A program made the position numbers and the translations under genes. Source: Microthyrium microscopicum (taxonomy: Eukaryota). From it: DNA of 64,000 bases. Below, piece after piece: positions 1 through 64,000 of this stretch. Location: assembly GCA_010405405.1 (NCBI GenBank), contig MU004230.1, positions 2,328,627 through 2,392,626 on the forward strand. The letters run 5' to 3'. Under the pieces are notes generated by a model. That model was not told where the DNA came from. It did no database searches and was given only the letters and a program-made list of their open reading frames with translations. Each line of letters opens with the position of its first letter. The first letter of the stretch is position 1.

Positions 1-1808
1 GTGCTCGCCACTTCACCGGAATCCTCAAAGCCGTATTGATACCAATGACTGCCTTCATCTGGGCTTTGCTAAGTCGAGCGGCTACACCAGTGCTGTGTGT
101 TTTTGATGATATCGATCCTGGAAAATGCGACGACGATTGGGTCCTTGTGATCCGAAAAGCTCTTTTAGCCACCATCGGCTGTACTGGGTTATATTTTATT
201 GAGAAGATTCTCATTCATTTGCTTACAGTCAACTATCGCAAGCGACAATTCAAAACCAGACTGGACGAAAGCAAGAGGATCATTCGAATTTTAGCACTCA
301 TGTATGAAGCTTCATTGAAGCTGTACCCCGGTTTTTGCGCTCGTTTCGTGGAGGAAGATCATAAAATCCACCGGACGCAGACACAGACAAGGATCCAGCT
401 GGCACGAGAAGAGAGATCGCGATTGCGCCAGAAAGTTAGCAAGTTTTACGGAGAAGAGGCAATGGCGGAAACCTTGAGTCGACTACAAGGAAAGGAAGTT
501 CTTAAGCCAGGATCACCACGCTCGGTTGTTCTTAGAGCATTAGAGACAGAGAAAGCCTCAGAGGCCCTGGCCCGTCGGCTATGGCTATCTTTCACCTTGG
601 AAAAGGATATGGTCACAGAAGCTGATATTGCACGAATCCTAGGACCAGATCGAGAAGACGATGCTCTTGACATTTTTCTCGAATTGGACAAGGACGAAAA
701 TGGCGATATCAGTATGGAAGAAATGATACTGCTCGTGACACAGTTCAGTCAAAACAGGCATAGTATCGAGCAGAGCATGCATGATATTGGCCAAGCCGTA
801 AAGAGCTTGGATAGAATACTGGAAGTTGTTCTTCTGTTCTTGTCGACCCTGATTTATGGTAGGTCATAATATATCTGCTCGAACCTAGGTTACTAACTTC
901 AACAGTTGCTGTATTTGATGCCAGAGGTTTCACTAGCTTAACCACCGTTTGGACTAGCATTGCAGCAGCTTCATTCGCCATTGCCGGAACAGTACAGGAG
1001 TTTCTAGGTTCGCTCGTCTTCATATTCATCAAGCATCCATATGATGTTGGCGATCGCGTGGATATCAATAAAGAACAGCTTATTGTAGAGCACATTTCCC
1101 TGCTTTTCACAATCTTCCGTCAGATTGATACTGGCGGAACGGTTCAAATACCAAACATTGTCAACAATACGCAATTGATAAGGAATATATCGCGAAGCCG
1201 GGCCATGATGGAGCGGTACGATTTTGCCATAAGTCCAAAGACCAAGTTCTTCCAGATTGAGAACTTGAAAAGTGAACTCCAAGTAAGTTATAAACTTTCA
1301 AGCCAGAACCCTTCCCTAATTTCGAACTAGAAATTCGTTCTTGAGCCACAAAATAAGCGGGACTATCAATCAAAGATTGATATAGAAGTAATGTCCATTG
1401 GAAACATGGAAAAATTGTGTCTGCGTGTTGAAATATGCATGAAGGTAACGTTATCTGTCCATAATCTGTTTAATTGTTAAATTCTTTTTATAGTCAAACT
1501 TTGCGAACGAGACTCTTTATGCCATGCGACGCTCCAAGTTCATGTGTGCTCTCTTTGCCGCAATGAAGAAACATTCAATCAGCAAACCTTGGGGAGGCAA
1601 ACCACCCGATGCTGGATCTTGGGAGAATCCAGCTTACACCGTCACTTTAACGGACACTGAAGCAAAGGAAGCTCGTGAGGGCTGGGAAGAGCGAGAGGAG
1701 AAAGACCGTGCAAAGAAATTGGAGAAATTATGGTGGGATGGCCTTGCTAAAGAAAAATCAAAAGAAAATAAACCAGTGAAGGACAAACCAACAGAGGAGA
1801 AGCTATGA
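1..1808 (+). CDS. MscS-family mechanosensitive ion channel with EF-hand (Msy1/Msy2-like), 5'-truncated by window edge
   Basis: EF-hand DKDENGDISMEE; MscS core FIFIKHPYDVGDRVDI...VQIPN after splicing. Introns ~859-905, 1283-1330, 1445-1493; stop TGA at 1808. Confidence 0.9.
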
Positions 1809-1887
1809 GGGCGGGTCTACAAGAATTAAGATTTTTGAGCCACCAAAGTAATGCTTCGGTGGAACTTCCTACCAAGATAGCTTTACT

Positions 1888-3339
1888 CTAGTTTTTATCT
1901 CCAGAATCATACACCAAAGATCTTCGACCTTCCATTCCCTTTTCAAGAGTCGCTTTAACCATCTCAACAACTTTCTTGGACTGGAAAGCGACCCCTAGTT
2001 CCTGGCTCGTGAACCAGCTTGCTCTGTCCATATTTTGGCTTCCCAACACCACGATAGCATCATCGAATATAGTACATTTAATATGTGATTGTGACGGTTC
2101 TCCAGAGATTTGATCCTCGCGCTTCTTGAAATACCAGATTTGAAGTCGACCAACTGGTGTGCCCGATTCGGGATCCTGGGGAAGAGCAAGAAGGCGCTTG
2201 TGCTGCTTAGTCAACCAATTCACGCAACGAGAGGTTGTAGTTCCAGCCGTGACCAGTTGCTCGAGTATCATAAGTCTGGCGGATGTAGTGATGGAGACGT
2301 TGACACCGTTTTGTAGAGCAGACATTAGTTCATGGAGGACTGTAAATGAAGTCACATTTGGTGTTTGTATGTATATTGACTTTTGTGCCAATTGAATTTG
2401 CGATTGGAGAAAAGCATTCAGAGGGGTTGGAGGAGGGTCTTGATAGGCGGTATTTGGCCAGAAAGGGAGACATAAAGCACTGGCATGATGAGGTGAGGGT
2501 AGAAATGTTGCCTCAACATCCTCGCCCTGATCCCAATTTGGCGAATTCGTAGCTAAGAGAGAGATAGACGTGGTGAATGCAAAGCCTGGTGCTGTGGATG
2601 TCTCAATCTCTGGCCAAGGTGCCTGGCCTTGGAGCCAAAAGTCCTTCCACAGCTCCACAAAATGGTCTACGATGGGACCACTTGTAACGATCGCTCCCTC
2701 AAACCATTCTTCCCAGGAAACATTGCAACTGGGGAGCCAAGCAAGCTTCCGATCAACAATCACGAACTTCGGGTGCATGACACTAAAGGGCTTAACAAAG
2801 ACACTTTTGATGGTGATATCAAGACCAGGAAGCCGAGCTGCGGTCGGCAAATCAAGCTCACTAGACCATTCTGTTGATGAATATAATTTGCCACCTAGTG
2901 AGGAGGTCTGGAAGAGCTTTTGAAGCAGAGAGAGCGACGAGAATCCAATAAAGACCTTGACTGGTGGTCTTCCACTCTTCTGCGTTTTGTCAGATAATCT
3001 TTGTAGAGATTGAGCTAACAGTTCCAAGGAAGGTGATTTGGCCCAGAAGCAAGTGATCAAGATGAGTTCCTTTTCTGCTGATTCTATAGATGCTTGAAGC
3101 TGTTCAAATATCGCAACTCCAGGGCCTGTCATAAACGCATGTACGCGGGCAGTACTCTGGAGGCCCTCCAAGTCGTGTGCATAGTAGTTTGGACTATCTT
3201 TCGAAAATGAAGCAGCCTGTTTTCGAAGGCGCAGGATCCATAAGTGCTCGAGATCCCAAGGATTGCCTGGAGTTGGACGTAAAGCGTCAGATGGGGTGTG
3301 AAGACGGTCTGGTAGCCCTCGACTGAATAGATGTGCCAT
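1888..3339 (-). CDS. Phospholipase D/nuclease superfamily protein (two HKD motifs)
   Basis: Intronless 483-aa ORF with HPKFVIVD and HIKCTIFD...GSQNMD motifs. Confidence 0.88.
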   Translation of the reverse strand: MAHLFSRGLPDRLHTPSDALRPTPGNPWDLEHLWILRLRKQAASFSKDSPNYYAHDLEGLQSTARVHAFMTGPGVAIFEQLQASIESAEKELILITCFWAKSPSLELLAQSLQRLSDKTQKSGRPPVKVFIGFSSLSLLQKLFQTSSLGGKLYSSTEWSSELDLPTAARLPGLDITIKSVFVKPFSVMHPKFVIVDRKLAWLPSCNVSWEEWFEGAIVTSGPIVDHFVELWKDFWLQGQAPWPEIETSTAPGFAFTTSISLLATNSPNWDQGEDVEATFLPSPHHASALCLPFWPNTAYQDPPPTPLNAFLQSQIQLAQKSIYIQTPNVTSFTVLHELMSALQNGVNVSITTSARLMILEQLVTAGTTTSRCVNWLTKQHKRLLALPQDPESGTPVGRLQIWYFKKREDQISGEPSQSHIKCTIFDDAIVVLGSQNMDRASWFTSQELGVAFQSKKVVEMVKATLEKGMEGRRSLVYDSGDKN

Positions 3340-3847
3340 GTCTCAGCGGTTTGACAACCCGCTACTGATCCCACATGGCAGAGAGAACTAGCGTCGCATC
3401 TCGAAAAGATTGGATCTGCTGGACGAGACAAAAGGAAGATGAACTTAGTTGGCTGTAAAGCAGGAACATTGAAGGAACTACTGTACACGTGAGGGCTCTT
3501 TCAAAGGTTCGACTCGGCTAAACATTCCTGTTTTGGGCACGTTTACTGAAGGAACCAACCAGACCCAACGTGGCGCGCCTTCTGCCATCGACGACATCTA
3601 CCTCTTGCCGTCTACCAAGTTTCGTTCTCAAGTATTTCATCCTCAAAGACCCTTCAGTCCTTACTGGTTTTTCGATGCGATGGTATTGTAAGGTCTCTTA
3701 TTTGGTGGCTTTAGTGGGAGTCATTGGCAATTGCCATCGATACTGATAGCGTACTAGTCATCTTGCCCAACACGTTGACGAAGACATATCTAATGCTCTG
3801 ATGGATTGCCTTCTATGTTAGCTTTCCTACTGCAGTTTCCTGAATCG

Positions 3848-4894
3848 TTAAGCAACCTTCCCTTGGATGGTCTCAATCCAGTTGAGCAGTGCTTCTGCTG
3901 TCTCCTCTGCAGCTTCCTCTGCGACGAAGTGACCAACACCGTCTTGTATTGCGATTTCAGTGATCAAGCTTTGATCCTTCACCCAATCAATCCATGCGTC
4001 GAGAACCTTCACGTTTGCTTTAGCTCCCAAATACTCCTTTCCGTAAAGCAAAAGTACCGGTGCGTCAATTAGACGTCTATTATCCTGGTCTTCGCCCTGT
4101 GCAGTAACATCCAAGCTCGCTCCAGCCTTATAGTCCTCACAGCTCGCCCGCAAGACCGACTTCTTGTCGAAGAACGAGCCATACACATCCATCGCATCAC
4201 CGCTCTTCAGCTTATCTAGCCTCTTCTCATTAGATCCTGCCCATCGCATGATCAGCTTCTGAGCCCATTTTCCACCGCCGTATGCTTGCAACATCTCCAT
4301 GGCAAGCTCCACGTTCGCCAGAAACGCCCAGTGAAAGCTGCCCACCTGAACTGCAGCTTCGGAACCAAGGGACCACATGAGTTTGGTTGGCAGGATATCG
4401 AGGAGTGCGATGCCAATGATATTGAGGTTCAACTCTTTGAGTTGAGGCTCGCCGGCACTGCTAGACACTTGCAAGCGATGTGCGATTCTGGCGCCTCGGT
4501 CATGTCCAATGAGAATGAGCGGGACTATTTGATTTCCAGGAAGGATAGAGCGTAGAGCTTCCAGTATTGTGATTCCGAAATCGAGCTTTGTATGCTGCTC
4601 TGACATGGCTTTTGATTGACCATATCCGGGCAAGTCTGGGCAGAAGAGCGGGATTTCTGCTGGTAGAAGAGGAATCATGAGGCGCCATCTGCGCAGTATC
4701 AGTTGAAAGTTCTTTAAAGAATACAAGAATATTCACTCATAGGCGCTCTGCGGGTAGCCATGGATGAGGACTAGAAGAGGATTCGTAGAGCTGATTTTGT
4801 CAAGATTTCGATGGTAAGCATTTATTCCTCCAACTTGAGAAACTGTTTTGCTCAAGCCGAGCTGCTCATATTTTGCATCTTGAATTTCTGCCAT
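3848..4894 (-). CDS. Alpha/beta hydrolase, haloacetate dehalogenase/epoxide hydrolase-like
   Basis: ATG at 4894, intron ~4689-4736. Spliced product has HGYPQS..W, PDLPGYG, nucleophile motif GHDRGAR and catalytic His in GHFVAEE. Confidence 0.88.
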
Positions 4895-5157
4895 GGTGGT
4901 TGTTTGATTGAGCGAAATGATGCGTCTTCGACCTCCAATATATATCCGAAACCCTTCCGTGATCGCCGCAGAACCAGGACACTGTGACTCTTTCCTTTCA
5001 ACAACTTCTATTGTCGTAGGCCAAGCCTCGGCTGTGTTTTATCACCGGATTTTTTCTTCAATCGAAGTTCTTGCAATCATAATATCTTATGTCACCATCC
5101 TTCCCAGGCTAATTGTCGTTACTTGAGCGCGCAATAGCGTCCACCACTGGGCTCAAA

Positions 5158-6859
5158 ATGCCAAAAGAAACGGTCGCGGAAGCTTACGTTCAAGACCTGG
5201 ACTTCAAAGGCTTTATACAAGGACTCACAATCAAAGACAAGAATTCAGGAAAGCCATTGTGCAGATATTTTGGTGGCATCCCATACGCCCAGCCACCGAC
5301 TGGAGAACATCGATGGCAAAAACCGCGAGAACTTGCTCCATGTTATCGATATGGCACTCGAGCTGATCCGGCACCATTCGCTGGGAAATCAAGCGTATGC
5401 CCACAATTGGCGAAGAAGATAGCTGCGTTCGACGAGAATTGCTTGCAATGCAATGTGTGGGTACCCAGTGGTGAGCAACCACCACAAGGATGGCCGGTTT
5501 ACTTTTACATCCGTAAGGTTTCACATCGCATTTGAGACAATCATCCTGACCTTTGATAGACGGTGGGTTTCTTCAGATGGGTAACGTAAATTCGGGGAAT
5601 CCGACAGCTTTCATCTCAGAAATATCGAAATGTATCGTGGTCAAGCCTGCGTATCGTCTGAATGTCTTTGGCTTTCTCGCATCAACAAAAATAACATTCG
5701 ATCAGTCAACTAGCCAGGGCGGCGTTGGCAATTTTGGCTTCTGGGACATACGACTTGCCTTGGAATGGACCTTCAAGAACATCAGCTACTTTGGTGGAAA
5801 TCCAGCCAATATCACTGTCGGAGGTTATTCTGCTGGTGCACATGCAGCGTTTTATCAATTGGCCTATGATTTGTATCAGCCAAGTGAGAAAAGATTGATC
5901 CGTCGGTTGATCATGCACAGGTATGGACTTCTATTCCAAGTCTTGGGACCAAGCAAGTTTAACACGAGGGTAGTAATGGCCCAGGACTACCTCCAAGAGG
6001 CCTAGAAGAAACCCAGGCGCAGTTCGGCGAGTTGCTGCAAGTGCTTCAGATCCCAGCAAACGCAAACGACAAGATGCAAGCGTTGAGACAGAAAAGTCCG
6101 GAAGAGTTACTTGAAGCTAACAAGAAGATGCAACTTCACCAATTCCGTGCTGTATCAGACGGTGATTTTGTGCGACACACGCTCTTCTCCGATATAGAAG
6201 ACGGGACGTTTGCTCGACGTATGCAAGAGGGAAATATCCAGTTACTGATAGGCGAGTGCTCTGATGAGCACTTTTCATATCGGAGATACCGGCCTCCTCA
6301 AGGCTCGTACGATACCATTATGTCTCGGCTACAGGCAGATTATCCAAGAATAGCAGTTGCAGCAGCGATGAGACACTACTTCCCAGAAAAGCAACTGCCG
6401 CCTAGATGGAAGACCTGGTCGGAAGCATTCGGATGGCTCTATGCATATATGCAGATCCACGTCTCCGAGCGAGGGTTTATCGATAGCCTTGCCAGAGGAG
6501 GCGCAGCCCATTTAATCCATCGATATCGGATTGAGTGGAGAGCTGAATGCGCTGATTTGAACTATCCCAAAGAAGGAGCAAGTCATGGGGCTGATAATTA
6601 TTTGTGGTGGTTTGGTGATGGGCTGGATCTCACTCCACAGGAGCAAGTGGTTGCCAAATCGGCCTTTTTGAACGATATGTCGAGTTTCATCAACAGCGGA
6701 AAGATAAATTGGGGTTCTGCTGGCGTTCGTCAAGTTCGAAGGCTGAAGGCCAATGGGCAAGTGGATTTGATAGACGACGAGTTCTGGGATGAAGCGGTTG
6801 AAAGTTGGAGAGGTATAATGACCGCAGCATTGACTGCGCGCGGCAAGTCAAGGCTATAG
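5158..6859 (+). CDS. Type-B carboxylesterase (COesterase family)
   Basis: GGIPYAQPP, DENCL, HGGF (across intron 5513-5559), GYSAG nucleophile, SHGAD His. Second intron ~5920-5973. Confidence 0.92.
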
Positions 6860-8411
6860 ACCGCGAGTGTAATCGAATATTGTAATCAAGAAGCACCTTC
6901 TTAATTATGATCAAATCGAAGTCTAGAGAAGCGGACGTAAAGAAACTGGATTCGATGGGAGCACGCCACCCATCTTGTCCACTCACCAAGCAAATGAAGC
7001 AAGAAACTTCAATACCTTTTCGACATTCTGATAATTTGAGCCTAGAGTATCTCTTTTAACTAGTGGCTTCCAAAGGCGGTCAGCTCTGGCGTTGCTATCC
7101 GTATTAAGAAGAGCTGTCCACGGGTATCTTGATATACAGGAAAGAAGTTTCACTGCCTCAGAAGGCATGCGCCAGGGTATCCTATATTGAGTTTTCGCAC
7201 ATCGCGTGTGCGATACCATCACGTATTCCCTCCAGTGTTTCTGATGCCCTCCAGTGTTGCCTTTTACTTCTTCCACATCACCGCCGACACGCTGAGTCTC
7301 AATCTTCGCCAGTTGGATGCGATACACCAAGCTGCTGTGGTCATAACGGCTGCGATAACACAGGCATTGCTCCCAGATATACCATCAGGTGGATATATTT
7401 ACAAGCACACCATTGAATCCTTGCTCTTTTTCTCGATTACAATGTGCTCCTAGAATCAGAGATCTGAAGTCTGCCTCTAAGGTAGTAGGCTTCTGCCTAA
7501 GCCTCATGATGGCGCATTCGGGTCAAGTCGGAAAGCTCGTCGTCAGTTGGCAAGAACGACCAGAGCACGATAGACGCATTGCTCTGGTCGCGTTGTATTA
7601 GCCTTGTTTCAGCGTCCTGCATGATCGGTATCTTATCCTTCGTGGATTTGGAGAGCTGGGAGGTTGCAGACAAAACACCAAATCATGGCCAAAGATCAGA
7701 TGACTGGAGATGATATGCGTGCCCAACTCGCCACTGCCAATTAAGGACGAGTCACAATTTTTCTAGGAGATACTTTCTTTCTCGATCCCAGCTCTTCTAT
7801 CTCCCGACTTGCCCATCTCCCAACTTCAGCAGCTCCCTTTTCAGCTCAGATCAACCAACACCAACTCGGAAGGATCTACTGCTGCGTCCTATTGTCCATC
7901 GTCACAATACGCTCGCACCTCAATTTACACCTCGTCTCAAACACAATCAACTTTGCGCTGCGAAACCGTCATGATTGTGGGACTGCTGAGCAGTCAAGGT
8001 TTCGCGAATCTATCATTGCCGTATTGTCTACTGAGCGCTCCCGGTCCCATTCACGTCTTATCCAACTGCTTGTCTCCCAGATGATTCGTGGTGGCGGAGC
8101 TCATTGAGGTCTATTCAGGTCAATCATTTTCAGGTGAGTGCTGTCAACACAATTTTCAATAGCCGGATGGTTATTGTGTCCAGGCTATTCGACATGTTAT
8201 CGCGAACGTAAAGCCGACCAGAATCGTTGCTGATCCTGCTTTCACTTCCAGAACTTCACCTTCGATCAGATCTTCGACATTTTCAGCGTCTCCGAGGTGC
8301 TCACGCCATATTCACCTGGATTTCCATTTCTGCTCTTCATCCTTCTAAGGTATGTTGCTCCTGTCTGGTAGTGATGTTGAACTAAAGGTGATGATTAGCA
8401 ACTAGTCAAAT

Positions 8412-9217
8412 ATGGGCAAGATCGCGGTGGATTGCTCCAATACTTCGAGCTCCAAAGTTTCCAAATCTTCGAAACCCAAGGCGCTCAAGACGAACAACCC
8501 AGGTAGAATCTCCAAAGGCTCTGCCAATCGCGCCATGACCGACAATGCCGGTGCTCTGCACCTGCTCGCAGATGCGGCGCTCGCAGACGCTGCTTCCAAT
8601 GAGTTTGCCGTTCGCCAGTACCTTCTGCAACAATATCAAAAGAACGGCCGATTCGATCAACAAGACATCACCAACAACCTGCCAGAGCCCAAAGGAGACG
8701 CTGTTTCAGCGCTCGATGCTCTCTGTATTGTCGCAGATGTGATCTTGACCATTGAGGGCAACAACAATCAGCCAGCCAAAGTCCTCACTCCATACCGCAC
8801 TGGAGGAAAATGGTCGGAGTTTGAGTACTCATGCCTTATCCAGGAGGTGAGATTTCAATGTCCAATCTGTCCTACAATGCGCTAATCCATTAGTTCGCCC
8901 TACTACAGCATGCATGGGCTGATCATAGACGAGGTGAAGGGGAGCGACCCTACAAGACTGGAACGCTCTTCGCATACGTGTCGAAGCAACTCAACGACAA
9001 GTATGGAATCGATCGCAGCAAGGCTTCGGTCAAAAACGAGTGGTATCGCAAGTTGCGCCAGCGCACAGGTATTGACGAACGCGCGGATTTCCGCGAGCCT
9101 TCCAGACGCCAGGATTATCTGGGCGCTGAGTTGGCTGTCTCTCTTGGAAACAAGAGTTCTCCTTCCAAGGGAACGCAGGGATCGAAGAGGAGAAAGGCAC
9201 CAGTGAAGTCCAGATAG
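8412..9217 (+). CDS. Hypothetical protein with C-terminal Myb/SANT-like region
   Basis: Intron 8847-8893 joins KWSEFEYSCLIQE to ...FAYVSKQLNDKYGIDRSKASVKNEWYRKLR, giving the spaced aromatic pattern of Myb-like folds. Basic NLS-like tail KRRK. Confidence 0.6.
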
Positions 9218-9293
9218 ATTGTTGAAGATGATGATTCACATGTTATATATACCCTGTACTTTCAATGTTATATTCCTCGAGGCTGTTCCAATA

Positions 9294-9463
9294 CCTTGCT
9301 CTTTTCAATGCCTTGCTCTTTTCAATGCCTTGCTCTTTTCAATGCTTTGCTCTTTTCAATGCCTTGCTCTTTTCAATGCCTTGCTCTTTTCAATGCCTTG
9401 CTCTTTTCAATGCCTTGCTCTTTTCAATGCCTTGCTCTTTTCAATGCCTTGCTCTTTTCAATG
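9294..9463. repeat. 17-bp minisatellite (CCTTGCTCTTTTCAATG) x10
   Basis: Ten tandem copies counted directly, one with a single C>T variant, followed by two degenerate copies. Confidence 0.97.
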
Positions 9464-9911
9464 CCTTCTGCCTTTTAAAGCCTCGCTCTTTTGAAGCATA
9501 TCGATACCAAGCAAAGCATATCGTCTTCAAGATTGTGCTGATATTTATAGCATTCTGATGGGATTGGTGAATATACCGATGATGTCAAAAGTCTTTCCAT
9601 CCGAGATGAAGTTGAGAAAGGAAAGCAGGAATCGTTCCAATGAAAGCGCATTTGAACCAAAGCTTCAGGCGTCTAAGGTTTAGCCGATTACACGCCGCTA
9701 GCCGCCGAAATATATGCGTTTGTCCCGCCATAATGATTGGCTTGGGTATCTGCAAATTTAGGTGTGATTTCGCGCACATAAGTTGAATGTATGGGCTGCT
9801 ATCTCTGACCCGCATTAAACTTGTTCAATCATTTTCACAAACCCATTAAAGCTGCGAACAAACCTCAAACTTATTCACCTTTACATTCACTTTCACCAGC
9901 CGGCTGCAAAC

Positions 9912-11660
9912 ATGTCGGAGAGCACAAGCTCTGAGAGCGACCACCAGGAAGATGAATGGCAAGATCTAGAGGAGGATCGAGAGGATGTGCAAGTGGTCAG
10001 CCTTTTCGACAACAAAGTCTTCATGGATGTCCCGTCTATGCTCGACTATTGCAAGAAAACCTACAATTTTGATTTTGCGGCTGCCCAGAAAATTCTAGGT
10101 ACGAATCTTCTCTTCTTTATGCCATCGCTCACCATGTATTGCATCGATTTTGATTCGAAATGAAAACTAACATATCGCAGGTCTAGATTTCTATGGACGT
10201 ATAAAATTGGTCAACTATATCCGCTATGAAGTCAAAAATGGCAATCTGCAACCCGACATCTCTTCAGCAGACAACTTCTCTGATGACAAGTACCTCCAGC
10301 CAGCCCTGGAAGACGACGCTCTTCTATTTTACGCCGATGAATTAGAAGACGAGGAAATCGATGCCGCGATACCCTCCAAGGGAAAGGAAAATGCCCAACC
10401 GATTCCAGCACTTGATCCCGAAGCTCGTATAAAACAGCTTGAGGAGCAACTGGAGAAGGCTCAGTTCCAGTTTGCAGAATATCGCAAAGCGGCTCAAAAT
10501 TCTCTGGATAAACGATGGCAAGATTTGGATGGCGCAGATGATGGACCTGCCGACACAAGCAAGCAAGCCTCACAGCGAGACGAGGATTACTTTGACTCAT
10601 ACTCATACAATGGTAAGTTCATCCGATTTATCGGTTTGTTAGTTTCTGGCTGATGGATGTAGATATCCACGAGACTATGCTCAAGGATACCATTCGCACT
10701 GATGCCTATCGGGACTTCATTTACGAAAACAAGCATTTGTTCAAAGACAAGATTGTCCTAGATGTTGGCTGCGGTACTGGTATCCTGTCCATGTTCTGCG
10801 CGCGTGCTGGTGCAGCTCAGGTGTATGCTGTGGATAACTCCAATATCATTGAAAAAGCCAAGGAGAACATCGCAACCAACGGACTGTCCAAGCAAATTAC
10901 TTGCATTCGCGGTAAGATTGAGGAAATCAAGCTTCCTGTGGAGAAGGTCGATATCCTCGTGTCTGAATGGATGGGATATTGTTTGCTTTATGAAGCAATG
11001 CTCAATTCGGTCTTATGGGCTCGCGACAAATATCTTCAGCCAGACGGACTGATGGTGCCATCGCATTGCGTTTTGCACATTGCGCCGCTAATGGATCCTG
11101 ATTACGTGTCTGAGAACGTCGAGTTCTGGTATGATGTGTATGGCTTCGACATGTCAGCAATGATGGCTAAAATCTACGACGATGTGTTAATAAAGACAGT
11201 GAAGAAGACCAGCTTGGCAGGCAAATCATCGCCGTTCTTCACGCTGCCTCTCCACGATATCACAGTCGCAGATCTTACTTTCCGCAAAGACTTCTCCATG
11301 GAGATTGAAAACAACATTGAGAATCTAGATGGCTGGGTTCTTTGGTTCGACACCTTCTTCCTACCTTCGCGAACGGCAGCGCTTCCAGCTACGCCTCGAG
11401 CTGAAGAGTGGTCCGATCTCACGAAGCCCGGTGTTGCATTCACTACTGGCCCCAATGGCAAAGAGACTCATTGGCAGTCTGGCTTGATGCTGATTGACCG
11501 CAAAGTGCACCAGCCTAAGGCGCTGGGGCAGGGGAGCAAGATATCAGGAAGCATTGGATATATGGAGGCGGGTAGCAATAAACGAGGTCTCGAGGTGGAG
11601 GTAACCTGGCATGTGGAGGGAAGCAGTGAACATGGACAGCAGATTTGGTATGTCCAGTAG
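9912..11660 (+). CDS. rmt3: Protein arginine N-methyltransferase, PRMT3/Rmt3 type
   Basis: N-terminal zinc-finger-like region (VSLFD...YCKKTYNFDF), YFDSY, IHETMLKD, VLDVGCGTGILS, SEWMGY, THW loop. Introns 10099-10180 and 10613-10662. Confidence 0.93.
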
Positions 11661-12157
11661 ATGAAGAGGGCGCGATAGCCTTGCATGAGATGGTGTGGTT
11701 CACGGGTCTGCTTTTCGACTAGAATGCGTGGGGTGCATGAGATGTTGATGGGAACTATTGTCGGTAAAGCGGGGCTTGTGTTGTATTCAATCGGCTCGAG
11801 AGCAGCATGAGAGCTGAAAATGAAGACTAGTCAGGATAGCATGTATAATATCCTCATGGTTTTTGTATCATGCGATGGATGTAGGGGGAGTAGGAAAAAG
11901 TTGTTGAAAAGTGACAGGGAGTTGACGACATCGGATCCAGGCCGTGCGTTCCCCAGATTGGCATCAGATGCAGTGCATCATGCCAGGAGCTCCAAACTAC
12001 CAACACAATAATCTTCCACTCTACAAATTTTGACCTTCCTTCCGTTGCTCGTGAGGACATGCCATTGTCTCTGTTCCCTCTTCCTGCGACAATCGTTCCT
12101 AGATCATGTGTCTCGAAGCTTCGTAACAATAGTGGATAGCTGCCTGCGAGTACCGGA

Positions 12158-15100
12158 ATGCGCGTCGTTGTCCCCGGCCGGCCACAGTCGAAGCTTCAAG
12201 CTGTCTCAACTGCTTGCTGGGAAGGTCGACAGATTATTGTAAGATACTGGGAGCCTCATACTTGCGGAAAATAACCTTACGCATTCTTATAGACATATAT
12301 CTCAGGCCACGCGATCGTAGTCCTCGATGGCCCCAACAGCGTCCTCCAAACCACATATACAGACCTCCCCGATGAGCTTGTGGCAATCGTTATCGATGAA
12401 CTCTCTGGCAAGATAGCCGCCGCATCCTCCAACCTCGTACACGTATACAAACCAGATGGATACTTCCAAGGCTCACCGAGAGTATGAGGTTCACACAAGA
12501 GGAACAAGTTAATGGCTGACATGAGTGCTAGTGGTCTTTACAATGCCATCTGCCAGCAGGAGAGCAGGACGAGATACGATCGTTACATTGGGGTCTGGAT
12601 GAGGAACTCTTGATTGGCAGTACTCAGCTCAGCCTTTTTTCAACCCACAACGCCGCGGACCACCTTTGGTCCAAGTCTTTAGCTACACCAGCTAAGATCG
12701 CACAATTCTCCTACGATACAAGCTTGATAGCAACAACGGGCCAGTACGATCGGTTAGTGAAGATATGGAGAAAGTTGTCATTATCAGATCAAAGATTCGA
12801 GTATGACTATCTACCGCATCCAACCGTCGTCACCGGAATATGTTGGCGACGGCCTTACCACCGAGACCAGAGCTTCGACAATATTCTATATACCTTCTGC
12901 GCCGACAACAAGCTGCGGATATGGTCTCCAGGAGACTCCGTCTCACATCATATTCTACAGTTCTGGGGAGAGATCGACCTGATGCAGTCCATCCAGCCAC
13001 GGACGCTGAACCCAGCCGATGTGTCAAGTCAACGATTCGCTTTCATGATTCACAGCCGTGATTTCTCAATGGCTACAGAAAAAGCTGTTCAAGACTCGCC
13101 AGATGACGAGCATGAGCAAATGGCATTGCACCACCTAATAGAAATCGCCAACCGAAGTCCAGAGGTTTGCGTTGTTCTGGATGAGAAGGGAAACATGTCT
13201 GCCTGGGGACTAGAAAATGTGGGCAGCAAGCATCGGGTCCCAGGAGACATATTCAACGTGGCACACGTCGAAGGACTGGCACTGCGATTCAAGCCGGACT
13301 GTGTTCCCATCGAAAACAATGCACAATTCTTTCCATTTTGTGGCGATGACACGAAACGGCCATTTTCTTTACTGGTTCACCATTTTGATGGCCGTCTAGA
13401 GTGGTACGAGGGTAAACTCGACCAGTTTTTCAGTCCATTATCACAGTCAAATCGACTTTCACTGAAATGTTCCTGGTCCGGTCATAGTGGAGAGATAAAG
13501 AAAGTTATAAGATCGGTTACCGGCAAAGCCATAGTCTCGAGGACTAAACAAAACGAGAGCATCGTGTGGACCCAAGCGCAGTCTGCCCGTGGAATAACTA
13601 TTCGACGTAGCAGTATAATCGGTACTCAAGAACATGTCCACAGAGCGTGGGTACTACAAGATGGGAAGTTTGTTGTTTTCCTACATCATGGTAGCATATC
13701 ACTCTGGGATACGAGATCTTTACGTGCTATCGAAATCACACGAAAGCAGTACTCTATCAAAGGCAAAGCTCTATGCTTGTTGTACATTCCAGGGGAGGAT
13801 CATACTCCTGGAATGGCGCACATGGCAACAGTAAGCTCTGAAATGCAGGGCATATCCTGGGAGGTACGACTACCCACTGAAGCCACTCCTGTTGAACCAT
13901 CTTTGGAACAATTCGACACGTTTGACCTGGGCCTAGGTGATGACCTAGCTTTTGTTTTGTCTGTTGATCCCGCTGGTACGGCTCCGGTCATATCTGGGTT
14001 CCTCGATACACTGGCTCGAGATGTAGCAATATCATACACCAATTCCGGAAGAGTTACCTCGTGGACAGCCAAAGTGGATTTGATAAATCGAAAGACAGAA
14101 TGGCTAACGACTGCAGAGGTTGAAACTTTGATCGAGTATCCCTACCTAGCTAGCGGTACCTCCATTCGAAAGACCGCTCTTGTCAACTCTGAGCAAACTC
14201 AGTTGACGATATGGAGCACCAAAGGACAAGCGTTGGAATATGAAGAACGATTCAGCACCGAACAAGGTCAAGTTCAAGATCTAGATTGGTCATCCACTCC
14301 CGATAACCAGTCTATTCTAGCTGTTGGCTTCCCTCACAAAGTCATAATTTATGGACAACTCCGCTTTGACTATCTTGATGACAGGCCAGCCTGGGCGGCA
14401 TTCCGAGAAATTGATGCATTACAATTTACCTCACATCCAATTGGTGATTCAGTATGGCTAGGTGGCGGAAACTTCGCAATCGGTGCTGGTAATCAACTTT
14501 TTATAATTGAAGACAAGTTGACCCTCTCGGAGAATCTCCTGCCAGACATCCGTTTGTCTGCAAAATCTAAAGAGACAGTCAATATATTCGACCTTGTCAG
14601 TCGACTGAATGGACCTTTACCGATATATCATCCACAATATCTATCGCAATTCATTCTTGATGGAAAGGTGGTGCTCGTTCAGCGCATCCTGCTGAAGCTC
14701 TGGAGGTTCCTCAAATTCTACACCGAAGGCGACGACGTCGACCCGATGCTAGGCTTTTCCATTGACGACATCTCGGATCAACAAGACATCACGTCTAGCC
14801 TTGCAAGGAAAGAACTTAATTCGTCATACGCAGACTTGACTGAAGACGAGCCTGAAGTAGTGACTGAGCACGTCGTTGCATCTCTGAATGAGCTGCTATC
14901 GTCACGCACGGTGCCACTGCTCTCTAGCAGAGAGCAATTTCTCTTGGCAGATGCTGTCGAGTGTGTAGGCACGGTTGAGAAACATCGACGGTCCATTGAT
15001 GAGAACGCTTGTCGATTTCTACTTTTCTTTCGTCAATATGCTTTGCGACATAGCCAACATACCGACAAACACTTGAGTCTTTCTTGGAGAGAAATTACGT

Positions 15101-16541
15101 GGGCATTTCATAGCAGCAGCCAGGATATTCTTGCAGATCTCGTTTCACGGCACTATCACAACAAGATGCTTTGGGAACACGCGCGAGCATCGGGACTGTT
15201 CATGTGGATGTCGGACCTACCGGCTCTGGTAAGAAACATATGACATTCTTGTGTATCGATAGTACTGACAGCGATACAGCGTACACAGTTCGAAACTATT
15301 GCCCGCAATGAATATACTAAGACAGAGGACAAAGATCCAGTCAATTGTAGCCTCTATTACCTAGCGCTGAAGAAGAAGGCAATACTCTCTGGTCTATGGA
15401 GAATGGCGATCTGGAGTAAAGAGCAAGCAACTACCCAGAAGTTTCTGTCCAATAATTTCAACGAGCAGAGATGGAAAACTGCTGCTCTGAAGAATGCCTA
15501 TGCCTTGATGGGCAAACGGCGCTTTGGTAAGTCTGCCAAATACCCGGACAATTTGCCTTCTCTGACGCAAAACAGAATACGCAGCGGCATTTTTCCTGCT
15601 TGCAGATCACCTCAAAGATGCCATCAATATTCTCTCCAATCAGATGGGTGATATTCAACTAGCCATTGCAGTGTGCAGAGTCTATGAAGGCGATCACGGG
15701 CCTGTTCTGTCAGAATTCTTGACCGAGAAAGTGCTGCCTGAGGCAACACTAGACGGGAACCGATGTCTCGCGACCTGGGCATTATGGATGCTGGGCAAAC
15801 GAGACAAAGCTGTTCGAGCATTAATTGTATGTACGATCGGAACGATCATCATCCAGACTCTAACCTGTAAAGCTTCCACTACCACAAGTCCTCTCACCAC
15901 CAGAGACACCAAAAATGGAGTCCAAACTATTCTCCATTGACGATCCAGCTCTCGTCGTACTCTACAAACAGCTTCGAGAGAAATCACTGCAAGCTTTGCG
16001 AGGTGCCATGTCGATATCTCCTCGTGCTGAATGGGAGTTCGTAATACATACTGCTCGACTCTACTCGAGAATGGGCTGTGACCTATTAGCTCTTGAACTT
16101 GGTAGGCCCGATCGCATGCCCAGTAAATTCTAATCTGACATTCATCTAGTCCGATCCTGGGAGTTCCTCATCACTCCCGGCCATCCCATATCTCCCGCCC
16201 TTTCACCCTCTACTACATCTTTCTCCAAACAATCGCTTCACCTCCCCAGCCACCAAGGACATCAACCTCCATCACCTATGTTATCTGCTTTTGACATGGA
16301 TCCTCGATTGGTGTTACGTCGGCGTAGCTCCTTAGTAGTAGATGATCTTCCGCAAGAGCTTAAACGACACTCCATCACAGATGAGCCAACTATCGACGAG
16401 GAGGTCGAGTCCAATGGCATGAACGGACACGACAAGAAGTCCACTGAGAAGGAGAAGGCTCCCAAACAAGAAGAGAAGAAGAAGCCGACTCAGTTCCAGG
16501 AGCCGGATGCTAATAGTCTGCTCGATGCATTTGGTTTCTAG
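12158..16541 (+). CDS. RAV1: RAVE complex subunit Rav1 (regulator of V-ATPase assembly), WD-repeat protein
   Basis: N-terminus MRVVVPGRPQSKLQA; LNGPLPIYHPQ; Rav1_C motifs WAFHS..Q and WKTAALKNAYALMGKRRF; C-terminal QFQEPDANSLLDAFGF. Multiple short introns. Confidence 0.93.
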
Positions 16542-16667
16542 ATTTATATGGCGGTAGCATGAGCGTGTTTGTTTGTCCAATATTGTGTTTGTTTAATACT
16601 GTATCTACTTCTTGTCTCTATCTTACTTATGTTACAAGACCATCATTGGCAAGAATGCATCAATAAG

Positions 16668-17880
16668 TTATAATATATCTGTACAATCCCAGTTTTCTGG
16701 ATGATCAATGACCATCTGAATAACTGCTTGAAACCTATCAGCAATGCCGGAAGCGGAGCCTCGCAGTAATTTGATCGCAGTGGTCAAAATCATAAGGCGG
16801 TCACCTTCTGTGGTCACATCATCTGCTCCTTGAATTCCCATCACTATGGCTCGTCCCGTTTCGTCTTCAATGTCATCTGACGTGACACTTGAGCTCGACG
16901 ATCCTGGCAGATGTGCAGTTGGCTGAAGGTCATTGAACTCGTCTGACAAGATGTAGTCAGCTGTCGAGTTCATTGACTTGTCGTTTGTGATATTCTTGAG
17001 GCAAGGCGAGATACACCACAGTGTAGCTGCAGCCTTGAACACGACCAGGTGCTGCTGGAGAAATGCGTGGGGAAATTGTTTGCCGACTGCAAAAACTTGA
17101 CCACAGTGATAGGCCACACAGCGTGTTCGATGTAAGTCCTCCTTGATCCATCGAGCTCTCCGTGCCTGTGCTCTTTGCAGGTTGGATCCACCTCCTGCTA
17201 CAAGTATGGTCAGTTAAGGTTTGGAAAGATATTTTTCGAAGCTTACTGAATAAATCAGACCTCTTCGACCTATCTCAAAGAGAGTTTCTGCGGCCTGACG
17301 GTCTGCCTCTATGCCACCGAGATAGGCTCCAATACTCGGAGTCATTATAACAAGCAGTAAATGCTCACTGTGAGTGTTGAAGGTTGGCTGATGTAGTAAA
17401 TGATGGTTCTAAAGACCCTTGTTAGTAACTCTCGACGTTGCGATCAGGTTAGCTACAACGCACCGGATGGAAATGTGCAAAGAACAGCTCAACGAAGTGG
17501 TCAATCTGTTGCATTGAGGGTAGTCCAATAGTAGGCAGTGGCTGCCATGGCGGTCTGCTCAGGAGTTCGCAAAGAGCTTGGAGAAGACCTTCATTGCTTC
17601 CCGGAATTTCCATAAGAGATTCGACGGTGGTTGCTGAGGAGAATGTATGATCATCTTGTTGAACTGTTCCCCATTGATCCCAGGATGATGTGATATCATT
17701 TCTTGAGTTTCCCTCGACTTGAAGTGGTGGTGTCCAAGCAGGGAAACCTAGACTTTGCGAAAACGGAGCTGTAGTTGTGTTCCATGGCTCATTGCATAGG
17801 AATTCATAATCCGTCTCGCCTTCACGAGGTTCTATTGCTGACGAGTTGGTTCCTAGACTGTTAGCATACGGCAAGAACAA
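16668..17880 (-). pseudogene. Degenerate fungal-specific transcription factor domain gene (probable pseudogene)
   Basis: Spliced LPSMQQIDHFVELFFAHFHP-NHHLLHQPTF...IGAYL matches the start of a Fungal_trans domain. It then jumps, with a frame change, to a C-terminal-type AYHCGQV..AATLW segment. No DNA-binding domain seen; 5' end uncertain. Confidence 0.55.
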
Positions 17881-18457
17881 TTGCTATCAATGCCAACTCA
17901 TTATTTCAGTGTATGTACCATCGCGACACATAATAGCCATACGGTACGATGAGAACCAGATATGCCTTAGTAATATCTTGCCACTTGGGTAGAGTCTTGA
18001 ACGGGACTAGGAAGAGCTGATATTTCTTTGGTAGTCCCGTAGCATGCGATAGTAGACATCAAATGGATTGGGAAGCGTAACTTGAAGCTTTGGACTGAGT
18101 AACATTTTAAAATGAATTCAAGAGCGCAATTTAAATGTGCAAAAGCTGTGATCTACGGGCACGCAGATCAAGCTAATAGGAGCGTTCAAACGAGTCACTC
18201 CTTCATCGAAAGAGAGAAGAGAATGGCACATAATCACGAAATGGAATGACATGTCATCTCATCGTCCCATATGTAGCAATATCACAGTTATATGATAGGA
18301 AAGTGAATCTTATCAAAGAATAAGCAATCTAATATAGACTCCTGCGTATGCGATTCCATCCATGCAGTGTTACCAAGTTCGCGCCAAATCATAGGTAGTC
18401 ATCAATCATTTTTCAATCAATAAACTTCCAATGCCACTCCTATCCGCGCTGGACATC

Positions 18458-19967
18458 CTACGCCGTCAACGCACTACTCAGCCCCAAAATACCCATGCCA
18501 ACAAAGGCGCTCACCAAGCACAAGCTACGATCATGTCCTAGCTGCCATGCCTCGCCCATCAACTGCAAGCCCACCATTGCCATGATGCCTGCCACTACCG
18601 CGAACATCCCGCCATATACTGCCTGTCCTGGTGCCCACTTCTCTCCTGCTGCTGCAAACCATAGAGCCGCGATTCCTGCACCGGCTGGCTGACTTAGACC
18701 GCCTAGGAGGGCTGCCCAAAGCATGGCGCGCCCGCGGCTCTGGAGGGCTAGGTATAGCGGAAGGGCGAGCGCGAAACCTTCGGTGATGTTGTGGATGAAG
18801 AGGGATAGGAAGACGGTGATGCCGAGAGAGGGGTTGGCGTGATTTGTTGCGTACGTGATGAAACCTTCAGGGAGCTTGTGTAAAGCAATGGCTAGGCTGG
18901 TTTGCAGGCCGATAGAGAGAAAGGCGTTGGTGGGTACATGGTGGTGATGCGTATTCGCACCACCCTGGGAAGCGGCATGGGAGTGTGAGTGTTCTAGTGC
19001 GGGAGGTTGAGTGAGCGTGGAAGTTGAAGCAGAGCCCGGTTGAGGAGTGGGAGTTTGGGATCGTGGAGTTGGTATCGAGTTTTGTTCCTCTTGGAGTGGC
19101 GCGAGCAGGGGAGTGTTTTCGTTCAGGCGTGGAGCCACGTCTGTGGTTGTTAAGCTTCGAGGCATATAGGGTCTTGAAGACATGCCATCAGCCCTAGACT
19201 GCATGCTTCGGAAGCAGTTGAGACCGCATGGATTAGTATAGCCGTAACATGTTCCGTTCTCGTCACATTGCGCTTTGGAAGTGCTGAGGAGTTTGGTCCA
19301 CTGTGGGTTGAGGAGGTCCTCCCTTGATGCAGAGATCTCTCCTTGTTTCCACATGGATGTTCGAGACCTTGTCGATGTGGCACTTTTTGTTGTATGGGTT
19401 GAGTGTGCCTTACCGGCATCTAACGGTTGTGCTTCCTCATCGTCGGGACAATCGGCCATTTCGGATCCTTCGTCCTCTTCTTCCTCCTCATGACTATGAT
19501 CGCAATCAACGACATGGGATGGAATGAAATGGTGCATCGCACGCGACAGCAATTGGATACCAATGGCGCCCAACAAGAAGAAGCCGATCTGGGCAAACGA
19601 TGCGGCCTTTTTTGAAAGTCCTCCTGCAATCAAAGACTTTTTTGCCGACGGCATCATCTTGGCCAAGGCAGAGAAAAACTAAAAGTTTGATTAGAACAGA
19701 GCTCCACACCATAGGAGACTGTAGTACCATGACACCGAAACTGAGACTAAGCGAGGCAGAGAGAAAGCCATTGCTATTCTCGATCCTAAAGTTCTTTCTC
19801 CCTGGGAGCTTTCTAATGAAAAGATCCACGCATATAATGCTAGCTCCCAATAAACAAGCTGTCAGCCTCGTCAGTCATATGTATAACAAAGGCAGGTGAG
19901 CTAAGGAATTACCGAATCCACTTAGCGCGGACATAACCCATCCACGGGTGTCATTGTCCATCACCAT
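18458..19967 (-). CDS. ZIP-family zinc/iron transporter (Zrt3-like)
   Basis: N-terminus MVMDNDTRGW; SLSFGVM; His-rich loop; HKLPEG and HNITEG metal-site motifs. Introns ~19859-19912 and 19679-19727. Confidence 0.92.
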
Positions 19968-21243
19968 ATTGTAGACTTTCAGAAGAGACAAGCCATAAAG
20001 TGGCTCGATCTTGAGGCAGAGCTTCAGGTATCAGAATGCATACGAGCTTGATGTGGTCAACATGAGCGGTCAAGACTTAATAGTCAAGGGTGTGATGGCA
20101 GCTGTTATGATGGATCCGCTGAGACGAGCTGAACATGCAGTTGTATGGTAGTTCTAAGGCTGAGATGATATGACGGTAAGAATAAGACGAAATAAGCTGA
20201 GCTTGGGATAAAAGATTTTTGATGCTATCAGATCAACTATGTTCTAAGAATGATTGATTGCTAGAAGTAGGTAGTGACTTCCCGTCTCTGTTCAGCACTT
20301 GATGGCAGTCGCAGTTGAGAGATCGGCTGTAGGGGCCCAAGGGGGCTAGGACGGGACGTCAGATGGCAAGAGCATCGCTGACGCAAGGAAAGAGGAAAGT
20401 GCATTCCCACGAGATCCCAAAGGGCAGTCACCAGGGGCTGGTCGGCAGGTACGCCACAACGATGTGGCGTATGGGGCCGCCCCCATCCCGGGCCCCACAC
20501 GCGAAATGGCCCCTGTCAACATGCGCGATCCCATCCTAAGTTCTGACTCGTCCCTAATAATTGAATGCCAGAACATTGTCGCTTTCTCTTGTCTTTCTGT
20601 CGTCTTTGATAACGCATAGGTGACTTATGAAATAGCAAGTCAATCAAGAACAGTAACAACCGTATACTCTGGCGCTTGAGCACTCCATATTGAGCCTAGG
20701 GTAAGTTTACTATCGACCCCTTAAAATCATAGATATGGCACTCCGCCCTAACGTGTCTAAGCCACTTTACTATCGCAGCGGTCAACACCAGGTACTTAAA
20801 GAGACTCTAAATCCTTCACTAGGAAGATTGCACCATCCTTGAGGCACTGTAGTACTCTTCCTGAGACCGATTGGATCAAGGCGCACAAGGCTTATTGCTT
20901 GGATCAGTTCGCTGCCTCAGGTGCTCAGTTTTAGCTTCATCACCCTGCAGATATCAAAGTTCCTGTTCCTCATTCCTGAGGTAGTCCGGCTTAGCAAACG
21001 CTAAAACAAGTATCACTGCCCGACCTTCATCTGACGTTTGGAGTGCATCGTCAAACAGCCTGGTCACGCTAATCCATCAGGCTGCTTTACAACCGGCCTC
21101 TCACTCAACTACATTGGCCAACGCCGGAACTTCCCCAGGTTGATATAAAGTACCATCCATCTCTACCTAAGGCAATTCCTTTTCCATCACCAGCCATTTA
21201 CACCCAAACAACCAAAAGACATCCTCATTACCTTGTCATCATC

Positions 21244-21762
21244 ATGTCTTCTTCAACGCATCCCGACTTCAAGCACGTCAAGGCGCCGCATAAAGTTGAA
21301 CTGAACCAACCATCAGTCTTCCTTGCTGGCAGTATCGAGATGGGGAAAGCCATCTTATGGCAGGACTCTATGAGCGAGCAACTTCAGGATCTGCCAGTCA
21401 CCGTACTCAACCCCCGAAGAGAAGATTGGAATTCAGAGTGGAAGCAGACAGAGGACTTTGGTCCATTCAAGCAGCAAGTGGATTGGGAAATGGACTACCT
21501 CAACGACTGCGATGTTATCGCTCTCTACTTCCAAGTAGGCACCATGAGTCCAATTTCTCTACTGGAGCTTGGCCTACACGCCGCTAGCGGCAAAGTTGTC
21601 GTCTGCTGTCCCACCGGATTCTGGCGTAAAGGCAACGTCGACATTGTCTGTTCTCGATACGGCCTAAACAAGCCTTTTGAGACCATAGAAGAGCTCATTG
21701 CCGAGACTCGCTCGAGACTGGCCAAAGCCTGTGAGGCCAAGGAAACAGCGAAACTTGCATGA
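21244..21762 (+). CDS. Nucleoside 2-deoxyribosyltransferase-like protein (Nuc_deoxyri_tr2 type)
   Basis: Intronless 172 aa with VFLAGSI..W, NPRR, QVDWE, SPISLLELG and GNV motifs. TATA-like TATAAA ~100 bp upstream. Confidence 0.85.
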   Translation: MSSSTHPDFKHVKAPHKVELNQPSVFLAGSIEMGKAILWQDSMSEQLQDLPVTVLNPRREDWNSEWKQTEDFGPFKQQVDWEMDYLNDCDVIALYFQVGTMSPISLLELGLHAASGKVVVCCPTGFWRKGNVDIVCSRYGLNKPFETIEELIAETRSRLAKACEAKETAKLA

Positions 21763-23439
21763 TACCATCTCTCCATACTTCGGCATCGTATTGGGGACTT
21801 TTCACACCACGGAATTTCCCGTTTCAACTCCCAGGTCCTTTATGATACCCCTTTGGAATTGCTTAACAACAAGACATCTACAATGAGCACGAGACGATGA
21901 GGCGGTGGATCTGGGATGCCAAACCTTGCTTTCCTGGATTTTTGCATTGGAGCTCTGATGATTCACGACTTACGAGGATATCAAGGATTTAACATAGAGA
22001 GTCCTTAATTTTGTCAATGTTCTACTTTTGTTAATCCCCTTGTGTGCTTCGAGATTTGTGCTAGAGTTCGCAACTAATCTCAAGCTCCTAATATTCAAAG
22101 CTTACCAGCCTCTCTCACCTTTTCTTTCGCACAAGAGCTTGGAACTGGGTAGCGGCACTCAGGAGCCCAGCAGCAACGCTCCTCGAAGATTGTACTTTTC
22201 AGCATCCATGCTTATGACAAGACAGAAATAGATCAATATAGGTGGCTATCTGTAGCGCAAGCACACTCCAGCTCAACCTTTGGGCTGTGTCTTTCCAATA
22301 CCTTCGCGTTTGCCCACCCAATTTGTTCAACTCAGCCTTTGATTTAGGTCATCGGGTAGGCACTTTCCCACTTCAAACAATTTCTAACACAATCAGACCC
22401 TCAGCAAACCCGGTAGCCAATTTCAATCGCAAACGAACCGTGCTCAAACGAATCATTTCCATCATGACGATTAATGACTACCTCCTTCTTGAAGGCATCT
22501 CTGATATTCGAATGAGTTCACAAATTTTCTAACGCTATGAAGTAATCTTGATTGCCACAAAGTGTGAATCGTGGTTCTTTTTCCGCACATCGACATGCCG
22601 CCACAAATGCCCACTTCTTGCGTTTACAAGAAGCTGTTCGACCCATCCAGAAACCCCGATAAAGATACCTTACTATCGAACAACTCCACCACAAACTCCT
22701 CAATTTCGGGTGATAGTCCAGCATCAAAATGTCTCACAAAGGTAAAATTCCCTTGCGACAAATCACATTTCTTGACGATGTGCAACGTCACAAAAACACC
22801 ATACCTCGCATCGCATTCGATGGCGTCCATAGAAAGCGATTTAAACTGAGTGCTGTGGCTGCCGCCGAATGCAATGGCTTTTTCGTGATTTCGCGCTGGA
22901 CAAACCATACAGTCTTCTCGGGGCCTTTGGCTTTAATCGTAATCTTCCAAGGTTATACTGACAACTTCTAGGGGACATATGGGCGTCTAAGACCGAATGC
23001 TCCTTCCTTCGAACCTTTGCTCAGACAAGAAGGAACGTCGGTCAGACCTGGATCTTCGGCAGGAACGACGCAAATATCTCAAACTGTCAACCCATTGCTA
23101 GGCAACTACGATCGTAAGGAGGCAACTGCGATCCAAAACAATCTACACCTCACTCCTCTCCCTTCTGTTGTCTCTCCCCCACCAGGGCACTTCTCAACTT
23201 CACTCGTTGCCTCCAATCATCCAGTCACTCCAAACCAGACAGCTATACAGAATTGTCCTCTACATTCAAACCAAAGAGCATCACCGCTTTCTACACTCCT
23301 TGGACTCCTCTGCTTGGGCGCAGATACAGGCAATCCTCTAGTTCATTTCCTTCTGTCTGAACTGGGCTTCCTTGCTCCATACACAGGAACATCCTGTATA
23401 CAAAACGAAGCCAGTCATTTTGTTTCTCCTGAAGCATTG

Positions 23440-26206
23440 ATGTCGGGCTGGCCAGAACATCCCCCTAAATCAATTCGACAGTATATCTTTAGGGAGACAA
23501 GCTGCAACACTGAAGAGCAGGACGAAGATTGTGTCATTCTCGAAGTTACTCCATGTCAGTCACCAGCCTTTTGAGGATTGGTACCTTGATGTATGGTTAT
23601 ACTGACTTCTGAGGCCATAGCTACCGTCAATATGGCCGAGCGCGTTATCAAAAAGGAGAACCATGCTGTTCCAATTAAGAATCCCGATACCAGTAGGTCA
23701 ACTTTTCCACGTCTCCTGGTTTTTTTTTACCTGAACTTTCCATCACTTCCCCCTTTCTGCTGTTTTGGAAGCTCGTGTTGGCGTGTTGTATGAAATCGTT
23801 TTCTGCTATGGCTGCCTTTTCACGATATTTTCTCTCTTCCCATCCTACCAGGTGTTCGCCATGTCTGTTCCTCGCCTTCCCAATGCTCACGATCCGCCTT
23901 ATTGGCCGATTTGCAAATCGCCCCGGTGATGCTCAGCAGCTCTTTCGTGTCCTGAACCTTCTTCCACTATTCCCGTTTAGCATGACCGTCATAGCTCGTC
24001 CACAACACCCTCCGTCAAATTTCTACCTCTTCATAATTCGCTCGTCACCGCTGAATCCTCCACTTCTTCTTCCGATACTCTCCTCTTCTTCTTCAACCTT
24101 CTGTCATCTTCATACTTTGCTGTTTCACTTCATGCAAACATCAAACTTCTAACTCATGACACTAGTCAAAATGGATCCAAATCAGCCTGGCCCATTAAAT
24201 CGTGGCAACGAAGATGCTCTGCGCGCTGCGCGAGCATTCCATCAAGGTAACAGCCTAGAATAACAAATGCCTTTCTGAGTGCTAACCTATCATTTCAGGC
24301 GTCACTGGTGGCAATAGAGGGTCAGCCTCCCACAACCTACCTTTTTCCTTACTATCGCTTACTTTACGCTCTAGCAGTCGTGGACAAGGTCACCAAGGCC
24401 AACCTGCTGGCCGTGGACAAGTGCCTGTCGCACACATGAATCAAGTGCGCAATCCGCTCCAGCCTGCGGCTCGACCGAATCCACCTGTTGCGCGCGCGAA
24501 TCCAGTTGTCAATCGACCAGGTCAAATGAATGCTCAGCGACCAGTCCAGGCGCCTGCGCAAATTCCCGATCGTGTTTACTTTGGTGCTTCTCCTACCCGC
24601 CATGCGGCTTCGCGCGATCCGGCTTATCGTCACCATCAAGCCGATGCTACAACCAAGCCCAAACTAGATCTTGAGGCTATCAAAGAGAAGGCTCCAGCTC
24701 TGTTGAGCAGTCGCTGGGCCTCAGAAGATGCCAAAGAGCTAGGTGCGCAAGTTCGTAATGACAAGCCGGCTGCTGCTACAGCTATTGCTCCCGTCGCTGC
24801 TCGGATTGTTGCTCCAGTCGCTGCTCGGATTGTTGCTCCAGTCGCTGCTCGAGTTGTTGCTCCAGTCGTTACTCGGGCTGTTGCTCCAGTCGTTGCTCGG
24901 GCTGTTGCTCCAGTCGTTGCTCGGGTTACTGCTCCAGTTGTTGCTCCATCTGTCGTACCTCCCGTGGTCACTCCCATCCCTACTCTGGCTGCTAATCAGA
25001 ATGGTAAGAAGCCCAGTTACAACAACTATACCTCCATGATTCTCATTCTATCACCCTGAGACTTTGTATTGACTTGCTATAGGTCAGCCTATTCGCACTA
25101 CTCCAGCTGTCCGTGTTGCTCCAGCCATTGGTCGTGTTTCAATCACTCATCCTGCCCCAGCCGCTGGTCGTGCTCCTCGTCCTGATACATCAACAGTTGC
25201 TACTTCCGAAGTGGATGTAGATGATAACCTCGATTCGTTGCTTGGATTTGGTAGTGCCTCATTGCCTGTACATGCAGAAACTCACCTGAAGCCACCTGCC
25301 TTGCCTGTCACTCCTTCAAGTAAGAACAATTTTGTATTTTTGAGCAAATGAGCTAACTCACTAGTTGAAGATGCTTGTCCTGTTTCCAATGGTAACGCAA
25401 CCATCACTTCTGTTGAACGCCAGATATTTTCTGAAGCTGCGCAATCTGAAGAAGTATCTCCGACACCACCTCCTTCCGAACTACCAGCCTCATTCGTGCC
25501 AGCCATGCCAGCAGCGATGATGACAGAAGTCCAAGCACCAGACCCCTTTGCCGCATTGACCGTTCCTGACGTCGCCCGCAAAGTCGAGCGTGAGGTACGC
25601 ATGGAAGGAATTCCGGATGGCGCTTCCTTCGCAGATGTTGCATATCATGTCTGGGGTGGAGTACTTGAGAAACTCGAGTTCACTAAAGGCGAACACCATG
25701 CATACATCACTTTCCTCGCCGAAGATGACTGTACCAAGTACTTTGATCAAACCGGCAATGGTATTCAGTGGTTCAAAGGTAAGAATTTCCTGTGTCAAAG
25801 CGTCTCTGGTCGCAACTTATACTAACCAATTTTAGATCCATCCATCTACCTAGATATCGTCGACTCTGACCGCCGCATCAAGTTTGGAAAACGCGAACAG
25901 GCCTGGCTTGCACAAGGTATCACTCGTGCAGTGGGCTGCATCAACATTCCGGGGAATGTCGCCTTAGAGCATTGGCTATATGCTGCTCGCGACGAGAAAC
26001 GCGCGGTTCAATGTGTCTGGCAAGGCCAGTACACCAACCAATCTGGTGTTCAGCGCAAAACGCTTCATGCAGTGTTCACCAACATCTCCGATGCGATCAA
26101 GTTCGAAGCATATCTCAAAATGCATGACCACTTGTCGGAATGCCAGCTTGCATACGGACCAGATCCAATTGCGCACCAGACTGGCCCTCCACCACTTCTC
26201 CAGTAG
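23440..26206 (+). CDS. Multi-exon hypothetical protein with low-complexity Pro/Ala region and C-terminal RRM-like domains
   Basis: In-frame splicing through several introns, including ~470 nt at ~23692-24165. C-terminal REVRMEGIP..VWGG.LE..AYITF and TRAV..INIP..AVFTNISDA..AYGPDP resemble a tandem RRM-like pair. Start codon uncertain (23440, 23632 or 24171). Confidence 0.6.
24787..24948 (+). repeat. 24-bp coding tandem repeat encoding APV(A/V)(A/T)R(I/V/A)(V/T), 6 full units plus a partial
   Basis: GCTCCAGTCG(C/T)TGCTCGG... units visible directly and in the translation of ORF 24421-25059. Confidence 0.92.
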
Positions 26207-29200
26207 AGTGACTTGATCTCTACTCCACCAAAACCCACTTTCTTGTCGAGAGATTGGTGTTTTGCACATGGTTTCTTGACGTGGTTGGCAGGCTTCTACT
26301 GTCGTCTCAGTCATCGATCATTTGCTCATCACTCAAAAACACAGTGTATAATAAGTCAGGCTCTACTTCATGCTTTCAACTGGCTCAACAACTCTTTCAT
26401 GGGCCAATGCTCTGGTTGAGGCGGTGCTCGGGTTAGCTTAGATAGTCAATAAAAGCCTGTAAAAAGATTGAAGTTCGTGCCGTGCTCCTGGTTCTGTTAT
26501 TTTGTCGTTGAATATTCACTGCCAGGGGATAGCAGGAAAAATGCGTTGCTTCCACGAACTACGATGTTCTCGATCAGCTACAGTCAAAGGAGATAGTGGC
26601 AGTCATCGCTGTCAACGGGAGTATGCCGTTTAATTTGTCATTCAGTTGACTGCTAATTCAGAATCGAATACGCCGCTCCTAATCAGTATGCTTTATGACC
26701 TGGCACACCCCGGTTCGCATGGTGGCCCTATGTACTCTAGGAATTTACGATGCCATCTCGGACGAGTCTACGGATGACTGGCGTAGCTGACTGACTTTGG
26801 AATTGTCAATTGTCCCATTGATTGGTTCTTCTGTCCATCTCCAACCATTGGAATTTATAAATCTACCTTCTTTGGAAAGGAAGGTAGATATCAGCCACTT
26901 GCTTTTTCGAAGTGTGCTAAGAGGTAACATCAAACAAACACTGACTTATTAGCCTATATTTCATGCTAACCTGTACATAATCGAACGGTAAGGGTATTAG
27001 TTGTATGAGACCTGCGACGACTTGGCAGCTCAATTGTCTACATCAATCAATAACCGTGTGATGACGGTGTTGCAAGAGACTATAAGCAGTGACTACTGTG
27101 AACTAATTGCTTCATTATAGTTCTACCAGCATCTGCATATTCTTTTTGCTCCACTCCACACCATCAGCATCCAGTCCCTTTGAGCGGAAATTGAGGAAAG
27201 ACCAGTGATTTCAATCAAGTGACGACAATCGGGCCTATATTCTGTAGTCATTAGCAGGACTACACCATTCCCGGAAGCATGGCCAATGTCTCGCACTAGC
27301 GTCCAGGTTTCCGCAAGTGCGGCTCATGGAAGATGATATGGAAGCTTCCATCGTGACCTTTCATATAGATGCGTTCTGCATCCCTCGTGGTTAAACAAAC
27401 CCCGTAAAGCCGTCACCGGGGTCTTGTATGCACCTTGTTGCTGTTTCTTTTGCACAGACAATGTACGAAAGCTCGCTTTCGCTTTTCACACAGAATGCTA
27501 GGTTTTTGTGGCTGTTTCGTCAAACGGATTTTGTTTTGTGTACTTTGAAAATCCTACCTTCTTCGCCGCCAGGCTTACTTACTTCCTTCCTTCCACCAAA
27601 CCGCTTTGCGATGTGCATAGTGGGGATTGTAGGGAGTGGGTTTGTTGTCTGACTTTTGCGCTCGGAACATTTTGGGGGCGTGGTGATCGGGTGGGGACTG
27701 GCGGATGGATTACACGCTCTAGGGCTCGGAGGGGAGTGCGAGCTGGCATCTTGATGGCAGGCAAGGCAGGGCCCGCTGCCAGGCACAGCACGGGGATCGT
27801 CGGGATGATGAAACATGCAGTGTGTTTCTGTCTTTGCAAAGAAAGGGAATGTGAGCGAGGGTTTTGTAGATTTGTTTTCGGTGGGGAAGAAAAGCTTCAG
27901 GGTCGTGGGGAGGAAGTATGTGTTTGATATGCATTAGCCCAACACGTGTGGGAAGCATATTATTACCATGCTAGAGGTTCGGTGGTACAAGGCTAAGAGC
28001 AGGATATGGCGGCTGGATCGTAGATGTGGGTGTTTGATGGTGGCGTGTATCTCGATTGGCAGTGGGGATGTGTTCCAAGATGGCAATGGTCACGACATGC
28101 CGGATTGGGACGGTGTAGCGGATAGTGTATTTGGGAATGATATAGCCCTGCCACTTTGGAGTGTAGATTGTTGTGATTGATAGTAGATGTTGAGCTGGGA
28201 GACTTTTGTTAAAAGAATCTAGTGTGATAGGAACTGCTGTAGTTTCATAGAAAGACGTTTTCGGATCTTCCCATCCCTTCTCCCGCCGACTTACCAGGGC
28301 CCTGGACAGCTAGATACTATAATCGACCCGGTACGGGTAGGATATCTATCCGATATATACGAAAATGTGATTGTTGCCAATCGGGCTCCAGTTAACCGCA
28401 TTGCCGACAATCACAACCGGACTGGAGCCTGGTTAATGATTATTCAGGATATGATTTGCATCTAGGCTGGGACTTCATGGAATAACAGTTATATTGAAAT
28501 CAGAATCATAGAAGACTCTCAGGTCTTCAAAGTTCGAGATATTTCCGTCCGTGATAAATCTCGCCTCTTGATCACAATAGCCACGAAGATTGATTTGAGA
28601 GCACAAATGCAGCAGATGATCGATCGAGAGGATTGGACAGCTCATTCAAGATTCATTTTCTGGTAGATATTTGCACTCATGGTAGCCAAAAGATATCTCC
28701 CTGGAGACAAAAGGTACTCCTATGAAGCTGAATTGTATAACAACTGTGGTACACTTTCTTGAATAAATCAAAAAGATCCCATTAATTGATATGGCTGTGG
28801 TTGGACGGTTGTCTGGTGTTGTTGAAGTGGAAAATATTGGGTGCCCAGTGCACCTTCAGGCTAGATTGGATATATATGTCGGATATGCTTGTTGATCGGA
28901 GTACAATGCGAGTACCTCCGTGATGGTTTCGAAACAGCCTAGTGTTTACACCTCCGCCAGTGAACAGCTAGTGTTCTCAGACCAAGAATCGGCGTAGAAG
29001 AGCTGGGGAATGCCAGCCCAAGCTACGACTTATTAGATCGCTTGATATAAACTCCCCTGATCAGGAGTAACCTGACGCAAAACTTCTTGAGCGCTCTGAC
29101 CTGTATGATGTCGATGGTGAATTTTTGCAAGCTATATGGTTGATGAATTCTTGGATTACTTCCATAGGTCATGCCACTCAAGCTTAAGTGCAAACAATAA

Positions 29201-30331
29201 TTGATGAACTGTTTACTAGCACTGATCGTGCTGGGAACAGTTAGACCAGGTTGGAGGAGGCTTCTGGAATTTCCAACCCTTTTCCTCTTTCGGATCACGT
29301 CACGACAACCGGTAGCCACTCATATGTCGTCGCAGCTTCCTTGACGTTCTGTAACCATCAGTGATGCCATCAGCTGGTCTGTCCTATAGCAGTCATAGCA
29401 TTGCCTCTAACATAATATGTGGTAGTGTGAAAGATACGAGGGCGGGAATGGCACGCAATAACCTGCGTCTTTCAGATTTATTGTGACATAGCTTAAGGTA
29501 AGTTCAACAATTGTAGGCCAATTCTAGAATTTACGGCGACTTCTACAGGATGGTAATGATTTGATCTTTTACAAGCAGATGTAAGCGTAAGTTCAAGTAC
29601 AAGGACATAAACCTAAGCAGGTTGAACAAAATCCATAGTGTATATAAGCACAGATCAAGGACTAAAAGTGTGTAGGGCGATTTATCAACGTATGACCCAA
29701 GTGGGAGGTTAGGTTAATATGTTATTATGTGGGGAGCACGTCTTAGGATCTGAACGTAATATCTGAGTGCTCATCATATAACTTACATAGCGTAGCGTTA
29801 AGAGCCCACCACAGAAAAACAACTTCCCCATGCTTACAGGCACTCCTGGCCTCAACGGACGGGCTTGAACTTGGGCTGGTTACCGACTCTACATTGACCA
29901 CCAAGAAGTCGGCACTCTACTTTGTTCAACTTACTTGATCCTCAGCAAGCACTGCCCTGACATATTTGGACTCTCACACATATGGCCACTGCATGGCCAT
30001 GTCTTAAGCATCAGTCTAACAACACCCTTTTCAGCTCTATCCTGTCACTAGAACCTTGTCGAGCCATTGCAGCTTTGGTTGCATATCAAGGGCCTGCTGA
30101 GACGTCTGGCTGGTAACCTTTTAACCACATTCTATTCGACTGTTCTCATCAGCAACTTCACACCATAGTTTCACGACAACCTTCTCCTTGAAGCGGATGC
30201 CCCGGCAGCGGCTATCATTTCCGTGTAGGATACTTTGCTATCAAGCTGTTTAAAGAGCAGGGTATCTCCAGTGGTTACTTCCGATACGGTCTACCTCTCC
30301 GAGCAGCCAGATCAATTCTTCACTATCAGTC

Positions 30332-31988
30332 ATGTCGAAGTTTGTGGCCCAGGAGGGCGTATCTAAGCGACCGAAACGAGCATCAAGAGCATGCGATCAC
30401 TGTCGATGGAAACGAGTAAGTAAAAGTTGCACTAGTGATTGGAGTTGCCATGGCATGCGATTTTGGCGATTTCCTACGTTCCCCGGAAGAACCAGTGGGT
30501 GGAAAGAACAGCGCCTCCCCACCTATGAACTTGCCACTTTGGTTGGCCTACTCGCAAACTCTGTTTCGTTTCTCACGATCATATTCTTTTGGCTTTCAAG
30601 TTTCGGTCTTATCTTTGCACTCATAATGCTTTGGCGACAACGCATTCCATCTCTGAAGAATAGCAGCTGACATTCATCTTCAGCTCAAATGCTCTGATGA
30701 GCAAAAGGACCAGTCTTGTATGAACTGTGTCATCTACGGTGTAAAATGCCTATACACGCCGCCCTTCTCGCCTGGTGGTAGCCGAAAGCGAGGCGAATCC
30801 AGTAGTGTTATCGGCAAAACCAGTTCAGGAGGCATCACCAAGAAGCGCGGTCCGTCTTCCAAGGATCGCTCAAGTCACAGTCCTGGACTATTGGAGAGTG
30901 GCCAGGACTCTCCAACGAGCAGTTACGCTGATGAGGTGGTAATGAACGGTCAGAGCATGCTCCCCAAGTTTGCGAATGCCAGGAGATTAGCTTCAGGTAC
31001 GTTCTATGGACCAATGACGATACAGTAGTAGCGACTGCTCAGCTCGTCTACGCTTCTGATCATCATTCTCCACGGACTCGGAATGTTGTTGGTGAGGTAA
31101 AAACTGACTAGATTGACAGAATATGCCAAAGCAGCGAATCCGACCGTAGACATGGAGCAACTCAGTCACAGATTAGATCAATTTGCAGCATTCCTCACTG
31201 GATTTAGTGAGAATCAAAACAGTCCCGTCGAAATCCTTTCGGAAGAGTCTGGATTACCAGCTCAGCCTATAGCCAATGCTTTGCTACAAGGTATGTCCTC
31301 TTGTCCCTATCAAGCTGGTGGGAGGAGTGTGTCTGGAGTAATGGGCTTCCGGAGATATCATCTGCTCCAAGACCTCAGCTGACTTGATGAAACAGCGTAC
31401 ACAGAAGGATTCAACGCTGGTGCTCTATCAACAACGGCTCGCTGGCGTCCTCCTCATCTCTCTGCAAACGCACGTCGAGCTCGATCAATGCATGAATTCA
31501 CGCCGCCGCCAACTTCAGATCAGCACCATTTACCAACTATGGGAATGGATCCTTTGACCGCTGCTGCGGCAGCACATCACCATCTCACGCCCAGTACTAG
31601 CTCACCACATCAAACGCACCAGAATCATCAAGCGCATCAAAACCACCAAGTTCAACAGAACCATCAAGCCCATCATCAACATCAACATCAAATGTCATTT
31701 AATGACCCATCCGGAGCAATGTCTGGGCTTGGAATTGATCCCTCGAGTGGTCATCCGGACTACGCCCTTACTATGCACCATGGACATCCGCAAGCCGTAC
31801 CTAGCAACGTCCGAGGAGCACTGGGCGATGAGCGACCGCCTAGAAGCGTTCCGCATGGTCTAACGCTTGCAATACCTGGCGCTCAGCAACAATGGGCACC
31901 AGGTGGGCCCAGTTCAGCACCAGCAGGAGGTGGGATGCATTTGCCGCAGGGGTACGGAAATGATCAAGGACATGGCGCATTCTACTGA
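30332..31988 (+). CDS. Zn(II)2Cys6 binuclear cluster transcription factor with His/Gln-rich tail
   Basis: RASRACDHCRWKR|LKCSDEQKDQSCMNCVIYGVKC reconstituted across intron ~30416-30683. Further introns ~30996-31119 and ~31291-31395 keep the frame to the stop at 31988. Confidence 0.88.
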
Positions 31989-32975
31989 GCCTGAAAGACG
32001 GGAAAGAAAGTCAAGCTCAAGGATGACCTGGAAGATGGACGAAGATACGATGGATTCTGGTTTCGCCTGATGAGATATTGAAGGAGAATTATTATGTCAG
32101 GAAGCATACAAGCGGAACTATGGAGCGATTGGCTTGATTTTGTCTATTTGAGGTTTTATCATTTTCCACAGCATAACACACCCGGCGTTGCGAAAGGACG
32201 AAGCTACCTCAAGGCATGAGTCATGAGAGGATGGTCTGTAGTGGCCCCTTTTGACGGTTTCGAGATACCCCAATTGCAGAGTTCTAATGTTCACCACTAT
32301 CATTGTAGATGGAATAAGTGGAAAGCGTCAAGAAGTAGATAATGAATTAATGGAACAGTCAACTTTACGAATCCAAGTTCTGTGCTTGAACGTCATTGAA
32401 CGGCGCTTTGTTTACTTAGACCAGATGAAAAACACACTGCGAGTTACCATATACAGTACCCATGCTACCCCTATACGGATGAGGCTCAAAGCTGTTCCCC
32501 TTCAATCAATGTAAGACAGGTACCACACCTCGGTTTAATTGTTAAGCAGAAGTAGAGGCCTTGAACCGCGCAGAACCTGACACTCGGAACATAGAAATGA
32601 ACTCAATATCTATAGAATCCAAGTAGATAATATGGGAAAATATGGGGAATATGTCGGTTCGTGATAGTCTCGGAGGCCGATTGCCACACCAGATGATGCA
32701 CATCATTCACGCTATCACTAACCAGGTTCGACATTGGGCACAGGCCTGTGCGATAGCAATTCACCCAGGCTAAGAGATCCATTCTACTATACACTGTTCG
32801 GCGCCGGCGCGAAACACAGCCCTATTTTTGTTGGCTCCTATTTCATTAAGCTTCATAATATCATCGCCGGAACTACCCATCCTTCACGCTGTGATTCGTG
32901 TCAAACAGGCTGGCACAGCCTGTCGAGTGCGGCTCTTGCGCAGTTAGCGCTCCTCGAGGAGATTGCCTATTCCAG

Positions 32976-34756
32976 CTATGTGTTTCTCGAGCTTGGCAGT
33001 TCCTCAAAAGATCGTGTGCTAGGTATCATGCCAGCACCCTTGAAAACGTATCGTCCGTGGATGGCATAAACCACTGAAGCAAATAGAGCTATTAGTACCC
33101 ACACTATGCCGCTCCAATTGGCCGTTTTGAGGCTCAGCTCAGCTTTGGTGGTGGGTGCAAAGCTCAAACCAAAGCAAAGCATGATGTAGAGAAACGCGAA
33201 AGCGTTGACAAGAATAGAGAAGCTTCCTAGGCTCCAGTGTCTCTTGGGAAGCTCTTTCGAAAACAGCCTTTTGAACAACACAAATCCAAGCACAATGGCA
33301 TAGCCCGTTAGGGTACAAGAAAGAAAGACAGTAATGGAAAATCGTAGGACATCATCATATGCCAGATATACCGTAGCGACGAGGATGGTGAAGCTCATCG
33401 ATAAAATGAAGGCGTTGAAAGGAAGAGCATCGTGAGCGCCGCTGACTCGAGAAACTTTTCGCCACAGGTTTGGGAATGGAAGGCCTTCATCTTTGGCAAA
33501 CGCGAAAATGTGTCGAGCAGATGTTGCCAGGACTGAAAGACTAGCACCGAATATCAAGATGACAAGAACGAGAGTCATCACGGTTGCGAGTGGCTTCGAG
33601 TCCGTTGCCTTTTGAAAGATCGCAACCACGACCTCTGCCGACGGCGTTCGCGAGATGTCGAGTTTGATGTTGATGTCTGTGATGGAAAACGCGACGGTGA
33701 ATACTGCCAAGATCCCAAGAAGGCCATTCAGGAGGAAGGTCGCCGCCATACTACCGGGCACAATGCGAGAAGCATGTCGGATTTTCTCACCTGACTTGGT
33801 AAGTTCAAATGTCTGGTGGGCAGGAAGAAGGTGCTTACCGATATGTGCAGCTCCATCGACTCGAGAAAAGGCAAACAGTGATCCTATCATCCCGACCATA
33901 CAAGCAACTCCTATGTCGCCCCAGCCGCCGTTGTCTTCAAACCCTTGAAACACAGTTTTTGCTGAGGACTTGGGCGCAAGAGCCCATAATGGAGCAAGCA
34001 CAACAAAAATGCCAAAGAAGTGCAGGACCAAAATGACAAGCTCAATGACTGGAAGCTGCTTAACACCAGCTGTATTGAAACCTGTGGAAAGTAGCCCGAA
34101 TGCCAGGGTCAGCAGTGTAACCTGCCATCGAGGCGGTTCGGTGTCCGGCTGCCACATGCTAATGATTCCTTGTATCAACTGGGCTGCGACGAGGTTGAGC
34201 GCAGCAGCACCAGCTTGCCAGGCAACTGTCAGCATCCATCCGACGACATATCCAAGATATTTCTGCGCTCTCTGTGGAACAAACTCGCTAACCCAATGAT
34301 AGACTCCACCATGGGTTGGTGCCATAGATGTGATCTCAGCGAGCGATGCAACTACAGAGGACATGGCGATCATGGTTCCAATATATGTCCATACAAAACC
34401 GCCTCGTCCTCCATCAACAAGCGAAAAGGAACTAAGACTGTAGGCTGTCAGCTCAATGAATAGTAACTGCGATTGTGTACTCACGCTATTGCAAGTTCCC
34501 ACGTGCACATCAATGTGCTTGTGAACCCCATGATAGACCAGAATCGAAAAGCGTGCTACGCCGACTTAGTGCTGGAACTGGGACACGAACAAAGAACTCA
34601 TACCAAGAACTTTCGTTCTTTCCTCCTCGATCTCTGGGCTGCCTCTCTGGATTGAGTGGATTCGTTATCTTCATGATAGACGGGCTGTGCTTCTATGACA
34701 GCGGGATCGTTGGAAGGTTCCTGTTGGAGATCATGAAATATTTGATGGCTTAACAT
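32976..34756 (-). CDS. APC-superfamily amino acid permease (GABA/choline transporter-like)
   Basis: Spliced N-terminus FRFWSIMGFTSTLMCTWE; DGGRGG; SLAEITSMAPTHGGVYHWVSE; FAFAKDEGLPF; ~12 hydrophobic segments; three introns. Confidence 0.9.
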
Positions 34757-35605
34757 TATCAGAAAATAGAAAGTGAATAAAAGAATGTACTGGTTGCGTG
34801 AGCTAATGATTGTAAAATAAAAGACACAAAAAGAGCGAATAACGAGTGTGGAATTACTGCGAGAAGCAAATCAGCGTTCAAACATATATCATCGAGTGCT
34901 TTTCCTGCAGGTAAAGAATGAATGAACAAGAAAAGAACTCTTTCTGATTCCAATCGGCGCTTCAATGATACTATTTCTATACCAGCGCCCAATAGACTCA
35001 CTCCTGAGGAAAGGTCTAAACTCAGATGCATACTGCAACCCCCAGGCTCAGCATAAGGAAGAGCTATCTCTGATCTCTCCACAGAGTTCTACGTCAGTAG
35101 ACAAGGGAAGTAGTGATGGCCATACTAATGCAGGACGCATGGACGGTGAAGAGGTTCCCAATTCTGCAGAGTTTGGCGTCAAGGATAGGAGCGCTACATT
35201 GGGCTTTGCCGTTGCCTAGAAACCATCCAGGCCCATACCAGCCGGTGAAGAGTTCAGCGGTTCAAGAGCGTTTCGGACGCGCCTTGCAGCAGCGCACGAT
35301 GCTCATCATCAGGGGAATATGCGACTTGTTGTTGGCTTGTTCAGGAGATGCAGGTTGAATGTAGTTGATAGTGCACAGACCAGCGCCAAGACTGGTGCGG
35401 GCGGAAGTGGCGCTTATTCGGATTTACCTTTTTCCGGGCCTCATCCCACACGCTGCAACCCCGAAAACTTCAACCACCAAGAAGTGAGGTCTCGATATAC
35501 AACCTATCACACCCAACGAAGACCCATCAGTCATTTCAATGTAAGTACGCCTTTCGTGGGCCTCTGATCGTTGTTTGCTAATTGCTGTAGTTCCGTTGAA
35601 CCACA

Positions 35606-36046
35606 ATGAGTACGCGACCTACCAGTGCAATGCCTTGCGACGCATCTAACATCATGAACAGCTAAGGGAACTTCAAGTTTCGGCAAACGCCACAACAAGA
35701 CGCACACTATGTGCCGTCGTTGCGGTATGAAGCGGACAAAGCAAAGACACAATACGATCTAACATCCTTTCAGGGCGCCGTTCTCTCCACGTCCAAAAGC
35801 ACACCTGCTCCAACTGCGGATACCCAGCTGCTACCATTCGCAAATGTACGAAACGAGAGTCCCCTACATCCTACAATCGAACTAATAATGAACACAGTCA
35901 ACTGGAGTGAAAAAGCAAAGCGAAGAAAGACCACCGGTACAGGACGCTGTCGATACCTGAAGACAATCCCACGTCGCGCGAAGAATGGCTTCCAGGCTGG
36001 TGCACCAAAAGGCGCTCGGGGACCCACTGTCTCAGCTTCGTCATAA
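35606..36046 (+). CDS. rpl37: 60S ribosomal protein L37
   Basis: Spliced [40 protein letters not shown]...[16 protein letters not shown]. Three coding introns plus an apparent 5'UTR intron at 35541-35590. Confidence 0.97.
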
Positions 36047-37242
36047 GTCAAGATTCGGATAGAGAGAGTTGAAGAAGGGAAGTTTTGTTGAACAGCCCAA
36101 TGATGTCTTTCAGCGGGGCAAAAATGTGTTATGCTCTACTGTATCTGCATGATCGAGGACGGTGTTATGGGATTCACTCGGTACTCAATGTCAAAAATTC
36201 GACAACAATCCGAAACCATCATCAAGCGTGCCTATATCAAAAGTGTGACCCGATCCAGCAGATATTGATCTGACAGCGCGTCCCTTCGGAACTACACTCG
36301 TCAGATTTGAAACGATGGACGAGCGGACCTGTGTATAACTAATCCTAGATCGTGGGTTGGACACCATGAAACTAGCCCAAACTACGGCTTTCATTCCTTC
36401 TTTTACTTGGAGGTCATTATCAAATTTTTATTGACGCCAAATGATAGGGTCATCACCCTCAGATCTAGTGGAGCAAACGGGCATTCCAGTGGCATGCAGC
36501 CAAACTTCTGAAAAACAGGAAACAACTCGGCATCCTTCCTGAAACTCTGCTGGCTCGGCTAATGCAAAGCAGGATTCAATATTTTTCAGTCTGCGCTACG
36601 TCGGCATGCGTTCTTCTCACAATCTCTAGCAGCTTACTCCAACGTATTACCACACACACTGCCTCATTCGACAATGAAAATCCCTCTCAAGCGTTCCAGG
36701 ATGTCAGTAGTTGACTCTATCCACTCGAGCTGCAATGTAACCGAATTTTTTAGAATAGACTTGAATACCTCACAGCACAACCCAAAATACACCCAGGACG
36801 TGCTAACGAAGAAGGAGACACCCCGTTCCACAATGGAGGCTTGCACCTATGCAACCTCTGGTCAGTTTTTGCCTTATTGGCCTTGCCCTCATTATTGCAG
36901 CTAGCTGGTAGTGGTGCAATATCACTTTGTTTGCAGAGATACGGGAGATGCGACTCTTGGAAATCAAAACTCGAGCCAGAAGGGTGGTCTCTAGTTCAAG
37001 AGCACAAGACACACTGATGAATGGGAGGAAAAGATATGAATTTCTGCCGTGCTATATTATGGCTGAAAGCTATCTCGGCAACCATACATTTGAGCTTGCA
37101 ACATTACGAATAAAGCGCCGAAGACTTCCCAATAGAGATCATACTATCCACAGGTGTATATATAGTCTCTTCGCCCAATACCCATTTTTACCGCCCCGTC
37201 AAGACACTAACAAGCACAACATAATTCCACGAAGCCTAGCAC

Positions 37243-37947
37243 TTAAGGTCCTTGAGGTCCTTGAGGTCCGGTGAATGGTCCAGGAGTTGCTGGTCCGAAG
37301 ATGTTTGTGCAAATGTCGCAGCGACCTACATCGGCGGCGGCGAGCAAGTTGTTGTACTCGGTGTATGCACGTGAGATTTGGAAGTACTTTCCATTGCTCC
37401 TGACATGAAGGACAGTGATGCCGCGAACGGTGGCAGCGGCTTCTGGGGGACCACCGAATCCGCCAGGTACGACCCAGCGGGCAGCAATCTTGTGGCAGCT
37501 GTGGAATACTTCTTCAATCACATATGGATCTGGGAGTGGGAAGAAGACGTATGATGGTAGTCCAGAGACAAAAGCAGCTCTTGAGGCGAAGGTCATTGTG
37601 CCAGGGGCAATTGAAGTCTAACGAACCTCGTCAGTAGATGATCAGCTGTTAGGTCCATTTTGACTTACGCCATTGAAGTTGAGGGTGTTATCTGAGTCAG
37701 AGAAGTATTCGAAGTTTTCCGTGAGCACGTGCGAAGCCACAGTTCCGTCGAGGTTGACGAAGAAGTACTCGAATGTTTCTGCCAGTTTGCGGGCAGTTCT
37801 GTCGTCTAGGCACTCAGGTACGTATGGAGGGCATGGCTTGGGGCATTCAGCGATCTTGCAGTCACAGTCATCATCGTAGCCTCCTGGATATGCGAGAGCG
37901 GGAGCCGCAAGGGCAGCAAGAGATAAAAGAGATTTCCAAGCAACCAT
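37243..37947 (-). CDS. Secreted protein, probable NTF2-like fold
   Basis: Signal peptide MVAWKSLLSLAALAAPALA; Cys-rich linker; LTENF..SDS.N, SCHKIAARW, VRGI, YTEYN pattern. One intron ~37618-37667. Confidence 0.75.
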
Positions 37948-40239
37948 TTTGGCGATAATGAGCTAAACAGATGCAAGGGGAACGGAAGAGAAATTGGAAA
38001 GAGGGCGAAAATGAAGATTTGGCGCTGCCCAATATTGTTAAATAGGTTGGATCAAATATTTGTGGGTTGCTTGGGATGGACCAAGGTGCAAAAATCGCTA
38101 GATCGTAGGAGCTCCTCTTTTGTAGACAGCATCTTGTAGCATACTTTCAGCTGCTGGGACATATTTACAGCTGTTGCAGGACTTAATGGCCAAAGAAATG
38201 ATCAGTGACGTTAGGAGCCGGCAGAGGTCAGCTTCAACAAGGAGGACGAACTTGTTCCTAGCCAAGTTAATAGCTGCAAACACAGCTTCGAATCCACTTT
38301 AGAGCTCAGGGATATTCTATTTTTATCATACTCCACGCGCACATAAACACATATGTATATGATTTGCATGTGCATTGAGTACGTGTGCTGGTCCGCCAGT
38401 GTGTTGGAGCTCAAAAGTGAACCTTAAGTCAAACACAAATGGGGACCGGACCCTTCTCCGCTCGAAATATCAGGAGGGGAATCTTATAGTGCCATAAGAC
38501 TAGACAAAATCTACCAACGTAAGGAAAACTCTATGCGCAACTCACTTTCAGCCTGATAGGGGCAACATTTTTCTTCAGCTATTGGCCAATCAAATGTGAG
38601 CATGGCTAACCTCCCATCTCCCTTTGATCGCCTCCTGTATGTCATCCAGCTCCGATTTGCAGCTGAAAGCTTGTAATTGCACTGTATTCGGTGGTATATC
38701 TTTGTCACTCTAAATCGACCAGCGGCCGTGAAGACCACCTCACAAGCTGTGGACTTCTTCAGCTGCCTCGCATTGCGCATCAGCTCTGAACCGGTCGCGG
38801 CCATGAACGTCAGCGCTGATGCTTTACCTTTTTTCCAGATCGACTTAAAAGTGCTATGGTTTGCTCCGGCCTTGCATGCAATTACTCCCTGCATTGATTC
38901 TCTTTTGCTCCCACAGCTTCGAGCAAGAGTACGGTAGAATCAACTCTGCAACAAGGAACCTTGCAGATGCGTGCACTTGAGCCAAAAAAATAATTCTTCG
39001 ATATGTATTCGATGTTGTGGGAGGCAGCAAGGTGAAGTTCGTATTGTCAGCTGCATGTGGTACAACGGTGCTCTGGAGAACCAAGCTATTCTTCCTTGAA
39101 GAAGTCTTTCCGATGGCACCCGACCAGCTACCAGCTACCAGCACTCCTTTCCTCGTTCAATTTTCGAGTAGAAAACCAAGGCACTTTCGCAAAGAGTGGA
39201 GCCTTCATACCAATCATCAGCGATACATTGGATCGAATTTTCGGCATCTTCATGTGATACCACCAAGAATTTAGTCAGTTCACGATGACCTGATGCAGAA
39301 TTACCACCATTTAGATGAAGTGGAAAGTGTTTTCTATTCAAGTACACAGAGAGTAAGATCAAGAGCTGCGATGGTAACTCGTATTCAAATTCATACGATG
39401 ACTTCGTCGAGCAAGACAGCCTCGCACTGCGATTCCCTTCAGAAAAGAGCTGGAGTTCTGCCAAAACTATAAATATCATATTGACACGGAAACTCAGGTA
39501 GTAGTAAAGTGTTTCCTCGCTTAACGCAATTGAGCTACCTCCAGTGAGTGCTTGAAATCATGAAACCATATGCTATTTGATCCAAGTCTAACTTGCAATG
39601 CGGTTCTTCACAACAACGACGGCGCTAGTAACCAAATTGTATACACCAAATCCGCTACCTACCTCAAGAATGTTATGGCCCCTCGCGTATGATTGGACAG
39701 AGAAACTACTTGATCAAGGAATGGGTTCGATTTGTGCTTTTAAGAACTCAATATTTTCCAGTGTCTGCAAAATCCATTGCCCTCAAATAGTCTGAGTCTC
39801 GACCAGTGGCTAGTCTTACCATGAATGAATCGCAAAATATACAGCGCCCAGGTCAGAAATCTAGAACTAAAGTACTCCAGATCCATTGTCTCTGCAGGAC
39901 CGCTATGTGGTCTTCTTGTGATACTGCGCTGCCTACCCCTTGCATATAAACCACCAACACCAATGTTTACGTTGTCTCGCATGCCACTGCCGCGTTCAAA
40001 GCCCCTCACTATACTCATGGAATTCCTTGCTGACGCGGGGTGATCATCCCTTGAAGAGAGTCTGGGGAAAGAGGCCCGCCCGCCTCTCGCGTGCTTGCGG
40101 ATATATCTTCCACTCTCGTCCAACCAAGGCTTATCTATACTTATCGATTGTCTCGCATTCAGGCTTTAGTTGCATGGAGGAGAGACATCAACGGCAGCCT
40201 GCCTCATCCAAACAAGGTACACCAATCGAACTCAACATC

Positions 40240-41232
40240 ATGTCTTTCGCAAGTAGCTATCCTTCCGTGCCTTTCTGCGATCCATCACTGCCACATCATG
40301 CCAGCTCACATGTATGTTCCGGTTTACCACATCGAGCATGTCGTCAGCCCAGAACATACGAGTTGGGATCGAGTCCAAAAACGCCAGTGTCAGGCGCAAA
40401 GCCTAATCAGCGATGGACTCACCGTAAACAAGCATCGCATGCGCAAACGCGCAACTTCACGATTCAAAATCCCCCAACTCTTCAAGAACCACCGAGCGTC
40501 AAAGCACCGCCTTCTTCTCCTCTGGCTGGCCGATCCAGGACTGTGACATTCTCATCAAATAACCCAAGCACATCCTCTGTGCGTCTCAACCAGCAGCTCG
40601 TGCGCGACGTGCTCACAAAACGCTACACCCAAGAGGCCTCCACAAACGCAGGCGCAGACTCCAATCCATCTGGCGCCTTCGCAGAAAGTCCTGTACTCGG
40701 CTACAATCACTTCAATCGACACCACCGTAACTACTCAGCGCCAGTGTCGCGTTTCGCCTACGCCAGTTCCAGCCAACAAACTGCGAGACTAGCACAGCCA
40801 GTGACAACTCCCAAATCGACACGACCTCGCGCAATCTCCTTCTCGCCCACTGACAAACCACTGCCGTCAAGTCCAGCTTCATCTCCAGGAAGTAGTCCAC
40901 CGGAGGCTAAGCCGTCCACGTTGCACCACACGCGGCCACGTCGGGCAAAACCACCGCCACCCACGGCACCTCTGCGATTGTTTCCCATGTCTTCACCACC
41001 AGCGGCGGCTGAGCGCTCGCCCTCAGTCACGGCGCCGCTGAGCTCCCCAACTACGAGCTACAGGCCGAGCGTTCACATGGCAGCGCGTATTAGCAGTGTT
41101 TTCGAAGACGACGATGAGAAGCTGGGCCTATTGGATTATTTGAAGTGGCCGCTGAGCGAGAGGCGACGACGAAGACGGAGTAGTGGGCAAGGATGGAAGC
41201 GATTGGTGTGTTGTGACAGAGACGATGAATGA
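40240..41232 (+). CDS. Hypothetical Ser/Pro-rich protein
   Basis: Long open frame (track ORF 39940-41232), low complexity, C-terminal SVFEDDDEK plus a basic/CC tail. Start uncertain. Confidence 0.6.
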   Translation: MSFASSYPSVPFCDPSLPHHASSHVCSGLPHRACRQPRTYELGSSPKTPVSGAKPNQRWTHRKQASHAQTRNFTIQNPPTLQEPPSVKAPPSSPLAGRSRTVTFSSNNPSTSSVRLNQQLVRDVLTKRYTQEASTNAGADSNPSGAFAESPVLGYNHFNRHHRNYSAPVSRFAYASSSQQTARLAQPVTTPKSTRPRAISFSPTDKPLPSSPASSPGSSPPEAKPSTLHHTRPRRAKPPPPTAPLRLFPMSSPPAAAERSPSVTAPLSSPTTSYRPSVHMAARISSVFEDDDEKLGLLDYLKWPLSERRRRRRSSGQGWKRLVCCDRDDE

Positions 41233-41389
41233 TGGGTGTTGAAGGTTTCGGTTATGAATGATGATGAATGAGATGAATTGATATGCCATAAGGTTCAGTG
41301 GCTGGCTGCATGAAAGCCAACAAAAGAGCAACTTTGTAAATGTTTTCTAGATGCTAATCTCACAATCAAGAGATTTTCATCACCATACC

Positions 41390-42478
41390 TTATGTGCCTT
41401 TCAAGCGACCCCATTCTAAATCGATGCCAACGTCGCCGTCATCGCCAACGACTTTGCCTCGATCCCATTCCCGCCCCTCTCCTTTGCGCGCCCATTTCAC
41501 GTCGTCGGCTGTCTTTTCGTCGCCAGTTTCCCAACGCTTGACTTGCTCGTCCGTGAATCCTGCCAGTCGTAGGCGCTCTGCCCCTTGCTGTCGCCATCGT
41601 GCGCGGGCCTGCATCGCTTCTATTGATTGTTCCCAGTCGTCATCGTCAGACGCGGGTGCCACGTCGGCGGCAGGGTCGTAGTCATCTGCAAAATGTGCAT
41701 CTAGGGTTGAAGTCTTGCTGAAAGCGCCCCGACCGCGCCGTTGGACTGGTGGGGGTGGAGGAGGCCCAATGAGTGCTTCAAGCGGGTCAGAATCACTGGC
41801 GCGTGATGGAGAAGGAGACTGTTTGCGGCGCTTGTGTCGTGCACGCGGTGGACTTTGTGTGGGAGATTTAGACCGCCGACGGTGTCGCGAGCTTTTATGA
41901 TGTCGTCTTGAGCGTGCGGGAGATCTCGAACGTGATCGTGACTGTGAATTTGAGGGTGAGCGATGTCTGCGCGAGGACTTGTGGTTTTCGCGGTGTCGAT
42001 CTGAATGCTTGCTTCTGGAACCGTCGTGTTTACTCCGTCGAGATCTTGACTTGTCATCGTGGCTGTCATTATGGGAGTCGTCACGGCGAGACTTGTCTTT
42101 TCGTCTGTCTTGGTCGTCCAGTCGATGGGAGGATCGATCTCTCCTTCGCTCGCGCTTTCGGTCTCCGTCCTCGTCGACTCGTCTTCGCTTTCTGTCCCGC
42201 CTGCTCTTCCCAGAATCTTCACCCGTCCTCTCTCGCTTAAAGTCTTTTAGCTTCGCCTTTGCTTCATCGGCTTCTTTTGCTAATAGAGCTGCATTGTGGC
42301 CTTGAGTCTCGCGTAAAAGATTATTCAAGAAGCGCACATTTGGTTTTGGTGCAGCGCCTGTTGGTCGCTTCGGAAGGAGGGCGCTAATGCCAACCTGGGC
42401 ATACTGTTTGGAGGTAATTTGGGCATCGGCTTTAAGGAGTGTAGCTACATAATCGTCAGAAAGGTCCTCGGCAGGCAT
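41390..42478 (-). CDS. Conserved fungal Arg/Ser/Asp-rich nuclear protein (often labelled pre-mRNA-splicing factor 38B-like)
   Basis: DDYVATLL, KPNVRFL..LRETQGHNAAL, RS-rich middle, LIGP.PP, RGRG, VKWARKGEGREWDRGK. Confidence 0.75.
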   Translation of the reverse strand: MPAEDLSDDYVATLLKADAQITSKQYAQVGISALLPKRPTGAAPKPNVRFLNNLLRETQGHNAALLAKEADEAKAKLKDFKRERTGEDSGKSRRDRKRRRVDEDGDRKRERRRDRSSHRLDDQDRRKDKSRRDDSHNDSHDDKSRSRRSKHDGSRSKHSDRHRENHKSSRRHRSPSNSQSRSRSRSPARSRRHHKSSRHRRRSKSPTQSPPRARHKRRKQSPSPSRASDSDPLEALIGPPPPPPVQRRGRGAFSKTSTLDAHFADDYDPAADVAPASDDDDWEQSIEAMQARARWRQQGAERLRLAGFTDEQVKRWETGDEKTADDVKWARKGEGREWDRGKVVGDDGDVGIDLEWGRLKGT

Positions 42479-43146
42479 AGCTTCGCGTGCTGAAGGTTGG
42501 CGATCAACTGAGGGATTGAGATGGCGGGAAGTGGTGATGAAGGTTGATCCCACGGATTTAGCCCGGAATTAACGTCGAATTCACTTTACTTCATCTCATC
42601 TTTTGAAAACTTTATGCTTACCATTTTCCATGTTTTAGTGCGTCTATTCAAGATGAATCAACAGGTTTGACTTAGGTTGATTCTCTTTGTATCTGTTTAG
42701 GTAGTCCGCACTATTGCAAGTTACTTCGTACAGCACGCCTGGCCCAGGCCCCCAAGGCGATTGACCCGATATTTCAATTGCAGGTTGCGACAAGGACAAC
42801 CTCTAATAACGCGCTGTTATTGGAGGTCAACACCTGCTGGCTACTCTTGTAGTTGTCCAAAGAAGAAGGGTTGAAAGCAAAAGCCTCGAAGCTAGCAGAT
42901 TCGGAAATTTTCGTCGAGAAAGAAGATGGACCGATCGATGACGATAGCGGCTGAACATGTGTAAAAGTGACCGAGCTTCCTACGAGAAAGTGTCTCAGCT
43001 CTCCTGATGGTGGTTGAACACAAATTTCTGCTTACACTACGGTCTCAAGATTAACAAACGGTATTGCGGAGAGTAAACACTCACCCAGCACGCCAGATAG
43101 ATAACGCATACTTTGTGCATAAAACCGTCGTGCAACATATCCTGAG

Positions 43147-44815
43147 ATGTGGGATCAGCTGGAACCAACGGCGCCCCACGTCACATATCTCACGATATCA
43201 ATATTCCTCATTATATATGCCCTTTTCTCGGTCTTTATCAGGGACAAGCTCCATCTCTCAGGTAAGAAGCCACATGGCTCATGAAGCGTCATAAGGCTGA
43301 CTCACTACTCAGAACCTCCTTTGGCTGTTTTGTATGGCATCGTTCTTGGTCCACATGTTCTGAAAGTTATCGTTCCCAACGATTGGGGCTTTAATGATGA
43401 GATCCTCCAAGAAATTACTCGTATCATTGTCGGTATCCAATGCTTCGTTGTTGGGATCGAGCTGCCAAAGCTGTATTTTGGACGGTAAGGTTTTTCCCTG
43501 TGAAATCGAGTATCTCTTGACAACATTGGATGAACTCAAGAACATCGTTTCTCTATCGCACTCGGCGGGTGTTTCAATGTTTCACCGCAAAAGACCTTCT
43601 AGTCTTTCCAGGCGCGTTAGCGTTGATTGTGATCTTGTACTGACGAATTTCAGTCATTGGGAATCAGTACTTTACCTCCTGGGACCGATCATGACGTTTT
43701 CATGGGCTGTAACATCAATACTCGCCTACATCATTTTCCAGTGTTCTGTACCTACTGCAATGATCATTGGGGCTTGCCTCTCACCCACGGATCCCGTCTT
43801 AGCAGCCAGCGTCCTCTCAGAATCACACTTCAGCAAGAGAGTTCCGAAGCGGCTTAGGGATCTCTTATCCGCAGAATCAGCCTGCAATGACGGAGTCTCC
43901 TACCCGTTCCTTTACATCGGTGTGGTGGCACTCAACTATTCTCACAATGCAGGCGAAGCATTCAAGGAATGGTTCTTGATTACAGTCCTCTGGCAATGCG
44001 CATTTGGTATTTTTTCGGGAATCATTATCGGCAACACTGCCAATAGAGTTCTCCGCTTTTCAGATGGACGAGGCTACATCTCGAGACCATCATTCATCGT
44101 GTTCTACCTCCTCCTGGCTATGCTCAGCATCGGCGTTGGATCAACTCTTGGCACGGACGACTTTCTGGTGGCATTTGGAGCAGGCGTTGGTTTTGCACAT
44201 GATGGCTGGTTCAGCAAGAAGATCAAAGATGCACCATTCCCAATCATCGTCGACCTGATTCTCAACAGCAGCATGTTCGTTTTGTTCGGGTCTATTATAC
44301 CATGGCAGATGTTCCTGCCTCGAGAAATCACGCCTCACTGCGGGATATGGCAGCTCGTCCTGTTCCTCATCCTCGTCTTGCTATTCCGACGTATCCCGAT
44401 CGTGCTAGCGATGAAGCGCTTCATCCCCGATGTTCGCACGTACCGTGAAGCGCTCTTCTGCGGCCATTTCGGGCCCATGGGTGTTGGTGCATTGTTTCTT
44501 GCTATGGAATCTAGAGCTGAGCTCGAGAACGGGACTTCAGTCCCGTGGGGCAAGCCGAGGAAACTGACTCCACCATTCAGCAACAACGACAAGGCAATTG
44601 AGCTGGTATGGCCAGTAATTTGCTTTGTGGTGTTCGGAAGCACGTTCGTGCATGGTTTAAGTACGCTGGGTATCAGCGTCGTCGGACATTTCAGTCGCAA
44701 AGAGGGTGAGAGAGCGCCACTTTTGGCGCAACAGACGGATGGCCTTGATTCAATGGTTCATGAAGGCGGTGGTGGCGAGAGCGAGCCGGAAGTCAGTGGT
44801 AGTGATTATGAGTAG
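43147..44815 (+). CDS. Plasma-membrane Na+/H+ antiporter (Nha1/Sod2 family, CPA1)
   Basis: MWDQLEP start; IRDKLHLSEPPLA; PTDPVLA; ESACNDG; GTDD; RRIP; GHFGPMGVGA; VHGLS. Introns ~43262-43311 and ~43484-43653. Confidence 0.93.
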
Positions 44816-45097
44816 GCTGCATTACTCCGAACTGGAGTCGTAGCAATTTCCATGGCAAGAGTCATGACATTTAAGACGTCAGCGTTTTAATATGTTTCCC
44901 ACATTTATCGGATTCGAGAGTAAAAATTATCCTTCATTGTTCAGTTCATCAGCTCTGGAGCTAATTCTTAAGGTCCAAGCCACAACAGACTTCTATGTAT
45001 GCCGATGTGGCTGTCATACCTTCAGTAGCCCATATTGGACAAACAACACCCCAAGAGATACAATATGTGTTCACCATTGAACCACTGCCTCAATTTT

Positions 45098-45703
45098 CTA
45101 TGCCAACTTTCGTCCAGTCATCTCTCGCACTTCATTGTCAATTTCTCCCATAAGTACATCGAGAACCTCGAAGCGGAACGTCGGATTGCAGCCGTCCAAG
45201 AGTGTACGGATGGTTCTAAAGTGACTCTGCAAGTAGTTAGTGCTCTTTCCGTAGACTGATGTTGGATTCGGCGTGCCGTGCTTTTCTGCGTCCAGAATCG
45301 CAGTCACTTCTCTCATTGGCATGTCGTCGGGGAAGTTGCCATGCTCATCCAAATTGCCCTGATATGAGGTTGCGACTCCTTGTCCGGTGGACTCTGCCAG
45401 TGCGATAGCTGCCACTGCCTTGTCGATCTTTTTGCGCAGGTTCACAATCAAGATCTCGATAGTAGGGTCGAACGTAGGTAGTGGCATGGGACCAAAGACC
45501 GTTGGTGGCATTGCTGGATCATTGGCGGCGACAGATTGCTCACTTGAATTGCTGTTTTGCGCTTGTTCTTTGATGTCGGTGTCCTGGGCGATTGGAGCCT
45601 GGACATTATGCCCGTCTTGATGAGACGGTTCATCACCAGAGTTGATAGTGTCGCCGATAGCAGAGCCCTTGCTCTGCTTGCTTTGTGGGTGTTCTTCAGT
45701 CAT
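45098..45703 (-). CDS. Orphan hypothetical protein (201 aa, starts MTEE)
   Basis: Intronless ORF, good Kozak context (GCCATG), TATAAAA ~85 bp upstream, acidic/helical composition. Confidence 0.65.
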   Translation of the reverse strand: MTEEHPQSKQSKGSAIGDTINSGDEPSHQDGHNVQAPIAQDTDIKEQAQNSNSSEQSVAANDPAMPPTVFGPMPLPTFDPTIEILIVNLRKKIDKAVAAIALAESTGQGVATSYQGNLDEHGNFPDDMPMREVTAILDAEKHGTPNPTSVYGKSTNYLQSHFRTIRTLLDGCNPTFRFEVLDVLMGEIDNEVREMTGRKLA

Positions 45704-46495
45704 GGCGATTGGTTGGCAATGTATGGTGGATAGTTTCGCTTCAGATGTTTGGTGTCTGTGTGATGGGAAGAGGGAGGAGAGGGCCTTTTATACTTCAAGA
45801 CTTTGAGAGAGGCCTGGTAAGGCGTCAACTCTCCTATGCTTCCTTCCTCTTCTGGCACTCACTTTTCACTATGCTGGAGCCTCACTACTTGACCAGGCAA
45901 CAAGTCTCAAGCTCTCAACTCGCTCCTCAATCAATTGAAAGAGCCTCGAGTGCTACCTGAAAAGGCAGGCAAACTTTATGACCTGTCATTCAAGGGTTCA
46001 TTCTACCAAGGTGCATAATATTTCAAGATATTTGAGAATAGCTATGAACAGGAACTATCCTGGAATTTCAACACCATCGAACATACAACAATCTATGGCG
46101 AATTGCTTGGTAAGTTTTTTTTCGCTACTTATCCCTTCAACTGAAATAGAAAGCCATTCAAGCAGTGCCATTCATCTGAAGCGATTCTAGGAGACTATAT
46201 ATACAAGCTGTTCCAGCTTTCTCGATCGTGGGCTTGATGAGAATAGTCCATCTACAAGAGCATCTGCGTGTTTTCCTGCGCCTGACTTGGTCTCATAAGG
46301 TTACAGGATGGTCACCATAAGGGAGCTGGTCAGCCGGGCTCGGCCACTCGCCCTGCGTACGACACAGGAAGAGCTGACGGCAAACGGACGTTTGTCTTCG
46401 CTAAATGTAGTATTAGCTTCTGCAAATCTGATAACACAGGTATGGGACACATCATGCTTGCTTACCTCAATTACAAGGCCCATAGACAGCAGGAT

Positions 46496-47029
46496 TCAGC
46501 GAACATCGTCTTCTTCGTTGAACATACAAAACTGGTGTGTGCTCCATAGGAAACCTATAGCACCATCTGCAAGAGTGAGTATGAAATAAATGGTTTCATA
46601 ATCGCAGATGTCCAGATTTGGGTGCGCCATGTAGGCTTTTGCCAGGTCAACTTCTGCCAAGATACGATTCAGATACTGCCGGGAGTAGATTGGTTGGCCT
46701 GGTCGCTCGTCAAGTTCGTCATGAGTTATATCGTATGGATATATAGCTCCTTCGTGCTGCTGTGCTAGAGAATGTATCGACTTATCCACGTCCTTGAGAA
46801 TACTGTCAATCATAGTCCATAGGTCTGTGATTTCTTCTTCAGTGATGGGGACCTCATGATCCTCCACAAGAGGAGGTCGGATGAGGATGACAGGACGGTG
46901 GATTGTTTGATAGTCTTCGTCGTCGATCTCAACCAGCTGGCTGGGGTCAATTGCCCAGTTGTAACTGGCGATGATTTGTTCTGTGGTGATTTCATTGCCA
47001 TCGACAATTGGCGGTAGTTCCTCTCTCAT
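46496..47029 (-). CDS. Orphan MREE-family protein, paralog A (177 aa)
   Basis: Aligns by eye to 47612-48178 and 49349-49876 (LDERPGQPIYSRQYLNRILAEVDLA). Confidence 0.8.
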   Translation of the reverse strand: MREELPPIVDGNEITTEQIIASYNWAIDPSQLVEIDDEDYQTIHRPVILIRPPLVEDHEVPITEEEITDLWTMIDSILKDVDKSIHSLAQQHEGAIYPYDITHDELDERPGQPIYSRQYLNRILAEVDLAKAYMAHPNLDICDYETIYFILTLADGAIGFLWSTHQFCMFNEEDDVR

Positions 47030-47611
47030 GGCGCCAAAGACTTTGAAGCGATTTGTTTTGTGGATTGGCGGTTAAGGGCCGAAAAGATGAGAAGCAGGGG
47101 AGTTGGAGAAAAAGAAGCTCATGTCGAATCTCAATCGACTATATAGGGACTGCAACCTTGAAGAGGTGCGCGATAATCTTCACTACAAGGAGATGCTATA
47201 ATTCACCCAAGGTTGTTCCATATAGGCATCCTCATAGGGAGTGAACGTGCAGTCACTGCGCAAATTCAGGTGCTATTTACCTCAACTGAACCCGGCTCTT
47301 TTTGGTCGATTGCGGCAAGTAGAGTCTTGTTTGAGAGCCTTCACTGTTGATTCTATGTAAGGCTCAGAAATGGCTCAGATTTTGTCGTACAAGATTGAGC
47401 AAGTTGTTGGCCGCGCCAGGTGAAACTATTTCTTCGGGGTATGGATTGTGTAGAGCTGAAAGCAATCAATGATGACACTGCTACCTGGAGTATTAGCCGC
47501 CGTGCCATATCAGGAAGCAGAATTGGGAACGTAATATCAGCTTACTATCAATCCTGTCATGCCATTTCGTATGAGACGACTGCCACCAAGACCAATATTT
47601 TACAGCAGTGT

Positions 47612-48178
47612 TTAGACGAAGTTGTTTTCGTCTGTAGGAGCTTGGGTCCAGTTTGACATCTGATACTCGAACCACATTCGCGATGCAGCTCTCTGCGCTG
47701 TATAGAGAATATCAAGAGCAGGCACATAACGTGACTGCGCATCCAGATCTGAGGTCAATATGCGCGTCTCCGCCAGATCAACCACTGCCGCTATACGTTC
47801 CAAATAGTCTATTGAGAGAATCGGTTGACCGGGCAGCTGGTCAAGGCTGTCATGGTCCACTTCTTTCGTAACTTTAAAGTCCTCCCGCTCGCGTAAATCA
47901 ACAACCTTCTCATATACCTGGTCGACAAGGTCGTCAATCTCATTCATAGCATTTGCGATTGCTTGTGCGGTGAGGGGTTCCTCAGGTTCGTCCTCAAGTC
48001 CGTTCTGCATCTCTTCCAGATGAGGAGTTTGAACAAATCTCGCAAGATTTCGATTGAGATCAAGGTCTGGATCGATCGCCCGCAGCTGGTTGGGATCGAT
48101 CGACAGGTTATAGAAAGCGATGATATCTTCTGCGGTGAGTTCTCGGCCCGCCACGGTCGGTGCTTGTTCTTCTCTCAT
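47612..48178 (-). CDS. Orphan MREE-family protein, paralog B (188 aa)
   Basis: MREE..G.E.T.E.IIA.YN..IDP.QL shared with paralog A; LDQLPGQPILSIDYLERIAAVVDLA. Confidence 0.8.
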   Translation of the reverse strand: MREEQAPTVAGRELTAEDIIAFYNLSIDPNQLRAIDPDLDLNRNLARFVQTPHLEEMQNGLEDEPEEPLTAQAIANAMNEIDDLVDQVYEKVVDLREREDFKVTKEVDHDSLDQLPGQPILSIDYLERIAAVVDLAETRILTSDLDAQSRYVPALDILYTAQRAASRMWFEYQMSNWTQAPTDENNFV

Positions 48179-49348
48179 GATGCCGAAGCTTTGATATACA
48201 TTTGTTGTATGTGCTGTCTGTAGCTACTACCTACGGAGCTTGGAGAAATTCCGAAGTCGACTTGTTCCGGTTTGACAGGATGAGTGTTTGGAGAGCCGAG
48301 GAGATAGAAAGAAGGAGATCTGGAGAAGAACAAGTTAAATTAAATCTCCAGAAGCCTTATAGGAATCGCGATTTGAAAGAAGAGGTGCGCAATCATTTCC
48401 ACTACAGGACGGACGCGATACTTCACCTCAGCTTGTTATATAGGTAAACTTCCAAAGAGATAAACTTGAGCTACTTCGCAGTTTGAGGTGCCAACAGCTT
48501 CAATTTGGACGACCTGAATATCCCAATTGAGACTATCAAAGATCTACTCGGCAGCCTTATCGCATGGTCGTAATCAAGATCTGGTATGTACATGCCGCGC
48601 TCTAAAATTTCGAATCTACTCATAAAACGGTTTGTAACGGTCTTGTAAAGATGATCAAGGAGTGAAGTTTGGGAACCATTACGTGAGATGATGTCGATAT
48701 TTTAAACGTGTACAACTTGTTTGCCTATATGCTATTGGAAATTCCTGCTCTTAGTCGATCTGATTGCGTTCTCCTTCCCGGTGCTTTGTGTCAATGTCCA
48801 GTGCCAATTTCCTAACTAAAAGACTACTGAAAGATTTCTATATTGACGATAACACGAACAGAGGGCCATCATTATAGTTATTATTCTGCCCTCTACCATA
48901 TGAAAGCAATTGGTCAATCATGAACTCGGATAGGTTTGATTATGATGACCTACACGCAAGCAATGCTGGTGGACTTATGTTTGTTATGTCTTCATTGCTC
49001 ACACCTACTCTAAACTAGATATCAATGCTAAGTTTAATAATGTTATATTGCTAGGGAGTGTGCAGGGAGCATCACTTCGAGTGGTTTGGATAATTTCTAT
49101 TAGGCCATGATAGTTGTTCTCCTTTTCTCGAACCACATCCGTGATGGACCAAAGGACTTCTTGGGCAAAGTCGTCCAAGTTTTGCGATTTCCAGCTATAT
49201 ACATAGGATTTCAGGGCTCTTCTAAGTCAAAATTAGAATCTAGATCACTATCGTTCGCGTTCAATGCAAGGGGTCACTCGCTTCTGCGCGCCGGAGGCCT
49301 CTTTCATAAAAAATAGATGATACGATATTCAGAAATTGGGCTCAACCA

Positions 49349-49876
49349 TCATTCGCGTGGAAGCCGACTCATGATTGCCTCATGATAAATTGACCACGGA
49401 CCAAGTATCGCATCTTCCGCTGCAGAAAGTATGGACTCCGCAGTCAGTAGTCGGGAAGTCAGATTCAAGCTTCCGTCCGTCATGAGTTCTTTTGCCAGGT
49501 CCACTTCCTCCAATATGCGCTTGAGATATCGGCGCGATGTTATAGGCTCATTTTCCAGGTTTTGAAGGTCGTCACGTACGACTGGAACTGCATCTGCGAC
49601 TAAATCTGATCCGGGTTGTTGCAGAGAATCAAGCTGTTCGTTCACCGACGCAAGAAGCTCTTCGATGCTTTCGCGTGCTTGTGTGATCTCTTGGACTGTG
49701 GCAGCACCAGCTAAGTCCCCTCCGAATGGGCCGTTTAATGTTTGAAGAAGCGTGGTAGGAGGCATATTACCTGCCATCAGACGAGGATTAACAACTTGGA
49801 TGTTGAAACGGCTCATAATCTCGTTGGTCGTGGGCTCTTCGCCTGCCGCGTTTGTTGGAAGGCGCTCTTCTCTCAT
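49349..49876 (-). CDS. Orphan MREE-family protein, paralog C (175 aa)
   Basis: MREERLP..GEEPTTNEI; LQNLENEPITSRRYLKRILEEVDLAK; C-terminal IL..AE.AI...W like paralog A. Confidence 0.8.
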   Translation of the reverse strand: MREERLPTNAAGEEPTTNEIMSRFNIQVVNPRLMAGNMPPTTLLQTLNGPFGGDLAGAATVQEITQARESIEELLASVNEQLDSLQQPGSDLVADAVPVVRDDLQNLENEPITSRRYLKRILEEVDLAKELMTDGSLNLTSRLLTAESILSAAEDAILGPWSIYHEAIMSRLPRE

Positions 49877-50943
49877 GGCTAGGGTTTCAATAGTGCTCTA
49901 TACTAGGGACTGTGGATTGTGGAGCTGGTAATGGAGCTGGTAAGAAGGAAAAGAATTAAGCTTAGGCGTTCGGACCTTATAAAGGGTATACTTCACCTGA
50001 GCATGATCGTTAAGCTTCTGCCTTGGAGTATATGATGGAATCTAGTCACTTCGCGTCTCCAGGTGCCAGATATTCTGGGCAACTCAAAGTGAGCCATCCT
50101 CGTGGAGAAAGGCATAGTTCGGGCTCAATGGCTTTTTGTCTGAAGTAGAAAACATTATTTATATACAATGCATTGTGGTTCTCAGTCGCAGTATCGATCT
50201 TTTAGATTGTATTGAAGCACTCAGAAATCTGTCATTATGGATCTATACTTCAGTCAACTTCTTGATGGCCACTGATCTAGACAGATAATGTATATCGGCT
50301 TGCTAAGTAGGTCAGTAGGCACTCAAATATGTATTGCCATAAATAGTGGTTCTTTGTTTTTGTCTTTGTTCTACAGCAAACAGTTAAATCACTGGAACAT
50401 TCCCAGTTGCGAGTTGTCAAATTAAGTGAATGATTGCATACTATGAGAAAGGCAAATCTATTGAGATTATCGCACATGGTTTTTTTGAGCGCCCTTCCTA
50501 AAACCGGGTAAGGCATCTAGAAACCAGGAATCTCCAATAGTTGAGTGTTCGGGGTCGATGAGTGAAACCTGCTTTGTTCAACAATACTCATTTTGGATTG
50601 GGCTGAATGTAGAAGATACAAAAGTTGATTTTGTATGAGTCCTGAGTAGTCTGCTTAGCCCTTCATTCAGATTCAAGGCAGAAGAAAGTTTGTCGTTACA
50701 TACTGTTCAGTCGGAGCCTGATACCAAAAGACTACCATATGCCAGCACAATGGTCAAACAAACTGGAGTACAGACATTACTTCATTGTCTACTAGCTTAT
50801 GGTATTTGAACTGAGTACACTTTATAGCTCTCTCCGGAACCAGAAGGGCAAGTACTGGATAATTGAACACATTAAGAAGAAGAACAGAGCAGTGTTGAAA
50901 TGAAGAAGTTCGTCCTATCACCTTTAGGTTCTCTGATGATACC

Positions 50944-51714
50944 TCAGTCCAAGGGTGCATCCAAGTCCTGCTTCTGCTCCGCCGCTTCTTGCTCATTGCC
51001 AAGAAGCTCTGCTGCTCCTTGCTCTTGAACATTTTGCTCAACTGTCTCTTCTTGAGCTACCGTCGTGCCTCGACTTGGCGACTGTCTCTCCAGGATGAGC
51101 CTGAACATCGTTGCCGTCGAATCAAACCTAATCCACAGCTCATCAATGTTTCTTTGCGACTGAGTTATACGTGCCTCTGCATCGGCGATCACTCTGTCCA
51201 TACTAGCAAGTCGTGAACGTACACTCCCAACTCTTTGGACAGTCGTAGCGAAATCTAGCTGTGCAGTGATACTGTTTTCTGCACTGAAAGCAAGTCCCAA
51301 GGCATTTTGGGCAATAAGAGCTTCCAAGCTGGCAAGTCCTGTTCGTAATTCCGCATCTAGTCGATGCCAGACAGCTAGCGCCGCGATCATGTGGATAACA
51401 TCCGACTCCTGGTCGACAAGGACGGCCTGGGAATCTAGCATATCAGTTTGGAGGGCTCTGAGTTGCGTGGCGTATGGACCGGGAGGAATGATGGACGCCT
51501 CAAACAGAGTACTTCTGGGACTGAACGCCACGGCAACTTGAGGAGCTGGTGTACTAGTAGTGGCGGAGTTTGTATTGAGAGGGTGTAAAGCGTCTGAAGG
51601 AGTGGCCTGAGGTTGTTCTTCTGGGACCGCGGCGTCAAAGAGTCGGTTGATATTGTTGATGATGTCCTCGGCGGTGGCATTGCTAGGCTTGTTGGCAGAG
51701 CTTTTATCCTTCAT
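50944..51714 (-). CDS. Orphan coiled-coil hypothetical protein (256 aa)
   Basis: Intronless ORF, CATCATG start context, heptad-like helical C-half. N-terminal TAEDII is identical to paralog B. Confidence 0.7.
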   Translation of the reverse strand: MKDKSSANKPSNATAEDIINNINRLFDAAVPEEQPQATPSDALHPLNTNSATTSTPAPQVAVAFSPRSTLFEASIIPPGPYATQLRALQTDMLDSQAVLVDQESDVIHMIAALAVWHRLDAELRTGLASLEALIAQNALGLAFSAENSITAQLDFATTVQRVGSVRSRLASMDRVIADAEARITQSQRNIDELWIRFDSTATMFRLILERQSPSRGTTVAQEETVEQNVQEQGAAELLGNEQEAAEQKQDLDAPLD

Positions 51715-52063
51715 GATGGATGATGGGTGGATTGATGGATGGGCAAACTAAAACACCCGGTGGAGTATTCAGACTTTTTACCACATGACTGAAGTGGAAG
51801 AAGATGGAGTAAATCAAGAACTCGCAAAATCCGTGGAAATGTACTCGACTGTTTTGGCTCCCAAGAGGTCTGGTGTGCTCTTGCCTCAAGCTGCATGTTT
51901 ATCTCCCACATTTTGGGAAGGACGACCAATGTGAACATCCGTTTGACAATTCCCACTCGATTTTTTAACTTTGCAAGAACCACACATTTCAGATCGCAAT
52001 CTTGGTTTATCATGGGTTATATTATACTGGTTAGAATTGACAAAACAGTCCGCTCGTTAGATA

Positions 52064-52609
52064 TCAGCGAATAGTGTGATACCAGACAAAGCAAACAAAA
52101 TAGAGGAACCCCAGAACGCGTAGCAACTGATGGTATGGCGCCCACTTCTTCATTCTCTTCAACTCCGCTTCGAATTCCGCGAGACCTTCTTCGCAATCAA
52201 TTATCGCTTCTGTCATAGCCACAGTAAGCATTGCTTGCGCCATGCCTTCCAGAAAAGGATCCCGATGTTCAAAGTGTGCCAGGGAAGAGGATGATTCATG
52301 ACTTGCAACAAGGCCGTCCCAGAGTTGACGTAGATCCGCGAGGGGAGCTGCGCCGGGCGCATCTTCACCTGGGTGGTGAAGTCGGGATAGTATGATGTTG
52401 AAAATTGTATCGGCATTACGAGGGAGAAGCTCTGTCGTGTCCGCATAGAATGCCGCCGCATGTCTATTGATACGATTGAAGTTGGCCGCTGGGGAGACGG
52501 GGATGGTGGGCATGGTGGTTACTGCAGGGTCGAATTGTTCGTCGAGCATCTGGAGGATCGGAGGTACCATGACTCTCATTCTCTTGGTAGGATATTGTTC
52601 TTCCCTCAT
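52064..52609 (-). CDS. Orphan protein starting MREEQ with hydrophobic C-terminal tail (181 aa)
   Basis: MREEQYPT resembles MREEQAPT of paralog B. C-terminal LLRVLGFLYFVCFVWY is a possible tail anchor. Confidence 0.7.
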   Translation of the reverse strand: MREEQYPTKRMRVMVPPILQMLDEQFDPAVTTMPTIPVSPAANFNRINRHAAAFYADTTELLPRNADTIFNIILSRLHHPGEDAPGAAPLADLRQLWDGLVASHESSSSLAHFEHRDPFLEGMAQAMLTVAMTEAIIDCEEGLAEFEAELKRMKKWAPYHQLLRVLGFLYFVCFVWYHTIR

Positions 52610-53051
52610 GATGTGGGATGCCAGGAGTAGGTGCTGAATGCCGAGTACTGGTATGCATGACTTCGTAAAAAGAGAGTAAATGAGAAAACGCTCACCGACA
52701 ATTTGCTTTAGCAGCCTCAGACTTGAGCATACCTTCCCATGTACACATAGGTCTACAACATTTCAGGCAGTTACGCGGGAAGTTGAAAGGAGCAACGGCA
52801 CAGCCTTGCAGTTGCAAATATTCCCTCCGAAGCTTTGAACGTTCACACTCAGACTTGAAACAGATGAAAACAAGTTCAAGCAAGTTTGTATATTTGGCAA
52901 GTCTCTTCATATGATTTATGACACCACGCAACTACCATCAGCTACATCAAGTCTCTCAAAGAAAGTAGACTCCCCCAGTAAGCCTAGGTAACCTTAGGCC
53001 TCTGATTCTTTGCTCCAAGGGCATTCCTTTTCCACACTCAATCTCTATACT

Positions 53052-53786
53052 TCAGCCTCCAAAATGCGGATTCTTTCCGCATTTTTCGATGCTGTCGAGC
53101 GGCAGTCGGTCCCATAGGAAAGCGTGAACAGTACGCACATCGTCTGTCATACTAATACCACGTACAGCCCCATGAATCTCCCGTTTCAGTCGACACAGCC
53201 AGGGTACGGAATCGGGTGGTTGGGAGATACCATTCTGGATAGCGAGCATATCTTTCGCCATCCAGTATCGTATTCGTGTTTCAAGAAATGCGCCTCGATT
53301 CTCAATGTCATCTCGTGGAATTTCCAGAGAGGCTGCGAGAGCAAAGAGCGGCTCCGTTCGTTTGAGCTCTACCCACAGTCTGCGATAAGCGTTTCGGTCG
53401 AGCTCAGGCGTATGTTCGGTGTTCTCTCCACGGCGATAGTTTTTGTAAATAAGTTCGGCAATGGCCATTACTCCGTAAAAGGCTGCATCCTCGGACTCAA
53501 CGTAACGAGCTCGCGCGCCAACAAAGGGATTGTGAATGCGGCGGTTGCGAATCTTGCGAGCGCTTTCGAGAGCGAGACGCTCAGCCGCTGGGCAATCTGC
53601 CTGAAATTTGTAAGTAGGAGTTCAGGACATGTTGTCATTTAGCCAACATTCGTTGAAAGGATCGAAAGATATTCCCAGCACGAATTCCCGGCATGCTATA
53701 TGGAAGCCATGGAGTGGAAATATAGCACAATATGAACCATATCGAGACAGGAGTTTTGTACGAGGGCAACTTACCATAAGTCTCAT
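53052..53786 (-). CDS. Orphan hypothetical protein, second family (intact copy)
   Basis: Micro-exon ATGAGACTTATG followed by GTAAGT; intron 53774-53601; then ADCPAAERL...NPFVGARARYVESED, open into track ORF 53052-53468. Homologous to 54514-55010. Confidence 0.65.
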
Positions 53787-54513
53787 GATGACTATAGTTG
53801 ATAAATGAGTGATGTTTGGAGGGCAAAGTGCGGTCCTTGAGAGGTTGACGATAGAATCGTGAGCTGCGGATTGTGAATCGGGTGTTGCAGATTGGAGTTG
53901 GAAGTTGCGTCTTGATGATTGAAAGAGGACATGAGACGTTTATAGCGGATCCGATATCTCTCAGTGACCAACTTTCGGTCACTTGTTCTGAGTTCAGCGG
54001 TCACCTATAGCCACGAGGTTGTTCCAAAGTGGAAAAAGACTGTACCTTTCAATTAGAGTAAGTAGGTGAGTAGAGAAAGAATTACGCACTCCTACTAACA
54101 ATCAATGAAATGCATAACGTATAACAACTAAAGGCCGGTCAGATTTAGTTCTTTTGAGTGATCCGAGGTAGACCTACTTCCAGTGCGGTATTCTAGTCAC
54201 CAGTGAACCAATCTTGAGTCTTTGACCTTCCGCGTCTTCCACCTCCAGTAAGCTCCTGATGTTACAGCTCAACCTGTTCATGATGTTGGTCATCTGTCAT
54301 ATCAATACCTCTCGTTGCTGCATCAAGCTGATGTTTCCGCCCGGATGGTGAGGCTGAGTGCCAGCTAGTCGCGGGATGGTGCCATTCAATGCCAGCAAAT
54401 CCTCAACCATAGCATACCCAATATTACATGGCAGCCTGACAGCCTCAAATGCCACATCTTAATCTTCCGGAGTCCCAAAGTACGAAAGTCTATGCTTCCG
54501 ACTATGGTATCAA

Positions 54514-55010
54514 CTAACCTTGGTTCCATAGCTCAGCATGCTCGACGCGCTCAGCATCCGTCATGGCCATGCCGCGTACCGCATCTTGCAGGTGTTCACG
54601 CATGGCAAAAGTCATTGAATCTTGAGGATGAGGTTGCGAAGTGCTATTGTTCAGGTAGATGTGTGCCGCGTTCAGATCATAAGAAGGTGCGTTTAGTGGA
54701 CGGCGTTGCAAATTGCTGTTCGGATACACAAGTGTTGCCGCAAGCGCAAAGTGTTGGTTCGCTCTGACAAGATCTGCCCATACTTGACGGTACTCTACAC
54801 CGCACGATTTACAGGCCCGGTCTGACGGTTCTCGCTTCAAGGGGTGTTCTATCGCTCATTACGGATGTCGATATCGTCCATTACTGCGGTGAAAGCCATA
54901 TCTTCGGACTCTACGAACTGAGCTCGTGCGCCAGCGAATGGATTGCGTTCTTGATGCAAGCGAGCGCGAACACGAGCACGCCTTTCTTGTCGTCGACAAT
55001 CACTCAAGGT
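54514..55010 (-). pseudogene. Disabled paralog of the 53052-53786 gene
   Basis: NPFAGARAQFVESED, YRQVW..L...FALAA.L and AVRGMAMTD match the neighbour. In-frame TAG and TGA near 54835-54850 and a frameshift interrupt it. Confidence 0.7.
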
Positions 55011-55291
55011 GGAGAGGTGGAGATGGTGGAGATAAATTCGAGGTTGAAGCGGCAGGTACGAAGGAAGTTAGTGAGTAGCTACCTAGGTAGTTGAGGAAGG
55101 GGCAAAATGCCAAGCCTCACCAAACAACAAATCTCCCAATCCGGCCAAACGTAAACACAACTTCAACATCTCCCGTCATCTCTCCCTACAATTCAACGAA
55201 CTCTTGAACCATACAGTCGGACAAACTCCCCAACAACAATCCTACATAACCATCCCACAATCAAAAGAATCAAAAACAAAACCCGCCAAAG

Positions 55292-56143
55292 ATGGCAGTA
55301 ACAACAACAACCACCACAACCACCGCGCTTGAACAACTCACCCTCCTCCAATCCAGCGCCTCCCTCTCCCTCCTCGACCTCGCCACCAGCTTCACAAAAG
55401 ACACCGCCCAAGAGCCCAGTGGGGCGCGCACCTCCGACGCATCCTCCACCTACTCCGACCCCGACGTACCCACACCCGCCAGTCTTGCAGCCGACCTAGC
55501 GCACTACAAAGAGCTCTTTGACAAACTAAGCTTCAGCTACATCGAACAAGTCACCAAAGAAAAGTTCTTACGCGCAATAACCGCTGAAACACCGCTTTTT
55601 ATTGAGCCTGCAGATAATGCGGCTCTGGAATCACAACTTGCGCTTGAAGAAGAGGAGTTGAAGGAACAGAAAGCACAGGTCGCGGCATTAACGCAACAAC
55701 TTGAGGCGCGGGGACGGGAATTGGCGACACGTTATGAGGGGCTGGTAGAGCAGGGACAGATGGTGCAGGATTTACCGGGCCATTTAGCGGAGTTGGAGGC
55801 GCAGATCGCGGAGTTGAGGGGGGAATATCCTAGTCCGGTGAAGAGTGGTGATGAGCAATTGAATTTGCCGCTCGCGGACACGTTGGTGCTACTGGCGGAG
55901 CAGCAGAAGGAGTTGGCGGAGACGGAGGCGCAGATTGCGGCGCTACAAAGTGAAGGACCAGAGCGAGCGAGGGAGTTGGCAAGGGTGGAGGAGGAGCTTG
56001 CTGGGTTGACGACGCAGAAGAAGATGGCGGTGGGGAGAGCACGAGAGGCGAGGGCGCGAAAGGAGGCGGGTGGTATTGATGAGGTTGAGAGAAGAGGTCG
56101 GTGGTTAAGAGCGGAGGAGGCGCTCTTGAGTGATTTTGTATAG
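55292..56143 (+). CDS. sos7: Kinetochore protein Sos7 (Spc7/Knl1 partner, coiled coil)
   Basis: ADLAHYKELFDKLSFSYIEQVTKEKFLRAI signature, then LNLPL, a long coiled coil and terminal RGRW. Confidence 0.85.
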   Translation: MAVTTTTTTTTALEQLTLLQSSASLSLLDLATSFTKDTAQEPSGARTSDASSTYSDPDVPTPASLAADLAHYKELFDKLSFSYIEQVTKEKFLRAITAETPLFIEPADNAALESQLALEEEELKEQKAQVAALTQQLEARGRELATRYEGLVEQGQMVQDLPGHLAELEAQIAELRGEYPSPVKSGDEQLNLPLADTLVLLAEQQKELAETEAQIAALQSEGPERARELARVEEELAGLTTQKKMAVGRAREARARKEAGGIDEVERRGRWLRAEEALLSDFV

Positions 56144-56490
56144 GGGTAAATACCTGGGGTGATGGATTTTGTGTATGATTAGGACGATGGGACTATAGGC
56201 AATACCCAACGATAATGGTTTATGCGAGCAATTGAATTTTCAAGAATGAGTGTTTAGTAATGCATTGAATATATACAGTGAATATATCATATCAGGAGAT
56301 GGTGCCCAAGATGGCACTTGATATGCAAAAAGCTGAATAATATCGAAACTTTCCTGCAACTGAGCTGAAGAGAATGGTATCAGAAAATAACTCCCCACCA
56401 AAGTAGAATGCAGTAATGCCCAACAAAAGGCTAAAGTAATGAATCGAAAGCGTAAGCAAAACCTCCAATCCAATGATTCCTGTTGGTCCT

Positions 56491-57906
56491 TTAACCTTGA
56501 GTTGTTGCATTCGACCATCTGACAGACGTAACCATCGTCTGCTCTGGCATATCCGTCATAGTAGTCCCAGATCTATACCCAATTAGCTCAATCTCCAAGT
56601 TGTTCTCCAATAACAACACTTACCCATCAGTAGTAGTCGTCTCCGGCGATTCAATCCCCCACTCTACAACGCTACTAACCACCGCCGCCGCACTCGTCTC
56701 CATCGACGCACTTGCTTCACCCAAGTCACTAGCCTCACCCGTCGCGCTCGCCTCACCCGTCACGCTCGCCAAACCAGTCTCGCTCACAACACTCCCATCC
56801 CCAACCGCACTACCCGCACTAACAAGAGCCACCGTCCTCGTAACATGCAACGTCACCGTACTCGTAGCCGTACTCGTCTCCTCACCCACGCCCATCGTAC
56901 TCGACGCATTCGCCAATATCGTCACCGTCGTAAACGGCTGATACACACTAACCGTCGTATCAACACTAACAAACGTTCTCAACGCCGTGATATCTGTACG
57001 TAGAGTCTCAACCAGTAACGCACTAGGCCCACTCATCGTCTCTGAGATCGTCACATGCAGTTCACTCGCGCTCGTGAGGGTGAGTGTATGTACTTCCCAT
57101 GTCTCTAGGGAGTCCTCGCAGGTTGTCCCGTTGGCGCTGAAATCGAAATCCATGTTGCCATTACTGCAGACGCGTACTGTAGCGGTGGATGGCGGTGTTC
57201 CAGGGTTGGTGAGTGATTGCCAGTCCGCGATGTAGAATGTACCGAATTCTGTGATTACCGGTGAAGGCGCTGAGGCGACTGTGGTCAAGCTCGCGGATAG
57301 TCGGAAGTCGCTGCTGAATGTGATGGGCTGGCTGCAGTTCGTCACGGTAAAGGCGGTAGCCACACCATTGAGCGTGGTGTGGCAGATTGGCGTAATGGTG
57401 GGCGAGTAACTTGTGCTGCAGGCGCTGGGATGCCAGGTTGATTCGGCAGACGACATACTGGCGATCGTGCGCGTCGCGTTGGTGTAGTAGCGCGAGACGC
57501 TGGCGCTCGGCAGCGGGCAGAGGCTGTAGTATGGAACGTAGGATGTTACGATTTGGCTTTGCGCTGTGATGGCGATGGGGTCAGCGCCCGGGGAGGGCGT
57601 GATGATTGTGTAGATTGGACGCAATGGGCCGCCTGGATTGAAACTCGTGATTGGAGTTGGGGAGAGAGTGTTGCTGGAGTCTGGATCTGGACCAGCCGCG
57701 TCGCCATAGACGGTTGTCGTCAAGTCCTCAGCAGCGTCGTCTCTGGCGCGTACACCAACTGCTTCGTGGCGATAGCGTAGGTTGGTTGGGCCATTGGCGA
57801 TGCTGTTCTTGCGTCCAAACAGGGCGCGGAGTGGATTGATAGCAATAGAAGAATCGATAAATGAGAGGACGACCAACAGTCGAATTGACTGCCGTCTAGC
57901 AAACAT
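56491..57906 (-). CDS. Secreted Ser/Thr-rich cell-surface protein
   Basis: Signal-peptide-like N-terminus; Cys-containing core (ITAQSQIVTSYVP, CHTTL, VTNCSQPITFS); S/T-rich tail. Intron 56573-56623 extends the ORF to TAA at 56491. Confidence 0.75.
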
Positions 57907-58566
57907 GGTGATGACTGTTAAGGAGCGTATGTCACCGCCTGGTACAAGAAATAATAGAATATAAGGAGAGACACACGATCAGGCTACATGAGTAGGGAAA
58001 TATCCAATGGTAAGGACCAAAACATTGGTTTTGATGATCTAGGTCGAATCTGCGTTTGGCGTGGAAGATTACATTCCCACACGCAAACATTCCTGACCGT
58101 CGTAAACATTAACTTTGATCTGGGCCGCGCGCCGAGACAGGAATGCTGCATCAGAAAAACACAAATCTCTCAACGTAGGAATACTGCGAATTAATTAGCT
58201 GAAGTAAGTCATCAAGTGCGTCACCGCATCATCGTAACTCTGTAGGACGGCTGATTTCAAGGTGATTCATGGCGAACGTTATTAGCTATTGTCTCGCGTA
58301 GTCTATGTGGTAGACCAATCAGTAATATAATTACAATATAGGCGCCGTAGCAGCCATTGTTCCAAAATCATCCTCATTTGCAGCATGTTCAATCGTGAGA
58401 TGTGACTGCAAAACGCTTCTTGAATGGTATCCAAACCATTACATGTACATCTCATCGTAACCCGGTAAAAGAAAAGAAAATAACCAGATATCATGGAGGG
58501 GTATCATGCAACAAAAAAACAAAACAATATTGAAGGTGTGTGTAATATAGAGTTGTGTGATGTGTA

Positions 58567-60238
58567 TTAGTGGAAGGCGGTAATGTAAGGCCCAAAGTCT
58601 TCCGGAAGTCCGAGGAGGCCAAGAGGTAGAGGTCCGTTGACAACGTTGCCGCAGCTCATCATGATTTTTTCTCCATCAGTCTTCTTCCATATCTGAAGGA
58701 GAAGCCACCAGCGGCTAACGAGTCTGAGAGTGCGAGCGTGAATGAGCTCTTCGAGCTTCTTTTGGTTGTCCAGTAGAACAGCCTGTTTATCTTTGACTTG
58801 CTGGTCATAGTCTTCTCTTAAACTTCGTTCGAAATCTTCCAGGTCCTTTTGCTGGTTTCGTTTTGAGTCGTGTCCTTCCCGAGTCTGATCGCGATAGAGG
58901 TTTCGAAGTTCTCGTTCTTGACGAGCAGCTGATCTTTCCAGCGCTCTTTCTTCCTCGGCCAATCGAAGGTGATCCGTTTCAGTGGCGGATTCTCCAAGAA
59001 GTGATAGACGGCGGTTCATGTGTTTAAGCGCAGTCACATTTTTTGTTTTGGTCTCGGCGCTTTGTGCCGTATGTTCCTCCATCTTTGTGATTTCTTGAGC
59101 AAGATGTTTGTTTTCCATAGCTTCAGTTGCGGCAATATGCTGTGTATGATTAGTAAAATTCGAGCAGAAGCAGTGAGAGAGTACTGACCTTTTTCTTTAA
59201 GTCGGCTATCCGGATTTCTATGCGACTCTCCAAATACATTCTTGATCTGCCGACAAACAATGGTAGAGCCACCCGTTGATGTTGAGAGAAATCTATGAAC
59301 CGTTTTGCTTCTTCTTGACACTTTGAACGCAGAGTAATGAAACTCGAGACCTTGGTGCACCGCTGTAAAGTTCTACTATCGAGCCAGGAGAAGGAAGTGA
59401 GATCTGTGAAGGAACTAGCTGATGTTCGAGATGAGATGGATGTAGGAGAGGTAGTAGAGGCCTGATCTGATTTGGATGATTCTAGAGCAGGTACTTCGCC
59501 ATCAGTCGGTATGGGTACCCAATTGCCGCTTTCGTCTAGTCGAGAAGGCACAAGTTGAGAGGGTGATTTTGGCGAACCACGAAATAGGTTCATGAATGAT
59601 TCTCTTGTTTTTGTTCTTCGCGGACTTCGTGGGGAAGCAGGGCCTCGGGAAAATGTTGAGAAGAGAGAATTGGCCGTTTCCGGTCGGCCATCGACAGACA
59701 GAGACGTTTGTCTGCCACTAAATTTCCGGAAAGTAAGTGAAAGGGAGGGTCGAGATGGATTGGCATTAAAATCGGTACTTGATGTTCGAAAGCTTGTGGA
59801 TGACTCGCTTCGCAAAGTAGTTAACGAGTCTTCCGACTCTTCGGGTGTTGGTGGTAATTCCTTTTTATCCAAAACAAATGATAGATCCAGCATCACGGGT
59901 CCTGGGGGTAAAGATGGTAGACTACGCATGTAGTTTGCCGGCAAATGTTGTTCCGGTACTCCAAGTTCTTTTGCGATATATAACAGCTCTTGTTCCAACA
60001 ACTCCTCATCCACCTGCTTGGCAAATACAAAGTCATGGTACAAATGTAAATCAAAAACAGTGGAAACCTTTTCGATTTGTGTAAGCGCATTGGTATATCG
60101 TTTCTCTGCGGAGAGATGAGGATCAAGGGGAGATGGGCCAACATCAGGAACTGTGCATAATTGTAGTATGCGATTGACGTTGACCATTTCGGCAGCATCC
60201 ATTTGTGAGGCCGCAGGCGATGGATCAAAGTGTGGCAT
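58567..60238 (-). CDS. Hypothetical protein, Ser-rich middle and C-terminal coiled coil
   Basis: Intron 59140-59188 joins ORFs 59150-60955 and 58567-59118 in frame. First ATG (MPHFDP) at 60238. Confidence 0.75.
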
Positions 60239-61449
60239 ATCGATTGCCTGGCGTTGGTCCGAAAATGTCAGATTTGTCCTACCAGAAGGCGGGATGGAAT
60301 TTCTCAGTGACAGGCATGCGCGGCCATATGATGTATTTGATGTCAATATGTTGTTTTGTATTCTAGTGTCGCGACGAGGCTCCGGGCACCACGAAACGAT
60401 AGATAGGAAGGAACTAGTTGAAAGACAATATCCCAAGGTGGAAGGTTTAATCAAGTGAGTGACAGAACTAGAAACTCGAGTGAGTGAAGGCGGATGGGTT
60501 GAAGTTGAGCTGTGGCGGAGTGGGCGGTCGGAGATTTGGTGAGTATTTCCTAGGCGGTTAATGGCAATATCAGGAGTCTCCGAGTCCTGGGAAGAAGGCC
60601 AAAAAGGGGATTGGTGATTTGGTTGATATTCACGGAGACCACGAGAGGAAAGGGTTGGAAAGTGCACCAGTTCAGCGCAACAATCAGGGACCAGGAGAGT
60701 CGAATGGGTAGAGAAGCCTAAGGAGCAGGAGGAAGGAGAGCGAAGAGGCAGAGGAAGCATCTTAGGCGGTGTTGACCTTGGGATGGGCAAAATGGCTTGA
60801 TTTGGCTGCAGGTTTGCCAGCGACCAGCGGTGGTGGGGGAGACAGCCACTGGCCTCGTCGAGAAACTTGGTGGAGTCTTTTCGTAGAATTTGGCGTTGAC
60901 AAGTCAAGTGTCCGAAGAGACCGATCCAGTCAGCAAGCCAGAGGGACGCCTCCAAGCCATTTTCAGCCTTGGTGTCGCTTGCTGTCCACTCATGCAGGCG
61001 AAATCGCGGCCAGTCAAGCCAGCACCGAATCGAGGCATGCTACCGCCAATCGCACTCCCTGCCTGCAGCTCTTGAGCAGATCCCTGATGTGCCGACCCGC
61101 TCCCCGGGTTGAGATTGAGATTTCAAGAGTCAATGGTTTGGCCTGGGTACGGAGATGGAATGCAGGATATCATGACCTTGATTGAGTAGCTGGAAACAGC
61201 ATGTGTAGTCGTGGGAGGCAGTGGAGCAAAGACTCGTTACAGGGATCAAAGACGATCAATGTTTTGACATGTCTGGTCTGTGGGCACTGGGCACAGAGAA
61301 AGAGGAGCAAATTACCAGTAGAAAGTGAGAAAGACGGAGAAAGCAGTGGCAGGCAAAGCCGCAATGCACAGCAAAACCACAGCAAAATTGGAGGAGAAGT
61401 TTCCACACACCCTACTCAATGGCACCCCCGTGTTTCTACACACCCTCTA

Positions 61450-64000
61450 GGGGTTGCTTAGACCCTATTACTAAATTAGGTAGCGCACTACCAAAATTAA
61501 TAATAAGAGCTAGAATATAATAGAATACGTATAGATCTATAGGTAGATTACGTAAGATTATAAGATTTTTAGTAAGTATATTTTTAGGGTGCTATTAAAG
61601 TAAGATTTTAGTATTAATAGTAAATTATATATATTAAGACATAGAATAAGCTAAAGAGAAAGAAAATAACGCTAAATTACTATATTCTCCCTAATTCTTA
61701 GTATTTTAATACTAAACGTTAGTTACTATAAAATTACGCATTATATCCTAACCCCTTATAGATTAAATACTTCTATTAAATAATTGCTAAAGGTTAAATT
61801 AGCTACCCTACTTATTATCTCTTCTTCTATAAGAACTTCTACGTTTTTAATATATCTAATAGAAGAAGAGAAGGATTATTAGATATCTTAAGATTAGTAA
61901 TACTAATAGGCTTTATATAGAAGTTAGTTAGTATAGCATACTTATTATCTTCATCTTTATTAGCGTTAATATAAGCCTTCTTAAAGAACTTAATTAATTA
62001 TATTAAATATATAAAATTAATAAGATTCCTCCTAATAATAATAATAGCTTTAAATACGTATAAGTAGAAAAATTGCTTATTCTACTATCTATAGTAATTA
62101 TAAGTCCTAGAATTAATATTAATAGTATATTCCTTTAAATAAGAAGTATATTTTAATATACTAGTAAGAGTTATAAGATTAAAAGAATTAAGTATAATAA
62201 TAGTAACCTATTTAGAATAAAATAACGTAGTATTATAGAAGTATTAATTATAATAAGTAAAATCTATAGGCATAAGATATTACTATAGATTTAAATATTT
62301 ATAAATTTAATCTTTAGCTTCTTAATACTTAGAACGCTTTTTAATAATATAATTCTAGATACTATTTAAAAGAGGAATAAAATACTTATAATAGTAGCCT
62401 TTAAGAACTAAATTAATAATCTTAGTAGTATTAGATATTAACTAACTATAATACGGTATAAAAAAGTATTTATAAACCTATTTCTCTTTAGGTAGCTTTT
62501 TAATATAATTCTTAAAGTTAATAAAATAGTTAAGAGTATTCTATAGCATTAGATAGTTCTATTAGTAGATAGAATTATAGTTAACGTAATAATTAAGCTA
62601 TCTTAATGCTTATATACTAAAATTAGACTATATATTCTACTTAAGGTAAAAGAAATATTATCTAAGGGCGTAAACCTTAAAATTTAAGTCTAGCATATTT
62701 AAAAGACCTTAATTTTAATTAATAATTATAGTAGAGTAAAATTCTAAAAGAAATATAGTTAGATATAGTTAGATATTTTAAAGATATAATTAAGAAAGAG
62801 AAGAAAAAAAGAGCTAGAAGAATAGTAAATCTAGCTAGAAGAAAGTAAATTTAGAAACTAGCGCTAAGACTTATAAAGATTACTAATCTTAATACTAAGT
62901 ATTATGCGTCCTAGATATATATATATCTACTCTTATAACTTATTATTCTTACCTTTAAAGATACTAAATACGTAAATTATTATATTAGCTTTACTATTAA
63001 ATCTAGTAATAATAACTATCTTAGTATTATATTCTATTTTATAGTAAGTAGCATCTAAACTAATAATTTTAGGTAACTAAGCAAAAATTGCTTAACTAAT
63101 AAATAAATATATAAATACGTATTAAATCTACTTTATAAGAGCCTTCTTAAATATAATATAAATTTTAGGATTTACTTATTTAAGAGCCTTAATCTAGGAG
63201 GGAAGTATCTAATAGCTATTAAGGAATTTATTTTTAACTCTTCTAAATATCTTACGCTTTAGTTAAGATACCTATTAAAGAGTAATAGCCTAACCTATAT
63301 ATTTATAAATTATATTATAAATATCCTAATTTAGCGTATTCTTATTAAGAGCGCTATAGGCTTTAATAAGCTTCTTTATAATCTATAACTTTAAAGTATA
63401 TACTTATTATAAAGTAGTTCTTATTAAATAAGTATAGTCTTTAAGCGCGTTAATCTATATTAAAATCTACTTCTTCTTAGTAATATTAACGCATTTAGGA
63501 ATTAATTTTATAACATATACGCCCTATTTATAAGTATCCTTCTAATACTATTAGAGTTATTAATCCTCTCCTAAACCTCTCTTCTTATAGACTTTAAATC
63601 CTATCTTTACTACTATAAGATATAGAATAGTATTAATATCCTAATAGTTATTATATACTAAACTAACCTATAATTTCTTCTATAATTCCTTTTTATCTTT
63701 AGTAATACTAGTAGTAATAATAGAATTAATTAGTTTTAGCATTAGCATAATACTATAGATATTATTCTTAAAGAGCCTTAGGTATAGGAAGATACCTAGC
63801 TCTAGCTTATTATTATTAACGCTAGTAAGATTAATAAAGTTAATTTTAAGAAGAGGTACTAAATTTTTAATAAGAATAACATTAAAGTTTAAAGCTTACT
63901 TAATAGGAACATATCTAGATAAATATAAAAAAGCTATAGTAAAGTATAGGTAAGTAGATATAAATAAAATAAAGATATAATATCTTTTAAATAAATTATA
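61450..64000. mobile_element. AT-rich RIP-degenerated repeat or transposon relic, class not determinable; continues beyond window
   Basis: Abrupt drop in GC, very frequent TpA, near absence of CpA/TpG while some CpG persists, no ORF of 60 aa or more in the track. Confidence 0.88.

Follow-up and report, generated by a model that had tools for sequence, protein, structure and literature searches.

A ten-kilobase array of small orphan genes between a Na+/H+ exchanger gene and Sos7 in Microthyrium microscopicum, with two locally duplicated families

Tandemly arrayed gene families can evolve by birth and death. A second point of comparison is the lineage-specific genes (LSGs) of Neurospora crassa. 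Two studies describe these LSGs as encoding proteins with a mean length of ~192 aa and no homologs outside the lineage, with more than 63% of 670 LSGs located in clusters of 2-21 (PMC10684091, PMC11628664). They report that most LSGs were inactive in the sampled stages and propose duplication followed by rapid divergence as their origin (PMC10684091, PMC11628664). In the first of these studies, the clusters lie mostly near telomeres and HET-domain genes are scattered among them; introns occur in 515 of the 670 LSGs (PMC10684091).

In the leaf-litter fungus M. microscopicum, we analysed a stretch of 64,000 nucleotides on a 4.5-Mb contig (the window), which contained an orphan-gene array of ~10 kb flanked by a Na+/H+ exchanger gene on the left, read as a 482-aa ORF from a spliced contig, and by the Sos7 kinetochore gene on the right. 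Transcript evidence came from run X1, a single sequencing run of what is probably, at a guess, RNA. The features are as follows.

43394..44815, plus strand: left flank, Na+/H+ exchanger gene, final large exon (Pfam Na_H_Exchanger, E 3.9e-43)
44816..46790, plus strand: spliced contig of run X1, antisense to g1 and to the 3' 295 nt of g2, with an intron at ~46109-46189
45098..45703, minus strand: g1, 201 aa, acidic orphan ORF, start MTEE (ORF; in-frame codon score)
46496..47029, minus strand: g2, 177 aa, family A, start MREE (paralog of g3 and g4)
47612..48178, minus strand: g3, 188 aa, family A, start MREE (ORF, blastp, family A profile)
49349..49876, minus strand: g4, 175 aa, family A, judged the oldest of the three by dS, start MREE
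50944..51714, minus strand: g5, 256 aa, acidic orphan, start MKDK (ORF)
52064..52609, minus strand: g6, 181 aa, start MREEQYPT as in family A (ORF)
52922..55042, minus strand: spliced contig of run X1 that spans g7 with its intron, two further introns of 50 nt each and the g8 relic
53052..53785, minus strand: g7, 186 aa, basic, family B, one intron at 53600-53773 (contig joint, deposited protein)
54265..54402, minus strand: short remnant of the C-terminal motif of family B (family B profile, tblastn)
54514..55067, minus strand: g8, family B relic in two frames (blastp to g7; no ATG, frameshift)
55292..56143, plus strand: right flank, Sos7 kinetochore gene (Pfam Sos7, E 3.1e-25)

Within the 10 kb, the array comprised seven consecutive minus-strand ORFs that are intact (175-256 aa) and an eighth that is broken, and no member of a known gene family lay among them. 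This agrees with the preliminary description, which had placed eight minus-strand genes or relics, ~170-260 aa when intact, between the antiporter and sos7; the ORFs with the described starts MTEE, MREE (four times), MKDK and MRLM were all recovered on the minus strand. The described spacing of ~1-1.7 kb was roughly right, the start-to-start distances from g1 to g7 being 1326, 1149, 1698, 1838, 895 and 1176 bp (range 895-1838 bp). All eight units lay on one strand, for which our own arithmetic gives a probability of (1/2)^7 = 0.008. Six members had been called intronless, and g1-g6 were indeed uninterrupted ORFs, a judgement based on ORF reading.

The array proteins resemble the products of Neurospora LSG clusters in being short (175-256 aa), without detected homologs and physically clustered. 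Unlike those clusters, the array sits between two housekeeping genes, and no HET domain turned up when 28 ORF pieces from the window were scanned with Pfam. It also differs from Neurospora LSGs in the uninterrupted reading frames of six of its seven members and in the shared orientation of all of them. Base composition was unremarkable (GC content 0.47 in the array versus a reference value of 0.48). Transposon or Starship cargo, or a repeat altered by repeat-induced point mutation (RIP), was rejected because the scanned ORFs contained no recombinase or transposase Pfam family and the composition was not deviant. RIP was likewise rejected as the cause of divergence, the composite RIP index being -0.65 in the array, -0.70 in the window and +1.38 in an AT-rich block. 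This block, which carries a RIP signature, begins ~6.5 kb to the right of the array.

We then compared the ORFs with 200 dinucleotide-preserving shuffles. Seven minus-strand ORFs and one plus-strand ORF of the array reached 130 aa or more, an excess of ~20-fold over the shuffles (both strands: mean 0.34, maximum 2), and six reached 170 aa or more (shuffles, 0.05). In-frame codon scores of g1-g7 were 0.12-0.21 and matched those of genuine genes from the window, as represented by 15 training ORFs (scored leave-in, 0.03-0.17); 11 control ORFs gave -0.11 to 0.08. The score of g1 was 0.187 in frame and -0.10 to -0.32 in the other five frames, and g1, g5 and g6 (0.13-0.19) reached the level of established genes. 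The relic g8 scored only 0.06, below the intact members, indicating that decay is detectable where it occurred. The strong coding signature argues against birth de novo in the very recent past; it is no argument against such a birth long ago.

Three of the ORFs, g2, g3 and g4, were clear paralogs (family A; 28-34% identity, blastp E 1e-12 to 1e-23, Smith-Waterman z 21-30). Identity was 34% between g2 and g3 (E 1.3e-23) and 31% between g2 and g4 (E 1.2e-15). Synonymous sites were saturated, with dS values of 1.06-2.55 overall, 1.06 between g2 and g3 and 2.4-2.6 from g4 to either, and third-position identity of g4 fell to 0.33-0.36. Blocks upstream of g2 and g3 were 86% identical over 28 nt. These comparisons show that serial tandem duplication gave rise to family A, with g4 first and g2/g3 later. 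Adjacent co-oriented paralogs of graded divergence, g4 being more distant from g2 and g3 than these are from one another, and promoter blocks common to the youngest pair are features of birth-and-death tandem families. dN was 0.62-0.72 and did not exceed dS, and pairwise dN/dS was ~0.28-0.58, values computed on saturated dS. The frames have been kept at full length and align end to end despite the saturated synonymous sites, which implies purifying selection.

A second family, unrelated to family A, occupied the right end of the array. The coding sequence of g7 consists of 53052-53599 and a four-codon first coding exon, MRLM, at 53774-53785; the intron between them was confirmed by the contig joint 53599/53774, and the product is identical to a deposited hypothetical protein. 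It is basic (pI 9.1), unlike the acidic family A. The upstream g8 lacks an ATG and is frameshifted near 54855, and it matched g7 with a blastp E of 1.5e-13 and in an additional segment of 22 aa at 73% identity. The third piece was a 25-residue fragment that the family B profile picked out (E 0.0061) when the window was scanned as 2557 six-frame pieces, with 56% identity over 16 aa by tblastn. In family B, g7 is intact and transcribed, g8 is a frameshifted copy upstream of it, and this short fragment completes the family; an intact gene beside a frameshifted copy and a fragment is again what birth-and-death tandem families contain. The start context ATCATGAG, common to g7 and g3, was rejected as a sign of homology, as it is presumably the usual fungal initiation context.

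In run X1, the contig over g8 and g7 had joints at 54127/54178, 54039/54090 and 53599/53774, each of them CT..AC as read on the plus strand, and g7 was preceded in it by a 1156-nt leader with 24 upstream ATGs; the Sos7 contig begins at 55179, 137 bp from its end at 55042. At the other end of the array, the joint 46108/46190 of the antisense contig was GT..AG on the plus strand, with the donor GTAAGT, so that among the contigs listed g1 and g2 showed splicing in antisense only. The intervals 47009-47509 and 48011-51016, the latter including g4, had no contig cover among those listed, from which silence is not inferred, and the bins of g3 and of g5-g6 had depths of 0.2-1.6, which carry no inference on expression. 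Co-regulation of the members, suggested in the preliminary description, was not supported by this single run. These transcripts bear on the view that most of the ORFs are non-functional, being decaying pseudogenes or chance frames in read-through or antisense-transcribed DNA. It would accommodate the demonstrable relic g8, the plus-strand intron as the only strand-informative feature over g1 and g2, and the g7 contig lying so close to the Sos7 contig with a leader rich in upstream ATGs. We regard it as highly improbable given the ORF excess over shuffles, the gene-like and frame-specific codon scores, the low score of g8 relative to the intact members, and the three family A frames that remained intact at a dS above 1.

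We compared g1, g5 and g6 with the other members. No full-length comparison tying g1, g5, g6 or g7 to family A was significant: hhalign probabilities were 0.1-3.5% (0.3-3.5% for g1, g5 and g6), and Smith-Waterman z was at most 2.6. For g6, hhalign aligned residues 1-12 only (E 0.012), corresponding to the start MREEQYPT, against MREEQAPT in g3. An anchored test of the N-terminal ~30 residues, devised post hoc after the pattern had been seen, gave a g5-g6 score reached by 0 of 2000 shuffles, a g5-g3 score reached by 12 and a g5-g2 score reached by 18. Only g5-g6 survived correction over the 21 pairs, and g3-g7, a presumably unrelated pair, also stood at z 2.0. No similarity of g1 to g2-g7 was found by blastp, hhalign, Smith-Waterman or the N-terminal test, and a window-wide HMM and phmmer scan found no further relics of family A, g1, g5 or g6. 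As judged from these alignments, g5 is a possible, very distant member of family A through an N-terminal module. Serial tandem duplication with divergence, proposed for the whole array, therefore held for g2/g3/g4 and for g7/g8 with the fragment, as two unrelated families; g1 was linked to no other member, and g5 and g6 showed a weak N-terminal match to family A. Since only the g2/g3/g4 and g7/g8 links were significant, the array does not appear to be a single tandem family, and it departs from birth-and-death tandem families in that half of its members (g1, g5, g6) could not be assigned by sequence.

An alternative reading is a mixed neighbourhood, in which families A and B were duplicated locally and g1, g5 and g6 are unrelated young genes, de novo or rearranged, in a permissive transcribed region. 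The three ORFs have no significant full-length similarity to any member, family B is unrelated to family A and basic rather than acidic, and the plus-strand spliced RNA across g1-g2 indicates that the region is transcribed on both strands. Such a neighbourhood would resemble the Neurospora 'rummage regions' of lineage-specific genes; clusters in which such genes are unrelated have been reported from Neurospora (PMC10684091, PMC11628664). We consider it rather unlikely, because ORFs born de novo very recently would not be expected to have codon scores of 0.13-0.19, all units agree in strand, size and acidic composition, g6 and g3 have near-identical starts, and the g5-g6 N-terminal score was reached by none of the 2000 shuffles.

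Database searches were consistent with orphan status. The family A profile, run against 1.84 billion representative proteins, retrieved g2, g3, g4 and one spurious 3026-aa repeat protein. Word-index searches with g2, g7 and g5 each retrieved the query alone, the g5 search covering 5.8 billion proteins. The queries run against the large protein databases were the family A profile, g2, g5 and g7. PDB sequence searches with g1, g5, g6, g7 and family A gave nothing below E 0.18. In the ESM Atlas, the best feature scores of g3 and g6 were 0.81 and 0.77, within the noise range, with structural TM of at most 0.36. Metagenome scans yielded 599 pattern matches for family A and 37 for family B, of which tblastn confirmed none, and Rfam, tRNA and tandem-repeat scans returned nothing relevant. 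None of the papers naming the organism, among the matches listed, concerned this locus by title and the start of the abstract. All searches run, for g1 and g6 those outside the large protein databases, agree with the proposed lineage specificity, and few relatives of this fungus are known to have been sequenced; no match of an array ORF to a well-known family emerged from Pfam, PDB, the Atlas or the metagenome scans.

The predicted products of g1-g6 were acidic (pI 4.1-5.6) with 0-2 Cys, and across the array each protein had 0-3 Cys. A simple hydropathy check gave means of -0.2 to -1.4 over the first 25 residues, and all 19-residue windows were at or below 1.3 except at the g6 C-terminus (residues 162-180, 1.63). 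A cluster of secreted effectors or small cysteine-rich proteins was rejected, as the N-termini are not hydrophobic and Cys number only 0-3. The earlier statement that signal peptides and recognised domains are absent was in line with the hydrophilic N-termini and with the Pfam scan, in which none of the nine array pieces reached a cut-off. The model of g2 (pLDDT 50) placed helices at 64-91, 117-134 and 141-176, and the AlphaFold model of g6 (pLDDT 44) was all-helical. A Foldseek search of PDB with the g2 model returned no rows at E <= 0.001; its best rows were generic three-helix bundles with TM ~0.7 by target. The C-terminal half resembled antiparallel three-helix bundles (Fap1 NR-alpha subdomain 2kub/3rgu and the designed sc-apCC3; TM 0.63-0.73 by target), with E of 0.4-1.8 and identity of 10-16%. 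This is a resemblance in shape only and provides no evidence of kinship or function. In family A proteins, the N-terminal half may be acidic and disordered and be followed by a three-helix bundle of ~110 residues. Lacking a catalytic signature, these proteins would most likely bind other proteins in the cytoplasm or nucleus, probably under particular conditions, a suggestion we make with low confidence.

Rapid divergence of tandem paralogs, orphan status and a relic beside an intact copy, a sign of turnover, are also what a fast-diversifying conflict system would display, whether in allorecognition, as a meiotic-drive killer with its antidote, or in other self/non-self recognition; an N-terminal module joined to variable helical halves would then reflect diversifying selection. 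The case is circumstantial and we think it very unlikely. Pfam domains associated with conflict, HET and NACHT included, were absent from the nine array pieces and from the 19 other window ORFs scanned, and dN was not above dS. Drivers of the wtf type carry transmembrane segments, and the array proteins have none of that kind. In its most far-reaching and equally improbable form, g2-g6 would be a single family in extreme divergence, in which ~30 N-terminal residues form a conserved module and the helical C-terminal domain varies freely, maintained for intracellular recognition or as a killer-antidote system, in allorecognition or spore killing. If that were true, the array, the relic and the antisense RNA would be traces of an arms race still under way in a fungal order that has received little study.

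Taken together, we consider the array to be, with reasonable likelihood, a cluster restricted to its lineage. It would consist of genes for small intracellular proteins, gaining members through tandem duplication of units of ~1.1-1.8 kb and losing them through decay. Within such a cluster, g5 and g6, and less surely g1, may be older products of the same duplication that have diverged past recognition, as suggested by their common strand, similar size and spacing, acidic cysteine-poor composition, MREE..P start and weak N-terminal module. Speaking against this reading are the lack of full-length links for g1, g5, g6 and g7, the post hoc design of the N-terminal test, the saturated dS behind the dN/dS values, the poor models, the antisense-only splicing over g1 and g2, and the leader of g7 rich in upstream ATGs. 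As clustered lineage-specific genes have already been described in filamentous ascomycetes, the array is not a new kind of system, and it is best read as a further cluster of that kind.

The array contains three recognisable paralogs, two or three members of possibly greater age, and a second family present as intact, frameshifted and fragment copies. It thus offers a compact, bounded case of families expanding, diverging past recognition and decaying at one locus, and a test case for telling genes that have diverged beyond recognition from genes born de novo. A single deletion of 10 kb would remove all known members of family A.

ORF calling between the Na+/H+ exchanger and Sos7 genes bore out the ORF positions and starts of the preliminary description, and its six intronless genes fit g1–g6 (175–256 aa), each of which runs from ATG to stop without interruption. 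The g7 gene has a 4-codon coding exon 1 (MRLM), a 174-nt intron and an exon 2 of 182 codons, and its spliced product is identical to a deposited hypothetical protein encoded on a 4.5-Mb contig of the Dothideomycete Microthyrium microscopicum. The eighth unit, g8, is a relic: the reading frame changes between its two halves near 54855, and no start codon precedes it. The interval holds seven minus-strand ORFs and one plus-strand ORF of at least 130 aa, while 200 dinucleotide-preserving shuffles of it gave a mean of 0.34 such ORFs, both strands summed. The single plus-strand ORF (53172–53642, 156 aa) is exactly antisense to g7 and was rejected as a gene, its codon score of -0.01 marking it as a shadow frame. 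On a codon log-odds score trained on 15 long ORFs of the window, g1–g7 scored 0.12–0.21 in frame and negative in nearly all other frames. The training ORFs scored 0.03–0.17 (n = 15, leave-in), 11 short controls taken from the same interval -0.11 to 0.08, and the g8 pieces only 0.06. Judged by frame length and codon usage, the array ORFs are genuine coding sequences or were so until recently. Pfam identified the flanking genes as follows.

Left flank: Na+/H+ exchanger, E 3.9e-43
Right flank: Sos7, E 3.1e-25

Outside the array, 9 of the 17 other long ORFs of the window matched ordinary Pfam families, including PLD, hydrolases, PRMT, Rav1, ZIP, a nucleoside deoxyribosyltransferase-like domain and amino-acid permease; no HET domain, recombinase or transposase was found by Pfam among these 17. 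Immediately right of Sos7 is a Ser/Thr-rich minus-strand ORF of 428 aa (56620–57906) that matches no Pfam family. Its N-terminus is hydrophobic, and the product resembles proteins that are secreted or built into the cell wall; the contig joint 56572/56624 places an intron at the 3' end of this ORF.

All-vs-all blastp of the array revealed two groups, g2/g3/g4 (family A; 28–34% identity, E 1e-12 to 1e-23) and g7/g8 (family B; 32% over 94 aa, E 1.5e-13). Smith–Waterman comparison (200 shuffles) gave z = 21–30 among family A members and z ≤ 2.6 for every pair outside that family. Comparison with the family A profile returned probabilities of 3.5% for g6, 0.4% for g5, 0.3% for g1 and 0.1% for g7, the aligned portion of g6 being its first 12 residues only (MREEQYPT...). 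When all six frames of the window were scanned with HMMs, no further family A copies and one additional family B fragment were detected. Conservation in family B is highest where a basic stretch precedes NPFxGARAxxVESEDxAF (73% identity over 22 aa between g7 and g8); NPF is the tripeptide to which EH domains bind.

54265–54402: extra family B fragment (six-frame HMM scan, E 0.006)
53500–53560: family B conserved stretch in g7
54880–54945: family B conserved stretch in g8

The N-termini were compared in a post hoc test, devised after position-matched motifs had been noticed there (residues 2–34, ungapped, offsets ≤2, 2000 shuffles). The g5–g6 score was reached by 0 of 2000 shuffles, followed by g3–g5 (12/2000), g2–g5 (18/2000) and g3–g6 (81/2000). 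However, g3–g7, a presumably unrelated pair, did as well as g3–g6 (80/2000), and g1 matched no array member in this test. Because the test was post hoc and g5–g6 is the sole match surviving correction for 21 pairs, a chain from family A through g5 to g6 is no more than suggestive.

Within family A, Nei–Gojobori dS was 1.06 for g2–g3 and 2.4–2.6 to g4, with dN of 0.62–0.72 and third-position identity to g4 of 0.33–0.36. Upstream blocks are common to g2 and g3 (86% over 28 nt, plus TATA-like elements). The dS values, third-position identity and upstream blocks give a duplication order of g4 first, then g2/g3. Since all three frames are still open and alignable end to end past synonymous saturation, we take this as evidence of purifying selection on family A. 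Repeat-induced point mutation (RIP) was rejected as the driver of array divergence, the composite RIP index being -0.65 in the array vs -0.70 in the window. An AT-rich block at 61500–64000, beginning about 6.5 kb right of the array, has a GC content of 0.19–0.21, a composite index of +1.38 and a strong RIP-type dinucleotide signature (TpA/ApT 1.50; (CpA+TpG)/(ApC+GpT) 0.12).

Searched against 1.84 billion representative proteins, the family A profile recovered only g2, g3, g4 and one 3026-aa repeat protein, which was rejected as a relative as its match lay on low-complexity sequence. In a word index of 5.8 billion proteins, g2, g5 and g7 each retrieved nothing but themselves, and no relatives came from Pfam, from five sequence searches of the PDB, or from two scans of metagenomes and two Atlas look-ups. 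Because the order of Microthyrium microscopicum is sparsely sequenced and the large-database searches took in only family A, g5 and g7 of the array, "lineage-specific" can mean no more than that no relative was found in the data at hand.

Transcription was assessed with contigs of one sequencing run (X1), taken as RNA by guess only. Contigs and window agree completely in sequence, and the run fits spliced RNA because canonical intron ends occur at 7 of 7 joints among those listed. Contig strand is readable at introns only; sense transcription of g1–g6 is neither shown nor excluded. Two of the listed contigs cover array genes.

55042 to 52922, minus strand: record 2, taking in the relic g8, two introns of 50 nt, and g7 with its intron
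44816–46790, plus strand: record 1, joined to the exchanger exons, with a plus-strand GTAAGT...AG intron at about 46109–46189

Given the path of record 2, the g7 frame is preceded by a leader of 1156 nt, which contains g8, both 50-nt introns and 24 upstream ATGs. The 137 bp between the record 2 end (55042) and the start of the Sos7 contig (55179, plus strand) suggest a common divergent (bidirectional) promoter for the g8–g7 transcript and Sos7. Record 1 extends about 2 kb past the exchanger stop codon, covering g1 and the last 295 nt (3' end) of g2; because its intron is on the plus strand, at least part of the RNA there is antisense. The longest plus-strand ORF in 44816–46790 is 93 aa. Either the exchanger mRNA has a spliced 3' UTR of unusual length, or the extension is a non-coding antisense RNA in its own right.

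The g1–g6 products have a pI of 4.1–5.6 and 0–2 cysteines, and that of g7 is basic (pI 9.1). Hydropathy agreed with the earlier view that signal peptides are absent, no array protein having a hydrophobic N-terminus. The only hydrophobic stretch lies at the extreme C-terminus of g6 (residues 162–180, 52064–52125; hydropathy 1.63 over 19 residues, arginine inside) and might serve as a tail anchor. With the alignment of the three family A sequences as input, AlphaFold reached a pLDDT of 50, with residues 1–58 mostly unconfident and helices predicted at 64–91, 117–134 and 141–176; g6 alone was all-helical (pLDDT 44). Foldseek with the family A model gave no match at E ≤ 0.001, its top rows being generic three-helix bundles. 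We infer, as the weakest step of this account, that the array products may be helical proteins that act inside the cell by binding rather than by catalysis.

Neurospora crassa is known to carry clusters of short lineage-specific genes. One study of them (PMC10684091) gives 670 genes averaging about 192 aa, more than 63% of them in clusters of 2–21, most inactive in the sampled stages, many subtelomeric and many intermixed with HET-domain genes. Duplication, relocation and fast evolution are their proposed origin in a second source (PMC11628664). The Microthyrium array is of the same kind, but its flanks are housekeeping genes, it has no HET neighbours inside the window, all its members point the same way, and introns are almost absent from it. 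The conflict or sexual-stage role initially raised for the array may still apply but finds no support here. The Microthyrium array is a further example of an already described kind of cluster.

Follow-up and report, generated by a model that had tools for sequence, protein, structure and literature searches.

Background

Taxonomically restricted (orphan) tandem gene families are a general phenomenon in filamentous fungi, and most described clustered fungal families of such kind encode secreted effectors, which carry a signal peptide and cysteines. As for the layout of proteins, syntaxins have a peptide at the N-terminus and, after it, a Habc bundle of three helices. The locus reported here lies in a 64-kb stretch of the Microthyrium microscopicum genome (hereafter the window, by which the whole stretch of DNA analysed is meant) and resembles the orphan fungal families in that three small intron-less genes, A, B and C, stand head to tail, are strongly diverged, and have no homolog outside the genome, where the libraries searched contain no genome of a close relative. 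The array is set between two conserved genes, a Na+/H+ exchanger (43394-44815) and Sos7 (55292-56143). Our preferred reading, to which we give a probability of about 0.6, is that A, B and C are real coding genes forming a lineage-restricted and fast-evolving tandem family, whose putative translation products would be small acidic intracellular binding modules.

Three tandem paralogs and their conserved blocks

Gene A occupies 46496-47029, gene B 47612-48178 and gene C 49349-49876, all on the reverse strand and each as a single open frame, with 177, 188 and 175 aa respectively. An earlier reading made from the sequence alone (the sequence-only reading) had described them as diverged paralogs encoding acidic helical proteins. 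The products are indeed acidic, with pI of 4.17, 4.14 and 4.43 and net charges of -27, -24 and -14 for A, B and C, and the paralogy is confirmed far above chance. BLASTP gives 81.6 bits for A-B (E 2e-24, 61/177 identical), 60.1 bits for A-C (E 1e-16, 54/173) and 50.4 bits for B-C (E 6e-13, 52/184), while Smith-Waterman comparison yields z of 28.4, 25.0 and 17.6 in the same order, the observed score being reached by 0/200 shuffles for each pair. Pairwise identity is 28-34%, with C as the most diverged copy. Moreover, the homology sets in exactly at Met1 and ends no more than ~20 residues from each stop, and the regions 3' of the stops have no similarity to each other, so the three ORFs are whole units.

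The alignment of the three proteins has 36 invariant columns. At the N-terminus (MREELPPIVDGNE, MREEQAPTVAGRE and MREERLPTNAAGE for A, B and C), where all three begin with MREE, they are M1, R2, E3, E4, P7, G11, E13, T15, I19 and N24; in the middle of the protein they are I67, I74, V81 and L88, whose spacing of exactly 7 is that of a heptad; then follow P113, I114, S116, Y119, L120, R122, I123, V127, D128, L129 and A130, and finally I150, L151, A154, A157 and W162, where within 119-130 and 150-162 the spacing is 3-4. Every block named in the sequence-only reading is found among these columns, though two of its spacers were wrong by one: for MREE-x-P the alignment gives MREE-x-x-P, and for L-x4 before (Q/E)PI it gives L-x5-(Q/E)PI. 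That reading had also seen strongly different linkers with indels, and in this it was right, since the identity per 15-column window, at 0.47-0.60 in columns 1-15 and 121-135, drops to 0.07-0.33 between columns 31 and 120, and the gaps tallied between the copies are all of whole codons.

Search for relatives

It is unlikely, though well worth weighing, that A, B and C belong to a described fungal family, for example a three-helix adaptor or regulatory domain, and have diverged beyond recognition. The library searches speak against it. In Pfam-A none of the three proteins matches a family at the gathering cut-off, as expected from the earlier claim of an unrecognised family; A and B have 0 families even at E<=1, and C has only sub-threshold chance matches to Prominin (12.4 bits, cut-off 34.3) and EXOC6_Sec15_N (11.4 bits, cut-off 27.2). 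Among 5.8 billion protein clusters, where 5307 candidates were retrieved, all three significant matches were the window's own proteins. Likewise a HMMER search with the three-sequence profile against 1.84 billion representatives gave four matches at E<=0.001, namely the same three proteins and one spurious repeat protein (P0004, 3026 aa, E 1.1e-07), which was rejected as a relative as its seven matched stretches lie on a Ser/Thr/Glu-rich repeat holding a QPIVSREFLDR-like word. The PDB sequence search returned only designed coiled coils with E of at least 0.18, and in the ESM Atlas the best feature score of 0.81 and the structural TM of at most 0.35 are both at chance level. Within the window, nhmmer detected no further copy or pseudogene (best extra match E 0.33), and A, B and C alone exceeded the inclusion threshold in an HMM search of its 596 stop-to-stop ORFs. 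A literature search turned up general papers only, and a nameless family cannot be looked up there directly.

On the other side, the conserved neighbour Sos7 has 550 relatives, of which the best full-length ones are merely 50-51% identical (P0008, and the Tothia fuscella protein P0009) and the best partial ones, which cover 72% of the query, 65-66% identical. Judged by such protein comparisons the source genome is phylogenetically isolated, with no close relative in the libraries. In such an isolated genome, and with paralogs inside it already about 30% identical, a family of this type would be undetectable elsewhere; the lack of homologs is thus to be expected from the missing close sequenced relative together with fast evolution. 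These same circumstances are what keeps a described family of origin conceivable. Nevertheless as a sequence family A, B and C are new, being recognised by no profile or structure library searched.

Predicted fold

AlphaFold2 models, which rest on the three-sequence alignment and are of low to medium confidence, place helices at 64-91, 117-134 and 141-176 in A (pLDDT 50, pTM 0.43) and at 61-85, 115-132 and 139-170 in C (pLDDT 60, pTM 0.60, core blocks 67-88); the two models have the same topology and their helix positions agree. The ESM Atlas model of B has a pLDDT of 0.41. According to these models, the conserved N-terminal motif of A, B and C is probably joined by a disordered linker to a bundle of three antiparallel helices. 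The small helical bundle proposed from the sequence is therefore kept as to its helical nature, and at this level of model confidence refined to three helices that follow a disordered N-terminal half; the comparison with HeLo-type or four-helix bundles that had been proposed along with it probably does not fit, the models showing three long helices instead.

In structural comparison with VIA-align, the best match of the model is 9rgv_A, a designed three-helix bundle (94 residues aligned with an rmsd of 2.5 A). Its Z of 9.5 lies below the ~13 to which arrangement alone brings helical bundles, and Foldseek against the PDB gave no match at E<=0.001 (best E 0.32). Three-helix bundles are very common folds, with Z>=5 in 330 of the 48161 chains, which is a further point in favour of an unrecognised origin from a described family.

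Selection on the frames

In a neutral simulation 5000 mutants were generated at the observed nucleotide divergence and each frame was scored as open or not; only 0.10%, 0.08% and 0.04% of the mutants remained open. The real frames are open over 175-188 codons despite a nucleotide divergence of 45-52%. Moreover, identity at codon positions 1/2/3 is 0.55/0.55/0.33 for A-C and 0.51/0.55/0.36 for B-C, and the NG86 dN/dS is 0.33 and 0.31 for these pairs, at saturated dS. It is thus supported that selection holds the frames of A, B and C open, and the purifying selection on a helical fold that the sequence-only reading had assumed agrees with the open frames, with the hydrophobic spacing of 7 or 3-4, and with third positions being the least conserved in A-C and B-C. 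In the youngest pair, A-B, the constraint is weak, with dN/dS of 0.63-0.80 and third positions not less conserved than first ones (0.51 vs 0.51). The contigs of sequencing runs that cover the window are 100% identical to it, and therefore provided no ortholog for dN/dS. Repeat-induced point mutation (RIP) was rejected as the cause of the divergence: the indices over 45-55 kb are normal (TpA/ApT 0.68, (CpA+TpG)/(ApC+GpT) 1.33), and the A-B differences comprise 98 transitions vs 140 transversions, so that transitions are not dominant.

Upstream regions

On the reverse strand, the region upstream of A (47075-47273) aligns with that of B (48292-48491), with 144 of 190 aligned bases identical (76%; z 24.2, reached by 0/200 shuffles), and so the duplicated unit took in the promoter and the 5' leader. 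A shared motif stands before all three genes, as GGTGAATTAT at 47198-47207 (169-178 nt before the ATG of A) and as GGTGAAGTAT at 48418-48427 (240-249 nt before that of B) and at 49988-49997 (112-121 nt before that of C). In the whole 64-kb window its consensus GGTGAAKTAT occurs exactly three times, each time on the coding strand and 112-249 nt 5' of one of these start codons. Also on the reverse strand, TATA-like boxes, each followed by a C/T-rich stretch, can be read at 47139-47145 (TATATAG, ~116 nt before the ATG of A), 48356-48361 (TATAAG, ~183 nt before B) and 49976-49981 (TATAAG, ~105 nt before C). The shared upstream element suggests that A, B and C are co-regulated. A scan for bacterial promoters and terminators remained at chance level, its models not being relevant to a eukaryote.

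Between A and B the coding DNA is 55% identical (JC 0.70, dN 0.63) and the adjoining upstream DNA 76% (JC 0.29). Such a difference would fit genes that are an arm of intragenomic or inter-individual conflict, such as allorecognition, a meiotic-drive antidote or defence against viruses, where positive selection diversifies the copies while core and promoter are kept, and the nearly unconstrained linkers and surfaces point in the same direction. So does the setting, a ~10-kb island of same-strand ORFs (E, A, B, C, F, D, G1 and G2) with no Pfam match and a second paralog pair, with a RIP-like AT-rich block 10 kb away. We consider this improbable, however, for dN is not greater than dS (dS 0.97-1.06; K4 = 0.66 at 25 four-fold sites), and consequently the upstream conservation is equally well explained by regulatory constraint or gene conversion; besides, no HET, NLR, HeLo or toxin-like domain was found near A, B and C, and no NLR or prion-motif partner gene in the window.

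Neighbouring frames

Another frame of the island, D (52064-52609, reverse strand, 181 aa), starts with MREEQYPT, where B has MREEQAPT, and beyond the first codons it has no detectable similarity to A, B or C. It might be a fourth member that has diverged very far, or else a chimera with nothing but the first codons in common with the family. Its C-terminus has a hydrophobic stretch, and no relatives of D were found. As family members, E, F and D gained no support from hhalign with the family profile, at probabilities of 0.27, 0.38 and 3.46%. In comparisons of the N-terminal 45 residues, B-D has a z of 4.1 (7 of 2000 shuffles), B-F and D-F have 2.3 each, and E is unrelated; on its first 8 residues only, D is retained as a possible relative, while F and E are not claimed.

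A bolder view, which we hold to be very unlikely, would make E, A, B, C, F and D (45098-52609, reverse strand, ~8 kb) one hyper-diverged family that arose by repeated tandem duplication under diversifying selection, and thus an undescribed fungal system of intracellular conflict or recognition. Its distant members would then share only M[RT]EE, an N-terminal TAEDII / FD[PA]AV motif and promoter elements, with A-C as soluble three-helix proteins at one end of the range and D, possibly with a tail anchor, at the other.

Transcript evidence

Contigs of run X5, whose kind is guessed to be RNA and which carries a GT..AG joint absent from the DNA run X1, lie on 46190-46790 (the 3' part of A) and 47592-47743 (the 3' end of B), and B and C carry contigs of X6 and X7, two runs of unrecorded kind. 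X5 has no contigs on the 5' half of A or on C, and X6 and X7 have none on A; these gaps do not count as evidence. The joint in the X5 contig marks an intron of 81 nt (GTAAGT..TAG, 46110-46190) on the forward strand, and the same contig also covers the 3' 295 nt of A. Since the contigs are strandless and the RNA-like run has its only splice on the strand opposite to A, the X5 cover of A may come from antisense or merged neighbouring transcripts.

That the three ORFs are untranslated, either non-coding or decaying remnants under transcripts from other genes or antisense to them, is a reading to which this sole splice, the lack of homologs and the low structure confidence lend something, and which we regard as the least credible of all in view of three frames open where hardly any neutral mutant stays so, the periodic conservation at the protein level with third positions least conserved in two pairs, and the upstream motif and TATA-like boxes on the coding strand.

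A proposed model of the family

Under the preferred reading of a lineage-restricted family of coding genes, A, B and C would have arisen by tandem duplication of a unit made up of one open frame without introns and its promoter. Each product would begin at the initiator Met with a motif of ~30 residues, MREExxP..GxExT..I...[YF]N, then continue with an acidic, poorly conserved and indel-rich linker that is probably disordered, and finish with the predicted antiparallel three-helix bundle, whose buried positions the invariant residues would occupy. No homolog or domain found in the Pfam, cluster, representative, PDB and Atlas searches offers a functional handle; we infer a non-enzymatic protein-binding module within the cell, in which a partner protein may dock through the N-terminal motif, the acidic surface or both, with the bundle as a stable scaffold. 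Core and N-terminal motif would be kept across the paralogs in this way, while surfaces and linkers diverge.

Comparison with known systems

The syntaxins offer an analogy in the order of parts, for in A, B and C, too, a conserved peptide at the extreme N-terminus would be tied by a flexible linker to three antiparallel helices in a bundle, and D has the N-terminal peptide in common with them plus its hydrophobic C-terminal stretch. Unlike syntaxins, A, B and C are without SNARE motif or membrane anchor, and no Syntaxin/SNARE family of Pfam is matched by any of the four. Generic antiparallel three-helix bundles such as the designed sc-apCC3, the spectrin repeat, GAT, BAG and Der f 21 are similar to the predicted topology of residues ~58-177, and the Foldseek listing does include spectrin repeats, the GGA1 GAT domain, the BAG1 BAG domain and Der f 21, with identities of 7-17% and none of them significant or specific; however, the Pfam and PDB sequence searches give these bundles no sequence relationship to A, B and C. 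The pore-forming HeLo and HeLo-like domains of fungal cell-death proteins are also fungal, helical and small, but A, B and C differ in their charged rather than hydrophobic N-terminus and in three long predicted helices in place of a larger bundle. None of the three matches a HeLo-type Pfam profile at E<=1, and for the low-to-medium-confidence models no HeLo entries are among the VIA-align and Foldseek matches shown.

The secreted effectors differ more plainly, as A, B and C start with a charged MREE, contain 0-2 Cys and have no hydrophobic N-terminus. Judged from the N-termini and the Kyte-Doolittle (KD) windows they bear no signal peptide: the scan for hydrophobicity detected no long hydrophobic segment in any of them, and the most hydrophobic 19-residue windows (KD 0.83-1.30) are situated at residues 120-146. 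As a phenomenon, the locus is fairly ordinary and familiar; fungal genomes hold many small genes that are lineage-restricted, tandem-duplicated and fast-evolving. Altogether A, B and C represent a clean small case of it, with three intact copies, conserved positions of a heptad core, a conserved motif at the extreme N-terminus and a promoter better conserved than the coding DNA; they can serve as a tractable system for learning what fast-evolving intracellular orphan proteins do, and their alignment as a seed for tracing the family once related fungal genomes appear.

Three related acidic proteins

Three open frames on the minus strand, namely A (46496-47029, 177 aa), B (47612-48178, 188 aa) and C (49349-49876, 175 aa), encode proteins that all begin with MREE and whose likeness is far above chance. 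By BLASTP, A and B share 61 of 177 residues (E 2e-24), A and C 54 of 173 (E 1e-16), and B and C 52 of 184 (E 6e-13); the Smith-Waterman z values are 28.4, 25.0 and 17.6 respectively, and the observed score was reached by none of 200 shuffles for any pair, so that the similarity proposed by the sequence-only reading is significant throughout. The frame ends it had named are exact for all three, and every residue block it had picked out lies among the 36 invariant columns of the protein alignment, while two of its spacers were off by one, the correct forms being MREE-x-x-P and L-x5-(Q/E)PI. The proteins are indeed acidic as it had claimed, with a pI of 4.17 (A), 4.14 (B) and 4.43 (C) and a net charge of -27, -24 and -14.

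Search for relatives and predicted structure

The family had been put forward as unrecognised, and the library searches yielded neither an annotated Pfam family nor an outside relative. No Pfam match at or above the cut-off was obtained for A, B or C, the PDB sequence search returned only designed coiled coils (E at least 0.18), and the word-indexed alignment search of 5.8 billion clusters gave three significant matches, which are A, B and C themselves. HMMER over all 1.84 billion representatives found again the three proteins together with one 3026-aa repeat protein, rejected because its seven short matches reflect a chance likeness in composition, and the scores of the Atlas feature search stayed at chance level. 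As a measure of the surroundings, the moderately conserved neighbour Sos7, a kinetochore protein (55292-56143, plus strand), has 550 relatives, of which the best full-length ones are 50-51% identical (an unnamed Logan protein and Tothia fuscella), with two partial metagenome proteins 65-66% identical over 72% of the query and named matches spread across several classes of Pezizomycotina. Therefore the libraries contain no close relative of this genome, and a family with only about 30% identity among its in-genome copies would be undetectable at such a distance. The orphan status is thus expected and by itself no sign of de novo origin; that relatives are missing follows largely from the isolated position of this genome.

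AlphaFold2 models were built on the three-sequence alignment. The model of A (mean pLDDT 50, pTM 0.43) has helices at 16-23, 64-91, 103-108, 117-134 and 141-176, and that of C (mean pLDDT 60, pTM 0.60) at 17-23, 61-85, 104-109, 115-132 and 139-170; the core blocks of C reach a pLDDT of 67-88, and residues from about 23 to 58 fall below 50 in both. With low to medium confidence, the two models agree on a short N-terminal helix in the conserved motif, a disordered linker and an up-down-up three-helix bundle, which is in line with the small helical bundle anticipated earlier; the model of B in the ESM Atlas is of low quality (pLDDT 0.41). Structure searches gave nothing but generic helical bundles: VIA-align ranks a designed three-helix bundle first (Z 9.5, rmsd 2.5 A, 94 residues), with a Z below the level that helical models reach by arrangement alone, and the best Foldseek E is 0.32. 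The proteins might still belong to a known family and have diverged beyond recognition, as sequence searches at this distance would allow, and such generic structural matches point to no particular family; we regard this as unlikely, though it is the likeliest of the alternatives.

Selection on the coding frames

The codon-based comparison bears out constraint for the two older pairs and only weakly for the youngest. Conservation is lowest at the third codon position both in A-C (identity 0.55/0.55/0.33 at positions 1/2/3) and in B-C (0.51/0.55/0.36), with NG86 dN/dS of 0.33 and 0.31, ratios that are rough because synonymous sites are saturated. For A-B, constraint is weak, with dN 0.63, dS about 1.0, a ratio of 0.63-0.80, and K4 = 0.66 over 25 four-fold sites that lie in conserved residues.

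The upstream DNA of this pair is also informative. The region before A (47075-47273) aligns with that before B (48292-48491) at 144 of 190 bases (z 24.2, reached by 0 of 200 shuffles), and with 55% identity in coding DNA versus 76% upstream, the coding DNA has diverged more than the upstream DNA. Moreover, the 64-kb window has three exact copies of GGTGAAKTAT, one before each ATG of A, B and C, on the coding strand and 112-249 nt upstream, and TATA-like boxes followed by C/T-rich stretches can be read 105-183 nt upstream of the three genes. The promoter was thus duplicated together with the gene, part of it being retained, and the A-B conservation points to gene conversion of this upstream DNA or to regulatory constraint on it. 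Diversifying selection in a system of conflict or recognition would suit the faster divergence of the A-B coding DNA, and there is no proof of positive selection on these proteins because dN is not above dS; such a system is rather improbable.

Several independent lines, the codon positions and the copied promoter among them, agree that the frames of A, B and C are maintained by selection, as the sequence-only reading had supposed. Coding positions differ between paralogs at 45-52%, and all frames are open with gaps of whole codons only, whereas among 5000 simulated neutral mutants merely 0.10%, 0.08% and 0.04% keep the frame open at the observed divergence. The homology starts exactly at Met1 and ends about 20 residues or less before each stop codon, with no similarity in the 300 bases downstream of the stops, and therefore the frames look like whole intron-less units. 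In addition, I67, I74, V81 and L88 follow one another at intervals of exactly 7 and the invariant residues in 119-130 and 150-162 at intervals of 3-4, a pattern that would be expected of the buried faces of amphipathic helices. That the frames are untranslated is, with this evidence, very improbable.

Genomic neighbourhood and possible further members

The window is a portion of a fungal chromosome, where other frames match Rav1p_C, PRMT, ZIP transporter, amino-acid permease, Na+/H+ exchanger and Sos7; the contig that carries the three proteins has 4,545,044 bases. The exchanger (43394-44815, plus strand) and Sos7 enclose an island of about 10 kb with the minus-strand frames E, A, B, C, F, D, G1 and G2, none of which has a Pfam match. 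Neither protein HMM nor nhmmer found a further family copy in the window. The pattern ATG-MGN-GAR-GAR occurs four times against 0.44 expected, a count reached by none of 100 shuffles, and the fourth copy, on the same strand, is the start codon of D (52064-52609). D begins with MREEQYPT and B with MREEQAPT, the common part being the first 8 residues only; beyond these no similarity to the family was seen, hhalign covering 12 columns and the test of the N-terminal region giving z 4.1 (reached by 7 of 2000 shuffles), and for D the search of 5.8 billion clusters gave no relatives. Its C-terminus is hydrophobic (19-residue KD maximum 1.63 at residue 162) and could be a tail anchor. D is possibly a very diverged or chimeric member.

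F (50944-51714, 256 aa, acidic) carries TAEDII at residues 14-19, as B does at 15-20, and its FDAAV resembles FDPAV of D, neither similarity being statistically significant; E (45098-45703) is, apart from its MTEE start, unrelated to A-C. Membership is claimed for neither. G1 (53052-53468, 138 aa) and G2 (54514-54840, 108 aa) form a second significant paralog pair (SW score 127, z 26, 0 of 200 shuffles). At 61500-64000 the composition switches abruptly to 18-23% GC, with TpA/ApT of 1.50 and (CpA+TpG)/(ApC+GpT) of 0.12, a pattern characteristic of AT-rich DNA degraded by RIP.

Transcript-like contigs

Contigs of several sequencing runs were placed on the window; they carry no strand information, and since all are identical to the window, they supply no ortholog. 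None of the runs listed is on record as RNA. Run X5 shows an 81-nt GT..AG joint not seen in the DNA run X1 and therefore behaves as RNA, its kind being otherwise a guess. The joint, an intron of GTAAGT..TAG at 46110-46190, lies in a contig of 3859 nt (depth 149) that spans about 42851-46790, including 45000-46108 and 46190-46790, crosses the exchanger and then runs antisense over E and the 3' 295 nt of A. This only splice is on the plus strand, opposite to A-C, which speaks against a simple reading of the cover; the contig is therefore a long 3' UTR, an antisense or read-through product that starts on the side of the exchanger, or a merger of overlapping transcripts. Other X5 contigs lie at the 3' end of B (47592-47743), inside F (51467-51671) and in the 3' part of D (51857-52297).

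Two further runs, X6 and X7, derive from a single sample of a different study, the kind of run not being on record. Their contigs cover parts of B (47792-48290; 47890-48064), C (49512-49739; 49519-49701) and F, and one falls in the B-C spacer. Of the four X7 pieces, three overlap X6 pieces, an arrangement compatible with uneven cover of a transcript-like kind. The spacer contig, from X7 (48745-48967), falls where no minus-strand frame of at least 60 aa is listed, and may stem from a transcript that is not translated or be no more than DNA cover.

Possible mode of action and comparison with known systems

Altogether, our analysis establishes three acidic helical paralogs that are under selection; the motif at their N-terminus and their core positions are conserved, the linker varies, and an upstream element is common to all. 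The original observation is confirmed and its interpretation supported. The proteins would be intracellular, since the N-terminus is not hydrophobic and cysteines are few, and probably non-enzymatic, as they are small, show no conserved cluster of polar residues of the sort usual in catalytic sites and have their conservation centred on the core. They might act by binding, where the bundle would be the scaffold, docking would fall to the N-terminal motif, the acidic surface or both, and duplication would let the surfaces diverge. That A, B and C are a real protein-coding family of this architecture is quite probable; for the whole statement, the binding module included, we estimate a probability of about 0.6.

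Among known systems, the proposed comparison with HeLo fails at the sequence level by the lack of a Pfam match, and the models give no hint of its fold. Syntaxins combine an N-peptide with a Habc region, and the predicted N-terminal peptide and three-helix bundle of A-C are reminiscent of this layout, but the SNARE motif, the membrane anchor and a Pfam match are absent. From the well-studied clustered effector families they differ in having no signal peptide. Lineage-restricted tandem gene families are common in filamentous fungi, and this is the closest kind to A-C, which are new as a sequence family, while as a phenomenon they belong to a kind already known.
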